This document shows, piece by piece, positions 1 to 64,000 of a DNA stretch of 64,000 bases. The stretch's first letter is position 1. Every line of letters starts with the position of its first letter. Under the pieces are notes generated by a model. It did not search any database. It worked only from the letters and a program-made list of their open reading frames with translations, and had not been told where the DNA came from. Both the position numbers and the translations under genes were made by a program. This DNA is from Histomonas meleagridis 2922-C6/04-290x (lineage: Eukaryota > Protista > Parabasalia). Location: the NCBI GenBank assembly GCA_020184695.1, contig JAANOX010000205.1, positions 372,001-436,000 of the forward strand, in the 5' to 3' direction.

Positions 1-856
1 CAGACTTTATTGTCTTCTTCGGATTAACCTTTGTTTGACATTCCTGATTAGAATACAAGCTTAAAGTTATATGAAGATTTGGAATGTAAGGTTCTTTTTT
101 CGTTTTTTTGTAAACATTTGAAAGATTGTATACATTATTCAAAAATTGAGTACCTTTTTTTACAATTCATATTAACGGACAACTGCATTCAAAACAAATA
201 AATTGTTTATTGGTTTTTTTCTGGAAAATTATAGTTTTTTTTCCAAAATGATCCCATAACATTCCATTATATTATTTATTTTGAATAAAAAATGCAATGC
301 ATTACATAATCTTTATTATATCATAAAACGAAATAAACATTTAGAAATGTATAAAATTTCAATTTACATGTTATTATTTGATTTCGAAATATGTATTAAA
401 AAATAATATTGAGAATTTCAGGTTCGGTAGAATCATATTTTTTCATTCTAACAAAATAATCTTTTTCTCAAAAAATGATTTCATTTATGTTTCAAATGGG
501 TGGAGTAAATTTGTAAAAATATATTATATTATAGATATTCTATAAGCAAATTTTAACTGTGAATGGTTTATGATGGAATTTTATGTTTTTAACGAAACTT
601 AATACGAACATAAAAAATATGGAAACAAAGTTAGAATTTTGCTGAATGGGAAAAGTTTTTATCTCTAAAGTACATTGCTTTAGACTCGAAAAACTACTTC
701 TTTAGCGGACAGATTTCGACCGTTTAAAATCCTAACACCCAGTGTGTTTGATTCCATTTTGTATGAAGCCATGATATCGTCAAAGCACGTGCTTTATGAT
801 GATACTACTAACATAAACATATGAGATAAAAATTTGAATCATCAATCAATTTACAT

Positions 857-975
857 GAAATTCAAAATTACTTTTAAATAAAGGAATTGATGTTAATGCA
901 AAAAATATTCATTTTAATAATTTGGAATATGTTTTAATAATTTGAAACAGCAATTGAAATTGCTAAAATGTTGAT
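857..975 (+). pseudogene. Ankyrin-repeat remnant
   Basis: Reads ...KLLLNKGIDVNAKN, then a 40-nt AT spacer (907-946), then TAIEIAK. It is frameshifted with no start codon and has the same unit type as the array at 3746-4600. Confidence 0.55.
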
Positions 976-1192
976 ATAAACATCGAATAATATGAAAATC
1001 ATCAAAATCACAATATATATTACAACGCTTTACCTATTGACAAGTATATTCACAAAGCAAAATGGAAATACATAAAAAATACAATAATATTATAAAGAAT
1101 TGATGAGATGAATAACGAGGAAAAATTATGAAAGACCTTAATAGGAATATGAAAAAATAAGTGATAATTTGATATAATACTTTATTTTATGA

Positions 1193-1400
1193 TTAAACAA
1201 ATAATTTCTTATCTATGTTAATATCATTTTCTGTTTCTTCATATGATTCCTTATTTTGAAGATTGATTTGAATAATTATTATTGTAATTATAACTATAAC
1301 AACAACTGCTGTAATTACGGTCTCAATAACAACACTACAAAGATCACACACAGGTTTTTTGTAACAATCGCTTTGGGTTCATTGATTTTTGATATCTGCA
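1193..1400 (-). pseudogene. C-terminal fragment of a single-pass surface protein (TM helix plus short acidic tail)
   Basis: Manual minus-strand translation gives KKPVCDLCSVVIETVITAVVVIVIITIIIIQINLQNKESYEETENDINIDKKLFV*. Upstream sequence is broken by stops and frameshifts. Confidence 0.35.
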
Positions 1401-1892
1401 CTTGTTCATAAGGTATTTCTTTCTTATTTAAATAATGATTTCAATGGTTGCATCATCGATTAGAAAACGCAACAGTTTAATTTCCATTTTACAAAAGTTA
1501 TTCTTAAACTATTGACTTTTTGACTTTACCATGCTTGGAAGGACATAAAATAGATATACTATCAGAATTTACATTAAAATGAATTTTTTGATAACAATTT
1601 TATTGATTTAATATTTGATTAGCCCATTCGTTATATCATATTTAATTCGGTACCCTGGTGAACTTATAAATAGACAAAGAATAATAACATGGTACTTCCT
1701 AAGGAGGGTGCACTGTTTTTCCTATTTTAATTTAATGCTGAAAAAATAATGTTTGAAACGCGTTTGATTTCTATATGACATATCATGTGAAATTAAATTT
1801 CTGGGAAAATCTGCTAACATACAAATATGCATGTTAAATCAGTACCAAGTATTAGAAACATCCCAATACCAAATTGGGAATCTCGGCATTAA

Positions 1893-2294
1893 ATGCAAAG
1901 AAAGCAGGAAATTGGACTTATTTTTTTTGAAAAAAATCGAAAGCGACCTATTAATCTTTCTAACTTATACAAAAAATCAAATTTAAATATAACAAACCCA
2001 AATGCCAGGAAGCTTTCCCGGAGTTGTGATTATAATTTCGGTACAAGATTTAATAATAAAAATGAAAAGCATCAAAAAGAATTAGATAACTTACAATTTG
2101 TACCATCTCTGACTTTTACAAAGGAAAAGCAAGTTAAAAATCGACCAGCTACTTCAATTGATGAGATTGATGACAAAAATTATGTCATTCATAAGCTAAA
2201 TCCTATAATGCCTAAAGCTTCGCCACTCACTGTTTCTCATATCACATTTAACCAAAGTTGTAATACTAACAAAAAAGAACAATCAAAACATTAA
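1893..2294 (+). CDS. Hypothetical basic protein (133 aa)
   Basis: ATG-started ORF. An in-frame ATG at 1827 is separated from it by a single TAA. No recognisable domain. Confidence 0.4.
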   Translation: MQRKQEIGLIFFEKNRKRPINLSNLYKKSNLNITNPNARKLSRSCDYNFGTRFNNKNEKHQKELDNLQFVPSLTFTKEKQVKNRPATSIDEIDDKNYVIHKLNPIMPKASPLTVSHITFNQSCNTNKKEQSKH

Positions 2295-2730
2295 ATTCGC
2301 CAACTCAAAAGAAAATAGTGTGGAAACAATTTCAAAAAAATGATTTCATACGAATACAAAAATATTCATTTGAAGCCATTTTTTATGGCAGAATGTTAAT
2401 AGCTAACATGGAACTCATTGGCTTTTTGGCACAGACGGTTGAATATAGCTGCTATAATTTGCCAACGGTGAGTTCGACAGACGTATTTTTGGCTAATGAG
2501 GATCGAGCTATTTATCAATCTTGGAAATTAGTGTTGCAACAAAATTATTTTTTGGCCACACAAAATGTATAAATTTGTTTGTTTTTTGCGATTTTTTTGT
2601 TTCATTTTTATGTTTTAAATAAATTGAGTAACAATTCTAGGTGTTGTAAGTCGTAATTTGGGTTCCAGAAAGCTTATGTGCTTTTTCGTGAAGTTATCTT
2701 TAACGGTCATCAGGGGCAGCCCCACCTCTA

Positions 2731-2737
2731 ACCGTTA
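2731..2737 (+). promoter_or_regulatory. M3-like (RCNGTTR, Myb-type) core promoter element followed by Inr-like TCATTT (2749-2754)
   Basis: ACCGTTA lies ~25 nt upstream of the ATG at 2759, matching the core-promoter layout described for Trichomonas vaginalis. Confidence 0.5.
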
Positions 2738-2758
2738 AATTTCGATGATCATTTTGAG

Positions 2759-3814
2759 ATGGATAATAGTATCACCCAAGATCAAACAACAACTACAACA
2801 AATTATTCAGAAAAGGAAAGTGAAAATGTTTATCTGGAATCAATTCTTTCGCTCGAACATATAATATTTAATTTAACTGAAGAAAATCTTAATTCATCAA
2901 TCCAACAAACGCTGAAATTATTTGACACAAATTTCCCTCATTCATTTAATATTAAAATTAGTAAATTAATTTATTTGGCTTTTGTATCACGAAAGAACAA
3001 AAGTTCTGTTTATATTAATTATTTGAAATCAATTCAAACAAAAGAAGAAGAAATGGATAAAAGTAATCCCAAAATATTTGATTTTTTCATTGAATACATA
3101 TGCAATATTGCATCACAAGAATCAAACTATCTAATTAATAAAATGATTGATCTAAATATACTTCATGAAGATATAATAAAAAATAATTTTAATCAAACAA
3201 TTGAACCATCACTTTATGAAAGACATTCATTTGTTAATCAAAAAAATGTTACATTAATTGATTATGCAGCATTTTTTTCTTCAGTAAAATGTTTTAAATA
3301 TTTACTTATGAATGGTTCTAAAATAGAAAACACAGGTAAATATGCAGTTGCAGGTGGAAATGAAGAAATCATTCATTTATGTGAACAAAACCACTCATCA
3401 TTTGAAGGATCATATGAAACTGCAATTGAATTTCATAAAAATGATATCTTTAAATATCTTTATGAGAATAAAACCCAAAAAATTGATAGTTTGGAAAAAT
3501 TAGGAAAGGAATGTGTTTTATATTACAATTCTGAAATTTTATTATTTTTACTTGATAAAGGAATGAAAATAAATAATGATATTATTAATGCTTCAGCAAA
3601 AATTGGGAATTTGTTTCTGACAAAATATTTCATTGAAGAATATTGTCTTCCAAAAAATATTTTAATTTTTTCCGGACAATCAGGAAATATCGAATGTTTT
3701 GATTATATCTTAAGAAAAGGTGTATTTAATATCAATTCAAAAGATATTTATTTGTTTTATTTGAAATTTATTTTAATAATTTTGGATTTCAAAATAATAT
3801 TTGGAAATTATTAA
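2759..3814 (+). CDS. Ankyrin-repeat protein, parabasalid expanded (DUF3447-like) family; probably continues through the spacer-interrupted array to 4601
   Basis: Family motifs TLIDYAAFFSSVKCFKYLL, AVAGGNEEIIHLCEQ and AIEFHKNDIFKYL. The ORF stops inside the first 80-nt spacer while ankyrin-coding blocks continue downstream in shifted frames. Confidence 0.85.
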   Translation: MDNSITQDQTTTTTNYSEKESENVYLESILSLEHIIFNLTEENLNSSIQQTLKLFDTNFPHSFNIKISKLIYLAFVSRKNKSSVYINYLKSIQTKEEEMDKSNPKIFDFFIEYICNIASQESNYLINKMIDLNILHEDIIKNNFNQTIEPSLYERHSFVNQKNVTLIDYAAFFSSVKCFKYLLMNGSKIENTGKYAVAGGNEEIIHLCEQNHSSFEGSYETAIEFHKNDIFKYLYENKTQKIDSLEKLGKECVLYYNSEILLFLLDKGMKINNDIINASAKIGNLFLTKYFIEEYCLPKNILIFSGQSGNIECFDYILRKGVFNINSKDIYLFYLKFILIILDFKIIFGNY

Positions 3815-4601
3815 GAATATTTGAAACAGCACTTATTTTAGCATCTTTAAATGGTCATATAGAAATAGTTAAATTACTTCTTGAACAAGAAGGAATTGAT
3901 ATTAATGCTAAAAATATTTATTTGTTTTATTTAGAATTTGTTTTAATAATTTTATATTTCAAAATAATATTTGAAAATTATTTAAATTATTTCAAACAGC
4001 ACTTATGTATGCATCTGAAAATGGTCATACAGAAATAGTTAAATTACTTCTTGAACAAGAAGGAATTGATATTAATGCTAAAAATATTTATTTGTTTTAT
4101 TTAATATTTGTTTTAATAATTTTATATAATAAAATAATATTTGGAAATTATTAAGAATATTTGAAACAGCACTTATTTTATCATCTTCAAATGGTCATAC
4201 AGAAATAGTTAAATTACTTCTTGAACAAGAAGGAATTGATATTAATGCTAAAGATATTTATTTGTTTTATTTTATATTTATTTTAATAATTTTGGATTTC
4301 AAAATAAATTTTGGAAATAATTTAAAATATTTGAAACAGCACTTATGTATGCATCTGAAGAAGGTCATATAGAAATAGTTAAATTACTTCTTGAACAAGA
4401 AGGAATTGATATTAATGTTTAAGATATGTATATGTTTGATTTGATGTTTTTTTTAATAATTTTGTATTTTAAAATAATATTTGAAAATGATTTAAATTGT
4501 TTAAAACAGCACTTATGTATGAGTTTAGAAATAATCATACAAAAATAGAATTGATTCTCATTAATGAGAAGCTTAAAGAGATTTCCAATTTTAACCGTTA
4601 A
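3746..4601 (+). repeat. Tandem array with exact 170-nt period: 90-nt ankyrin-coding block plus 80-nt AT-rich spacer, five units
   Basis: The aca-gca-ctt (TAL) codons start at 3826, 3996, 4166, 4336 and 4506. Blocks translate as TALMYASENGHTEIVKLLLEQEGIDINAK(N/D)-type repeats. Confidence 0.95.
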
Positions 4602-4682
4602 TTCATATGGGATCCCATATCACAAGTAACTTTTTAAATGAGTCGATAGCGGCAGTTTTATTGGTGCCCCGATTCCATTTTC

Positions 4683-5387
4683 ATGGAAATTACCCTTTCA
4701 AAGGGCAAATTATCAATCCAAAAAATGGGTTCTGAAGCGAGCCAATCAGAAAGTGAAGGTGGTTTAGATTCAGATGAAGCCAATGAAAACTCGAAAACAA
4801 AAGGCAACAAAAAAACAAATTTCATCGAAGAAAATTCGTCCATGTTAAAAAATGGTGACTTTTCACCATTATCATCAATGGCTGACATCCCAGACATTGA
4901 CCTAGATGGCAATGTTGCTTTTACAGAGTCGAGAGAAATTCAAGAGAAAATCAAAGATGAATATTCCAAAGAATTACAATTTTATTATAGTTCAATAAAT
5001 TCTAGAGCAACAGAAATCCAACAAGCCATCACAGCAGGCGGTATAATTGATAGAGTGACACTTGAAATTATTCGTGAAATATATGCAAAAACCAAAAGAA
5101 CACAAGAAAAAATGAACATGATAGATAAAAACATTAACCCAAGAGAACTTGAGATTATCAAAAACAAGCAAAATGCGCCTCTCAAAATAATCAAAGATAT
5201 CAAACATAAGACAATCAACAAAATGGGACAAATGAATGTCAAAGCTGAATCAATTGAAGACGAGCTTCGCATTGTTCAGATGGAGTATGAAAAAGTTAAA
5301 CGATCCCTTGAAAGCAAACGAGAAGAATATAAACAAATGAAAGAAGAGTACAAGCAACTCAAAAGAGATATCGCAATGAATGAATAA
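4683..5387 (+). CDS. Hypothetical coiled-coil protein
   Basis: 234-aa ORF with an acidic Ser-rich N-terminus and a heptad-like E/K-rich C-terminus. An alternative start MGSEAS is at 4725. Confidence 0.7.
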   Translation: MEITLSKGKLSIQKMGSEASQSESEGGLDSDEANENSKTKGNKKTNFIEENSSMLKNGDFSPLSSMADIPDIDLDGNVAFTESREIQEKIKDEYSKELQFYYSSINSRATEIQQAITAGGIIDRVTLEIIREIYAKTKRTQEKMNMIDKNINPRELEIIKNKQNAPLKIIKDIKHKTINKMGQMNVKAESIEDELRIVQMEYEKVKRSLESKREEYKQMKEEYKQLKRDIAMNE

Positions 5388-6086
5388 AACTGTTTTTTCA
5401 CGATATTTATTAAGCGAATTATATTTAATGCTATTCATTATGTTTAATATATAACTTAATTCTGTTAGAAATGTAAATTTAATCTGTTCAATTACAGAAT
5501 TCATAGAAGTTCATTGCCATACCTTATTATCATCATACAAATGCATCAATTGCATGCCAGATATTTCATTTAATCAAGAAAAGGTGTTAAATTAATATTC
5601 CAACTAAACAGTTTCTTATAAAACTTTCGTCCATTTGTTGTCTTTGGTTGGATCAGGTTCATCACAACTTCGGAAATGGGAAAATAACAATAATTTATGC
5701 GATTTTCTCAAATATTTATTTTTTTTTAACATTTTTTCAAGCACATGGTAATAAATATAAAATTATAATGATTTATACATGATTTTATTTGTTTTTAATA
5801 ACATATTAAATTTTTTTCTTGAAGAAACATGGCTCAAAAAAATGGAAAGCACGATATGATTCAATTATTTACTTTTACAGTTGTATATAATCATTTCCTT
5901 TTTCAAGCTATAATAAAATTATAATATCATGATTATCATGAATAACTTTTATATAAAATTTCATATGGAAATTATTTATTATCTTTTATTTTGGATCATT
6001 TTGATATATTTAAAAATTAATTCAAGTACTATTGTGCTTCGGGGATACTTGTTTTAAACATAAAATCGTTTCATACATTCTAAACT

Positions 6087-6218
6087 TTATTTATTAGCTT
6101 TTGCTCTTTTTGCTTTCTCTCTCTTTATCCAAGCGCCATCATCTTCCTTTGCGCCTACGACTCTTATATCCAAATGTGGCATTTCATTAAATCCGAATGA
6201 TTTTGCTACTCCTTCGAT
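6087..6218 (-). pseudogene. Orphan 3' fragment resembling the C-terminus of a HAS1/DDX18-type DEAD-box helicase
   Basis: IEGVAKSFGFNEMPHLDIRV resembles the Has1/DDX18 VAKSFGF..PP.V motif and is followed by a basic tail and stop. No helicase core lies upstream. Confidence 0.45.
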
Positions 6219-6431
6219 GTTACATATAATTTGGGTGTAAATTATAATTTTGCTACTGTTGATGATAAATATATTGTTATGGTTGAAGTTTCTGATTTTC
6301 TCCTTGTTGTTAAATTTGTTTAACATAAAAACGAAGTACTGCACAAACAAATTCAAAAGCATAAAAGAACATAAAAACAGAAATTATATTTCAATTAGTT
6401 ACAAAACAAATTATCAATTCGTAATAATTTT

Positions 6432-8633
6432 TTAAAGTTCAATTTTGCAAAAACGCGTCAATTCCTCGTTTGGCATTGCAGACTGAAATATGCTTTTACA
6501 CGATGCCATCATTTGTGAAGTTGGGTAAGAGAACATTCCACCGAACACTTGTGCGCAAGCGAAGTCATTAATGAATACGTAGTTCGACAACATTCCGTAA
6601 GGATTCGAGTACAAGAAGCACGTGATGAATATTGGCGTATATTCATCAGCGCCCAATTCCATTGACGGCGGACAATTTGTTGAGAAGTATTTGTACACCA
6701 TATCGAACGCGTTTTTTAGGAGCGAAATCTTTCGAATCGGGTTAATTTCCATGAACGCTAAAATGATATTTTCCCAAATTTCGAATTCGTCTCGAAGTTT
6801 TTCGACGAGTTCTCTAAGAATAACTTTCTTTGGCTTTTTGTTTACGTCATAAGGTTCAGTAGGTAAAGGGAATTGTTCTTGTACGAACGGCGTTGCCATT
6901 GTTGATATTATACTTGAAAGTTGATTATCATATTCACTTAATTCGGAATGAGTTTCTTGGAAATATTGGAAGTTAAATGAAGAAGTTAATATACTATAAC
7001 ATATTTCAGGATATGTTTTTGTGATTAAATATTTCGGTAATTCATTCTTACCTTTGATTATAATTTGTTGATAATCATCTAAAAATAACTTCGGATCATT
7101 CATATATTGTATAGTACGTTGTTCATTATTTATGTTATTATTCGACTTAAATAATTCGGTGTAAATTAAATAATGTAATAATACATTAAAGACACGAATT
7201 CGTGTGTCGGATGTAAGTTGTCCAATAGATAATATCGATGTAGTAATGGATGTATATGCACTTAACGCGCGGATCTCTTTCTTACGCTCTAAGACAACTT
7301 TACTTAATGTTCGGATTAAGTTCGCTTCATTATCAAAGCCACATAACATGTTTAACATGTTGGCTTCTTCTTGTCGTGATAATAATGTCTCCGGTGGCCC
7401 CATTTGTACTAAATATGCATTAACAAATCCTTCTGTTGTTAACCCTAATGGAGTCTCGGAGAAATATGGAATTGAATCAGACTTCTTTAAGAGATGTCGT
7501 AATGATACTTCTGGTTTAAAGTTACTTTTAACCATTGTAACTTCTTTTAAGTTATGAATACTATCTTCGACAATTAAGTTTTTAGGCTTTGTTGCATATG
7601 GAATATATTGAAGATTATCTATTGTTCGAAATGATTTAGATAAAAAGGTATATTCAATGGATGAAATAACATGTGAACTAAATAATGCAGGTGCATTATT
7701 ACGATCTTTTGTTGAGATAAACTTAAAATGTGGACTTTTACTTTGTATTGTAATATCAACTAAATCATTAATAATACTATGTGGTTCACCAGGTGTTAAA
7801 ATATCACGAATCGCTTGAATAAGATGTGTTGAAGGTGATTGGAAAAAATCAACAAGACAAGAAATTTGAATTAATGATACATTACCTTTCGGTGGTGATG
7901 TAGCTTCAGCAAAGAAACCATTAAAAAGTACATCAGCAGGCTTAATGTCATGACGACGGATTTTTAAGAGTTTAATTATATATGGTGGTATTATGTTAGT
8001 ATTGGATTTCCATCGTTGCTTAATACTAGCACCAATAGATGTTAAATTATAGTTTTGTGTGCCTCTCTGTGGTGTCATGACAGAAAGTGCTGGAATAAAA
8101 ACTTTGCTGATAAACCTTAGAAAAAGTGGAGAATAAAATGCCATTCGCGAAAAACTGTAATATTTTTGTGGGTCTTCAATGGTTTTAATTGTTTTAATAA
8201 AAGAAGCATTCCCAAATTTGGTTGTAAAGAAATAAAAATAAGATGGAAGTGGACCAAATGTAAAAAAGTCGATTTGTGCTTGATCAGTACATTTTTCATA
8301 ATTTTTGACAAGTTTCTCGAGTGCTGGACAATCGTATGAATAAGGAACGATTTTTTTATCCCCTAAAAATGATTGATAGAATAGTGGAAATTTTTTTTCA
8401 TTAGAATTATATAGGCTATGAAAGAGATAGACAACTACATAATGATGTTTTTGACTGTTGAGTTTTTTGAGAAATTTCTTTTCAAGAAAATGATACTCTT
8501 TTGTTCTATAACTTATTTCAACTTCATTAATCCCAAGTTCGTTACGAAGTGCGTTTTGAGCCTCTCGAAATTTGTCTATAAGTTCTTTGGATATGTCACC
8601 GCCTGATAGAGCAAAGCTCGAAACAACTTTCAT
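6432..8633 (-). CDS. VPS9-domain protein (Rab5-family GEF)
   Basis: 733-aa ORF. The C-terminal INPIRKISLLKNAF...LGADEYTPIFITCFLYSNP..MLSNYVFINDF matches the VPS9 GAD signature. Confidence 0.8.
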   Translation of the reverse strand: MKVVSSFALSGGDISKELIDKFREAQNALRNELGINEVEISYRTKEYHFLEKKFLKKLNSQKHHYVVVYLFHSLYNSNEKKFPLFYQSFLGDKKIVPYSYDCPALEKLVKNYEKCTDQAQIDFFTFGPLPSYFYFFTTKFGNASFIKTIKTIEDPQKYYSFSRMAFYSPLFLRFISKVFIPALSVMTPQRGTQNYNLTSIGASIKQRWKSNTNIIPPYIIKLLKIRRHDIKPADVLFNGFFAEATSPPKGNVSLIQISCLVDFFQSPSTHLIQAIRDILTPGEPHSIINDLVDITIQSKSPHFKFISTKDRNNAPALFSSHVISSIEYTFLSKSFRTIDNLQYIPYATKPKNLIVEDSIHNLKEVTMVKSNFKPEVSLRHLLKKSDSIPYFSETPLGLTTEGFVNAYLVQMGPPETLLSRQEEANMLNMLCGFDNEANLIRTLSKVVLERKKEIRALSAYTSITTSILSIGQLTSDTRIRVFNVLLHYLIYTELFKSNNNINNEQRTIQYMNDPKLFLDDYQQIIIKGKNELPKYLITKTYPEICYSILTSSFNFQYFQETHSELSEYDNQLSSIISTMATPFVQEQFPLPTEPYDVNKKPKKVILRELVEKLRDEFEIWENIILAFMEINPIRKISLLKNAFDMVYKYFSTNCPPSMELGADEYTPIFITCFLYSNPYGMLSNYVFINDFACAQVFGGMFSYPTSQMMASCKSIFQSAMPNEELTRFCKIEL

Positions 8634-9007
8634 ACAGTCCTGTACCCTGTTTTTTTAACAGTACTGAAAGGGCAATTTTTCCACTGTTGTAACCTTCTAT
8701 CCTTTCAATATTGAGTATCCATTAAAATATTTGGTTATTTGATTATTTTACACAACTTTTTGAAAAGAAACTTTGAGTCAATCCGACTAATCTGATCCAA
8801 GCTCTATAAATTTTCTTGATTTTCATTTAAAAAAAAGATTTAAATTCCAACAAAATGTGGAATTATAGTCATGTTAAAATATCTTTGATGTTAGTTCAAG
8901 TGATTTGTAAAAATTAGATGCTTATATTAAGACATATATATTTTTTTAATTCAAAGAAACTTCTAGTAAAAAACACACATGTGTCATGGCCAAAATAATC
9001 GATAGTC

Positions 9008-9022
9008 TGTGTGAATCATGTT
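9008..9022 (+). repeat. 15-bp target-site duplication, left copy (TGTGTGAATCATGTT)
   Basis: Identical 15-mer at 10629-10643, directly outside the opposite TIR. Confidence 0.95.
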
Positions 9023-9188
9023 TGTTGCAAGAGAAAAAGCGCCTGACTTCACTTCCTCCACTTTTTGATGGAACTCATAGAATTGTTTGTATGAGAGAAT
9101 TCAAAAGCATATTCTGTCACTTTCTTGTTGTTTATATGAGGGGGTGCCCCATTGTATCGTTTTCACTTTTTCAATGGTTTATTTCTCA

Positions 9189-10100
9189 ATGAAGAAGAAC
9201 TCAAGTAACGACGATTCGAAAAATGGCATCGATATACAAGCATCCCGTCAAGCAATTCATGACAATGGAGTCGAAGATACAAGGAAAATATTCCATATCA
9301 GTCGAGAGAGAATCCATGCAATTTGCAAACTCGAGGGGATAGCAATTCCTAGCCGAGGGAGACCGTCAAAGGAAATCAAAGAAGAGGAAGTTAATTTTTG
9401 CCTCGACTACAGAGACAAATACCATGTTGGCTATCAACGAACTGCTGAGTCTGCTAAGCGACATAACATTGCAACTACTGAGTGGTCAGTTAGGAAGATA
9501 TTTACTGAGCAGAAATCGCTTTGTTACAAGAAACCTGAAAAGCTCCCCAAAGAACATCTCCGTTTTTTCGTTGCAAAATATGCTAATCAGTTATGGCATG
9601 CAGATATTCACTATGTTACCATTGAAAAAAAACAATTTCATCTCCTTGATTTCATTGATGATCGTTCTCGCTTCCTGATCTATTATTAAGTCCTATCAAG
9701 TAAGACTTCTGAAGCTTGTGCCACGTCGCTTATTAAAGCTCTAGGTTCTGTTGTACATCGACCTAAAATGCTGACTATTGATAATGGGGGAGAATTTACC
9801 GGCAATCCATTTCAATTTATACTCCAGCTTTATGGTATTGAAGATTACCGTACTCACTTCTATACTCCAGATAAGAATGGTAAGATAGAACGTTTTTGGT
9901 TGACGATTGAACGTGCCAAAGGACCAAATGTTGCATGAAGCATTCCTAAGATTAATAACATAATTCATGAATATAATTATTTTTGGACGCATCGAAGTTT
10001 GAGAAAACTCACACACCAATCCTTAACACCCTATGAAGCATGGCGCACAATGGATAGGTATACAGGTCAAACTGATGCTTGCATTGAGATGATTAAATAA
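9189..10100 (+). pseudogene. IS481-like integrase-core (rve) transposase with two in-frame stops
   Basis: One frame of 304 codons with WHADIHY, DDRSR, TIDNGGEF and NGKIERFW (DDE triad). Stops at 9687-9689 (TAA) and 9936-9938 (TGA). Confidence 0.88.
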
Positions 10101-10274
10101 TTCCATTTCATTTGATTTTTATTATTTTTTATGTTTACTCATATTATATAAGCCTAGTACTGATACGAACAACGATTGCTTAATTTTCATGTGTTTAATC
10201 GAACTGGATGCATCCAGCTAGCTTGTGCTACTATATATTAATATATTATTATTTTTTTCTTCTATTATCGATAT

Positions 10275-10322
10275 ATGCCGATACCACTTTTGTATAAAAC
10301 ATTCAAAAGGTGGTATCGGCAT
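10275..10322. other. Hairpin 1 inside the transposon 3' region
   Basis: ATGCCGATACCACTTTTG ... CAAAAGGTGGTATCGGCAT, near-perfect arms. Confidence 0.9.
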
Positions 10323-10447
10323 GTTTTGTAAACCATTCAATTTTTAAATTTCAATGCACACATATAATATTTTCGCTTAGTATCATTAAAAAGTTGCAAT
10401 CACAAGCAGGATTAATCCTATTAATAGTCGTTCACAGGCACGGACGG

Positions 10448-10489
10448 GCCGATACCACTTTTTGAGGGCACTCAAAAAGTGGTATCGGC
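10448..10489. other. Hairpin 2 inside the transposon 3' region (19-bp perfect stem, 4-nt loop)
   Basis: GCCGATACCACTTTTTGAG-GGCA-CTCAAAAAGTGGTATCGGC. Confidence 0.95.
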
Positions 10490-10628
10490 GATCATTTGGG
10501 GGCCCCCTGTCGTAAATGCAATTCAAAAAGTTCGTATGATATTTTTTTCTATTAACAAATAGAATTTATTCTATGAGTTCATTCAAAAAGTGGAGAAAGT
10601 GAAGTCAGGCGCTTTTTCTCTTACCACA

Positions 10629-10643
10629 TGTGTGAATCATGTT
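10629..10643 (+). repeat. 15-bp target-site duplication, right copy
   Basis: Identical to 9008-9022. Confidence 0.95.
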
Positions 10644-10712
10644 AAACGAACAAAATATAATGTCTTGAATGAATTGGCTAGCTTTGTTTGGTTGATTAGT
10701 CAATAAAAAATT

Positions 10713-11534
10713 TTGGATAACAAAAATCTAACATTTTCCATTGAAGTTTTAGGATCAGGAACTAGTAATGGAGTTCCTTACCTAAGCTGTAAATGTGAAA
10801 CATGTAGTTCGAAAGATCCCCACGATAAACGATATCGGCAAGCAGCTTTTCTCAGATTTTCAAATGGGATCAATATTTTACTTGACTGTGGAACAGATAT
10901 TCGTACACAATTAATAAGGTCAAAAATTAACTCCATAGATTATGTGTTTATAACTCATGATCATGCTGATCATGTTCATGGCATTTATGACCTCCATCTT
11001 CTTGCAAAGGAAAAGGAAATACCAATTTACATGGAAAGTCATACTCTTACAAAAGTTTTAGAAACATATCGTTTCTTATTTAATAATCAATTGAAATCTG
11101 TTCGAAAATCATCTAAAATTTCTTTAAACATTCTTAAGGATATTACCAAAATCGGTTCGATTAATGTCGTTAAAATTCCTTTATTCCATGGTATCCTCCC
11201 AATCTGTGGATATCGAATTGGAAAACTTGCATATCTGACAGACGTCAAAAGAATACCACCAGAGTCGTACCCTCTTTTAGAAGGAATAGATTATCTTTTC
11301 ATTGATGCCCTTAATCCTACGAAACATGAAACACATTTCACATATGGCGAAGCGATTGATGAAATAGAAAAAATTAAACCAAAATTTGCATGGTTCATTC
11401 ACATTGCACACGAGCGTACGTATGCAAAAATAGAAGATTATATTCGAGAACAATATAAAATTAGACCAAATCTTGAGGGAATTGAGATACACTGCGCATA
11501 TGATGGACTGATTGTGGAGAATATTCCTGTTTGA
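10713..11534 (+). CDS. PhnP-like metallo-beta-lactamase-fold hydrolase (phosphodiesterase-like)
   Basis: GSGTSNGVP..CKCETC, LLDCGTDIRTQL, THDHADH (HxHxDH), AYLTD, HETHF and HIAH. The ORF opens on TTG with no in-frame ATG upstream. Confidence 0.85.
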   Translation: MDNKNLTFSIEVLGSGTSNGVPYLSCKCETCSSKDPHDKRYRQAAFLRFSNGINILLDCGTDIRTQLIRSKINSIDYVFITHDHADHVHGIYDLHLLAKEKEIPIYMESHTLTKVLETYRFLFNNQLKSVRKSSKISLNILKDITKIGSINVVKIPLFHGILPICGYRIGKLAYLTDVKRIPPESYPLLEGIDYLFIDALNPTKHETHFTYGEAIDEIEKIKPKFAWFIHIAHERTYAKIEDYIREQYKIRPNLEGIEIHCAYDGLIVENIPV

Positions 11535-12232
11535 ATAAAGTACTTTCTCAATTACATTTTCTTTAATATTCATTTTTAGTTTGATTTATTCTTTCAAACT
11601 TTTATTTTCTGGTTTTCTTTAACAATAAAAATTATAGCTGAACATTATTAAAAGTGTATTATATTTCTCATATAAAAATATGAACTTCTTGTTACAATTT
11701 TTGAAAAATATGTGTTGATTCTAACATTCTACATTATAATGGGATACACACATTTATTTCTATCAAAATTTGTAAGAATCAATCTGGACACGTCCTCTCC
11801 AAATGTTTTGCAAAAAAATTGGCTTTCTCTTTCTTGCATTGATATCAAAACATAAAAAAATTAAAAACTATGGCTTGAAGAATATTCTAATTTAGTAACA
11901 ATAAAAATTGGTGAAAGTGTGACATTAATTGATAACTGTTACTTCTTCATTTCGTTCATGCTCATTATTAAAAATGTTAAAATTCATTACTTTAATTGTA
12001 TCATGTGGATTTTGTCTTTGAGAATCACTTCAATTTATTGAAGTATCTGAAGGAAATAATTATAATATCAATGATAGTAAAGGAATTATTTCACACATTT
12101 GATAAATTTTTTGCTATAATATTTTACAGTATTTAAATTATGAACTTGAACTTCTCCTATGAAATTAATTTATACATGAGATAAAAATAAAACATTTTTT
12201 AACATTTCTATAATTTAATAATATTTACATAT

Positions 12233-15200
12233 TTAGTCTTTTATTGCGGCACTAACAATGCCGCTTCTTAATCCCCTGGGAACTCTTTGGTTATGCATAT
12301 TCGCTGTCATTACAGCTCTTTCATATGATGGGTAACCTTCACTCGACATTAAATCTTTTTTCTGTTTTCTACTTGCCGACACGACAGATATTGGTCTATT
12401 TCTTGTTGGCGATTTATCCACTTCATTACTATTTATATGTTTCATAGCACCAAGCGAAGACATTATTTTTTCTTCTCGTTCTCTTAATAATGCTTCGCGT
12501 TTTGGCATCCATCTTCTTAATGAAGATAATTCATGTAAAGCCATTTGCCATAATGAAAGGTTAATACCTTTAAAAGTTTCGAGTAATTTTTTTTCTTCAT
12601 CAGTATATTTCTTACAAAACATTTCGGAATTCTTTTTTAATGTTATTTCTGATTTAGGTTTTTTATGTTCTATTTCTTTAATGATATTTCTTAATCTCGA
12701 AATTTCGAGTTCACTATCTTTAGATAGTTCTAAAGCAACATTTAAATTATTTTCATAATCTTCACGAAGCATTTTTTCTTTTTTAATTGTTTTATTACTT
12801 CTTTCAAGTTCATTTTTACAAGAAATTAATTGTTGATTTATTTTATATGATTTTTCACGTTCATTTTGAAGAGAATTATTTAAACTATGTAATTGATTTT
12901 CAAGCATTTTTATACGCTTTTGAAAACTACTAATATATTCACCTGGATTTTTTGTTTTATTATTATTTATTGGATTTATTTCTATTGGAACATTTATTTC
13001 ATATGGTTTTGCGTTGATTATATTTATTTGTTGTTGTTCATTATTTTGTTCTTTTTGATTTGTCGTATTGTTTTCATGTATATAACGTGTTACATATCCA
13101 ATTAATGAACTATCAGGTGATGATGAAAGTGGTATAAGTGTATCATAACTAAGTTGTCGAACAATATTTTCACCATCATAAGATTGATATAATTGAAGTG
13201 TTTTTTTAGGTTGTTTTGGGATTAAAACTTTTATATTTTTTGATTTCGGTGATTTTTGTTTTGGATTGTTTTTATTTGAAGATTTTAATGTTTCAGTTGT
13301 AGAAAATATTAAAAAAGGTGAAATTAAACTCATTTTATGTATATTATGTTTAATATAAAATTTATTTTCAAGTTCTGTACAATAAGTTTTAAGTTCTTGA
13401 ATTTCATTTTGATTTTTATAATTTTCATTTTGCGATGTAATTAATGAATTTGTTAAATCTTTTATTTGTTTTGTTTCATTATCATTATCATTTTCATTAA
13501 TTTTTGTTTTTGTTCCTTTAAGTTCAATGATTTCCATTTTTTGTTTTCTATTTTCTGATTCTTTTTCACTAAATTGAATATTCTTTTGATCAATTACTTC
13601 ATTAAGTTCATTAATTGTTTCAATTGCATCTTTTTTTATGCTTTGACACATATTAAATGAACTTTGCGCAATTGTAATAATTCGATTCATAATACTTTTA
13701 TGAAGTGCACAAAGTTTTTCGATTTCAATTTTTTCTTGTATAATTTGTTTATTAATTTGTGATACACCAAGTGAAACATTATTTAAATCATTTTTATTTA
13801 TCATTTGTTCAGTTGTAATAATTGGTTCATTAGAGATCATTAATAATACATTTTTTGCATTTTCAAGTGTTTGATTTGCTTGTTCAATAGTTTTTTCTTC
13901 TTTGTTTAACATTTTTTGTGTGTTTTCTATAAATTCATTTTTGGTGTTTTTCGTTGTTTCGTTTTGTATTTGATTATAATTATTAATTTCATCAAAAACT
14001 TTTTTTACTGTTTCTACTTTTGGATTAATGTTTTTGTTTTCTTGTGAAAGTTGAAGTGCTGTTTCTACTTCTTGAATTGTATTTGAAATGATATTTTTAT
14101 GAAGTTTAGATATTTCATTTTGAAGATTATGTATTTCTAATTTATGTTGTTTTTCATTAATTTTTTCATTTTGTTTTGTTATTGTTAAATCATCTTTAAG
14201 ATGTTTATATTTTTGTAGTGTTTGAAGAAGTTTTTTCTTTAAATTTAATTCTTTTGTGTTGTTTTCTGCTTCGTTTTGCTTTGTTGGATGATTTATTTCA
14301 TTAATCTCTTTTTCAGTCATAATTCCTTCTGATAATATATATTCATCAATAATATCGTTAATTTCAGAGCCTTTTAACTGCTGAATATCTTCATCAATTA
14401 TTAAAGAGCGTTGTTTTGAATCATCAAATGTTTTAATTATTGGAATTATCTTATTATTATTTTCATTATTATTTTGACTATTTTCTCGATTTATTATTTC
14501 CCTATTATTATTTATATTTTGGTTATATTCACTATTTATTACTTCATTATTATTTTGATTAATTTCGCGATTTAGTGTTTTATTATTTAAATTTTGTTTA
14601 ATTTCACGATTTAGTGTTTTATTATTTAAATTTTGATTAATTTCACGATTTATTATTTGAGTATTGTTTATATTTTGTGTTTCATCATTTGCATAATATG
14701 AAAATAAAGTCTTTGGTTGAATGAATGATAATCCATTTATCGATTTCTTTACATATAAATCCAATTTGTTTTTACTTTCATCATCATCAATTTGTAACTT
14801 TGATAATGTTTCCGCTTTTGCTGAAATTTCATCCAAAACATCATATGCGCTTTTACCGGATATATTCCCACACTCTTCAATTGTATCCTTAAGCAATTGA
14901 TTTTCGTTCATATAAAAAATTAATTTATTACTTAATTCGGTTAATTTGGTATCAACTTCATTTGAAGGAATTGTAATTTCATTTAAATCATTTGTTTGTA
15001 TTAAATTTTCCGGATTTGTTATACTTAAAACCTTTTGAAGTATATTATTTATTTCATTACTTAAATTTGGATCTTTTGAATGTGAATCTTGAATTACATC
15101 GACAACATTTTTCCTAAAATTATTCACATTTTCTAAATATTTTCTTTGATAAAATTGTTTTTCTTTTTCAATTTCCCATTTTTTAGTATCATCAAGAATT

Positions 15201-16852
15201 TCTTTATGAGATTTTAATATTTTTCCAAACTTTTTTGATATTTTATTTTCAATTTCTTTTTCCTTTAATTGAAGAATTGGCTTTTGAAGAATTTCTTCAA
15301 TTTTTAATGGATTTTCATTGTTATTATTTTTAGTTAATTCATTAAATTGCGTATCCATAATATCTTTTATTAATTCAAGTTGATGATCTGATTGTTCTTG
15401 AATTTCAAATGATTTTAAATTTAATTTTTGTTGATAATTCATTTTTAATTCTTTTTCTTTATATTCGATTTCTTTTTTATATGAATTTCTTAATTCTTCA
15501 ATTTCATTATCTTTTTGTTTAATTATTAATTCGTAATGTTTAGCAATTTCAATTATTTGATTTGAATTCCTTTGCTTTTGTTCTTTTATTAATTTTTCTG
15601 TTTCGTTTTTAATTTCGTTAATTTTTGATTCAGATATTAAATTCGATTGTTTTATAGCATTTTTTATATCTTCATTATTAATAGATTCAACAAAATTCTT
15701 CATTTCTTTATCATATGAATCACGAATTAAATTAATTGATTCATTAGATTCTTTTTTCGATTCTAAAATTTCATTTTCATATTTTTTAATTAAATCAATG
15801 ATATTCGAATTAATTTCATCATTTGGATTTAAAAGTTGTTTTCTTAATTCATATATTTGTGTTTGATATTTTTTCTCGTTTTCTTCATTCTTTTTATTGA
15901 TGATTTGTAATGATAATTCAAGTGATTTAACTTTGTTTTCAAGTATAATTTCATTTTGTTTATTTTTCCCATTTTCTATTTGTTCATTTAACGAATTGAT
16001 TTTTGTTATATATTCGTTTTCGCGTTGTTTATATTCTTCAATTAATAATTGTAATTTATCAATTTGATTTTGAAGTTTTGTCATTTTTTTGTCGTTTTTG
16101 TTCGGTCGATGTAAATTTCGGAGTTTTCCTTTGTTTTGAATGATTTGATTCAATTCTCGAAGTTGGCGATCTTTAAGTGATATTTGACTTTGGAAATCAT
16201 TAACTTGATCTGATAGATTGTTTATTAAGCTTTGATGAATGTTTTCTGCTAACTCTAAAGAATCATTATGATCTTTACTATAATCATTTATAGTCGATTT
16301 AAAATCCTCTGGTGTAAAATTTGGTAATGTTTCTTTGTGTGTTGGTATTTCACTCTCATTAAGCTTGGCTTCGTTAATCCATTGTGTTAATCCTGTGAGT
16401 AAATCAACTTGATTCCTTGTGAAATTGACATGATCAGATATCATTGTCTGAAGACGATTTTTTGCTTCTTCTAAAATTGATTCTAAGTTAAATGAATTGA
16501 TAAAATTATCTTCATCAAACAGATTATATAATTCTAGAAGAAAACTTTGATCTTGAACTTGGAAGTTATGGATAGATTCTAATATGTTTCTGGAAATTTC
16601 GTTAATTTTTTTAATATAAGGATTTTGGTATTGATCTGAATCTACTCTTATTCCCCTTGATTTAACATTATCCAATGAATCCAATATTTCCTTAGCTTTG
16701 TTTTCATTATAAATCCAATTATCCGGAAGATTATCTTTAATTGATTTTTTTGTTTCTTCAGCTTCTTTGTTATTTGTATCTGCAAGTTTGCGGTGTTTTT
16801 GGAATGGTGATTTTATTTCTCTTTTTGGCTTTGGAAAAAAATTTGCATTCAT
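12233..16852 (-). CDS. Large coiled-coil, low-complexity (N/E/K/Q-rich) protein
   Basis: Uninterrupted 1539-aa ORF with short internal repeats (NNKTLNREIKQN type, near 14560-14650). No specific family recognised. Confidence 0.8.
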   Translation of the reverse strand: MNANFFPKPKREIKSPFQKHRKLADTNNKEAEETKKSIKDNLPDNWIYNENKAKEILDSLDNVKSRGIRVDSDQYQNPYIKKINEISRNILESIHNFQVQDQSFLLELYNLFDEDNFINSFNLESILEEAKNRLQTMISDHVNFTRNQVDLLTGLTQWINEAKLNESEIPTHKETLPNFTPEDFKSTINDYSKDHNDSLELAENIHQSLINNLSDQVNDFQSQISLKDRQLRELNQIIQNKGKLRNLHRPNKNDKKMTKLQNQIDKLQLLIEEYKQRENEYITKINSLNEQIENGKNKQNEIILENKVKSLELSLQIINKKNEENEKKYQTQIYELRKQLLNPNDEINSNIIDLIKKYENEILESKKESNESINLIRDSYDKEMKNFVESINNEDIKNAIKQSNLISESKINEIKNETEKLIKEQKQRNSNQIIEIAKHYELIIKQKDNEIEELRNSYKKEIEYKEKELKMNYQQKLNLKSFEIQEQSDHQLELIKDIMDTQFNELTKNNNNENPLKIEEILQKPILQLKEKEIENKISKKFGKILKSHKEILDDTKKWEIEKEKQFYQRKYLENVNNFRKNVVDVIQDSHSKDPNLSNEINNILQKVLSITNPENLIQTNDLNEITIPSNEVDTKLTELSNKLIFYMNENQLLKDTIEECGNISGKSAYDVLDEISAKAETLSKLQIDDDESKNKLDLYVKKSINGLSFIQPKTLFSYYANDETQNINNTQIINREINQNLNNKTLNREIKQNLNNKTLNREINQNNNEVINSEYNQNINNNREIINRENSQNNNENNNKIIPIIKTFDDSKQRSLIIDEDIQQLKGSEINDIIDEYILSEGIMTEKEINEINHPTKQNEAENNTKELNLKKKLLQTLQKYKHLKDDLTITKQNEKINEKQHKLEIHNLQNEISKLHKNIISNTIQEVETALQLSQENKNINPKVETVKKVFDEINNYNQIQNETTKNTKNEFIENTQKMLNKEEKTIEQANQTLENAKNVLLMISNEPIITTEQMINKNDLNNVSLGVSQINKQIIQEKIEIEKLCALHKSIMNRIITIAQSSFNMCQSIKKDAIETINELNEVIDQKNIQFSEKESENRKQKMEIIELKGTKTKINENDNDNETKQIKDLTNSLITSQNENYKNQNEIQELKTYCTELENKFYIKHNIHKMSLISPFLIFSTTETLKSSNKNNPKQKSPKSKNIKVLIPKQPKKTLQLYQSYDGENIVRQLSYDTLIPLSSSPDSSLIGYVTRYIHENNTTNQKEQNNEQQQINIINAKPYEINVPIEINPINNNKTKNPGEYISSFQKRIKMLENQLHSLNNSLQNEREKSYKINQQLISCKNELERSNKTIKKEKMLREDYENNLNVALELSKDSELEISRLRNIIKEIEHKKPKSEITLKKNSEMFCKKYTDEEKKLLETFKGINLSLWQMALHELSSLRRWMPKREALLREREEKIMSSLGAMKHINSNEVDKSPTRNRPISVVSASRKQKKDLMSSEGYPSYERAVMTANMHNQRVPRGLRSGIVSAAIKD

Positions 16853-17170
16853 TTTCCTTAAATTTCTTCCGATTCAAGGAAATAACGTACAAAAAATTTT
16901 CATCAAATCACTCTCTCATTTTCTACAATAAAAAAGCAACAAAAAATGAAAACAAATCTCTATTTAACTTACACAATGCAAGTCAATAGTTTTAACTTTG
17001 CATTTTATTGCAAACAAAAAATTAGATTAAATTCGTCAATTTAATGTTCCCAACTTTTATCAGGTATTTCATCAATTTCAATGGGAGAAACTTTGTACAT
17101 TCGCTATTTCTCATTCCAAACATTTAATATCATTTTTTCACATTTTATACCGATAATTTATTCAAACACA

Positions 17171-20100
17171 TTACAAACAATTTGCTATGTTGACCAGCGA
17201 CACGTACTGTTCGTCGCACTTCATCGCCAGCGCCTCCACCATGTAAACGTGCGCGCCTTTTTCTGCTTTCGCCATTTCGGACGCCGCCACAATGTCCACG
17301 CCGACGACTCTTCCGCATCTACAGAGCGCCCTTCTGTACGCGAACCCTTCCTCTTCGTCCCACTGCGACTCCTCCTTGTCGAGGAAGTCCTCTTTTTGGT
17401 TCGCGCTCTTTATTGACATTGACAGCGTGCTGCTGTTCTGCGGGTCACCGAACACTTTGCCGGGAAACTGCGCAAACTGAACCTCCTCAATGTGGTCCAT
17501 GCGAAGTATCGGACAGTTGCAGCTGGTGCAGTACAGGGTCGTGAACAGGAGCTCGCTGGCTGACGAAGAAGCGCACGCTTGCGGAGGAGGCGCGTCACCG
17601 CCATAGGCATTTACATGCGGCGCATTACCATTATTAAGTTGATTCTGCTCATTCGGATTATTATTCATTTGCTGCCGTTGCGGTGCATTACCATTTTGCG
17701 AACTATTATTCATTTGCTGCCGTTGCGGTGCATTACCATTGCTGTTGTTGAATTGATTTTGCATGTTGTTCATTTGCTGTGGTGCGTTGCTGCTATAGTT
17801 AAATTGGCTCATTGCGGATGGCTCGGACAGATTGCGATTAAATTTGTTTGCGCTCCAAGTGTCGTTGCATGCGGCGCTGTTTGTCCTGTTGAAGTTGCTG
17901 CTTCTGAATTGGTATGACGCGCCATAGGAATTTTGATGGTTTTCCTTCACGTTTGCCTTTTGTTTCATCAAGTCGAAGTACGACAAGTTGCTGTAAATCG
18001 GCGGCCTTATGTTATCCGGGAATCTTCGAAACATTTCATTGTAAAAAGCGCACAACAAATCGCAGCTTCTTTTGAGATCGAAGTTCATATATAAATTCTT
18101 TCTAATCCACAAAGGAAACTTTTCGATGTTATAATCGATTCTATTATCCAACAAAACAATTGCTCCGTAATCTCTTTGATGTCTAATGCATCTACCAATC
18201 GATTGAAACAATGCTCTAAATCCTTGAACTTTATACCAGTCGCTACCGGAGAAACATATGTTCGAATTATTCGAACGTCTTTGGTCATTATATTTCATCT
18301 TAAGTTCAATCTCTGGTTCTTTAATCCCTGGAAATGGAATTCCAAACGCATAAACAATCCGTGATTTATCATCTGCAAAGTCTAAGCCTTCGCTAATTTT
18401 CCCTCGTGAAACACCTATTAAAAATCCGCCGTTTTGTGATTTGTTGAATTGTGAAATGATTTTTTTGGCAGTTTTGTTCGATTGTTCTTCAATGATTATT
18501 TTTTTGTTCGAGATTTCATTGTATATGCCATTGATTTTCCACTGGTCAAGCATGTTCTTCTTCGCTGTGTACGATGGCATAAAACATAACGCGCCGCCTG
18601 GTACAAATTTTAATGTCTCATTGAAAAAAGTGCCAAGCGCTTCAAAGATTTGGCGTTCATTGGCTTGCATTTCAGAGTACTTAGACGAGATAGAAACGTT
18701 TTTGATTTTGCTGATTGTTATCGTGAGGACTTGTGACTCATCAACGACATGTGGTGCTGAACATTGGATTTCAAATGATGTCTCAAGCTCAGAACTGAAT
18801 TGTCCCATTGGAGATAGTGTTCCTGATGAAATAATTATGGAACTAAATGATTTTGCTAAAGGCCGAAATAATAATCCTGGTCGTAAACATAAAAATTTGA
18901 TTTGGTCATTGTCTAGTTTTGGCCCTGGGACATAGACAACTTTAAAGTCGTTTAATCTTTGTAATGACATTTCGGATATTATTGGTGATACTTTTTCACA
19001 AAATGAAAGAACATGTTCTATTTGCAAAACGTTTTGCAAGTTCTTAAATTGTTTAGGATCTGATTTAGAAGTTGTTATAAATTGTTGAAGAGTAATTCCG
19101 ATTGCTTGAAATTGCTGAGGTTCAACCCCCCATTGATTTAATAAAGTATTCAAATCATCACAAATATAGTTAGGTTTATCAGAAAAGTGCTCATAGGCAG
19201 CTCTTTTTGTATGAAGAAAATTTAAGAAATAAAAAGTAAGCTTACGAACGACTTGAAGTACAACACTAAACTGAGGTAGCTGGGGTTGAAGAAGGACAGC
19301 ATCATTACCTGCTAAAAATGCTTCAAAAAAATATAAACTAAATGTAAATTCATCACGACATACATTCTCAATATTATGCCCTTCATCGATGATAAGAATA
19401 TTTTGGGGGTTTAGGAAGGCACTATTTTGATCAGGTTTAATAATATAATTATACGGACAAAAAATTATATTGGATTCATCAGCAAAAGGCTTTGATAAAT
19501 TATAAGGGCATACACCAGCTTCGCGTCCATATGATTTAAGATCTTCAATGTCAAATTTTGGAAAATTTCCATTTGGCAAAAAACAATTTGGAATTCCTTT
19601 TATCTTTTTGTCATAAGGACATTCGGAGTTAATAAGTAATTTCCGACATTCTGAGTTAACATCAGCAGATTTAGAAACTATTGGATGAATACATAAATGT
19701 TTCCGAGAAGCTAAAATTCCCATTTGAGGGAAATATGGAAGCTTCTTATATTCTCCAATAAGTTGTTGAAGTTGTGAATGTGTTCTTGATGTATAGATAA
19801 TTTGGTGTATTGAAGGATCTGCTTCTTGTGAAGCTAACGCTGTGGATAATAAGGCAAGTGATTTACCTGTTCCTGTTGGTGATTCAAGCAAAGCATTTTT
19901 ATGGGTTTTTATTGCTAATGCTTCATTGGACATGATTAAACTTTGTGATAAATGTGGAGTTTGATATGGAAATTTAATTGTCAATCCCTCATATTGCTGG
20001 TTATAAAAAGGTGGAATTGGAATCGTTGGTTTTGGGAGCTCTGAAATATTTTTAAACTTTTTTTTTGATAATTTAATTGGTGGACCATTACCAGAAAATC

Positions 20101-20293
20101 CTATCCCTGTTTCAGCTTGGGCAATACGTCTTGCTTGGTCTTCTAAGAGTTTCTTTGGTGGAGGTAATGCAGGAACATTTTTATTTATCTCGCCATTAAA
20201 ATTTTTTTGAGAATTGGGTTGTATTATTTGAATTTCTTCAATATCAGATGAATCAGAAATTGAAATTGTTTCGCCAAATTTTGGAAAAGACAT
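17171..20293 (-). CDS. Rad3/XPD-family Fe-S DNA helicase, FANCJ/RTEL1-like, with Q/N-rich linker and C-terminal Cys domain
   Basis: LESPTGTGKS (Walker A), YTSRTHSQLQQ, LASRKHLC and CPY (Fe-S region), IIDEGHN, SSGTLSP, RGKISEGLDF and QSIGRCIRHQRDYG. Confidence 0.92.
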   Translation of the reverse strand: MSFPKFGETISISDSSDIEEIQIIQPNSQKNFNGEINKNVPALPPPKKLLEDQARRIAQAETGIGFSGNGPPIKLSKKKFKNISELPKPTIPIPPFYNQQYEGLTIKFPYQTPHLSQSLIMSNEALAIKTHKNALLESPTGTGKSLALLSTALASQEADPSIHQIIYTSRTHSQLQQLIGEYKKLPYFPQMGILASRKHLCIHPIVSKSADVNSECRKLLINSECPYDKKIKGIPNCFLPNGNFPKFDIEDLKSYGREAGVCPYNLSKPFADESNIIFCPYNYIIKPDQNSAFLNPQNILIIDEGHNIENVCRDEFTFSLYFFEAFLAGNDAVLLQPQLPQFSVVLQVVRKLTFYFLNFLHTKRAAYEHFSDKPNYICDDLNTLLNQWGVEPQQFQAIGITLQQFITTSKSDPKQFKNLQNVLQIEHVLSFCEKVSPIISEMSLQRLNDFKVVYVPGPKLDNDQIKFLCLRPGLLFRPLAKSFSSIIISSGTLSPMGQFSSELETSFEIQCSAPHVVDESQVLTITISKIKNVSISSKYSEMQANERQIFEALGTFFNETLKFVPGGALCFMPSYTAKKNMLDQWKINGIYNEISNKKIIIEEQSNKTAKKIISQFNKSQNGGFLIGVSRGKISEGLDFADDKSRIVYAFGIPFPGIKEPEIELKMKYNDQRRSNNSNICFSGSDWYKVQGFRALFQSIGRCIRHQRDYGAIVLLDNRIDYNIEKFPLWIRKNLYMNFDLKRSCDLLCAFYNEMFRRFPDNIRPPIYSNLSYFDLMKQKANVKENHQNSYGASYQFRSSNFNRTNSAACNDTWSANKFNRNLSEPSAMSQFNYSSNAPQQMNNMQNQFNNSNGNAPQRQQMNNSSQNGNAPQRQQMNNNPNEQNQLNNGNAPHVNAYGGDAPPPQACASSSASELLFTTLYCTSCNCPILRMDHIEEVQFAQFPGKVFGDPQNSSTLSMSIKSANQKEDFLDKEESQWDEEEGFAYRRALCRCGRVVGVDIVAASEMAKAEKGAHVYMVEALAMKCDEQYVSLVNIANCL

Positions 20294-21004
20294 TTTGAAT
20301 CAACAAGAAAAATAGGAATAAGACCGTTTAAAATTTCGTGTGAATTCACTTTCACGATCAAAATCAATTTAATTAATTTTCCAAAGAATTCCCACGCACA
20401 AAGAGGAAAAGAACTGTTTTAATCAAAAAAATAAATCGAGTTTCTGTGATGCTTGTTAATGTTAATATAAAACTTACGAGTTTGCTTTGTATTGGATAAA
20501 ATAATTTAATTAAATTCATTAATCGTTTGAAATAAACTATATGAACAATCATCCTCAGCATCAGTATAATTACGTTTTGCTTAAGAAGAAGCATTTTACC
20601 TCGAAAAATAAAAATAATTCAAAAAAAATTCTTTTTTGAATTTTAAAGTTGCTGTGAAGTTTTAAAAATATGGCAAAGCTTCTTCTTATAGTAATTATTG
20701 CTTTAAGATGCTTTTTGATTTAGGTAACAAATCTTTTCAACTCCTAAATAACGGTCAACAAAAGTACTATAAACTTGTGAAAATCAGCGGTTTTTCTGAT
20801 GATAAGTTTATCATTGTTAAATTCTTTGTTTAAAATCAAACAGAACAACAATTTCTATCCAGTTTTAATATAGGCAAGTTGAAAGTTGGCTTAATTGAAG
20901 TAATAAAAAACAAAGAAACATAATGTTTTATCTATTTTTCATGTGTTTTAGTGCTTTCGTCTTTTTTGAATTGACCGTTTATTGAAAGTGGCCGGACATT
21001 TCGA

Positions 21005-22615
21005 ATGTCTAATTCCCCATCGCCAATTGCTTCGGCAACAAACCCTCCCATATTCCAAGGAGCCGAGCACCCAACTGATGTTCGCATGTCATGTATTCTT
21101 GCCGCCAAATCTGTAGCTGATGCTGTTAGATCATCTCTTGGACCACGTGGTATGGATAAACTTATTCAACTTAAGGATGGTACAGTTATTATCACCAACG
21201 ATGGTGCCACTATCCTCAAATACATGGAAGCAGCTCATCCAGCATCAAAATTAATGGTTTCAATGTCACATGCACAAGATGTTGCAGCTGGAGACGGAAC
21301 AACATCCGTTGTTATTTTTGCAGGTGCCTTTTTAAGTGCCTGTAAAATCCTTCTTGAAAGGAAACTTCATCCATCCTTAATATCCGATGCCCTCAAAATC
21401 GTTGGAGAAGAATCCTTAAAGATCATTGATGAAATGAAGATCCCGTTCAAGAGTGAAACAGGCTTCACACCAGAAGAACGTGAAATTCTCATCAATTCTG
21501 CCACTACCTCATTATCCTCCAAACTTGCATCCCAATGGGCAGATGTTCTTGCACCACTTGCAGTTGATGCTGTCCTTAAAGTCCATGATGGCACAACTGT
21601 TGATTTAAATGATGTTCGTGTCGTTCAAAAAGTTGGAGGTGTTTTAGATGATTCCGAACTTATTGATGGTATTGTTTTCGAACACAAACTTCTTCGTAGC
21701 TCTGCCACACCACGTGTTCTCCATGATGCCAAAATTGCATTAATCCAATTCCAACTTTCACCACCCAAGACTGATATGGAATCACAAATTGTCCTTAGCG
21801 ATTACAACCAAATGGATCGTGTCCAAAGAGAACAACGAAAATATATTTTACAAATGGTCCAAGCAATCTCTAAAACCGGTGCTAACGTTCTCCTCATTCA
21901 GAAGTCAATTCTTCGTGATGCCATTTCTGATCTTGCTCTTACCTTCCTCGAGAAGAAAGGCATTCTTGTTGTCAAAGATATCGAAAGGACCGATGTCGAC
22001 TTTGTCTGTCGTACACTTGGCTGCAAGCCAATTGCATCCATTGAAGGTCTTTCACCCGAAAAACTCGGCTATGCTGAGAAAGTTGAAGAAGTACAAACAC
22101 CAGGCGGCGCCATTGTCAAGATCACAGGCCTTAAGACCGCATCTAAGACAGTCAGTGTCCTTCTTAGAGGGTCAAATGAACTTATTATTGGCGAAGCTGA
22201 ACGTTCTTTGCATGATGCCCTTTGTGTAATTCGCTCATTAGTTTATGAACGTGCATTATTACCCGGAGGTGGCGCAGCTGAAGTCGAACTTGCTGTACGA
22301 TTACTTAAATATTCTGAAACTGTTGGCGGAGAAATCGGACATTGCATCCGTTGCTTCGCTGATGCACTTGATATTATTCCTTATACATTGGCCGAGAACG
22401 CTGGAATGAATCCACTTGACGTAGTAACGAAGTTAAGGGAACTCCACAATAGAGGAATGAAGAATTATGGTATCTCGATCACAGAGAATGGCCCTGGTGA
22501 TATGGTTAAGGAAGATGTCCTTCAGCCATTCTTAGTTACGAAGTCAGCAATCTCATTCGCTTCGGAAACTGTTAGGCAACTAATGAAAGTTGATGACATC
22601 CTTGCAACAACATGA
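21005..22615 (+). CDS. CCT4: T-complex protein 1 subunit delta (CCT4)
   Basis: SLGPRGMDK, TNDGATIL, GDGTTSV, plus the delta-specific LSPPKTDME..IVLSDYNQMDRV and VLLIQKSILRDA. Confidence 0.95.
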   Translation: MSNSPSPIASATNPPIFQGAEHPTDVRMSCILAAKSVADAVRSSLGPRGMDKLIQLKDGTVIITNDGATILKYMEAAHPASKLMVSMSHAQDVAAGDGTTSVVIFAGAFLSACKILLERKLHPSLISDALKIVGEESLKIIDEMKIPFKSETGFTPEEREILINSATTSLSSKLASQWADVLAPLAVDAVLKVHDGTTVDLNDVRVVQKVGGVLDDSELIDGIVFEHKLLRSSATPRVLHDAKIALIQFQLSPPKTDMESQIVLSDYNQMDRVQREQRKYILQMVQAISKTGANVLLIQKSILRDAISDLALTFLEKKGILVVKDIERTDVDFVCRTLGCKPIASIEGLSPEKLGYAEKVEEVQTPGGAIVKITGLKTASKTVSVLLRGSNELIIGEAERSLHDALCVIRSLVYERALLPGGGAAEVELAVRLLKYSETVGGEIGHCIRCFADALDIIPYTLAENAGMNPLDVVTKLRELHNRGMKNYGISITENGPGDMVKEDVLQPFLVTKSAISFASETVRQLMKVDDILATT

Positions 22616-22881
22616 AAAACGAAGTAACGTTTTTAAACTAAAATTTTCAAAATTTTTTGCATATTTAACATCGGTGTGAACGAAATTTGTTATAATAATG
22701 GCACAATTCGATTTACGTTTTTGGAATGAAAAGAATATTTTGGTCAAAATATCGTTGCTACTTCCGACGATCGGTTTGATGAACCTCTTCTCACAAAAAG
22801 TTTCATCGTTCTTCTCATTTACAGAATCCAAAATTTTTGGATCAAAACCGTTGATAAATTTGTCAAATTGACAAAATCCAC

Positions 22882-24219
22882 ATGTTTTTCGCCTTTTTTG
22901 CCTTAAATTGTTTTGTTCAAAGCAAAATCGAAGTAGTAAAAGGTTCACACACAAAATCAGTCCCTATTGCAATTTCTAAGGAAGCTATATTCGATGAATC
23001 CTTTGTTCAATACCGTCAACCAAATAAGTTTAATTTTAAAATTTTAAAACGTATAAACAAAAGTTCGAAGGTGGCAAAAATAAGTCCAGTTAAACTTCCT
23101 ATGCAGATAATCTATGAATTCAAAACAGAGGATTCTTTGGATGATTTAAGAGTCAAAAGCAAAAACTCGCTTAAATCAATTTCTTTGAAGCCCAAGCTCA
23201 AAAGAATTTCAGCCAAAAATTCCAACGAAAACCTACGTGCACCATCCATCAAACCTTCCATAGTAAGCCGTAGTATCATTAAAACGGGAAAAGTTATCAT
23301 ACCAATATGGTCAGCTGAAGGTTTAAGAAACGAAGACGACACGACCCCACAGCGACCAGCTTCAAGCAGAAGCAATTTCAAGCAAGACGGAGACCCATTA
23401 TCAATAAGTGTAGTTCAAGCTGAGACAGGTTCTGCAGCCAAAGGGTCATTTTCTTTTTTAAGGGGCAATAACAGTCAGATCCGTTTTCATCCAATTTTTA
23501 GGCGCACGCCCAAAGAAGAAATTAATGATATCTCTGAATCATTACGTAATTCAAAAACGAACATTCAACACATTCACAAAAAAATTATGAAAATATACTC
23601 AAAAGTCGAATCCTCAGCTCCTGTAAAAGGAAGTGTTAAGCCTACATCTGCCTTGCCTGGATTAAAAAATGAAGACAATGAAATTATTTTTAGAATATCA
23701 AATAGAACCTTTAAAATAAAATTAAATAGAATAGCTACAACTGCAATTAAAACGGAGAGAACGTCGAAGGTTATAGATTCTTTTACTGATTTAAGAAACG
23801 AAGACAATGAAAATATTTTTAGAATGTCAAATAGAACCCTTAAAAAAACAATTAAACCTGTAGGTAAAGTTGCAATTATAACAATACGATTTCCAATAAT
23901 TACAGATTCTTTTCATGATTTAAGAAACGAAGACAAAGAAAATATTTTTAGAATATCAAATAGAATCTTTAAAAAACCTGTAAAAAGAAAAGTTAAAAGT
24001 GTAATTAAAACAATGCGATCGCCAATAATTACAGATTCTTTTCATGGTTTAAGAAACGAAGACGAAAATATTTTTGGAATATCAAATAGAATCTTTAAAA
24101 AAACATATAAACCTGTAAATAGAAAATTTAAAAGTGTAATTAAAACAATGCGATCGCCAATAATTACAGATTCTTTTCCTGGTTTAAGAAATGAAGAAAA
24201 AGAAAACTCAAAAATCTGA
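22882..24219 (+). CDS. Hypothetical basic protein with possible signal peptide and C-terminal ~43-aa repeats
   Basis: 445-aa ORF with a hydrophobic MFFAFFALNCF start and repeated LRNEDxENIFRISNR units. Confidence 0.65.
   Translation: MFFAFFALNCFVQSKIEVVKGSHTKSVPIAISKEAIFDESFVQYRQPNKFNFKILKRINKSSKVAKISPVKLPMQIIYEFKTEDSLDDLRVKSKNSLKSISLKPKLKRISAKNSNENLRAPSIKPSIVSRSIIKTGKVIIPIWSAEGLRNEDDTTPQRPASSRSNFKQDGDPLSISVVQAETGSAAKGSFSFLRGNNSQIRFHPIFRRTPKEEINDISESLRNSKTNIQHIHKKIMKIYSKVESSAPVKGSVKPTSALPGLKNEDNEIIFRISNRTFKIKLNRIATTAIKTERTSKVIDSFTDLRNEDNENIFRMSNRTLKKTIKPVGKVAIITIRFPIITDSFHDLRNEDKENIFRISNRIFKKPVKRKVKSVIKTMRSPIITDSFHGLRNEDENIFGISNRIFKKTYKPVNRKFKSVIKTMRSPIITDSFPGLRNEEKENSKI
23662..24219 (+). 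repeat. Coding tandem repeat, 129-nt period (last interval 135 nt), about 4.3 copies
   Basis: The L(R/K)NE start codons fall at 23662, 23791, 23920, 24049 and 24184. Confidence 0.9.
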
Positions 24220-24948
24220 TGCAACTTCGCCAAGTGCTTTCTCTTGTTTAAGGAACAAAACATATTTCAAATACATCAAAATATCGGGAATTGATACCCC
24301 GGTAAAAGTTATTATTGATACAACTCCACAACATACACTTAAATTAAAAAAATAATTGAATTCAGAAAACGAGAATTAATGGATAAGTCATTAAATCGAT
24401 CAAATAATGAAGAATAATAAAAGTGAAGTCTATGTAATTTTTTTATGATTACAGTTTCATTAAATGAGAAAATTCAAGATTTCCCTCTGTATGTGTTTTT
24501 TGTTCCAGGATATAATATTTCGGTGAACTGCTTTAGTAGTGTACAGATTTTTAAGGGATTTCTGGCGTAATGTTTCGAGATAAAATAGTCTGAATTTAGT
24601 GTGTTGACATGTGATATGAAATATGTAATGAAGAATTAATTATCTTGTTATCTCGTGATGAATACTTCAAAGCCAAAAAGTGAGGCAGTTCGATTATGAA
24701 TCTCAGAATTTTTAATATCGTCAGAAGTGTATTATCATATGTGAATAAATCACACCATCAAATTAAACATAAAAACCAATTGATTTCTTATTTTATTCAT
24801 TAGCTATATGTGATTTTTTGTTTACAATTATTTTTGTTTAAAAAATACATTTTAATGGTTTGATTTTAAAAATTTGAGGAAAATGGCCTAATTTTCTAAA
24901 CAATGGCCATGGCATAACGTTATTGACGATAAGATTTATAAGTACAGA

Positions 24949-26013
24949 ATGTCTAATGGTGATTCGAACACCAAAATAATTGAAAATTCTAAATCACAGT
25001 ATGTTGAAATCAATCTCCTAGTTAAACTTGAACATATCATATTTAATTTAACTGAAGAAAATCTAAATTTATCAATTGAACAAACAATGAAATTACTTGA
25101 CCCAAAATTTCCTTATTCATGTAACTTAACTATTTGTGCTTTAGTATATCATGCATTTTGTTCGAAAATCAATGTAAATGATTTGTATTTAAGATATTTA
25201 GAATTAATTCAAACTAAAGAAGAAATTCAAAAAATTGATCCTAAAATATTAACAGTTTTTAAAATTCAAACTTTTAAACCATATTATTTAATAGAAAAAA
25301 TGATATCGCAAAATCTAATAGATAAAAATATCACTAAAAACATTTTTTCACCTTATTTTGCTCATTACAAAACAGAAAGAAGAGAAATCATAAAAAAGAA
25401 TTATTACCATCCATTATATGGTTCTTTTTTTAAAAATTATGATAAGCTTTCAAAGAATAATTGGGAACTTCATAAGAAGTATGTTAGAGAAGGACATAAT
25501 CCAAATGAAATTGCAAAAATCATTCGAAATGATGAAATAGAAAAACTTCAAGAAATATCAACACAAACAAATTATGATTTTAATCAAACAATTGAACCAT
25601 CACTTTATGAAATATGTTCATTAGTTAATCAAAAAAATGTTTCATTAATTTATTATGCAGCATTTTTTTCTTCTGTTAAATGTTTTAAATATTTACTTAT
25701 GAATAATTCAAAAGTAGAAAAAACAGGTAAATATGCAGTTGCAGGTGGAAATGAAGAAATCATTCATTTATGTGAACAAAACCACTCATCATTTGAAGGA
25801 TCATATGAAACTGCAATTGAATTTCATAAAAATGATATCTTTAAATATCTTTATGAGAATAAAACCCAAAAAATTGATAGTTTGGAAAAATTAGGAAGGA
25901 AATGTATTTTTTATCATAATTATGAAATTTTTGCTTTTTTATTGAAAGAAGGAATTGATATTAATGCTAAAAATATTTATTTGTTTTATTTTATATTTAT
26001 TTTAATAATTTAA
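24949..26013 (+). CDS. Ankyrin-repeat protein (DUF3447-like), paralog of 2759-3814; one more ankyrin block follows at 26055-26165
   Basis: Shares FNQTIEPSLYE...YAAFFSSVKCFKYLL...AVAGGNEEIIHLCEQ. The ORF ends in an 80-nt spacer (25975-26054), then TALMYASENGHSEIVKLL resumes in another frame. Confidence 0.85.
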   Translation: MSNGDSNTKIIENSKSQYVEINLLVKLEHIIFNLTEENLNLSIEQTMKLLDPKFPYSCNLTICALVYHAFCSKINVNDLYLRYLELIQTKEEIQKIDPKILTVFKIQTFKPYYLIEKMISQNLIDKNITKNIFSPYFAHYKTERREIIKKNYYHPLYGSFFKNYDKLSKNNWELHKKYVREGHNPNEIAKIIRNDEIEKLQEISTQTNYDFNQTIEPSLYEICSLVNQKNVSLIYYAAFFSSVKCFKYLLMNNSKVEKTGKYAVAGGNEEIIHLCEQNHSSFEGSYETAIEFHKNDIFKYLYENKTQKIDSLEKLGRKCIFYHNYEIFAFLLKEGIDINAKNIYLFYFIFILII

Positions 26014-26204
26014 TATTTCAAAATAATATAAGGAAATTATTTAAATAATTTAAAACAGCACTTATGTATGCATCTGAAAATGGTCATTCAGAAATAGTTA
26101 AATTACTTCGTGGAAAGGAAGGAATTGATAGAGTGGTTCCGACCAATTATTGTCACAAAAAATAGCGAAGTAAAGTTAAGAATTTTACTTAACGTTCATT
26201 CTTG

Positions 26205-26370
26205 TTATTTTCTTTTTTTTGACTCTGGAGAGCTATAAGAATAATATTTCATCAATTTATCGAGATCACCGCCAAAGCCACTGCTTAGATCTTTAAGTTT
26301 TTTATCTTCTTTCTTTGTCCAAGCACAATATTTTCTTCCAGATTGATAAATTTTATGTCTTCCTCATATA
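26205..26370 (-). pseudogene. Myb/SANT-like remnant
   Basis: Manual translation gives ...AWTKKEDKKLKDLSSGFGGDLDKLMKYY (WT..ED..L pattern). Stops lie upstream. Confidence 0.35.
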
Positions 26371-28799
26371 TGGGATTGAGAAGAACCCTTTGGGTTCAAC
26401 GTAATGCACTACGTGCTGCATACAGCACCATTATTTTTATTATGTTTTTTTCCAGAAATTCCTGATTTCGTTCGTGATATCTTCAAAAAGTGAATCTTTC
26501 ACAATTAAGTATATAAACCTTTCAATTGAGTATAATAAACCATTAAAATTTTTCATAAAAAGTGCCATCAAGCTATTTAATTTTTCCAAAATTAGTTATC
26601 CTGTGTCTGATCACTGTTTTTATTAATTCGCTTTTGAGTAACCTAACAAAGAAAATTCTTTTAGTTACATTGATAAATTTATATATAGAATCATGATTTC
26701 TTGCTTTTATTCTTCGTACACCAAAAGATGCATATTTCATTTTTAACGAAAAACGCAATATTTAAATCAAGTATAAAAAATCAAGTATAGACCCTTATTT
26801 TCTTCTTTATTTTCAAATATGATTATGATGATGATTTGATTGTTATGATATCAGTGTTTTATTGAGATTCTTCTGCTGAGTTCTGAGAAAAAGTTGTTAG
26901 AACATGTATATTTTCTTCGATCGACGATTATTTTTCATCCAAAAAGTTAATAACCGTATAATATTTGAATGATAAATCGCCGTTTAAAACCGTCGTGCAA
27001 AATACTACTTTTTCTCGAAATTCAACAGAAGGAATCTTTAAATATTTCAAATTAATTTAATTTAGTATATATGAATGCTTATATTAAATTCTTGAGAGAT
27101 AAAAAAAAGCGAGTTTCTAGAGTCTTGATGACCTTTTGACATGTAAATTTATATAATAAATATACTTTTCCTCGAGATCAATGACATTCATCTTAGTAAA
27201 AGGTACTCTCCAAGCAAAAGGGAAAATTTGAATACCTTCCTCTCAAAAAGTGGAAATGCCTTTCAATTATGCGTGATTTTTTGAATAGCATTGAAAAATT
27301 TTCATTCAAAATATTTTTGTGAGAAAATATTCCTTCTCAAATTCGATTTCTATGTTCTACATTTTTTGACATAAAAATTTCTGAAAATTTATAAATTGCC
27401 ATTGTATTTTTTTTTTTTTTTTAAATTATTCGATATTTTCAATTTTAATATGACAAATATGCACTGACACGCAACATTCTCAGATATAATATATTTATCG
27501 AACTCAATATTTATAATGATAATATATATTAAATTCGTTTCCGAAATTCGGTCATAGGTATACTGGGAAGATATAAGAACTAGCCATTAAAAATACATAA
27601 TATATGCACATAATTGAGGATATTAATTAATATAAATATGAAATAATATTCATGATAAGTCAAGATAAATTTTTTTTTTTTTTTTTAAGTGACAAATATC
27701 ACTTTTGTATGGTTTATTTTCGTCGGTGCGCCGATGGTAAACGATATGACAAATAGATGCAAGATAAATGAGCAATAAATAAACATATTTCTTGATCAAT
27801 TCATTGCAAATAAAGTAAAAATAACAAAAAAATATCATTGATCACTAAATGAACTAACAAAATATGAGGAGGGGGGGTGGGGGTAAAAAGAACGACCCTT
27901 TTATCTCGACTTCTATTCAATAAAAAAAATTATTTTTTTAAATTATATCATATTTAAATATTCATTATTAAATCTAAATATGTGAGCATTATGTTCATCA
28001 TGTCCAAATGCAATTGTTTTTCAATCATTAAATTTTTCTTTATAGACATTTAGAAATATTGCCAAATTGCATAATTATTGGTAGAGGAATGACATTAAAT
28101 TCGATGAAGAAGTTATGTTTATATTAGATATATTAAATATACTATTAGTTAAAAACCAATTTGTTACACTATCTATTGCATAATTCGAAGAATTGAGAAT
28201 TTTCACCTTATTTAGAATATTTATGTTCATTTGATTAATATTTGAAACTAATAATTTATCGTATTTCATAAAGAATATTGAAATATTATCAAGTTTTTTA
28301 AGCACAAAATATAATATCTTATATACTCAGTACCAAACAAATAAAGATCATGAAACTGGATTCTGCAATATATTTATTAATATATTACCACATATAAGTA
28401 AAAAAATGCAAACGAATTAGATAAATCGAGAATAATAATAAGAGTAATTAAAGATTACATTAATATTTTTATTTATATTTTTAATATCATAATTTAAATT
28501 CCATTGAAAACAAAAAATCGGAAGATATAATCAAGAATAAAAAAAATGTATATAAATATCTACAACAAAGAACAAATATAAAATATTATATAACGAGTTA
28601 AATATTACTAAAATACATCAGATAATGAGATAACTCATTATTATAATAATTAATACAATGAACAACACATGTGTTGATAATTTAATTTATTATTGTTGAT
28701 GATGCGAAATCATTTATTGTAAGTCATAATAAATCAAAAAAAAAAACAACAATTTTATGAAAAAAATTATTAAAAAAAACCAATTTATCACTGAAATGA

Positions 28800-30540
28800 T
28801 TCATTAATAAATTATGATTCATTATTGCATTAATGGAATAATCTTCTATTATAATAATTCCAAGAACAGTGAAACTATGGCAATAACAATTCCTGTAATT
28901 GCACTTGGATGAAGCTTTGTACCATTACTATGGCTCAATGGGCATACATCGCTTATTTTGTTACCCTTGGTAACATTGATCTCTGCAAAAGTGCTTTTTA
29001 GAATATTCATTTGTTACATAAATAGTTGGACTATCAAATGTTGTATTATAACACGATGGTTCATTCTTACCATAGAAGCAAACAATTTCAAGACTCATGC
29101 ATGAACTAAAAAGCATAGTTATCTATCACATTAATGTTCTCTGGAATGATAACTTTCTTAATGCTATTGCAATTGATAAATGCGCCTAATCCAATCGTTC
29201 TTACTGAGCTGGGAATATCAATACTAGAAATCAAAGAACAACCTTCAAATGCATATTCTTGGATTGCTAATATGGTTTTTTTGGAATTACAACATCACCT
29301 GATTTTTTCCAGAAGGGCAAAAATATTAATTTAGTAATATTTTTTTGTTATATACAATTCCGTCATTGTTATAATTGGAGTAATATACATTATTTAGTGA
29401 GATGGTTACAGATACTAAATTTGGACAATTTTGAAATGCAAATAGACCAATTGAAACCACTGAGTCTGGAATATTGACATTGTGGAACAAACATCCATAA
29501 AACTGGAAGTCTTGTAATACTGTGATTGAATTGGGAATACTTAAATTTGTCAACAAAGAACAATTAATGAACGAAAAAGACACCAATTGATTTTTACAGA
29601 ATTGGGGATATTTATATTTGTAATAAGAAAACAATCCTCAAATGCATAATCTTCAATTAATTGAACAGAACTAGGAATATTAACAATACCTTCTACTGCT
29701 GATGGACATAATATTACTTTTTGATATGTTTTTTTATCATAAACAATTCCATCATTATTATAATTCGAATAGATTTCATTATTTTCAGAGATTTTAATTG
29801 CCTTTAATTTTGTGCATGCATCAAATGCAGATTCATTAATTAGGGAAACTGAAGAAGAAATTTCAATTTGCTCTAAATTTAAACACCTATAAAACGCAAA
29901 TTCTTGAATTTTTTCAACAGAATCTGGAATTATAACATTTGTTATCTGCCTGCAATCAGAAAAAAAGAGGAATATCCTATTGATTTTACAGAATTGGGGA
30001 TATTTATATTTGTAATAAGAAAACAATCCTCAAATGCATAATCTTCAATTAATTGAACAGAACTAGGAATATTGACAATACCTTCTACTGCTGATGGACA
30101 TAATATTACTTTTGATATGTTTTTATCATAAACAATTCCATCATTATTATAATTCGAATAGATTTCATTATTTTCAGAGATTTTAATTGCCTTTAATTTT
30201 GTGCATGCATCAAATGCAGATTCATTAATTAAGGAAATTGATATAGGAATAATAAGCTGGTCCATAGAACAACCATAAAATGCATAATCTTTAATCGTTG
30301 TAACAGATTCACCGATTACTACATTTGTTAATTTGCTCTGATTATAAAAAAAGCATGTCTATCAATCACAAAGACATTGCGCCCAATTGGCAGTATTGAA
30401 AAATGACCAATGGTTTCAATATCATCTCGGGTAATAGTTGAAACATTAAAGACTTTAAGAGTATCATTTTTCGAGAATAAAGTTACAGCATGTGAAAAAT
30501 AGGAAGAAGGTAAAACATGTATAAAAAAAATAAATGCCAT
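28800..30540 (-). pseudogene. BspA-like leucine-rich-repeat (TpLRR/LRR_5) surface protein with C-terminal TM segment, broken by many frameshifts
   Basis: IPSSVQLIEDYAFEDC, IPDSVEKIQEFAFYRC and IPSSVRTIGLGAFINC repeats in successive frames. TM-like AITGIVIAIVS near 28870-28910. ATG at 30540. Confidence 0.85.
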
Positions 30541-30570
30541 GTTTGGCAAATTTAAAATTCAATTGTTCAA

Positions 30571-30968
30571 ATGTTTTTTTCTTGATCCCTATTATCATTG
30601 TTGCCAGACAATCAACAGAAAATAATGAGGAAAACAGTGCTAAGCCAGGACTTTTAGTTAATGTTAAAGGAGATCTTGATTTCAACGAATTAATAGATCA
30701 AATCAGCAAAATAGTAGGTTTCTTGCTAACAGCAAAAAATGAAATTCCAACAAATGGAGGTGGTAGATTTATTACAGGTGTTGATTCCGGTAATGTTTAT
30801 GCATTTTATTACCATCCGTCAAAGAGACACAGAGTTTCATGTAGACCAGGACATGGCCAAAGAATTCAACCAAAAGATCCAGTATGGTTTGAGGCAAATG
30901 AATGGGCCTATGTTATTCTTAAATCAGCCTGGTATGGAGGTAATCGATGCTGGTATGATGATGAATAA
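30571..30968 (+). CDS. Putative secreted protein with C-terminal lactococcin 972-like (bacteriocin) domain
   Basis: The C-terminal 71 aa read NGGGRFITGVDSGNVYAFYYHPSKRHRVSC...WFEANEWAYV...GGNRCWYDDE. The frame is open from ATG 30534. One extra T in the T7 run after ATG 30571 would give the signal-like start MFFFLIPIIIVA. Confidence 0.7.
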
Positions 30969-31369
30969 ATCTAGATTAAGTGTAAGAACTTCAATCGATT
31001 TATTTAATTTTTTTAATAATTAAATAATTTTTTAAATATATTTTAAAAATTTTAATATTATTTTATATTATTTAATGTTTTTATAATGTTTTATGTTATT
31101 ACCATATAATAATTTAGCTATTTAAAAATATATTATTCGATTTTTGATAAAAAAATGCCATTTTTTTGCTAAAAAAATGCCATTATAATCCAAAATTTCA
31201 TCAAAAATATTTGCATGTAGGAATACAACAGATTATTTTTAAAATGTATATTGTTGATTGAAAACATGTGTTTTGATCAGAATTATTCTAATATTGAATA
31301 AAAAATATTATTTTTGATATATTAATTATGGAATTGTATGAGAAAATAATATAATGATAGCCTAACATA

Positions 31370-31910
31370 AATTTATGTTATGTACATGCATAAAGCTTCA
31401 TCAAATTTGTGTATTTTCACTTGTTTATTCATGCTTTTTTTCATATTATCAAATGTTTTTATCATGTTCATTCATGTTGTTCTATCTTATCTTGTGCTTA
31501 TTCATGTTTTTTCTCATTATAAAACTTTTTTCATATTATCTCATTTGTATTAATAATTTTTTATGTTTGTTCACATAATTTCATATTTATTCGTGTTATA
31601 TAATGTTTATAAATTAATTTTGAATGTTATCTCATGATTTTCTATGTTATCTCATGTTATATCATATTTATTAATGTTTTTTCATATTATCTCATGATTT
31701 AATATGTTGATTCATGTTTATTCATGTTTTTTTCATTTTATCTGATATTTATTTATGATTTTTTATGTTATCTCATGTTTATTCATGGATATTCATGATT
31801 TTTCTTGTCATAAAATGTTTATTTATTAATTTTAATCTTATCTCATGTTTGGTTTGTTGTTCGTTGTTTTTTTTCAATGTATTATCTCCATGTTATTCAT
31901 AATACATGTC
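31370..31910. repeat. Degenerate short-period repeat of TCATGTT / TTATCTCATG / TATTCATG motifs
   Basis: Many copies at roughly 10-20-nt spacing. Similar patches occur at ~36560-36840 and ~37480-37600. Confidence 0.6.
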
Positions 31911-33981
31911 ATAATAACATATAGTGAAATTTTTTATATTTTTCTATGAATTGTGTGACATTTTACACTTAATAATTCCATGAAAATCCATTTTGTTTAT
32001 CAATATCAATAGATTTCAAGTTATAACATTCGTCAAATGAAGTTCCATCAATGAAAATTACAGAATTAGATACTTATACTGTTGTTAATGCACTTTGTTC
32101 ATTAAAAGAAAGTTCTTCTATTTCTTAAACAGTATCCCCTATAATTACTTATGTAAAATAATGATTAATAAATAGCAATTAATATATATAATAATTTATC
32201 ATTTTTTTATGTTTCATTATGTTCTCTTCATTTGATTTTGGTTTATTATATATTGTATATAATAGAAAAAAGCAAATGAACAGGAAAACATATATATTTC
32301 ATAAGAATATCAAATAACATATGAAAACACATTTGAACACCATAAATAACATAAGAATATGAATATTTACATTCGTAAACATATTGACTATGTAATTTAC
32401 AATATATTATGAGGCTTGTTTTTTTATTGTAAGCTTTTGCTGAATAATAACCCAATTTTTGGGCAAGAAAAAAATAAATTATATATAAATAAAACTATAA
32501 TATGCTGATGCATTAAATGTCAATATACATATTCTACATAATAAGATAATATTTTAAAACTTTTTTTTTTTTAATCAGAAATTAGGATATTTAGATCACT
32601 TTATATTTACCCTCTAGTCATATATCAATAATATATATTTCGATTTTAAGAATATATAAATATCTTTTTTTATCATTATATAATTGAATTTATATAAAAC
32701 ACCTTAAAGTTAATGTATCGATTTTTTTGTATAAGAAATTCTCTTAAATGATTATATTTTTTTAGATAAATTAAGACTATTTACTCAAACCAGTAAAATA
32801 ACTGCAGTTATAATGTGAAATAAAAGGGTATTTTCATCAAGTAGAGTTGCAAACATAAATTGTTATATAAAATTAACATTGAGTTACGGATGAGAACTTT
32901 ATTAGCTGACAACATAATTTAATAACTTTCATACTTTAAATATAACATTAGACTTTCATTTGTTATAATATAAATAAAAAACTTCTTTCTAACTTTCATC
33001 AATATTTCTCAAAATTCATTTGAATGTTGTACCATTTCATTTCTTCTAACAACAGTTAATTTATATGGGATCAGCTTTCGAACATATTCCATATAGTACA
33101 AAGCATACTTGAAAACTTTTTAAATATATTTTTATGTATTGCCTAATATTTAAATAATATGTTTTTTTTACTTTCATATGAATATTTTGGAAGGATCTAT
33201 GTAAATGACTCAATTAAGTTACTGTCGTCCATTTCATTAGTATATCGGAATAAGTATGATAAATTCACTTTTTTTGCATTTTTTACAAATCATTTTTTTA
33301 AATTTCTTATGCATATATAATTTTCTCTAACTAGATTATTTAATACTACATACATGATTTTATATTCTAAATAAATGAGGATGAGATATTTAATTATAAA
33401 ATTGACATAAATTCAACCATGATTTTTTTTTATTTTCTCAATGAAATTTTGGTCATCACCAAAATTTCAAACAAATTTTTTTCATTATCAAATAAAAGTT
33501 TAAAAACTTTAATTCTAGTTTATTAATACACACATCTTATATAATAAAATAATATTATTCAAAATATTATTTATTCATTTGATGTAGAGATATGTGAGTC
33601 AATTAAAATTGACCCTCATATATTTTTTGATATATATTAAAATCCATTCATTCTATATTATGAAATTATATTATTAATTTTTTTATGAGCTAAATGTCTA
33701 GATATCAATGATCATAATTTATTCGATTACAAATATATTTAAACAAATTATTTTTATAAAATTTAATTGGATTTAAATGAAATATATTATATTTGATTTA
33801 TTGAGCTATTTATGAAATATTATATGAATTAATTGATTTTTGCTGATTATAATATTTGATTATTATCGACTTAAACTAATAAATTAATTTTTCTTTTTTT
33901 ATGTATACGCTTTTATTTATTATTCATATTAATAATAATTCAATATTGTATGCATTATGCGTTTAATATTTATTTGTTATT

Positions 33982-34549
33982 ATGAATTACAATCAGCCTC
34001 AACAATTATCTTTCCCGTTTATCGATAATACTCTCTCTTATTTTTTTCTTTTTTACGAATGAAGACGCAGCTATTCAATTCGCATTACAGAATGGAGTTA
34101 TTTATAATCAAATGATGTGTGAAGAATGTAATTTCGATATGCAGATCTACAGAGATTCTTCAAAAGGATTTGGATACAAATGGATATGCACAAGATGCCA
34201 CAAATCAAAAACAAAAATAATTTCTGATTGCTGGAAAGCGTATGACTTTCTTGATGATGACAATGATTACGAGCATGAAACTGTTAATCATTCATGTAAT
34301 TTTGTTGATCCTGAAACTAAAGCGCACACTCAAATGATAGAAAGACTTTGGAGGGAACTAAAAAAAATTAATAAAAGATATGAAGGAATCCCAGAAAATA
34401 AAGTCAATGAACATATATCAGAGTTCATGTGGAGATGGAATGTTATTCACAATAAGGATCAAATGTTTAGGGCCGCCGTTCAATTAATTGCAGACACAAA
34501 GTTTACAAAAGTAATTGATTGCGATGAAGAAGAAGAAAAGTTGGAATAA
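33982..34549 (+). mobile_element. Merlin/ISXO2-like (IS1595-related) transposase, internally deleted
   Basis: CxxC...CxxC zinc finger joined directly to IISDCWKAY, then HETVNHS..FVDPET.AHTQMIERLW. ATG 33982 joins the 34112 frame if one base is removed from a poly-T run. Confidence 0.85.
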
Positions 34550-34619
34550 GTAAAAATTCATATCTTCGATTGTTATGATCATTTTTTATTTCTAGAAAAT
34601 TGAGGATAGAAATATAAAT

Positions 34620-35180
34620 GATATTTTATTATGTTATTTAAATATCGATTTGTGAAGATTTATGTTACAAATTTTCGAAAATTTTCGAAAATTTAATTTT
34701 TTTGAAAAAAATATGTATATATTATCTTTATTTGATGACATATTTTATTATATTATTTAAATATTGATTTGTTTAAATTTTTTTGTTACAAATTTCGAAA
34801 TTTTGAAAATTTAATTTTTTAAACATCTGTATATATTATCTTTATTTGATAACATATCTTGTTATATTGTTTAGATTTTGTTTTGTTTAAATTTTTTTTT
34901 ACAAATTTTCGAAAATTTTGAAAATTTAATTTTTTTAAAAAAATCTGTATATATTATCTTTATTTGATAACATATCTTGTTATATTGTTTTAGATTTTTG
35001 TTTTTGTTTAAATTTTTTTGTTACAAATTTTCGAAAATTTTGAAAATTTAATTTTTTTAAAAAAATCTGTATATATTATCTTTATTTGATAACATATCTT
35101 GTTATATTGTTTAGATTTTTGTTTTTGTTTAAAATTTTTTGTTACAAATTTCGAAATTTTGAAAATTTAATTTTCGAAAA
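34620..35180 (+). repeat. Tandem repeat of ~115-122 nt, about 4.6 copies, downstream of the Merlin ORF
   Basis: TGTATATATTATCTTTATTTGAT recurs near 34714, 34828, 34946 and 35068. Confidence 0.9.
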
Positions 35181-38100
35181 AGATCGTCATTAATCAATCC
35201 TATATCGTGGTAAACCTTAATGTATTATATACACTTTAGTCCTATTAATTTTTTACATTAATTTGATGTCAAAAAAATCATATCAATTTTTAAAAATCAA
35301 ATAAATTCATTAATATAGCTCATTAATAAACTTGACATATGTTAAAAACTTCGATAAAATATTATTATATACATAAAAAATCGGATTTTTTAGGAATAAT
35401 TAAATTTATAAATTTTTCTGATTTCAGATTTCAATCACATTTCTCATGTTTAGTAATGTATACATATTTAATCACTCGAATTTTGTCCAACCAAACATAT
35501 TGCAATCTTGAAAAAAATAATAATTTTTCGGTAAAATGATGTTCATTCAATTATTGAATGATAATTCAATATTTATACAGAAAATTCTGCGTAAAAAGCA
35601 GTTAATTCCAAACATTTATTCAAAAAGTGAACATTTTTTTTGAAGAATTAATTATTACACACATTCATTTATGAGCGATAATATTATTTTATCTGGTAAA
35701 TTTTTCATTTTTGTATGAAAAAAATAGTGAAATAATCTATTCTATTTTTAAAAAATGTTAGAATATTTTTTGAAATATAAATCTAATGAAATATATAATT
35801 TTTAATGACAAAAATTGATATAATTTTAATTTGATAATAATCTTTTTAAAATCTTAACAAAAAAAAGGGGATTCATCTTATTCAGAGTCTTATATGTACA
35901 TGAATGTATATCTTATAATATTTCTAAAGTTACCAAGAAAATAAGTGTATAAAGTTATTGTCATAATGCTAATTGATATTTTATGGGAAATATGAATTTT
36001 TCGGTCATGTTTTGAGATGATCACAATTAGTTCATTTTTTTAATCATAGTTATAATTAATAATCATTAATAAACAGTATATTAATCTTGAAATAGTTCAA
36101 CATGAAAACATTTTTATTTTAGATCTTAAAAGTCTTCTTTGTAATTATAAATCACTTATATATATATATCCATTGAAATTTAACATTATTAAAGATTTTT
36201 ATAGGTGATTTCACGAACCTTGATCCAGAAAATAATTGTAATTTACAATTTTCATAATTATTTTATTTCAAATTCATTAAGTACAATTACTTTTATTACA
36301 TTTCGAGTTACTACTATTTCTTATGCATAATATAAAGAATTTTTTTTTAAGTTAGGTATCATAATAATTCATATAATTATATTAAATTTATACATTTTGT
36401 TCATTGATAGATCAAGATAACTTAGAATATTTGAAAAAATTTCATTATTTAAATCATAAGAGAGAGACTAAATTAAGGTAGAGAAGTCATAATTTATTAT
36501 AATAAACAAATTAATATAATATTCATATTTAAAAATCATATATACTCACATTTATTAATTTAATTCATGCTATGTTATATTTGTTAATGGACATGTATAT
36601 TAAGTGTTTTTCAATGTTATCCTATGTTAACTTTTTTTCCCCCCCCCCCCCCCAGTTCTTTATGTTATCTCAACTTTATTCATTTTTATTCTATATTTGA
36701 TGATGCTATTTCATGCTTATCAAAAAATTAATATATTCCATTCTTTTTTTATCTTGTTAAATTAAGCTTATTTATGCTTATTCATTTTAATTATGTGTTT
36801 TCTCCTTGCATGTGGTATGAGTGTTATATGTGTTTATGTGCCGGATGATATATATTAAAGAAAATAGCTAGGAGATTTGCATAATACTTATTATATGATA
36901 TTTATATTTAAATAATCTTGGAATAATATATTATTTCTCAAGGAAAATTTTAGTATTACCAAAATTGTTTGTAAAAACTAGTCTTTTACGATTATGGAAT
37001 CGTAAATGGAGCTTTTATAGATATTCATTAACATGTTAATATTATTATAAATGATTAAAGGAATAAAATAAGCTAATAAAATTATAATTTTATATACAAA
37101 TGTCATTAATAAATCTTGTTTTTATGAACACAGCCAAATAATAAATGTTGAAATACCTAATTCTCTTTATTACAATAGAATAACTTATTTTATAGAATAT
37201 TATTACATGAAATTATAATACCAAAATCAGCGATGTCAATTTCTCCAAAATATTTTATCTCATATTGTATTATGTTCATATATGTTAAAACCATGCGATT
37301 TTTCGTGTTGTATTTCATTCGAATAATAGTAAGGAGGGATTTTAATTATTCTATTTATTCACAATAAAGTAAGGACACTTAGTTTGAATAAACTTTATAC
37401 AGTATTGAATCGAAAATTACTTTAAATGAATTCAAATAATATTGTTATTTCATTTGATCTATTATATCTTGTAGCTTATTCACTCATGATTCTTCATGTT
37501 TACTTATGTTAATTCAAATTCATTTGTGTTTGTATATATACCTACTCATGTTCATTAATGAATGCTATAGTTAATTCATGTTTATTTATTATTCTTTATG
37601 TTGTTTTTGAATAAAAATCTTGAGAATTGATTTTTAAAATGAATAAATCTCAATATTAACTGAATATAAATCAAAATTAATGAAACTTTTAATATATCAT
37701 ATAATTTTAATAAATGTGATAAAGATATTTTTCAACTATTTAATTTTAAGTGAAAATGATTATCTATAATAAAAAAAATTCGAATATTTTAATATTTAAC
37801 AAAAAGCATTAATTATTATATATGTTTTTTGGTTTACAGATCAAAATCTATTTATATATATAAAAGTCGTATACTCAAGTAATCCGAATCTGAGCAAATA
37901 ATTTTTATTTTAAAATTATTTTATATTATAAGTGTATATGCTTGAAAAAGTAATTACAAATTTTCTGAAGGGACATCTCCAAGAGTCGATGTAATAAACC
38001 GGAATGTTTTTCATATGAACGGTCGATATTTCTTCACTTTTTATATAGTTTACACCCGACTGGCAAAATATTCAACGATTAAAATGTATTCAAAAAGTCG

Positions 38101-38523
38101 TTACATCGAAATGTCCTTCGACTTTTCCAATTATCTATATCAAATGTGAACAATTCAATTATTCTTACATAAACGTCACTTTTACGATGAAGATACGATA
38201 GAACTTTTTGAACATGATCAAAAAGTTTCATCGTATCTCTATCGTCGGTCCGAGAACGAAAATTTATTGCCGATCCATAACCATCGCCGAAGATGGATGT
38301 ATTGCGGGTAATTATCAACAGTTATGGTTCATTCATCAAAGCAACAATTAATGCAAAGGAGTTCACTCATAAGAACAAATTTTCAAGCAATTTTGTTGAG
38401 GCGGATGTCCGATCAATTGATCGATCACCAACATCAACCACTAAGCTTGAATCAAATAAAGCTTGGTGTCAAACAGTACAGACTCAAAAGACATTATTTT
38501 TATCAACAATAAAAACTAATAAT

Positions 38524-39452
38524 TTATTTATTAATACATTCAATTTCATCTGGCTTCCCAGGAGACCAGTGTTCTCATTTAAACCATAGATCTGCAGGTG
38601 TTAACCACTCACCAGTCATTTGATGAATACCGCTATGTGGCCACACATTATTATATTCATCAACAACAGATTGCAAGTGCGATTGTCCCTTCGAACTCTC
38701 ATATGTTGCCCACCGTCTTTCCATTTTCCCGTTTTGCTGCGGGGTATTTGGATGTGTTCGCCAATCAGTGATTATGTGATATTGTATGAATTGTTGTGAA
38801 AGGGCACCAACAAATTCGCCTCCGTTATCAATAACCATTCTGGCAGGAGCATGAGATTTTGAAAGTACAATGACCAATTCTTGTGCAATGGTTATGCTTT
38901 CTTTATTAGTAACAATTTTAGCATGAATAACATATCGAGATCGATCATCTAAAAATGCAACTATATATTGTTTTGGATTTTCTTTTCTTCATCTTCATTT
39001 ATATTATTGTGTTCTTTTATCTCATGGAAATCTGTGTGCCATATCTGCCCGACCATCTTTGCTACATATCGGATTCTTTCGACCTCTTTTTCATGATATA
39101 AATGCTCAAATTAAAAAAGTTATTCAATTTCGAATATCCTTGAACACTATTTTGCTGAAATTGAAATTATATTTTTTTCTGTCAAGTGCGAAGGCACATC
39201 TTTGATAACCAACATCAAATTGAAATTCATAATTAATTACAGCATCGATTTCTTCTTGAGTTGGTATTTTTGGTTTTCGTCCTTTGAGGACTCTTGGATA
39301 TTCCAAACCTGCCTTTTTAAATTCTTCTTTCAAACATTTGGCACTAATTGCATCATTTTTTAGAATACTTCTTACAGGAACGCCATCATTTAATTGCTGT
39401 ATGATTATTTGAAGTTTCTCCTTGCTCAAGTCTTGATTGGTATTCTTTTCAT
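38524..39452 (-). mobile_element. Second, diverged IS481EU-like transposase remnant (frameshifts and stops)
   Basis: VGYQR, QIWHTDFH, FLDDRSRY, VIDNGGEF, TPQQNGKMER and YNNVWPHS are collinear with the 9189-10100 transposase. TIRs were not found. Confidence 0.82.
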
Positions 39453-40120
39453 ATTATAATAATGAATTAGAGAATAATACACAAAATTGTCAAACGATAG
39501 CTATCCTACTATCATAACGGTATACTTACATATTTTGACATTTGAAACTTTTTGACTGCTTTTCAATCACCTTTGCATCAACTTTTCCTGAGTGTAAAGT
39601 ATCCAATTTGGGGGCCGTTTATTTTTGGAAAACATTTTAAGGCTGAACATTTTTCTATCAAATGATCTTTGAGCTCTCAATTACGCATTATCGAACAAAA
39701 CTAGTTGAGGTGAGCTATGTATCGTTACTAAAAACGAAACATAATAACTTGAATTACCTGTAAAGATTGAACAAATGCAATAGTTGAATTTCTATATTTT
39801 TAACCAACATATTATATATAGCTCTATCACAATGGACTAATACTGCATGTGATACATCAGAAAGCTAAATAAAATAAATATTTAATGTTTTTGAATGATA
39901 ACGGTCTCAAAATTTTTGAGTGTCCAGAATATTTGTACGGCTTACAAAAAGTGCAAAAACGTATTTATCACTTTTTTTCTAAAAAAGTGAGCAGTATCAG
40001 TCTTCTTTTGCATACTGAAATACAAAAAATTCAAACTACAGTTCAATTTGTTTGCACATGTGATCAATTCCTAATGAAACAAATAAATCAATAAAATTAT
40101 TCTTTTACAAATTATCTATT

Positions 40121-42526
40121 TTATTGTAGCACCTGTAACACCTGTGGCCTTACCGACTTCATCACTTTTGTTTGGTTAAACAACAGTTGCTTCAAGTCTG
40201 GGTATTCCCTAATCAAGTCTGTAATTCTTTCTGGCTGTAGCATTTGTATCACGACCTTAAATGAGTGTGGCTTTGTCATTGCGATAATTCTCATCAATAT
40301 GTTCCATGGCTTTTCTTTCTGGAAGAGGTTCAATGCGATCAATTGAGGGATCGTATGATTGAGAACGTATCGATAACATTTCTCATTTTGGAACTTATTT
40401 ATAATCGCAAACAGCGTGTCCATAATCAAATCCAAGCTTTCTCTCTTTCGAATAATCGCATCGACTGCGCTAATGCTCGTCTGGTAGTCCAGGGCGTCCT
40501 TAATTTCAAAGCTATACTTTAACGCTTCACCTGCTTTTGTGAACTGTGTCGAAGTTTCCGGAATTCGATTTAACTCGATCAAGAACAACGTCCCGCTGAT
40601 GTTACGTGGCACAACTGTTAACAGTGCCGTGACAGCACGCTTAAGACCTGCCGATGATAAGTTTAACATGTACGGTAAATACTTCTTAAACTCATCTTTG
40701 GTTAATGATGGTATAATAGGTATCAAAAATCGAGAGTCGTTTTGTTGCTCTAATTCGTTCTTCAAAAAGAGAACTAAATCGGGAGCTAAGAATGAAAATT
40801 GTTTCGCAATGCCATCTAAATACACATGGATTAATATTAACATGTCTTTGACCCCACGAGAATGTTCAATCGCTTGTTTAACAACATCAACTTTAAATTG
40901 CATTTGTGGAATTTTCGATTTCAATTTATCGCGGATTAAACTTTTGGTGTTCTTGGGTGACCCAGGATAAACATCTAATAGCGTAATGAATAATGAGCAA
41001 TCAAATTCTAATAAAGTGAAAAATAATTCCATGTATGAACTTGCTAACATCAAATCATCAATTGTAACCGCCGTTTTTAAGTATTCGATGGCAAAGGAAT
41101 TGATGGTAGGAACAAATTCTTCTTGCTTATAGAAGGTTTTGATCATGTTAATGGAGGATTGTGCAACTGATTGATCTTGTAAGATTGATAATTGAAGAAG
41201 ACAATCGAGAAATATGGGCTGAAGTGATGGCGCCATTTTGATATACTCATTGATGGCTGGAAGAATTAGGTCTGTATGTCGTGTAAACTCTGTGGATTGT
41301 GATCGAAGATTAATAAAAATTTGTTCCGGAAGTTTGGGAAGACTAAGAATAAACTCAGTAAGGCTGTCATCTGTTGAGGTTTCTTGGGTGAAAACCTCAT
41401 TAAGGATAGCCCAAACAAGATTATCATATCGAACTTCAGAATTCCGAACAAATTCATAAGTACACCATGAAGACAAGAATGGTATAAGGTATTTCTGAGC
41501 GTCAGATGACCTTTGGATAGTAAATCTTGTTGCAGGTCCTTTACATTCATCAAAAAATGGCTCATTGCTATCAATTGTCGTTATCAACATTGCAATGAAC
41601 TGTGATTGCATTGGCAATGGAATATATTGAGATCTAACTTGGAGATTAGCAAGGGCTTGCTCAATGATGAAAACCGCCGAATCGGAGGTTTTGACATCTT
41701 CTGTGGGCTGGTCCTCGTTCAGCTGCTTGATGAGTTCGGTTGTCGTTTTGGGCTCCTCGTAACCTTCGATGATCTCGAACTTGTGGAATCCTTGAATAAC
41801 GAGCTGCGCAAGTTCATATGGAGTCATGGTCTTAAGGACTTTCTGGAGCGCAAGGCGTTTCTCTAAGGAACTTACAGTACGAGGTGGAATAGGAATAATA
41901 CGTTGAGTATCTGTGTAGTTTTTAGAACACCCAAGTGATTGAAGTAGGGCATTCATCTTTGTTGCATGTTGGCCATATTTGTATAATTTAACAAAAGGAT
42001 CAAGATCAATATCAAGTGCTGCTGCAATAGAATCTTTAGCACATTGGGTTAGGGAATTAACAATTGGTTGAAGTGAAAGAAGACATGATATTGTTTCTTT
42101 GTCATCACAGCATGAGGATTTTGCACATAAATAAATAGCATCAAAAATTGATATGAGAAATGATGTGGATGGTGTACCTGTTGAAACTTCGTTTTTGATT
42201 TCTTTGATAATTAGTGTGTAAGCAACTGACCCAGCTGTGTTGTGATGCTTAGAATATGATTTAACTGTTAATGTTGCATAAACATGAATGGTAATCATTC
42301 TTAATATAAGAGGAACATTGTTCTGCCGGTTAAGCATTGCTGATGCAATTGACCAAAGGCTTTGATATTGTACTTCTTCAATATCAATATCATCTGTAGC
42401 ACTAAGAAGATTCCCAAGATTTTTCATTAAGCGTAAACATTCAGGATAACTTGGCCTAGCTTTTTCGCATTCACCTTTAAGGGCATTAATTAATTTTTGC
42501 ACATTATAATATGGTTGCTGGGTCAT
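40121..42526 (-). CDS. SYMPK: Symplekin-like cleavage/polyadenylation scaffold
   Basis: The C-terminal DSRFLIPIIPSLTKDEF...LP, LIEL and TKPHSFKVVIQML..E....PDLKQLL match the symplekin C-terminal domain. First ATG is at 42526. Confidence 0.78.
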   Translation of the reverse strand: MTQQPYYNVQKLINALKGECEKARPSYPECLRLMKNLGNLLSATDDIDIEEVQYQSLWSIASAMLNRQNNVPLILRMITIHVYATLTVKSYSKHHNTAGSVAYTLIIKEIKNEVSTGTPSTSFLISIFDAIYLCAKSSCCDDKETISCLLSLQPIVNSLTQCAKDSIAAALDIDLDPFVKLYKYGQHATKMNALLQSLGCSKNYTDTQRIIPIPPRTVSSLEKRLALQKVLKTMTPYELAQLVIQGFHKFEIIEGYEEPKTTTELIKQLNEDQPTEDVKTSDSAVFIIEQALANLQVRSQYIPLPMQSQFIAMLITTIDSNEPFFDECKGPATRFTIQRSSDAQKYLIPFLSSWCTYEFVRNSEVRYDNLVWAILNEVFTQETSTDDSLTEFILSLPKLPEQIFINLRSQSTEFTRHTDLILPAINEYIKMAPSLQPIFLDCLLQLSILQDQSVAQSSINMIKTFYKQEEFVPTINSFAIEYLKTAVTIDDLMLASSYMELFFTLLEFDCSLFITLLDVYPGSPKNTKSLIRDKLKSKIPQMQFKVDVVKQAIEHSRGVKDMLILIHVYLDGIAKQFSFLAPDLVLFLKNELEQQNDSRFLIPIIPSLTKDEFKKYLPYMLNLSSAGLKRAVTALLTVVPRNISGTLFLIELNRIPETSTQFTKAGEALKYSFEIKDALDYQTSISAVDAIIRKRESLDLIMDTLFAIINKFQNEKCYRYVLNHTIPQLIALNLFQKEKPWNILMRIIAMTKPHSFKVVIQMLQPERITDLIREYPDLKQLLFNQTKVMKSVRPQVLQVLQ

Positions 42527-43063
42527 CTCCAATTTAAACCGAAAAGTGCCATTAACCTCTCGTTAGTGATGCCGATAGAGTTTTGTGAAACGCACTTTTC
42601 CGCTTTTTATGGTGATAACCGTTGAAGTAAAAGGAATATTTAAGGAAATCATGATGAAGCATATACTTTACTATTTATAGTTTCAACCGTAGAATAATTC
42701 AAAATATTTTTTATTGATATATATATACAAAAATGTCAATAAAAAATTAAGTCATAAACAATAATAACTTTTTATACATATATATTATTTTTTCAAATTT
42801 AATTTCATCTTTATAATTTTCTATAAAAATAATTATATCTATAAAATTTTTATTAAAAAAATATCTGGTATGAGAAAAAGTATATTTGCCCCTTAAACAA
42901 AAATAAAACTTCTTTAAACTATTTTATTTTTGAAAGCATTATATAAATAGAAGAAAGTACTCATTTTGAATAATTCTAATTTCTTTTTAATTAAAATTTT
43001 TAGTTTTCATTTAATAGTCATTTTTAATAACTTAAAAAATTAAAATTAAAATAATTTCAAAAT

Positions 43064-44263
43064 TTATTCATTTTCATCTGCTACAACAGGTATTTCTTGG
43101 AACACAGCCGCTTCTGGGTTGAATTCAGGGTTCATAGCAAATTGCAAGAAAAGAGTTTCAATTCTTTTTCTTAGTCCCTTTAAAGTATTTTCATTTCTTC
43201 CTCTATTTAACAAATCCGCTTCTCTATCAATTAAAGTAATTAACTCTTGAGTCAATTGGCAATTAAATTCTTTTACTGTCAATTTTAATAACAACAAAAT
43301 AGAAATTCTTTCATCCACAGACATTCCTTGTGATCTTAAAGCGTCGTAAAGATTTCTTAATTCTTTTGCGCGCTTTGTGTTTGGCGTTTTCACTTTGATT
43401 ATTTCGCCATTTGTAAGTTGCCACATTTTCTTCTTCGATATTGTGTCTAATTTCTTAAAGTTATTTTGTTCAGTGTTTTGTTTTTTCGCTTCGATTTTCA
43501 TCTTATCAATTGTATGAAGAAGTTCTGTTTCTTTCGCAAGAAGTTCTTTAAGAAGACGTTTCCTTTCTTCTTCTGTATAATTGCCATTGTTAATTGCTTC
43601 TGTTTCTTGTATATGCCATGTTGAAAGTTCATCATAAAGTGTCTTAAAATCTGCTGCTGTACGTGGATGAATTCGTTTTTGAATTTCAACATTTCGTTTG
43701 TGCTCAATTTCTTCTTGTACTTTCTTTTCTTGGATTTCCATTTGTTTCTTTTCTTCTTCTAATTCAAGTTTCATCTTGGAAACTAATTGTCGTGCAAAAT
43801 GACCACGTGTAACACGTTGGATTTTAAGAGCTGAGGCTTCACGAATTGCAAGTTCTTCTTTGGCTAAGCGATAACTACCAGCTTCTAAAGTGGGATAATT
43901 ATCATTAACAAATTGATGATAAAATGGTGTTTGACAGGAAAACTCACGAACTGTTTGTGAGTCACTGTTTGCTGTTATCTGTGTTTGACATGCTCGATGT
44001 GCTTTATCAACTAGTTTATCAAGACCTCTTTGATGTGGAAGAAGAGCTGTTTGGCCAGCAACATGATGATATTCGATGCCAGTTACTCTGTTTTTATAGC
44101 CACCAAGAAATGGTTTATGTTCTGGGAGATTATATTCAATGTCAACTTTGATTTCTACTGGTCCATCAGGCCTTAATACAGTAACTGTTCTTTGTGATGG
44201 CCTTTCCATAAACTTATCAAGATCATCAGGAATGTTAAAATCTGAAGAATTTGGATCAGTCAT
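43064..44263 (-). CDS. IQUB: IQUB-like flagellar radial-spoke protein
   Basis: KPFLGGYKNRVTGIEYHH, IQ motif KIQRVTRGHFAR, HPRTAADF..LY, and LIDREADLLNRG....LKGLRKRI..LFLQF...PEFNPEAA. Confidence 0.88.
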   Translation of the reverse strand: MTDPNSSDFNIPDDLDKFMERPSQRTVTVLRPDGPVEIKVDIEYNLPEHKPFLGGYKNRVTGIEYHHVAGQTALLPHQRGLDKLVDKAHRACQTQITANSDSQTVREFSCQTPFYHQFVNDNYPTLEAGSYRLAKEELAIREASALKIQRVTRGHFARQLVSKMKLELEEEKKQMEIQEKKVQEEIEHKRNVEIQKRIHPRTAADFKTLYDELSTWHIQETEAINNGNYTEEERKRLLKELLAKETELLHTIDKMKIEAKKQNTEQNNFKKLDTISKKKMWQLTNGEIIKVKTPNTKRAKELRNLYDALRSQGMSVDERISILLLLKLTVKEFNCQLTQELITLIDREADLLNRGRNENTLKGLRKRIETLFLQFAMNPEFNPEAAVFQEIPVVADENE

Positions 44264-44647
44264 CTAACGTATAAAAGTGACAATAAACGTGTGCCCTGAA
44301 TAACGTATTCGCTTCAACATGTTTGATTGATTCTTGTGTTTAACAATCTTATTTAAAGGTTTTCACTACATTACGATGATTTCCTTTCACATATTTTGTT
44401 TATTTTTTCTTATTTTTAGGATTCTTCAAAAATTTCATTTTAACAAAAAAACCTAATATTGCTTATTCTACTGGCAAAAAACATAACATAACAACATCCA
44501 TTATATCTATACTTTAACATTACGAGCAAAATTATTTTTCTTAACATAACAGTTGCACAAAAAGATTCTGAGTCATTTGACATGTTGCAGTCAAAGTGAC
44601 ATGTCAAAGGGCGCCCCAAATTGAATTAATTGAAAAGTTGAACCCAA

Positions 44648-46192
44648 ATGAGCGACGATTCGTCTGACAAAGAAAATGATGCACTTCCGCAATCGAATCG
44701 TGTTAAGGCAGCTATTAAAACGCTTTCTGACATACAGACAGCACTAATTACAAAAGAATCAATAATTAATAATATCATGTTATTAATGCGTCAAGTTCAT
44801 GGAACATTTGACACTTCATTTCTCAGTACCCATCTTATTAACCCTATTCTTAGTTCAAATCAAGCTACAAGATTTAAAGCAATTTCAGCTCTTTCAATTT
44901 TAGTCCAACCTTCCTCACCCATTTTAATAGATTTTGCACCACTTCTACTATTAACACTTGACAGTCCTAATCTTCTTCCTCATACATTAAAATGTTTTTC
45001 CTCTGTAATCAATAACCGCAAATTATTTTGTTTTTTCAAGGACAAAATCATTGAACTTTGTGAAACATCGACCATTTATATCCGTAAGCTTTGTATTCAT
45101 CTCTTATTTTCTGCCTATCTTAATGATGATTCACTTCTTCTTCCATTATTCCGACTTACCACTCAATCGTTATGTGATTTTCCACTCACATCCTTATCAA
45201 TATTATTAGAGATCTCCAATTTACATCCTGAACTAGTAAGTCGTGTCTTTCCATTATTACTTACATTTATGAATTCGGAATGTGATTCAGATCATTACTA
45301 CAAATTATGTCTAATCTTCAAAAATCTCATTCTTTATGACGTTAGCTATTCCAAACCGTTAATTGAGATCATATCCACAAATTCCACATTTTCCGAATCA
45401 CAATATTTTTTGTCCACGATCCAACTGATCTCAACATTTCCAAATTCCGACACATTAGTTCAACAATTTGGCCAGAAACTAGAATTTTTTGCCAAATTTA
45501 CTCAAAATCAAAATCAAGCTTATACCATCATATCGACATACAACACCATCCAAGACAAATACACGCCAACGCCGAACTTCTTTAAGCGACTTTCATTATC
45601 CACTGACCCAACGATCCGTGCAATTTCATATAAACATTTATCAGAGTCACCTGATTTAATCCGACAAATTGTTGGCGAGTTAATTTCACGAGAATCCATA
45701 TCATCATCACCATACTTAGTTGAACTATCATTAGACATTGCCCCTAAGATTGGCTCATGGTTTGTAACCTTATTATTTAATGTTCATGATCTAAAAATGC
45801 AAAGCATATATCCACTTTTGCGTAAAGTTATCAATCACATCGAAGACAAACAAACAAAATTATTATTTATATCCGAAGCTAAATATTATTTACCTGAATT
45901 ACCTGATGATGATTTTGGTATTGCTTTAGCAGAATTAATTGCTGAAGAATCATCGGATTTGAAAGATACATATTCGTTGATATCATTGAACTTGAACTTA
46001 AAATCAGTAAAGTTTCAGGTGGCTATGTTGGACTCAGTGTTTAATATGGTGTTGAAACTTTCCAAAAACAAAAATGAAACATTGCTGTTAAATAGATTCG
46101 AAAGTTTATGCTCGTCAAGTTATAGAGAAGTAAGACAAAGAGCGGCTGAAATGGTGTATTTAATGAACGAAATGGAAAATATGGAAAATTAA
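44648..46192 (+). CDS. Divergent adaptin trunk protein, AP-3 delta-like
   Basis: HEAT-like helical ORF. YIRKLCIHLLF, ILLEISNLHP and FPLLLTFM are collinear with the AP-3 delta N-terminus. Confidence 0.62.
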   Translation: MSDDSSDKENDALPQSNRVKAAIKTLSDIQTALITKESIINNIMLLMRQVHGTFDTSFLSTHLINPILSSNQATRFKAISALSILVQPSSPILIDFAPLLLLTLDSPNLLPHTLKCFSSVINNRKLFCFFKDKIIELCETSTIYIRKLCIHLLFSAYLNDDSLLLPLFRLTTQSLCDFPLTSLSILLEISNLHPELVSRVFPLLLTFMNSECDSDHYYKLCLIFKNLILYDVSYSKPLIEIISTNSTFSESQYFLSTIQLISTFPNSDTLVQQFGQKLEFFAKFTQNQNQAYTIISTYNTIQDKYTPTPNFFKRLSLSTDPTIRAISYKHLSESPDLIRQIVGELISRESISSSPYLVELSLDIAPKIGSWFVTLLFNVHDLKMQSIYPLLRKVINHIEDKQTKLLFISEAKYYLPELPDDDFGIALAELIAEESSDLKDTYSLISLNLNLKSVKFQVAMLDSVFNMVLKLSKNKNETLLLNRFESLCSSSYREVRQRAAEMVYLMNEMENMEN

Positions 46193-46595
46193 AATAAATG
46201 TTTGATTTGAAATAATATTATTTGTGTTTTGATATTTAAAATAAATTTTCAAATTTAATTTATATTATCAAAGTTATGAACTTTTTTTTGTAAAAACGAA
46301 TAAAAGTGATATAGAAAGAAAAAAAAATTGGATGTTGGATTTAATAAAGAAGTTGATTACAAAGGAAAGTATAAATTTTGTGTATTCGATTAAGAAAAAG
46401 CTTTGAAATTTTTATTATTGAAAAGATTTATTAAACAAATTGTTGTGATTTGTTTGTTACGATTGTTTCTACTATTCAAATTTTATTCTATTTCTTATGA
46501 TAAAGAATAATCAATGCTTTTTTTCTCAAGGAAATGAAATATTGTGATGTTGTAAATCTTTTTTTATTTGATATTCAAAGTCCTTTATTTATAAA

Positions 46596-47246
46596 ATGTC
46601 TTCCTCATGGGATATTGTATTAACAGATGAAATGATGGCATTAAGTGAAAATCATTTAAAAAAGGTTAATAGTAGAAAAAGAAGAGTATTTACAAGTGAA
46701 GAAGATAATACATTAGTAGAACTTGTAATGTCACAAAAATATACTACATGGTTTGAAATAGCAGCAAGAATAAGAGGAAAAACTCCTAGACAATGTAAAG
46801 ATCGATGGATTAATTATTTAAATCCAATTAATAAATTTGAGCCTTGGACTGATGAAGAAGAGAACTTATTAATTAAGTTCATTAATGAAATAGGTACAAA
46901 ATGGTCTTTAATATCAAAAATGGTTCCTGGTAGAAGTGAAAACTGCGTAAAAAATAGGTGGCATTCGAGCTTAAAAGCTAGATGTGGAATAGATAATAAT
47001 GGTCATTATTATTTAAAGCCAAATTCTAAAAGCAATATCCATTTATTCCAGAATCAAAATATACCATCTCCTCAAGAATTTATGACTAATTTCATAAACG
47101 AATCAGTAGAAAATGAAAACAAAAAATCAGAAAATAATGATATTGAGTTGAAACAAAAATTCATTAACCCGGTCGTTGATTTGAAAGATGATCCTTTAGA
47201 GTCCGAGTTTTATTCGTATATTGGATGGTTCGACATGTTTTGGTAA
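46596..47246 (+). CDS. R2R3 Myb-like DNA-binding protein
   Basis: FTSEEDNTL...W..IA....GKTPRQCKDRWINYL, then WTDEEE.LL......GTKWS.IS..VPGRSENCVKNRW. Confidence 0.95.
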   Translation: MSSSWDIVLTDEMMALSENHLKKVNSRKRRVFTSEEDNTLVELVMSQKYTTWFEIAARIRGKTPRQCKDRWINYLNPINKFEPWTDEEENLLIKFINEIGTKWSLISKMVPGRSENCVKNRWHSSLKARCGIDNNGHYYLKPNSKSNIHLFQNQNIPSPQEFMTNFINESVENENKKSENNDIELKQKFINPVVDLKDDPLESEFYSYIGWFDMFW

Positions 47247-47298
47247 ACATTACTTACCATGGATTTTTAAGTAAAATTTTTTTAACGTACTTTTTGGT

Positions 47299-48909
47299 AT
47301 GACCTCAAAATTAACGGCTCCTCCAACCAAACCTCTGATGTCTAATGAGCTAGGAAAAGCTTCAAAAGATCTTCAAGATATATATGACATCGATAAAAAA
47401 ATAGAGGACATGCTTGAAAATGATAGTAAAAATAGATTTGGTCGTGTATCTATGAACAATGAAAATAAAATACCAAATGAATATATATTTAATATAAATG
47501 ATATTAAAGAACGAGATGAAAAAAGCAGCTCGGAAGGGGTTGAAATTACTGAATCAGATAACTATTCTGAAGTTGAAGAATCAAACACAGAAGATGAATA
47601 TCTTCAACGATTCCTTATTCTTGACCAAAATCTTAAGAATCTTATTCAGCAAACACAGGTCACAATTGACGATTCTACATTTGAAGAATTTAAACCATTT
47701 GCAAACGATATTTTTTCATTATTTGAAGAGATGCGTAACAAAGGGATACTTTCACAGTTTTACCATTTTCCTTTTGGGTCCAACATTAACACATATTCAG
47801 TTATTTTCAGTAATCCCATTAGTACTGATCTTGAATTCATTATAAATTGCAAAATGCTTTCATCACATCTATATCGGAAGCAACGTAAATTCAATGAATA
47901 TGCGCAAGAACTTTATCAAATAATTGAACTAACATATTTAAATCTTCAAGATCTTTCGTTACAGTTACTCAACCAAGTATATTCATTGTTAATTATATTC
48001 CAATCAGTAATTCGTACCAAGTCCACTGGTGTTTTTTCGAAAAACAATTATGTTCCACCAAGTAAGATCGAACTTATAAAACATGCAATTCGAATAGCTA
48101 TCATATTAAAATCAGAAAAATTCCAAGTTGTTAAACCACCACATGTTGTCTCCAACAATTATTTTGAACTTTTAGCACAACATCTTTCACTTTCACAATT
48201 ACATTTTATTGACTATCGTCCTGATGGAACAATTGACACAACAGAATCGGACTTACCTCGACGTACAATAGATGACATTGGAAAACAATTTTGTGATGCT
48301 GCAAACGACAAAGAATATTTTTACTTCAACGAAATAATGATTCAAATTTTGAATATGATTTCAAATTTGAAAGGCAAAAACGATTTCTATAGTTTACTTG
48401 CATTTTCACTTTTTCGATATCGAGTAATGTTACCAATTTGGTTTTATAAAAACTATATGGAAATTAATTCATTTAGTTGTATTCAGTTTTTATTAAATGG
48501 TGGTCATATAGGGAAGATTATAACTAAAGAATTATTTATTCCCGAATATAAAACAGAAGAATTTAGTATTTATAAAATGAGAAATATGCAAAAAAATCAA
48601 CACACATTAAACCTTCTTTGGTTTATCGAAGGAGATCAATCGAAAGAGTTTGAAACAAAAGTAATAACATTAGATAATGATAAAAAAGATAAATTCGAAG
48701 TTAATATTTCGTCGCCTTCTGTTTTTTGTTGTATTGAAGGAAGTCTTGAAGCCAAATTTAAAGAGTATGAAATAGAATTAGTTCCAGACGATGATGTGTT
48801 TGTTGTCCTTAAATATAATTTTAGAACTGATACTAAAGAAACCAGATATCATAATGCAAATTATTTTGTAACATTGGGTACTCAATTATTAATTAGTTCT
48901 TCCGAATAA
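47299..48909 (+). CDS. Hypothetical protein (536 aa)
   Basis: Long uninterrupted ATG-started ORF. No family recognised. Confidence 0.75.
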   Translation: MTSKLTAPPTKPLMSNELGKASKDLQDIYDIDKKIEDMLENDSKNRFGRVSMNNENKIPNEYIFNINDIKERDEKSSSEGVEITESDNYSEVEESNTEDEYLQRFLILDQNLKNLIQQTQVTIDDSTFEEFKPFANDIFSLFEEMRNKGILSQFYHFPFGSNINTYSVIFSNPISTDLEFIINCKMLSSHLYRKQRKFNEYAQELYQIIELTYLNLQDLSLQLLNQVYSLLIIFQSVIRTKSTGVFSKNNYVPPSKIELIKHAIRIAIILKSEKFQVVKPPHVVSNNYFELLAQHLSLSQLHFIDYRPDGTIDTTESDLPRRTIDDIGKQFCDAANDKEYFYFNEIMIQILNMISNLKGKNDFYSLLAFSLFRYRVMLPIWFYKNYMEINSFSCIQFLLNGGHIGKIITKELFIPEYKTEEFSIYKMRNMQKNQHTLNLLWFIEGDQSKEFETKVITLDNDKKDKFEVNISSPSVFCCIEGSLEAKFKEYEIELVPDDDVFVVLKYNFRTDTKETRYHNANYFVTLGTQLLISSSE

Positions 48910-49109
48910 ATAAATATTTAAAAAAAATATATATATATAAAATGTATTTTATTAATATTTTTATCTATGTGTAATATGATTATCTTCTTGCAAAAGGATC
49001 TTCTTCAATGATAAATAAAAATTACCATCAAAAACATTTTTCTCTTATTTTATGGTAAAATCTTATATTAAAAATGCATAATTATTTATTATTATTTGGA
49101 AAGTTTTCT

Positions 49110-51449
49110 CTAGATTTTTGTCAATGAAAAAATATTTGGCGCTTCTAGATTGAAATTATATCTCTTTTTGTTCTTCTTTATGTTTTTCCACTTTCCGATA
49201 AAACGGAATTTCATATTCCCATTACCTCTCCAATCAACTAAAACATTTCTTTTAATAAATCTTTTAATGTTTGATGTAAAAGTAAGAGTATCAAATCCAT
49301 AACTACAAAAGATAACTAACTTAAGTTCGTTTGAACCCATTTCTCTCGTTATTTTTATATCATTATTTTTATCAGATTTTCCATATCTTTTTCTAGAAAG
49401 AGTAACAATTTCATTCTCACTAATATTAATTGATTTAATTTGTAATGCATATTCTATTCTAATTTCCATTTTTTCAAAATTTCCAAGATTGTTTTTACAA
49501 TTTTCTAATGAATTAATGTTTGCTTCTAGTGAATGTCCTGTTATTTTAATTCTTCCTTTTATATTACAATTAATTAATACTATATCATAAAAACTAATTT
49601 CTTTTAAAGTACTTTGAAGAATTTCAATGTTTTTAAGAAAAATAAATGTTTTATGATGCACATAAAAATTTCCTCTAAAAAATTTTGGAGTATAAAAAAT
49701 TATTTGTGATTTTCTTTTTTCATTTCCATATATTTTTACATTCTTTTCAGACATTTCATCTATTGGAAAATAAACTGGCGTTGAAGTTTTAATATGAAAA
49801 GTAATATTTTCACCTTTATGCTTGTTTAATAAATCTCTAATTTGGTAATAGCTATTTGAAATGGTGTCAAAACCATTTCCATTATCTTGAATTGTAAAAG
49901 TATTAGGTAAATTGAATTTTTCTACATCTCGATCTGTACGTTTATGTTCTTTTGAATATGATTCATAATCATTATTATAATTGTTTGGATAATTATCAAT
50001 ACCACAAACAATTTTTGGATCTGGACATATTATTGAACCTTTATAACCTTCAAAATATAATTCCATTCCTTTCTTCATGCATACTTTTTCAATTCCATCA
50101 ACAATTATTGAAAATCTATAATTTTTATCACATTTTGCTTGATAACACATTCCTCCATAATATTTTCCTTCTCCTATTTTAGTTAACGAAGAATTTACGC
50201 ACCTTGCACCAGGTCCAAAATAAATTCCTCCGTAATAATTTCCGTTCTCATAATGTCTTTTATTTTGACACGATTTTACCATAAAACCAATATGAGTATA
50301 ATCAAATTCCTTTCTTCCCTTCAATCCTGTTTTGTTAGGATCATAAAAGTTATAGAAAGAAGAATCTTTATCATATTTTGAATATGTAGGAAGCATACCT
50401 ATTGTTAAACCTTTATGATCAAATGTGCAAGCATAATTGGTCCAATTTAGTGGTATCAAATAATGTTTTGGATATACTAGAGAAGGAGGGCCAAGAGGAA
50501 AGTCTTTGAAAATTTTACTTCCTGGTATTGATCTATAATCACCAAATTCAAGAGGCTCAGCAATACTTTTATCAACTTTGTAATAACCCATATCTTCAAT
50601 TAAATTTAAGGTAACATTGGAAATTTTACTAGGTCCATAATATACTGGCGCCATAATTTCTGTGTAATATACTCTGCTACTAATATGTGCAGGACTTACT
50701 TTATCTTCTAATTCAAGTCCAACTTCACAATCATCCGAAAAGCGTTCAACACCAAATCTATGCTTCAGGTATTTTACACTCTTAGGTGTTATTAATAATT
50801 TATGTACCTTACCAGAGTCATATTTTGATATGCATTCCTTAATATTTTTTCCATATTTTTCTCCCGTTTCTGGGTTAATCCAATTATCAAATTCTCCATT
50901 TAATCCAAGAACATGACACACTTCATGAAATAAAATTTCAAAAAAATTCCTTTCAAATGAATGAAAATCTTGAGGTTCTTCTCCAATTATAGCTGGATCG
51001 ATACCAATCACACCTAAAATAGGGCGACTTGTTTCTATATCTCTGCTGATTACTTGTCCTTGTCCCAATGCACTTAAAGGCTTTACAAATAAGTATATAT
51101 ATAAATCGATATTATGTGATTCTACTAATGTATTTCTATATCTAAATTTATATTGTTCACTTGGGATAACTTTGATTATTCTATTTAAAAATCTCTCCAT
51201 ATTATTTAATGTTTGTTTTAAAGCATATATTCTTCTATTATTAAAAATTAATGATTTATTTTGCACAAATACACCTTTTTCAAGAACAAAACCATTATTT
51301 ACATTGTATCCAAAATATTCTCTTTCTCCTGCTTTATATCCCAGTGTATAATTTAGATCAAAGAATACTCTAATATTCTTCCATTGTTTATCATCAAAAT
51401 ACTTTTGAACAAAACTCTGTATTGATAAAATTAGCATGATTGATATCAT
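49110..51449 (-). CDS. GP63/leishmanolysin-like (M8) zinc metalloprotease
   Basis: HEVCHVLG (HExxH), third ligand in PAHISSRVYYTEIM (Met-turn), IEDMGYY and Cys-rich CYQAKC/VCMKKG/ICPDPKIVC. Likely start MISIMLIL at 51449. Confidence 0.9.
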   Translation of the reverse strand: MISIMLILSIQSFVQKYFDDKQWKNIRVFFDLNYTLGYKAGEREYFGYNVNNGFVLEKGVFVQNKSLIFNNRRIYALKQTLNNMERFLNRIIKVIPSEQYKFRYRNTLVESHNIDLYIYLFVKPLSALGQGQVISRDIETSRPILGVIGIDPAIIGEEPQDFHSFERNFFEILFHEVCHVLGLNGEFDNWINPETGEKYGKNIKECISKYDSGKVHKLLITPKSVKYLKHRFGVERFSDDCEVGLELEDKVSPAHISSRVYYTEIMAPVYYGPSKISNVTLNLIEDMGYYKVDKSIAEPLEFGDYRSIPGSKIFKDFPLGPPSLVYPKHYLIPLNWTNYACTFDHKGLTIGMLPTYSKYDKDSSFYNFYDPNKTGLKGRKEFDYTHIGFMVKSCQNKRHYENGNYYGGIYFGPGARCVNSSLTKIGEGKYYGGMCYQAKCDKNYRFSIIVDGIEKVCMKKGMELYFEGYKGSIICPDPKIVCGIDNYPNNYNNDYESYSKEHKRTDRDVEKFNLPNTFTIQDNGNGFDTISNSYYQIRDLLNKHKGENITFHIKTSTPVYFPIDEMSEKNVKIYGNEKRKSQIIFYTPKFFRGNFYVHHKTFIFLKNIEILQSTLKEISFYDIVLINCNIKGRIKITGHSLEANINSLENCKNNLGNFEKMEIRIEYALQIKSINISENEIVTLSRKRYGKSDKNNDIKITREMGSNELKLVIFCSYGFDTLTFTSNIKRFIKRNVLVDWRGNGNMKFRFIGKWKNIKKNKKRYNFNLEAPNIFSLTKI

Positions 51450-51849
51450 TATAATTTTTAGGATAAAATATGAAAAATTTAATGTGAAATGAAAACATTC
51501 AACAAGAACCCACCTTTCGTTAATTGAGAAAGTCGTTTTAAAGAATTTCTTTTTTAACGAAAACATTGAGTCTATAAACATTTTTCTTATTAAGAATTTC
51601 TTTTAGTAACTGAAATCTTAAGGGTTCTGTATTTTCAAATTTGTATAGGATTGTATACATAACTTAATATCTTAACTGTTAAATTAAAGATTTTCTCAAA
51701 GTTCTAATTTCAACAAATAGTATACAGTCTATTAATGTTTAACTAAAATAAAAACGAAATAATAACAACTTTTGTTGTAAAAAATTTAAAAATTATATTA
51801 CAAAACAGTTTAATTAAACCAGAAAGTCACAAATGTTTATTAAAATTCT

Positions 51850-52743
51850 TTAATCGCTCTGTCTAGTATAATAAGGGTTTTCATTAAACATTAAATCATG
51901 TTTCTTAAACAGATAAACAGATATCTGCCCAAGAAGCGAAGGCACAAAATCAAACAAGAAATAATAAAAGAATGATATTATCCTTGCGTTTGTATTTGGA
52001 ATTGTTTCACTTTTCTCAAGTTCATTGGACACATATTCTTGGAGTGGATTAATGCTAAAGTAATGTGTCACGTTGTAAACCATTCGAATTAAGAATATTA
52101 CAACAAATGAGATAATTCCAACTTTGCAAAAATTAACGCAACAAACATCTTCAGGTTGAACCATTGGATATGTAACGGCTTCTAGAAGTGAAAAAGCTGG
52201 AAGCATGAAAAAAATTGCAATTATCAAATCTGTGCATGCACCCCATAATGATAATGACATGTCTGGATCAGATGAATCATGGAGATCGAAAAAGCTTAAA
52301 AAGATTCCTAAAGCAACAAACGTGAAAAGAAATAATAAGAATATATATCTGAAAAATTTAATGGCATTTGTTCCTGGGCTTCGATATGCAAATAATAAAT
52401 CAAAAAGAATAAGTATAACTAAGCACATTGGAGTGAATAATAGAATATGATCTAAAGCAACATAAAAAATTTTGAAAGTTGTTGGCGTCCAATGAAAAGG
52501 AACAAGAAATGTTGTCCCTCGATATAATTGGAAGGTGGCTAGAAATATCCAAAATACTGAAGTTTGATCAATTATTGAAGACTTTGGCTTTGAATTTCTG
52601 ATATTCTTAATCAATAAGACAATACTGATGAAAGCTTCAAGATAAAATAAAACGCTTAATAAGATACTCTCGTAAATTTCACACCCAATACCAGGCATCG
52701 CAAACTTACATACAAAGTTTTTGTCCCAATTCTCAACATTCAT
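51850..52743 (-). CDS. Multi-pass membrane protein, about 7 TM helices (GPR137/TOM1-like topology)
   Basis: 297 aa with about seven hydrophobic stretches by eye. The family assignment is tentative. Confidence 0.6.
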   Translation of the reverse strand: MNVENWDKNFVCKFAMPGIGCEIYESILLSVLFYLEAFISIVLLIKNIRNSKPKSSIIDQTSVFWIFLATFQLYRGTTFLVPFHWTPTTFKIFYVALDHILLFTPMCLVILILFDLLFAYRSPGTNAIKFFRYIFLLFLFTFVALGIFLSFFDLHDSSDPDMSLSLWGACTDLIIAIFFMLPAFSLLEAVTYPMVQPEDVCCVNFCKVGIISFVVIFLIRMVYNVTHYFSINPLQEYVSNELEKSETIPNTNARIISFFYYFLFDFVPSLLGQISVYLFKKHDLMFNENPYYTRQSD

Positions 52744-52765
52744 TTTTGATGAATACTGTATTGTT

Positions 52766-52772
52766 TAACCGT
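52766..52772 (-). promoter_or_regulatory. M3-like (ACGGTTA) core promoter element
   Basis: Lies ~23 nt upstream of the minus-strand ATG at 52743. Confidence 0.45.
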
Positions 52773-53084
52773 TAATTATCTATCGTTTTCCAAAAAAACG
52801 AATAAAAACAACGTTCATCGAAGTTTTATTCTTTTTAAAGCAGAACACTTAGTAAATACTTTTTGCAAAATTTTTATACCTTCAAGATTTATTGTCGTAT
52901 TTATCAAATTTGATACAATTAATTTCGACTGAAATGTAAAATTGATACACAATCAGGTAAGGTAATACGAAAGGCAACAATCTAACATAATTTAAGAATA
53001 TAATTTGTATTTAAGTCATCTTTTTTCTAATTTATTTTTTCATAAATAATACAAAATATTATTTTGGCACTTTTCCAGCACAAA

Positions 53085-56000
53085 ATGTCTCAGCACACAT
53101 TTGTCGAAGCAAATGTTCATGCCATGGCTGAAATTTGTCTAAACTCAGATCTTGATCATCTTGAGCAATATGTCAACAACAATTTTGGACAAGGTTTTGG
53201 TCTTGATTTTTGTCTTGATGATCAAAAGCAAACACTTCTTCATATTCTAGCTGGAAATCTTCAATTTGAGTATTGGGACACAATACTTAAGTGCTTTGTT
53301 TATGTAAATTCACCAGATGCAAATCAACATACACCACTTCATATTGCTGTTTCCAAACGAAACATCAAAGCCATTCGTGCTCTTGTAGCAGCTGGTGCTT
53401 CTATGTCCAATGAAGATGAACATGGTGTTAATCCTTTTCAACTTGCATGCAAAAGTGATTTTAAAGATGGTCTTGAAGTCTTTCTTAGCACACCCACTGG
53501 TATGCGTTATCTGAAATCCAATTTTACCACCAATGCTTGCTTATGTATTGACAATAATTCCATCGAATGTTTCAAAACAATCATTCGAAGTGTTCCTGAA
53601 GCCAAACTCAACGAGCTTAATGAAGATGGCAATGCCCTTATTCATTATGCTGCCCAAAGTAAATCCAAGAAGTTTCTTCGGGCCTTATTAGATCTTAAAG
53701 TTGACATAAATCTTCCCAACAAGTCCGGCTCTACGCCAATCGAATGTGCCACCAAAGAAAAGTCCGCAGTTCTATTGTATATTAAAGGCGCCAACATTCC
53801 AAAAGTGCAAAACAACAAAAAACTTCCACCGATCATCGAAAACATCACGAAAGAAAGTAATTGGCAGTCCACAGGCGAATGTTTTACTCCATGTGAGTTA
53901 CATAAGTTAGCCATGGAAGGTAATGCGCAAGGTATTTTATCACTTAATTCCAAGAAAGTCGATATCATTGATTGTTTTTCATATTCGCCATTAATGTATG
54001 CAGTCGAATACTTTAAAGATCCGACTGCAATTTCTACATTACTTAAACAAGGCGCAGATCCCAATTTCCCATCTACTAAATCCAAATCCAATTTAACAAA
54101 TGCATATCATTTAGCGGCGTTAAAAGGTAATGCAGTAGCAATTCTTGAATTTAAGAAGAAGTTTGCACCAAATTTCTCATACTTAGATAAGAAAGGACGA
54201 AATTTAATATTATGTTCAATATTATCCAAAGATATCACAACTGTTAATGAGATAGTATCAGTAGCACCAAATATTGATGGACCTTTTGATCAAATAATTA
54301 AAGCATTATTATCGATAGAAAATGATTCGACATTAGCAGAAGTAACAAAAATATTAATATCGAAAGGTTTACCAGCTAAATCTGTTGATGAACATGAAAA
54401 GTCATTAATAATGTATGGAATTGAAACGGGGAAATCGAAATTTGTTGAAGTTTTATTAAATAATGGCGCGTTAACAGAACTTGAAGCAGATGATGCAATC
54501 ATTACAGCTGTTAAGAATGATTATACAGATATAGTTATATCATTATTAAGTTCTACTAATCCATTACAATTAAATGTAAATCCATTAATAATGCATCAAG
54601 CATTACCATTAATATTTTATACAATTAATAATAAGTCAACAGATATATTAAAAGTATTATTTACATCAAATCAAGCAATTAAAACACAAGTAGATACTAA
54701 AGGTAATACATTTTTACATCGAGCTGCTTATTTAGGTAATTTAGAATGTATTAAATATGCAATCGAAGTGATGAAAATTGATGTTAACATTACTAATAAT
54801 CAAGGACAAACACCATTACATAAGTTAATGCATGATTTGTCAAACAACTTTGAGAACAATTATAAATATTTAGTTGAAAAAGGTGCAAATATTAAACAAC
54901 TCGACAATTCAGGTAATAATATATTACATTTCGCCGCCGAAAATAATAACAAAGATGCGTTAAGTATATTATTAGGATTAGAAAATGTTAATGAGCCAAT
55001 TCTAAATGAAAATGATATCAATGAAATGATACAACAACAAAATAATGATGAAAGAATACCATTAGAAGTTGCATCGAAACATTTATCTGATTTAAAGAGT
55101 GCTTTTGCAATGAACAAGAAATGGCAACTTAAAATATTCGATGGTCCTATTACTGATGAAACATTTCAAGAGTTTGCACAAAAGAACTTATCGCCGAATG
55201 TTAAAAACATGAAAGGAACACCATTAATTACATATGTAATGGACAATTGTGAAAATAAGGATTCTATTGTAGGCTATGTCCAAAACTTATTATTATTCGG
55301 CGCTGATCCTTCTAGTCAAGATACAGAAGAATTAACACCATTACATCATGCTATAGCATTAAAGAACAATGAGTTAGCGAAGATATTAATCGATGAAGGT
55401 TCATCATTCATCATCGGACCTATCATACGTGTATATGCTGAAGAGAATGGAACGCCTGAAATGCTCGACTTGATAAAGCAACCAGAAAAAAGAGCATCAG
55501 CAGTCGATGAATTTTTACAGACGCAAATTAATGCCGTGGATACAATGGCTGCGATATTGAAGTTTAAGAATCGATTTAATCGGCCGAACGAAGATTTAAC
55601 AATTCGCTTTTATATGGATGAAGTCTCGAAAATGCATCGATTGTTATCATTGTTTGTAGATCGACTTCGAAAGATATCACATAATATGAAACCATCTGCA
55701 GAGTTTGGTAACTTCTTTATGTATTTTGTAGATGCATTTATCCCATTATTAAATATACCGACTGTATATCATACGGCGTTAAGCGAAATACAACAAATTC
55801 CAGAGCTAGCGCAAATATTAACTGAAAGCGTCGGATTTAATAACTATAACTTGGCCGACACTTTGATTGTACCTGTGCAACAATTCACGAGATATCATGA
55901 ATTAATTAGAGCGATAATTAAGGCTACACCTCCCGATCATCCAGATATAGCACAATTACAACGAGCGCATCTAAAATATAATAACTTAGGAAGAGCTTCA

Positions 56001-56813
56001 AACGAAAGAATGTTAATTGCGGAAAGTAGAGAAAAACTGAAAACAATAACATTGAAATCGACGGTTAATGATAAGATGAGTCAATATAACCCAAATGATG
56101 TGTTACTTTATCATGGATTATTCGAAAAGAAATCATTACAAGTTCCTCCAGAAGGTACGAAAGTCTCCGAATCTTATGAATGGGGTCTGAAAACAAACCA
56201 AATTCAATCAGGAAAAATTAACGTGCAATATTATACAACGTTCGGAAAAAGTTTGAAGTCGTTTATGAAGTCACAGAAAATTGGGATTTTTCTGTTCAGT
56301 AAGATAGCGTTGTTTGGTTTACAGAAAAGTGAAGAGCAATTCAAAATCAAGTTTTCATGCCACTCCTCTGAAATTTTGTGGGACTTCTCAAAAAGTTTGG
56401 GGCCCGATTCCTTCCAAATATGGACACCAATAGGTCAATTTGTATTAAAAATTGAACCTCCGAAAGGGTCTACAGCTGATTTCGAAAAGACTCAATGGAA
56501 GAATAATGTCGCAAAACTTTCAAAAATTGATGAATCAGAAATGACAACTGTAAGTGGTAAGGAAATTTGTTATGTTTCTTGGGCTGGTAAAGATACTCAT
56601 TGCGTCCACTCAAAATTGTTCATGGTACATTGCGCAGATAAAGAAGAAGCAAAGAAGAAAATATTGGAAAAATTGGAACAATTAGGAACACCAATAGAAA
56701 CAATACCAAACCCAATGGGTGGCACAGAACCTTTGGTTAGTTTCTACTTCCAAACACATTGCCCACCACAAGGACAGGATAGCGATATTCTCTCTGATGT
56801 GAACCTTCTTTAG
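53085..56813 (+). CDS. Ankyrin-repeat protein with RhoGEF (DH) domain and probable PH-like domain
   Basis: Many ankyrin motifs (HTPLHIAV, TFLHRAA, QTPLH, TPLHHAI) and the DH signature LADTLIVPVQQFTRYHELIRAIIKATPPDHPD. First ATG is at 53085. Confidence 0.9.
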   Translation: MSQHTFVEANVHAMAEICLNSDLDHLEQYVNNNFGQGFGLDFCLDDQKQTLLHILAGNLQFEYWDTILKCFVYVNSPDANQHTPLHIAVSKRNIKAIRALVAAGASMSNEDEHGVNPFQLACKSDFKDGLEVFLSTPTGMRYLKSNFTTNACLCIDNNSIECFKTIIRSVPEAKLNELNEDGNALIHYAAQSKSKKFLRALLDLKVDINLPNKSGSTPIECATKEKSAVLLYIKGANIPKVQNNKKLPPIIENITKESNWQSTGECFTPCELHKLAMEGNAQGILSLNSKKVDIIDCFSYSPLMYAVEYFKDPTAISTLLKQGADPNFPSTKSKSNLTNAYHLAALKGNAVAILEFKKKFAPNFSYLDKKGRNLILCSILSKDITTVNEIVSVAPNIDGPFDQIIKALLSIENDSTLAEVTKILISKGLPAKSVDEHEKSLIMYGIETGKSKFVEVLLNNGALTELEADDAIITAVKNDYTDIVISLLSSTNPLQLNVNPLIMHQALPLIFYTINNKSTDILKVLFTSNQAIKTQVDTKGNTFLHRAAYLGNLECIKYAIEVMKIDVNITNNQGQTPLHKLMHDLSNNFENNYKYLVEKGANIKQLDNSGNNILHFAAENNNKDALSILLGLENVNEPILNENDINEMIQQQNNDERIPLEVASKHLSDLKSAFAMNKKWQLKIFDGPITDETFQEFAQKNLSPNVKNMKGTPLITYVMDNCENKDSIVGYVQNLLLFGADPSSQDTEELTPLHHAIALKNNELAKILIDEGSSFIIGPIIRVYAEENGTPEMLDLIKQPEKRASAVDEFLQTQINAVDTMAAILKFKNRFNRPNEDLTIRFYMDEVSKMHRLLSLFVDRLRKISHNMKPSAEFGNFFMYFVDAFIPLLNIPTVYHTALSEIQQIPELAQILTESVGFNNYNLADTLIVPVQQFTRYHELIRAIIKATPPDHPDIAQLQRAHLKYNNLGRASNERMLIAESREKLKTITLKSTVNDKMSQYNPNDVLLYHGLFEKKSLQVPPEGTKVSESYEWGLKTNQIQSGKINVQYYTTFGKSLKSFMKSQKIGIFLFSKIALFGLQKSEEQFKIKFSCHSSEILWDFSKSLGPDSFQIWTPIGQFVLKIEPPKGSTADFEKTQWKNNVAKLSKIDESEMTTVSGKEICYVSWAGKDTHCVHSKLFMVHCADKEEAKKKILEKLEQLGTPIETIPNPMGGTEPLVSFYFQTHCPPQGQDSDILSDVNLL

Positions 56814-57649
56814 ATTGATTAAAATGAAAATGATACGAATGAATTTTAATTTGAGATCAAACAAAAAAAATATTGTTGTAATATTATTTTTCAACATGAT
56901 TATACAAAACAAGAGTTATTCCAGGATGTGAGTACCTTATGTGCAATTTAGGTGGGTTCGAACAGAAAATCGACCGTTAAACCCCCACCAAAATAACTAT
57001 AAAAGTGATATTCTTTGGAGTACCCCCAAAATGTCACTTTTCTTTAAGCCCAAAAATTTTCTTGTGGGCTTAAGGACAAGCTGTGTTTACAACTGAGAAC
57101 ACTGAGAAACAAATGAAAAAAATGTTATGTTTTCCCTGAATTCAGTGAGACGTTTTTATTTTCATAAAGTTAACGGTTATAAATTCAAATATTGACTAAG
57201 TTTGTTGAGGCTTCCCCAATTTTCTCAAAGCTTGAAACGAATAGCTCTAATATTTATAACTTAACATGTTTTATGAACAAATAATTCATAAAGCTCTTGT
57301 AAATTTTAAAAATGTTAATATGTTTTTATTCACCTTGTAACTAAATACATTTTTTTATCTTCAAAAAAGTCTTATATATATATAAATATTTTTAAAACAT
57401 TTACTATACGAATTTTACATTTAAATTTATTTTGCTTGTAACACTATAAAATTTGTTTTACATATTTAATCATTAAATAATGTTGTGCTTTCATATTTTT
57501 TAAAGAACGTTTACACAATTATCGTTCATAAGAAAATTTGGGCGTCACCTCACATATTCATTCAAAAATTGAAAAAAAGGTTGATGTCCCATAACGCCGG
57601 TTACTCAAAGCTTTTTGATTGCCGACAACAAATTTGCATTCAATTTTAA

Positions 57650-58354
57650 ATGCAGATTTTACATTTTCACCAAATGAATTTTTTGGGTCTTCTTCTTGTC
57701 GCTTTAGACACGACTATCCTCATGGGAAACTTCGTCTTGAAAAGGGAGAGCTTTTATGGTAGATATCCAATGGTTTTCGCAATTACAAAAATGTTAATTA
57801 TTCCATTTATCTTCCTTCATTTATACTTAAATATGGACTCTGTTCCTTTATTAGTGGGGTTGTTTACTTTGTTTTCAGGTATTGGCGATATTCTTTTATT
57901 AGGAAGACAATTTTTACACAACGTAACTGGTTGCTTCAGCTTTTTCCTCGCACATTCTTCCTTAATCAAGTACTACGACAATGTTTTTGTTAAGCCTTCA
58001 TGGGTTGCGATTGCATTTTGTTTACCACAAATGTTTTTACTATTTGGGTATCTTGGGAAGATAATTCTCAAAAAGCCACAATACTCAGCAGGCTTCCTAT
58101 ATCTAGGAATCTTGTCTTTAGGATTGTTATCTGCCTTTAATAGATATTATGTGTATGGATTATCATTGACCTTCTTCTGTGCATATTTGGGTCAAACAAT
58201 ATTTATCATATCCGACACTGCACTGTTTGCAGGTATATTCCTTGATGTTGAAACAGCTCATAATATTTTAGTTTTACCAACATATATTCTTGCTCTTGTA
58301 CTGATTAGTACAGGTGTTATCCTTGGTGAAAAGCGTTTTGAAGTTATAAATTGA
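57650..58354 (+). CDS. YhhN/TMEM86 family (lysoplasmalogenase-like) membrane protein
   Basis: FSGIGDILLL, GCFSFFLAH, IFIISDTAL and LPTYILA in a highly hydrophobic ORF. Confidence 0.8.
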   Translation: MQILHFHQMNFLGLLLVALDTTILMGNFVLKRESFYGRYPMVFAITKMLIIPFIFLHLYLNMDSVPLLVGLFTLFSGIGDILLLGRQFLHNVTGCFSFFLAHSSLIKYYDNVFVKPSWVAIAFCLPQMFLLFGYLGKIILKKPQYSAGFLYLGILSLGLLSAFNRYYVYGLSLTFFCAYLGQTIFIISDTALFAGIFLDVETAHNILVLPTYILALVLISTGVILGEKRFEVIN

Positions 58355-59034
58355 TTTTTGATTTTTAAACCACCAAATAGTTTTCTATTCTTTTAATAAA
58401 AATTTGAATAATTAAATGAAAACGATCAAAAACGCATTGTAAACTATTCAAACGAAATGTGTGTTGTGAACTAAAAAATTTGGAAATTTGCTCGTAATTA
58501 ATTATTTAAAATTGCATTATTCGGCAGAATTCATCTGTTGTGATTTGGTACTTCACTGCTTTAAAATAATAAATGTTTATTTGGAAATTCATTTATTATC
58601 ATTTATCATTTTATCACTTTGAGCCTCTAGATTTGTAAGAGAGAAACTGCCCAAAATGAATACATTGCTGCTGATATAAATTTATGTTAAAAGAATGTTC
58701 AACGTGAAATATTATGTAAATGGGTATCTTTGTTTATCAATATAATTGTGTTAAAAATCAATTATTTTTGGTTTACAAATAAATTAATAATTTTAATCCA
58801 GCCAATAGTCATGGATTTTATAATAGTCGTATGACGAAAGTTTAATGTATAACTATTGTAAAACTTTAATTTTGAAAAAAATTTCTGGGATAGCATAACT
58901 CCAATATGGATTATGAAGGAGTATATCTTTTTGTCTCTCAAATCATAACGAGTCCAGTTTTTGCCATTTCATCCTTTTGGGACACCCCAATTTCAATTGA
59001 ATTCAAATGATCTCACTTTTTTATTATCTGGGAA

Positions 59035-59979
59035 ATGAAGAACTTTAAGTGCACGATCCCTCCCATCCCTAAAGATGAATTAATGCATAAACAAACAAAC
59101 CTTCAACACTGTACAGTTGATCAACTTAAAAAATTACGCAAGCCACCCAAACTAAATTTTTTGAATATAATATATTTTTTAATCTTTGGCATTCCACGGG
59201 CTATAATTGTTCTGATTTACTCACTTCCAGCAGGTGCTATTTTTCTAATTGCTTGTACAATATGGTCTTCTTTAGGATCACCAGAATCTTTTAGAATCAA
59301 GTTGAAACATCTGTGGTCAGCCCTTGCTAGAGTATTCTTATTCCTACTTGGTATTTACCGCATTAATTTCCATGGCCAACCGGACTCTGATTGTAGATTT
59401 ATTTTATCAAATCATGCATGCTTTTTTGATGGCTGGCTTTTCCTACCTCTTCTTCCACGTCCTCTTGATAAGAAGGAACTCTTAAGTCTTCCATGTTTTA
59501 AAGAAATGTGGCATGTTTTTGATGGGATAACAGTTGATCGCACAAAATCATGTGGAATGACACATGTTTTAATTGAGCGTGCTTCAGACTCAAGTAACCC
59601 AATGATACAAATGTTTCCCGAGGGCGCCACAACAAACGGTGAATACATGCTTCGATTTCATTTGGGTGCATTTCTCTCAGATCTCCCACTCCAACCAGTT
59701 GCGATCCGCTATACTCTTTGGGGGATTCCCAACAACGTTGCAAATATATCGTTTTTCCATAATTATCCAAAACAATGGATTGCGTTCCTTGGTATTCCTG
59801 CAATAACAGTTGACATAACATTTTTGGAAACGCATTCAATGAAACAGCACATGGATATAACGCCCAGACAATTTGCTGATCAATTCTCTCTTTATATTGC
59901 AAATTTCTTAGGTGTTCCAGTATTAGACATGACATCCAGTGCGATTTATAAACAGAACCAGAAGATAAAAGCGGAATGA
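59035..59979 (+). CDS. Lysophospholipid acyltransferase (PlsC/LPCAT-like)
   Basis: SNHACFFD (HxxxxD), FPEGATTNG and F..GAF...LP.QPVAIRY. Confidence 0.9.
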   Translation: MKNFKCTIPPIPKDELMHKQTNLQHCTVDQLKKLRKPPKLNFLNIIYFLIFGIPRAIIVLIYSLPAGAIFLIACTIWSSLGSPESFRIKLKHLWSALARVFLFLLGIYRINFHGQPDSDCRFILSNHACFFDGWLFLPLLPRPLDKKELLSLPCFKEMWHVFDGITVDRTKSCGMTHVLIERASDSSNPMIQMFPEGATTNGEYMLRFHLGAFLSDLPLQPVAIRYTLWGIPNNVANISFFHNYPKQWIAFLGIPAITVDITFLETHSMKQHMDITPRQFADQFSLYIANFLGVPVLDMTSSAIYKQNQKIKAE

Positions 59980-60257
59980 AAAACAAATAATATTTTGTAA
60001 TTTTATGAAACACAGTTTAAATAAAAAATGTTAACAATTTACATATATGTCAAATGTTATTTGTGCAACAAAATTTTGTAGAAAATCATTTTCATCCACT
60101 TCTTTTTCTCATATCGTTATTTGTTCGGTTGCTTACTTTTTGAATATATGTCAATTGTAGCCACATAAACATCAGAAAAATCCCCTCAGTATTGTTTCGG
60201 TTGTCCGCAAAATTGAATTGAACACATCACCATTATAAACACTTCACTTTTATCCGA

Positions 60258-61391
60258 ATGGCTGAAGACGAAGTTCAAACATTAGTTATCGATAATGGTT
60301 CCGGTATGTGCAAGGCTGGTTTCGCTGGTGATGAAGCACCACGCTCAGTTTTCCCATCAATTGTTGGTCGTCCAAAATATGTCCAAACAATCGCAGGTGG
60401 TCAAAACAAGGATACATATGTTGGTGATGAAGCATGTGCTAAGGCAGGTATCCTTATCCTCAAGTACCCAATTGAACACGGTATCGTTACCAACTGGGAC
60501 GATATGGAAAAGATCTGGCACCACACATTCTACAACGAATTACGTGTTGACCCAGCTGAACACCCAGTTCTTCTTACAGAAGCCCCAATGAACCCAAAGG
60601 CCAACCGTGAAAAAGATGATCCAACTTCAATCTCGAAACATTCAACGTTCCAGCATTCTATGTTGGTATCCAGGCCGTGCTTGCCCGTTAGTCCTGAGGT
60701 CGTACAACGGGTATCGTTTTCGATGCAGGTGATGGTGTTTCCCACACAGTTCCAATCTACGAAGGCTACTCCCTTCCACACGCCATCATGCGTATCAACC
60801 TCGCCGGTCGTGATCTCACAGCCTACCTCCAAAAGATCCTTAACGAACGTGGTTACACTTTCACAACATCCGCCGAAAAGGAAATTGTTCGTGATATCAA
60901 GGAGAAGCACGCATATGTTGCTCTTGATTTCGACGAAGAAATGAACAAGGCCGCCACGACATCCGAATGCGACATCTCATACACACTTCCAGATGGCAAC
61001 GTCATCACCATCGCCAACGAGCGCTTCAGGTGCCCAGAACTTCTTTTCAAGCCACACTTCAATGGCTTCGAATTCGAAGGTATTGACCAAACCCTCTTCA
61101 ACTCCATCATGGCATGCGATATCGATGTCCGTAAGGATCTCTACGCTAACATTGTTCTTTCTGGTGGTACCACAATGTTCGAAGGTCTCCCAGAGCGTAT
61201 GGAGAAGGAAATGGTCCGCCTCGCACCACCAACAATGAAGATCAAAGTCGTCGCCCCCACCAGAACGTAAGTACGCAGTTTGGATCGGTGGCTCCATCCT
61301 CGCCTCCCTTGCCACATTCCCACAAATGGTTATCACACGTGACGAATACAACGAAGCTGGTCCAGGAATTGTCCACCGCAAGTGCTTCTAA
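60258..61391 (+). CDS. ACT: Actin, parabasalid type; reading frame broken by three 1-nt insertions and two in-frame stops (consensus error or pseudogene)
   Basis: Complete actin sequence across three frames, from [11 protein letters not shown] to IVHRKCF*. Insertions are near 60610-60614, 60631-60633 and 61254-61258; stops are at 60689 and 60695. Removing 3 nt gives 376 aa. Confidence 0.95.
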
Positions 61392-61531
61392 ACAATTAAC
61401 AAATGTTAATTTTTTTCAAAACTTTATCGATTTGTGCTAAATGTGAGGCAAAATTTGATCGTAAACTTTTAACTGCTTGTTCAAAATATGAATGATTTAT
61501 TTGGCTTTTTGAATTGTTACTGTTATTTCTA

Positions 61532-63079
61532 ATGTTGGCTTTTCTGGTTGTTTTGGCACATGTAAAATCGAGTTCTAGAAATGAGAAACTTAATAAAATA
61601 GTTTCGAAATCAATTCCGATGCCAAATAATTCGACCCACACCACTCTTAATGGAGATGTCGAAAATCCAGGATTATTTGAAATGTTAGTTACCATTACTA
61701 TAACAGGCCTCTACCTGGATATCCTAAGTACATATTCTTTAAGTGAAGGAAATAACTTGTTTTATGCAATCATAGAACATGGAAATCAAAATATTTTGTA
61801 TTACAATTGTACGTATTCATTCGACTTTAATCAAAATTATTATACAAATATACATTACATCAATCCAAATTATAATTACACATTTTTTACCTATTTTCCA
61901 TTTCAAGAAGTGAATAATGCATGTATAGTTCAAGATACAAGCAATATGCAATTTTCATATGAAAATCAGATGATGATATATTTTATGCATGCAGGTACAT
62001 CTGAAACTAGCACTTATTCAAGCATCAATTTATTAATCGAACCTAAAATGTCATTTCTGGAGTTAAATGTACATTTTGGCACGAATTTTCCCTCGGTTAA
62101 AATCGGCTCTGGCTGGACATTCTTTTTAAGTGGGCTAGTTCATAATGGCACATTCAATGTAGTAAGTGGGGTTGCAACTATTGATTCGGAGTCAAAGCCA
62201 CTTAATAATTGGAATATCACAGATGCAGGGAAAGTTTCAATTCGTGATAGGCGCATTACATTCGATTTAATTCTGTTTCCTCAAACATTAAAGGATGAAC
62301 TTAAGTTTACAGCTGTACATGGTGGTTATGTTCATAACGAAGTAATAAATATATCGGTATTGGAATCAGGAAATGTATATTCTCATAATGTAATTTTCCC
62401 TGAAACCTTTACATTCACCCAAAGTAATACATTAACTAATTCAAATACATTCACCCAAAGTAATACATTAACTAATTCAAATACATTCACACAAAGTAAC
62501 ACATTTACTGCGTCGAATACATTTAATAAATCAAAAACATTCGCAATGTTATTTACAAATGATACACAAACTTTGAATACGCAATCACAACATTCTTCAT
62601 TAATTAGTTATGTTTTAATAAGCTTTTTATCTATTACCCAAACAATGAGTATAATCAATTCTTTATCATATGCATTTACAGTTTCAGTATATAAATCTTC
62701 TTTTATTTCATCGATAATAGAATATGTTTATTATCAATATACAATTATCCATTACACATCTGAATATATTTTATATTCTCAATTTTATGTATTGAGGAAT
62801 TTGAATTTAAATCAAGATAACATTAACAATAATAGCATTAACATTATAATTATTGTTGTTTGCGCAATAGTAGGTGTAGCATTAATAAGTTTACTTGTTG
62901 TTTTACTTATTCGTTATCGAAACCATAAGCAAAATAAAGATTATAATGAAACAGAAAGTATTCAAGAAGATAAAAATGAAGTAGTTAATGATTTAGAGGC
63001 TGTTGTGCAAGTTTCACATATTGCAGAGGATCCATTTGCAAATGATTTTAATGAAGATAATATAATCGCACATATATAA
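61532..63079 (+). CDS. Type I membrane surface protein with Ser/Thr/Asn stalk
   Basis: Hydrophobic N-terminus, TFTQSNT repeats, TM IIIIVVCAIVGVALISLLVVLLI and an acidic tail ending ...DPFANDFNED. Confidence 0.8.
   Translation: MLAFLVVLAHVKSSSRNEKLNKIVSKSIPMPNNSTHTTLNGDVENPGLFEMLVTITITGLYLDILSTYSLSEGNNLFYAIIEHGNQNILYYNCTYSFDFNQNYYTNIHYINPNYNYTFFTYFPFQEVNNACIVQDTSNMQFSYENQMMIYFMHAGTSETSTYSSINLLIEPKMSFLELNVHFGTNFPSVKIGSGWTFFLSGLVHNGTFNVVSGVATIDSESKPLNNWNITDAGKVSIRDRRITFDLILFPQTLKDELKFTAVHGGYVHNEVINISVLESGNVYSHNVIFPETFTFTQSNTLTNSNTFTQSNTLTNSNTFTQSNTFTASNTFNKSKTFAMLFTNDTQTLNTQSQHSSLISYVLISFLSITQTMSIINSLSYAFTVSVYKSSFISSIIEYVYYQYTIIHYTSEYILYSQFYVLRNLNLNQDNINNNSINIIIIVVCAIVGVALISLLVVLLIRYRNHKQNKDYNETESIQEDKNEVVNDLEAVVQVSHIAEDPFANDFNEDNIIAHI
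62411..62525 (+). repeat. 36-nt coding tandem repeat (TFTQSNTLTNSN)
   Basis: ACATTCACCCAAAGTAATAC at 62411 and 62447, with a further degenerate copy. Confidence 0.9.
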
Positions 63080-64000
63080 TATTTATAGATTTTGGATATC
63101 CATTCGCATATGTTAATATACAGAATAAATCATTTTTTTATGTTTTATAATTTAATAAAATTACAATTATTGTTATTTTGTTGATTTTCATTGGGGATTT
63201 TTGATATGAATATTTGAAAATATAACCAAAAAGTAATCTTTTTTATTTTTTTTATAAATTTGGATTATTTTTGTCTAGAAAAAAAGCTATATGAATATTA
63301 AATCATTATGAGAAGTGAGTTTCGATCAGTGTATCACTTTTGTTATCTCAATGGCACACATGTTTTAAATGATCAAAATATATAGATGTTCTATTTGAAA
63401 CAAAATCTGACCCAATTAAATTTTCTTTCATCATACGGAAAAGGATGTAATCCGCTTCACTTTCACCAACTCGAAGAAGAAATTGTCCAAACATTTTAAA
63501 TATCTGTAGATTTTTATTAAGTATTTGTATTTCTTTAGTTTCAACTGATTTTAAATAGAAAAAATATAAATCAATTTCCTTCCTTTGTGAAAGTAATGAT
63601 GAATAAATTGATTCAAAAATAACAATATTAAAAGATTCCTGAAAATTTACATTAAAAAAATTTGGTTATTTCCCATATTTACCTCCAATTTTTACCAAAA
63701 TTTTTGAGAAAATGTTAAACATAGTAATTTAAATTATTTCACACACAAAATTTTTATTTGAATTTGGTATATAAGAATCAAATAATGTGTTTTATTAATT
63801 AGTCAACACTTAATGTTGAAGTTCCATTAACTTTTACTCAGTTATTCGAATACCCAAATCGTTAGTAGAGCTTTTCCTTCAGCTCATTTTAATGAAAATT
63901 TTAAATTTCAAATCAAATTAACGGTCGCTTGATGAGCATCAATATTTTGATGTTGAAATTAAATAAATTATTTGACTTAATCATTGCGTGACAACTCAAC

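Follow-up and report, generated by a model that had tools for sequence, protein, structure and literature searches.

A lactococcin 972-family gene carried by a Merlin/IS1595-type DNA transposon in the genome of Histomonas meleagridis

What is a bacteriocin-like reading frame doing in the genome of a protist? The stretch of Histomonas meleagridis DNA analysed here (64,000 nucleotides; hereafter, the window) contains a short open reading frame (ORF) whose C-terminal part recalls lactococcin 972 (Lcn972), and the original prediction had taken it for a laterally acquired prepro-bacteriocin sitting among typical parabasalid genes. The locus thus raises the questions of whether such a domain is really encoded there, how it is related to its bacterial counterparts and in what kind of genomic surroundings it resides. 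The reading best matched by the data, to which we assign a probability of about 0.8, is that the gene is a Histomonas member of the AMP-Lcn972 family, of bacterial ancestry and with a secreted antibacterial role ascribed to it by homology, which has been amplified as cargo of a Merlin/IS1595-type transposon. The features discussed below are listed in Table 1.

Table 1. Features of the Lcn972-like gene and of the transposon that carries it (window coordinates).
Feature	Position	Strand	Basis or remark
Merlin/IS1595-type DNA transposon, window copy	27202..37847		Ends of homology, inverted repeats
Left terminal inverted repeat	27202..27401	+	Starts 5'-GGTACTCTCCAA
BspA-type LRR gene, second passenger, several ORF fragments	28849..30549	-	Divergent from the Lcn972 gene
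ORF of the Lcn972-like precursor	30534..30968	+	144 aa, stop included; identical to P0004
ATG used in six other copies	30571..30573	+	Out of frame in the window
Presumed signal peptide, hydrophobic core VFFLIPIIIVA	30573..30605	+	Inspection by eye
T7 homopolymer	30574..30580	+	T5 in L001-L005 and L007; deleted in L006
Conserved helix before the domain, DLDFNELIDQISKIVGFLL	30672..30728	+	phmmer, family HMM, AlphaFold
Lactococcin_972 beta-sandwich domain, HPSKRH with two invariant His	30753..30965	+	Pfam, profile, AlphaFold, Foldseek
IS1595/Merlin transposase remnant	33982..34549	+	Match to the intact L017 gene
Internal tandem repeats, ~114-122 nt	34644..35180		Within the transposon

The Pfam family Lactococcin_972 (PF09683) matches residues 75-135 of the 144-aa ORF (nt 30756-30938), the gathering score of 22 being exceeded by the full ORF (23.0 bits) and by the domain when scored separately (25.6 bits). 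The NCBIfam model TIGR01653, which describes the bacterial leader together with the domain, gives 14.1 bits, under its cut-off of 32.1, and a single-protein phmmer search of the PDB yields no match. Judged on this one sequence alone, the PF09683 match would be borderline. A phmmer search over 1.84 billion cluster representatives finds 27 proteins at E <= 0.001; relatives were cut into 35 units for alignment, profile building and a PF09683 scan, and the Pfam family is matched by 34 of these (best E 9.9e-16). The family profile, when run against the PDB, aligns over the whole mature peptide of lactococcin 972 (2lgn, residues 1-64 of 66, E 5.6e-7) and also recovers 9hkj, a "Lactococcin 972 family bacteriocin" (4.3e-6). 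Within the H-P-S-K-R-H motif, which aligns to HHGSKTH of 2lgn, H81 and H86 are shared by every one of the 35 units, and the window protein retains all nearly invariant positions of the family. A word-index protein search returned the gene itself only, and an alignment query added metagenome proteins only.

The fold leads to the same assignment. An AlphaFold2 model built with the family alignment has a mean pLDDT of 81, reaching 90-97 over the domain, where six strands are predicted. In a Foldseek comparison with 350,542 PDB chains, 9hkj (Formosin D) ranks first and 2lgn second, the latter with a target-normalised TM of 0.79, an rmsd of 2.4 A and a probability of 1.00 at an identity of only ~17%; the next ranks are occupied by unrelated cupins with rmsd above 12 A. 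Lcn972, Formosin D and the window protein thus have in common a beta-sandwich with the core G-x-W/F...Y-x-H-x-(S/T)-K-x-H...W-A, to which the window protein adds a presumed eukaryotic signal peptide, a helix and a strand. Since profile, fold and the invariant His motif agree, the domain assignment is secure, and the ORF is a genuine homologue of the Lcn972 family. The domain had been predicted at this place, with a Pfam match and an AlphaFold model compared by Foldseek proposed as checks, and all of this was borne out. Unlike bacterial Lcn972, the gene is accompanied by no ABC-transporter or immunity gene among the eight neighbouring ORFs in a Pfam scan.

Could the match nevertheless be a product of bacterial contamination or a chance resemblance? 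The single-sequence Pfam score, only 1-3.6 bits over the cut-off, and the empty phmmer search of the PDB are what might be cited for this, but both the family profile and the fold match, eukaryotic genes lie on the same contig, and the gene with its flanks is found in three assemblies and one Logan contig; this explanation is refuted. In particular, genes for a CCT/TCP-1 chaperonin, an XPD-type helicase, symplekin and IQUB, ankyrin and BspA-type LRR proteins share the window with the ORF, and the order of TCP-1, the gene and symplekin is repeated in an independent assembly (L015). The GC content of the coding sequence (CDS) is 35% amid surroundings of 19-25%, which is within the span of 19-39% covered by 2-kb windows. 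The original argument against contamination is upheld by these neighbours, by the independent assembly and by the GC range. Its wording that the gene sits among typical parabasalid genes has to be replaced, because the gene lies within a multi-copy Merlin-type DNA transposon (see below). The 90% cluster contains records named Histomonas meleagridis (KAH0793220.1, KAH0800299.1/KAH0800302.1, XP_067772930.1/933.1), annotated as "hypothetical" or "uncharacterized" only. Elsewhere in the window, tandem repeats of ~129 nt occupy positions 23643-24197 of an ORF (22882-24219) that has no Pfam match.

The part of the protein that precedes the domain has the look of a precursor. A hydrophobic 11-residue core, taken as that of a signal peptide, is seen by eye whichever start is used (Table 1 for the window; FFLIPIIIVA after Met in the copies with a T5 run), and the N-termini of the relatives are likewise short and signal-like (MFFALFLF..., MFLFLISL..., MFVLALLG...). 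Between the hydrophobic segment and the domain, a spacer of ~50 acidic or polar residues had been predicted. A polar, acidic stretch is indeed present, but the C-terminal half of the proposed spacer is a conserved predicted helix of the eukaryotic relatives: phmmer alignments to these start at query residues 39-47, the family HMM holds the helix segment as its positions 1-22, ahead of the Lcn972 core, and AlphaFold predicts a helix at residues 37-48. The segment, with the consensus D-(L/V)-N-x-L-L-D-Q-I in the alignment of units, occurs in most eukaryotic units and is missing from the match to the bacterial-type protein P0028. Because the helix is conserved across most eukaryotic relatives, a part of the presumed propeptide is a conserved family element. 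As to the two cysteines between which a disulfide had been proposed as a possibility, Cys90 aligns with a Cys conserved in the bacterial-type clade, and Cys126 is found, in this alignment, only in the window protein.

The relatives recovered by phmmer include proteins from T. foetus (XP_068363938.1, 7.8e-12) and T. vaginalis (XP_001325452.1, 8.5e-6), one record of the latter being named "bacteriocin (lactococcin 972) family". The best bacterial-type match, P0028, which has a bacterial-type leader followed by PF09683, is found at 6.3e-4. In the tree, the six bacterial-type rows are united in a clade (support 100/100), and the window row falls into the other half, where the T. foetus and T. vaginalis rows are placed too; its sister is P0006 (support 98/89), with a branch of 1.16 for the window protein versus 0.07 for P0006. 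The contig of P0006 has 42% GC, so that it comes from another organism. The relatives examined occupy ordinary eukaryotic contexts: they lie next to genes for BBS1, CAP and cyclases, and in one case next to an ORF that weakly resembles Sec5 (E 2.4e-4, under the Pfam cut-off), and no transposase was found beside those examined for it (T. foetus, P0006 and P0010).

This family has been described by Hart et al. (Mol Biol Evol 2025; PMC12612818), who found "AMP-Lcn972" genes, acquired by lateral transfer, in metamonads including Trichomonas; they give homologues from T. foetus, H. meleagridis, Hexamita, Monocercomonoides and Streblomastix and read the family as the result of a deep lateral transfer from Gram-positive bacteria. 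The published proteins and the window protein have in common a C-terminal Lac972 domain, an N-terminal extension, two invariant His (a motif already pointed out in PMC12612818) and a bacterial origin; a signal peptide is reported for some of the published members. The window protein significantly matches the T. foetus and T. vaginalis members treated in PMC12612818, is nearer to the eukaryotic than to the bacterial members and shares the N-terminal extension with the former, which places it in the AMP-Lcn972 clade; it differs from the published members in being long-branched, transposon-borne and multi-copy. The BLAST table of that study gives the top match per species, the Histomonas entry being KAH0788655.1 / XP_067770210.1 (PMC12612818), and KAH0793220.1 and KAH0800299.1/302.1 are absent from its text and supplements. 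As the table names different Histomonas accessions, the window gene is a further paralogue and no new kind of gene. Since its nearest relatives are eukaryotic, it is a divergent, long-branch paralogue that belongs to a eukaryotic clade of greater age and not a newly acquired gene. The notion of a laterally acquired prepro-bacteriocin is thus largely right but not new: the layout and the bacterial ancestry fit AMP-Lcn972, while the clade is older and eukaryotic and the family had already been published.

Some of the relatives have features of their own. The metagenome proteins P0005 (701 aa), P0008, P0013 and P0015 carry from two to five tandem helix-plus-Lcn972 units each, and may be polyprotein-style precursors or multivalent proteins of uncultured protists. 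Ahead of the Lcn972 unit, ~60 residues (SLF-x-C-x-CFI...) from the N-terminal region of P0014 from T. foetus (residues 38-95) align with residues 19-74 of P0008 at E 7e-8, and the N-terminal regions of P0005 and P0016 resemble those of P0014 and P0008 by eye; the extra N-terminal regions of P0014, P0005, P0008 and P0016 (122-165 aa) match no Pfam family. P0025, which groups with P0018, is an Lcn972 homologue from an MMETSP transcriptome labelled Ammonia sp. (Foraminifera), so that either the family extends beyond Metamonada or the transcriptome contains another organism. Finally, a metagenome contig (L010, positions 6491-7540) bears a signal-less 103-aa relative, P0030, together with BspA-type LRR genes, which suggests that short leaderless forms of this kind are protist genes too.

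As to function, the sole activity reported for eukaryotic members is that the domain impairs growth when expressed in E. coli. One T. gallinae gene is up 2.6 log2-fold in co-culture with E. coli (PMC12612818). A real secreted protein with the Lcn972 fold might have a target other than lipid II, whether another bacterial ligand or one of the host; the strong divergence of the sequence, the added helix and strand, and the multi-unit polyprotein relatives, which suggest other uses, would agree with this. The core motif and the fold have been kept, however, and the homologue from T. gallinae is induced by bacteria in co-culture, so that a change of target appears improbable, and the antibacterial role by homology is preferred.

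The genomic setting of the gene is less ordinary than that of its relatives. Homology between the window and every non-allelic copy starts at 27197-27202 and stops at 37847, and the complete copies of the element measure 11.0-11.4 kb (~11.3 kb) and are 98.1-99.65% identical to one another. They reside at four loci at least, which differ in the outer genes of their 10-kb flanks: TCP-1/symplekin (the window and L015), Rpb1 (L014 and L017), L016 and L013. An interpretation of the copies as haplotigs or assembly duplicates was rejected for these four or more loci, given that the outer flanks differ and the homology ends exactly at inverted repeats. The element ends with GGTACTCTCCAAGC... on the left and the reverse complement on the right (65 of 70 positions identical); in L015, the inverted repeats are 200 nt long and 90% identical. 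Both ends begin with GGTACTCTCCAA..., that is, with the 5'-GG of Merlin elements. Of the four insertions, those at the Rpb1 locus (TTCTTTTT) and in L016 (GAAATGAA) are flanked by perfect 8-bp target duplications, and no matching duplication was found at L013 or L015.

An intact transposase of 322 aa is encoded in L017 (13343-14311). PF12762 (DDE_Tnp_IS1595; cut-off 27) recognises it with 61.5 bits at 1.2e-16, and NF033547, the model for IS1595 transposases (cut-off 75), with 91.5 bits. The atlas clusters closest to it are Merlin-type transposases of eukaryotes, which serves as a lead only. In L015, the transposase gene is in three frames, split at A-runs. The window copy is more damaged: compared with L015, ~400 nt are gone from the transposase at ~34210, corresponding to residues ~78-214 and including the region of the first catalytic Asp, and 305 nt are gone at 37847, namely 274 nt of the element with the whole right repeat and 31 nt of the flank. 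The Merlin superfamily is defined by 5'-GG ends, duplications of 8-9 bp and this type of transposase, and a survey of 2021 found it within Metamonada in Preaxostyla only and not in Parabasalia (PMC8101967). The Histomonas element agrees with Merlin/IS1595 in its DDE_Tnp_IS1595 transposase with an N-terminal Cys-rich segment, its inverted 5'-GG ends and its internal tandem repeats, with 8-bp duplications at two of the four insertions, while it is peculiar in its size of ~11.3 kb, most of which is passenger and AT-rich DNA, and in having host-type genes aboard. The Lcn972 gene is the cargo of a Merlin/IS1595-type transposon present at four or more loci.

The BspA-type gene, which is the second passenger, and the Lcn972 gene are arranged head-to-head, the two starts being ~50 nt apart in L015. 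Within this BspA-like gene, the window shows a tandem duplication of 389-392 nt (29322-30250), whose segments 29592-29721 and 29984-30113 are 99% identical. Just downstream of the Lcn972 gene, still within the transposon, there is an AT-rich repeat with a 10-nt period (TTATCTCATG / TTTATTCATG; 31457-31837).

A transposon of this type offers another way to explain the gene, namely a recent independent transfer from bacteria by an IS1595-family insertion sequence carrying a bacteriocin gene. IS1595 is also bacterial, the transposase passes the bacterial NCBIfam model, and Cys90, the first in the domain, has its counterpart in the Cys conserved in the bacterial-type clade. Nevertheless, the closest relatives of the protein are eukaryotic and have the extra helix in common with it, P0006 and other relatives have ordinary eukaryotic neighbours and no transposase beside them, the BspA gene that travels along is of the parabasalid type, and the clusters nearest to the transposase are, as a lead, eukaryotic Merlins. 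A recent transfer is therefore very improbable, and capture by the transposon of a paralogue already resident in the eukaryotic lineage is the reading that we follow.

Is the captured ORF still a usable gene? In the window, it is open from the ATG at 30534. The original prediction had the protein start at the ATG at 30571, which does not hold for the window, where the T7 run that follows places this ATG out of frame, with a stop after four codons; only in the T5 copies is it in frame, to give a 131-aa protein starting MFFLIPIIIVA (MFFLIPIIIVARQ). These six T5 copies (L001-L005 and L007) come from GCA_020186115.1, GCA_020184695.1 and one Logan contig. Two of them, L005 and L007, have one extra nucleotide at 30630 and are frameshifted, and L006 has lost 87 nt including the start. 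In four further sequences, namely three chromosomal copies and the Logan contig, the frame runs without a break from its own ATG. The Rpb1-locus insertion was seen in two states in two 2021 strains (L014 versus L017): in GCA_020184695.1, the Lcn972 ORF is intact, and in GCA_020186115.1, the start of the Lcn972 ORF is lost with the 87 nt, and only there is the transposase ORF intact.

The T7 run of the window may reflect either an error of assembly or a difference between strains. A comparison of the copies counts 28-42 homopolymer insertion events in the window versus 12-29 in other assemblies; in the region 27500-34000, set against L001-L007, extra homopolymer bases are more frequent in the window's assembly than in the 2021 assemblies of H. 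meleagridis, which combine ONT with Illumina reads. Owing to these extra bases, several short ORFs have shifted starts, and gene models of the window's assembly need caution.

Variation among the copies bears on the same question. Of ~9,940 ungapped columns in an alignment of six copies, 310 are variable, and the CDS contains one variable column where ~12 would be expected from the element-wide rate; three other 400-nt bins contain zero or one. The low variation of the CDS was rejected as proof of selection for the reason that several non-coding bins of 400 nt are equally invariant; it is weakly suggestive of constraint.

These data have to be weighed against the view of an inert or decaying passenger, multiplied passively by the transposon and without further use for the cell. 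The long terminal branch could mean relaxed constraint; L005, L006 and L007 are frameshifted or have lost the start, the start of the window copy is shifted, and the co-passenger BspA gene is fragmented. Besides, none of the RNA runs listed holds the stretch, which is held by DNA runs of the same species. On the other hand, the ORF is open in the window and uninterrupted in the four other sequences, the nearly invariant family positions have all been kept, and the homopolymer differences may represent noise of the ONT assembly; the deficit of variable CDS columns points the same way, if weakly, some non-coding bins being invariant as well. On balance, an inert passenger is considered unlikely, and a retained AMP-Lcn972 gene is the reading that we favour.

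According to this favoured reading, a gene that descends from bacterial lactococcin 972 and has become part of a eukaryotic genome would encode a precursor composed of a short N-terminal signal peptide, ~20 acidic or polar residues, a family-specific helix and the C-terminal Lcn972 beta-sandwich of ~70 aa. By homology, the product would enter the secretory pathway, and the bacterial prototype together with the work of Hart et al. suggests that it might bind lipid II and serve antibacterial use. The paralogue would have been captured, together with the BspA-like gene, by a cut-and-paste element of the Merlin/IS1595 type, ~11.3 kb in length, whose transposition would have produced the near-identical copies at four or more loci. 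The window copy itself is truncated and would be immobile, its passenger ORF remaining open. A bolder version, in which the Merlin transposon is still mobile and amplifies in Histomonas a captured, functional antibacterial peptide gene of bacterial origin, seems to us doubtful.

In the caecum, Histomonas depends on bacteria and feeds on them. An antibacterial peptide would help such a bacterivorous parasite to kill or control them, and a secreted bacteriocin of the lipid II type would form part of its handling of bacteria. The gene family as such is confirmatory and not surprising, since the antibacterial idea has already been published for trichomonads. What is new is, firstly, the second, divergent Histomonas paralogue, overlooked by standard BLAST tables; secondly, a Merlin-type element in Parabasalia, where the 2021 survey had none; and thirdly, a eukaryotic DNA transposon that carries and multiplies the gene, which provides one route for the spread of a transferred gene within a protist genome and possibly between protist genomes. 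If the transposon were indeed still mobile, dosage of the gene or strain-to-strain variation in antibacterial capacity would be expected to follow, and the element would represent a ready vehicle for moving laterally acquired weapons between the genomes of protists.
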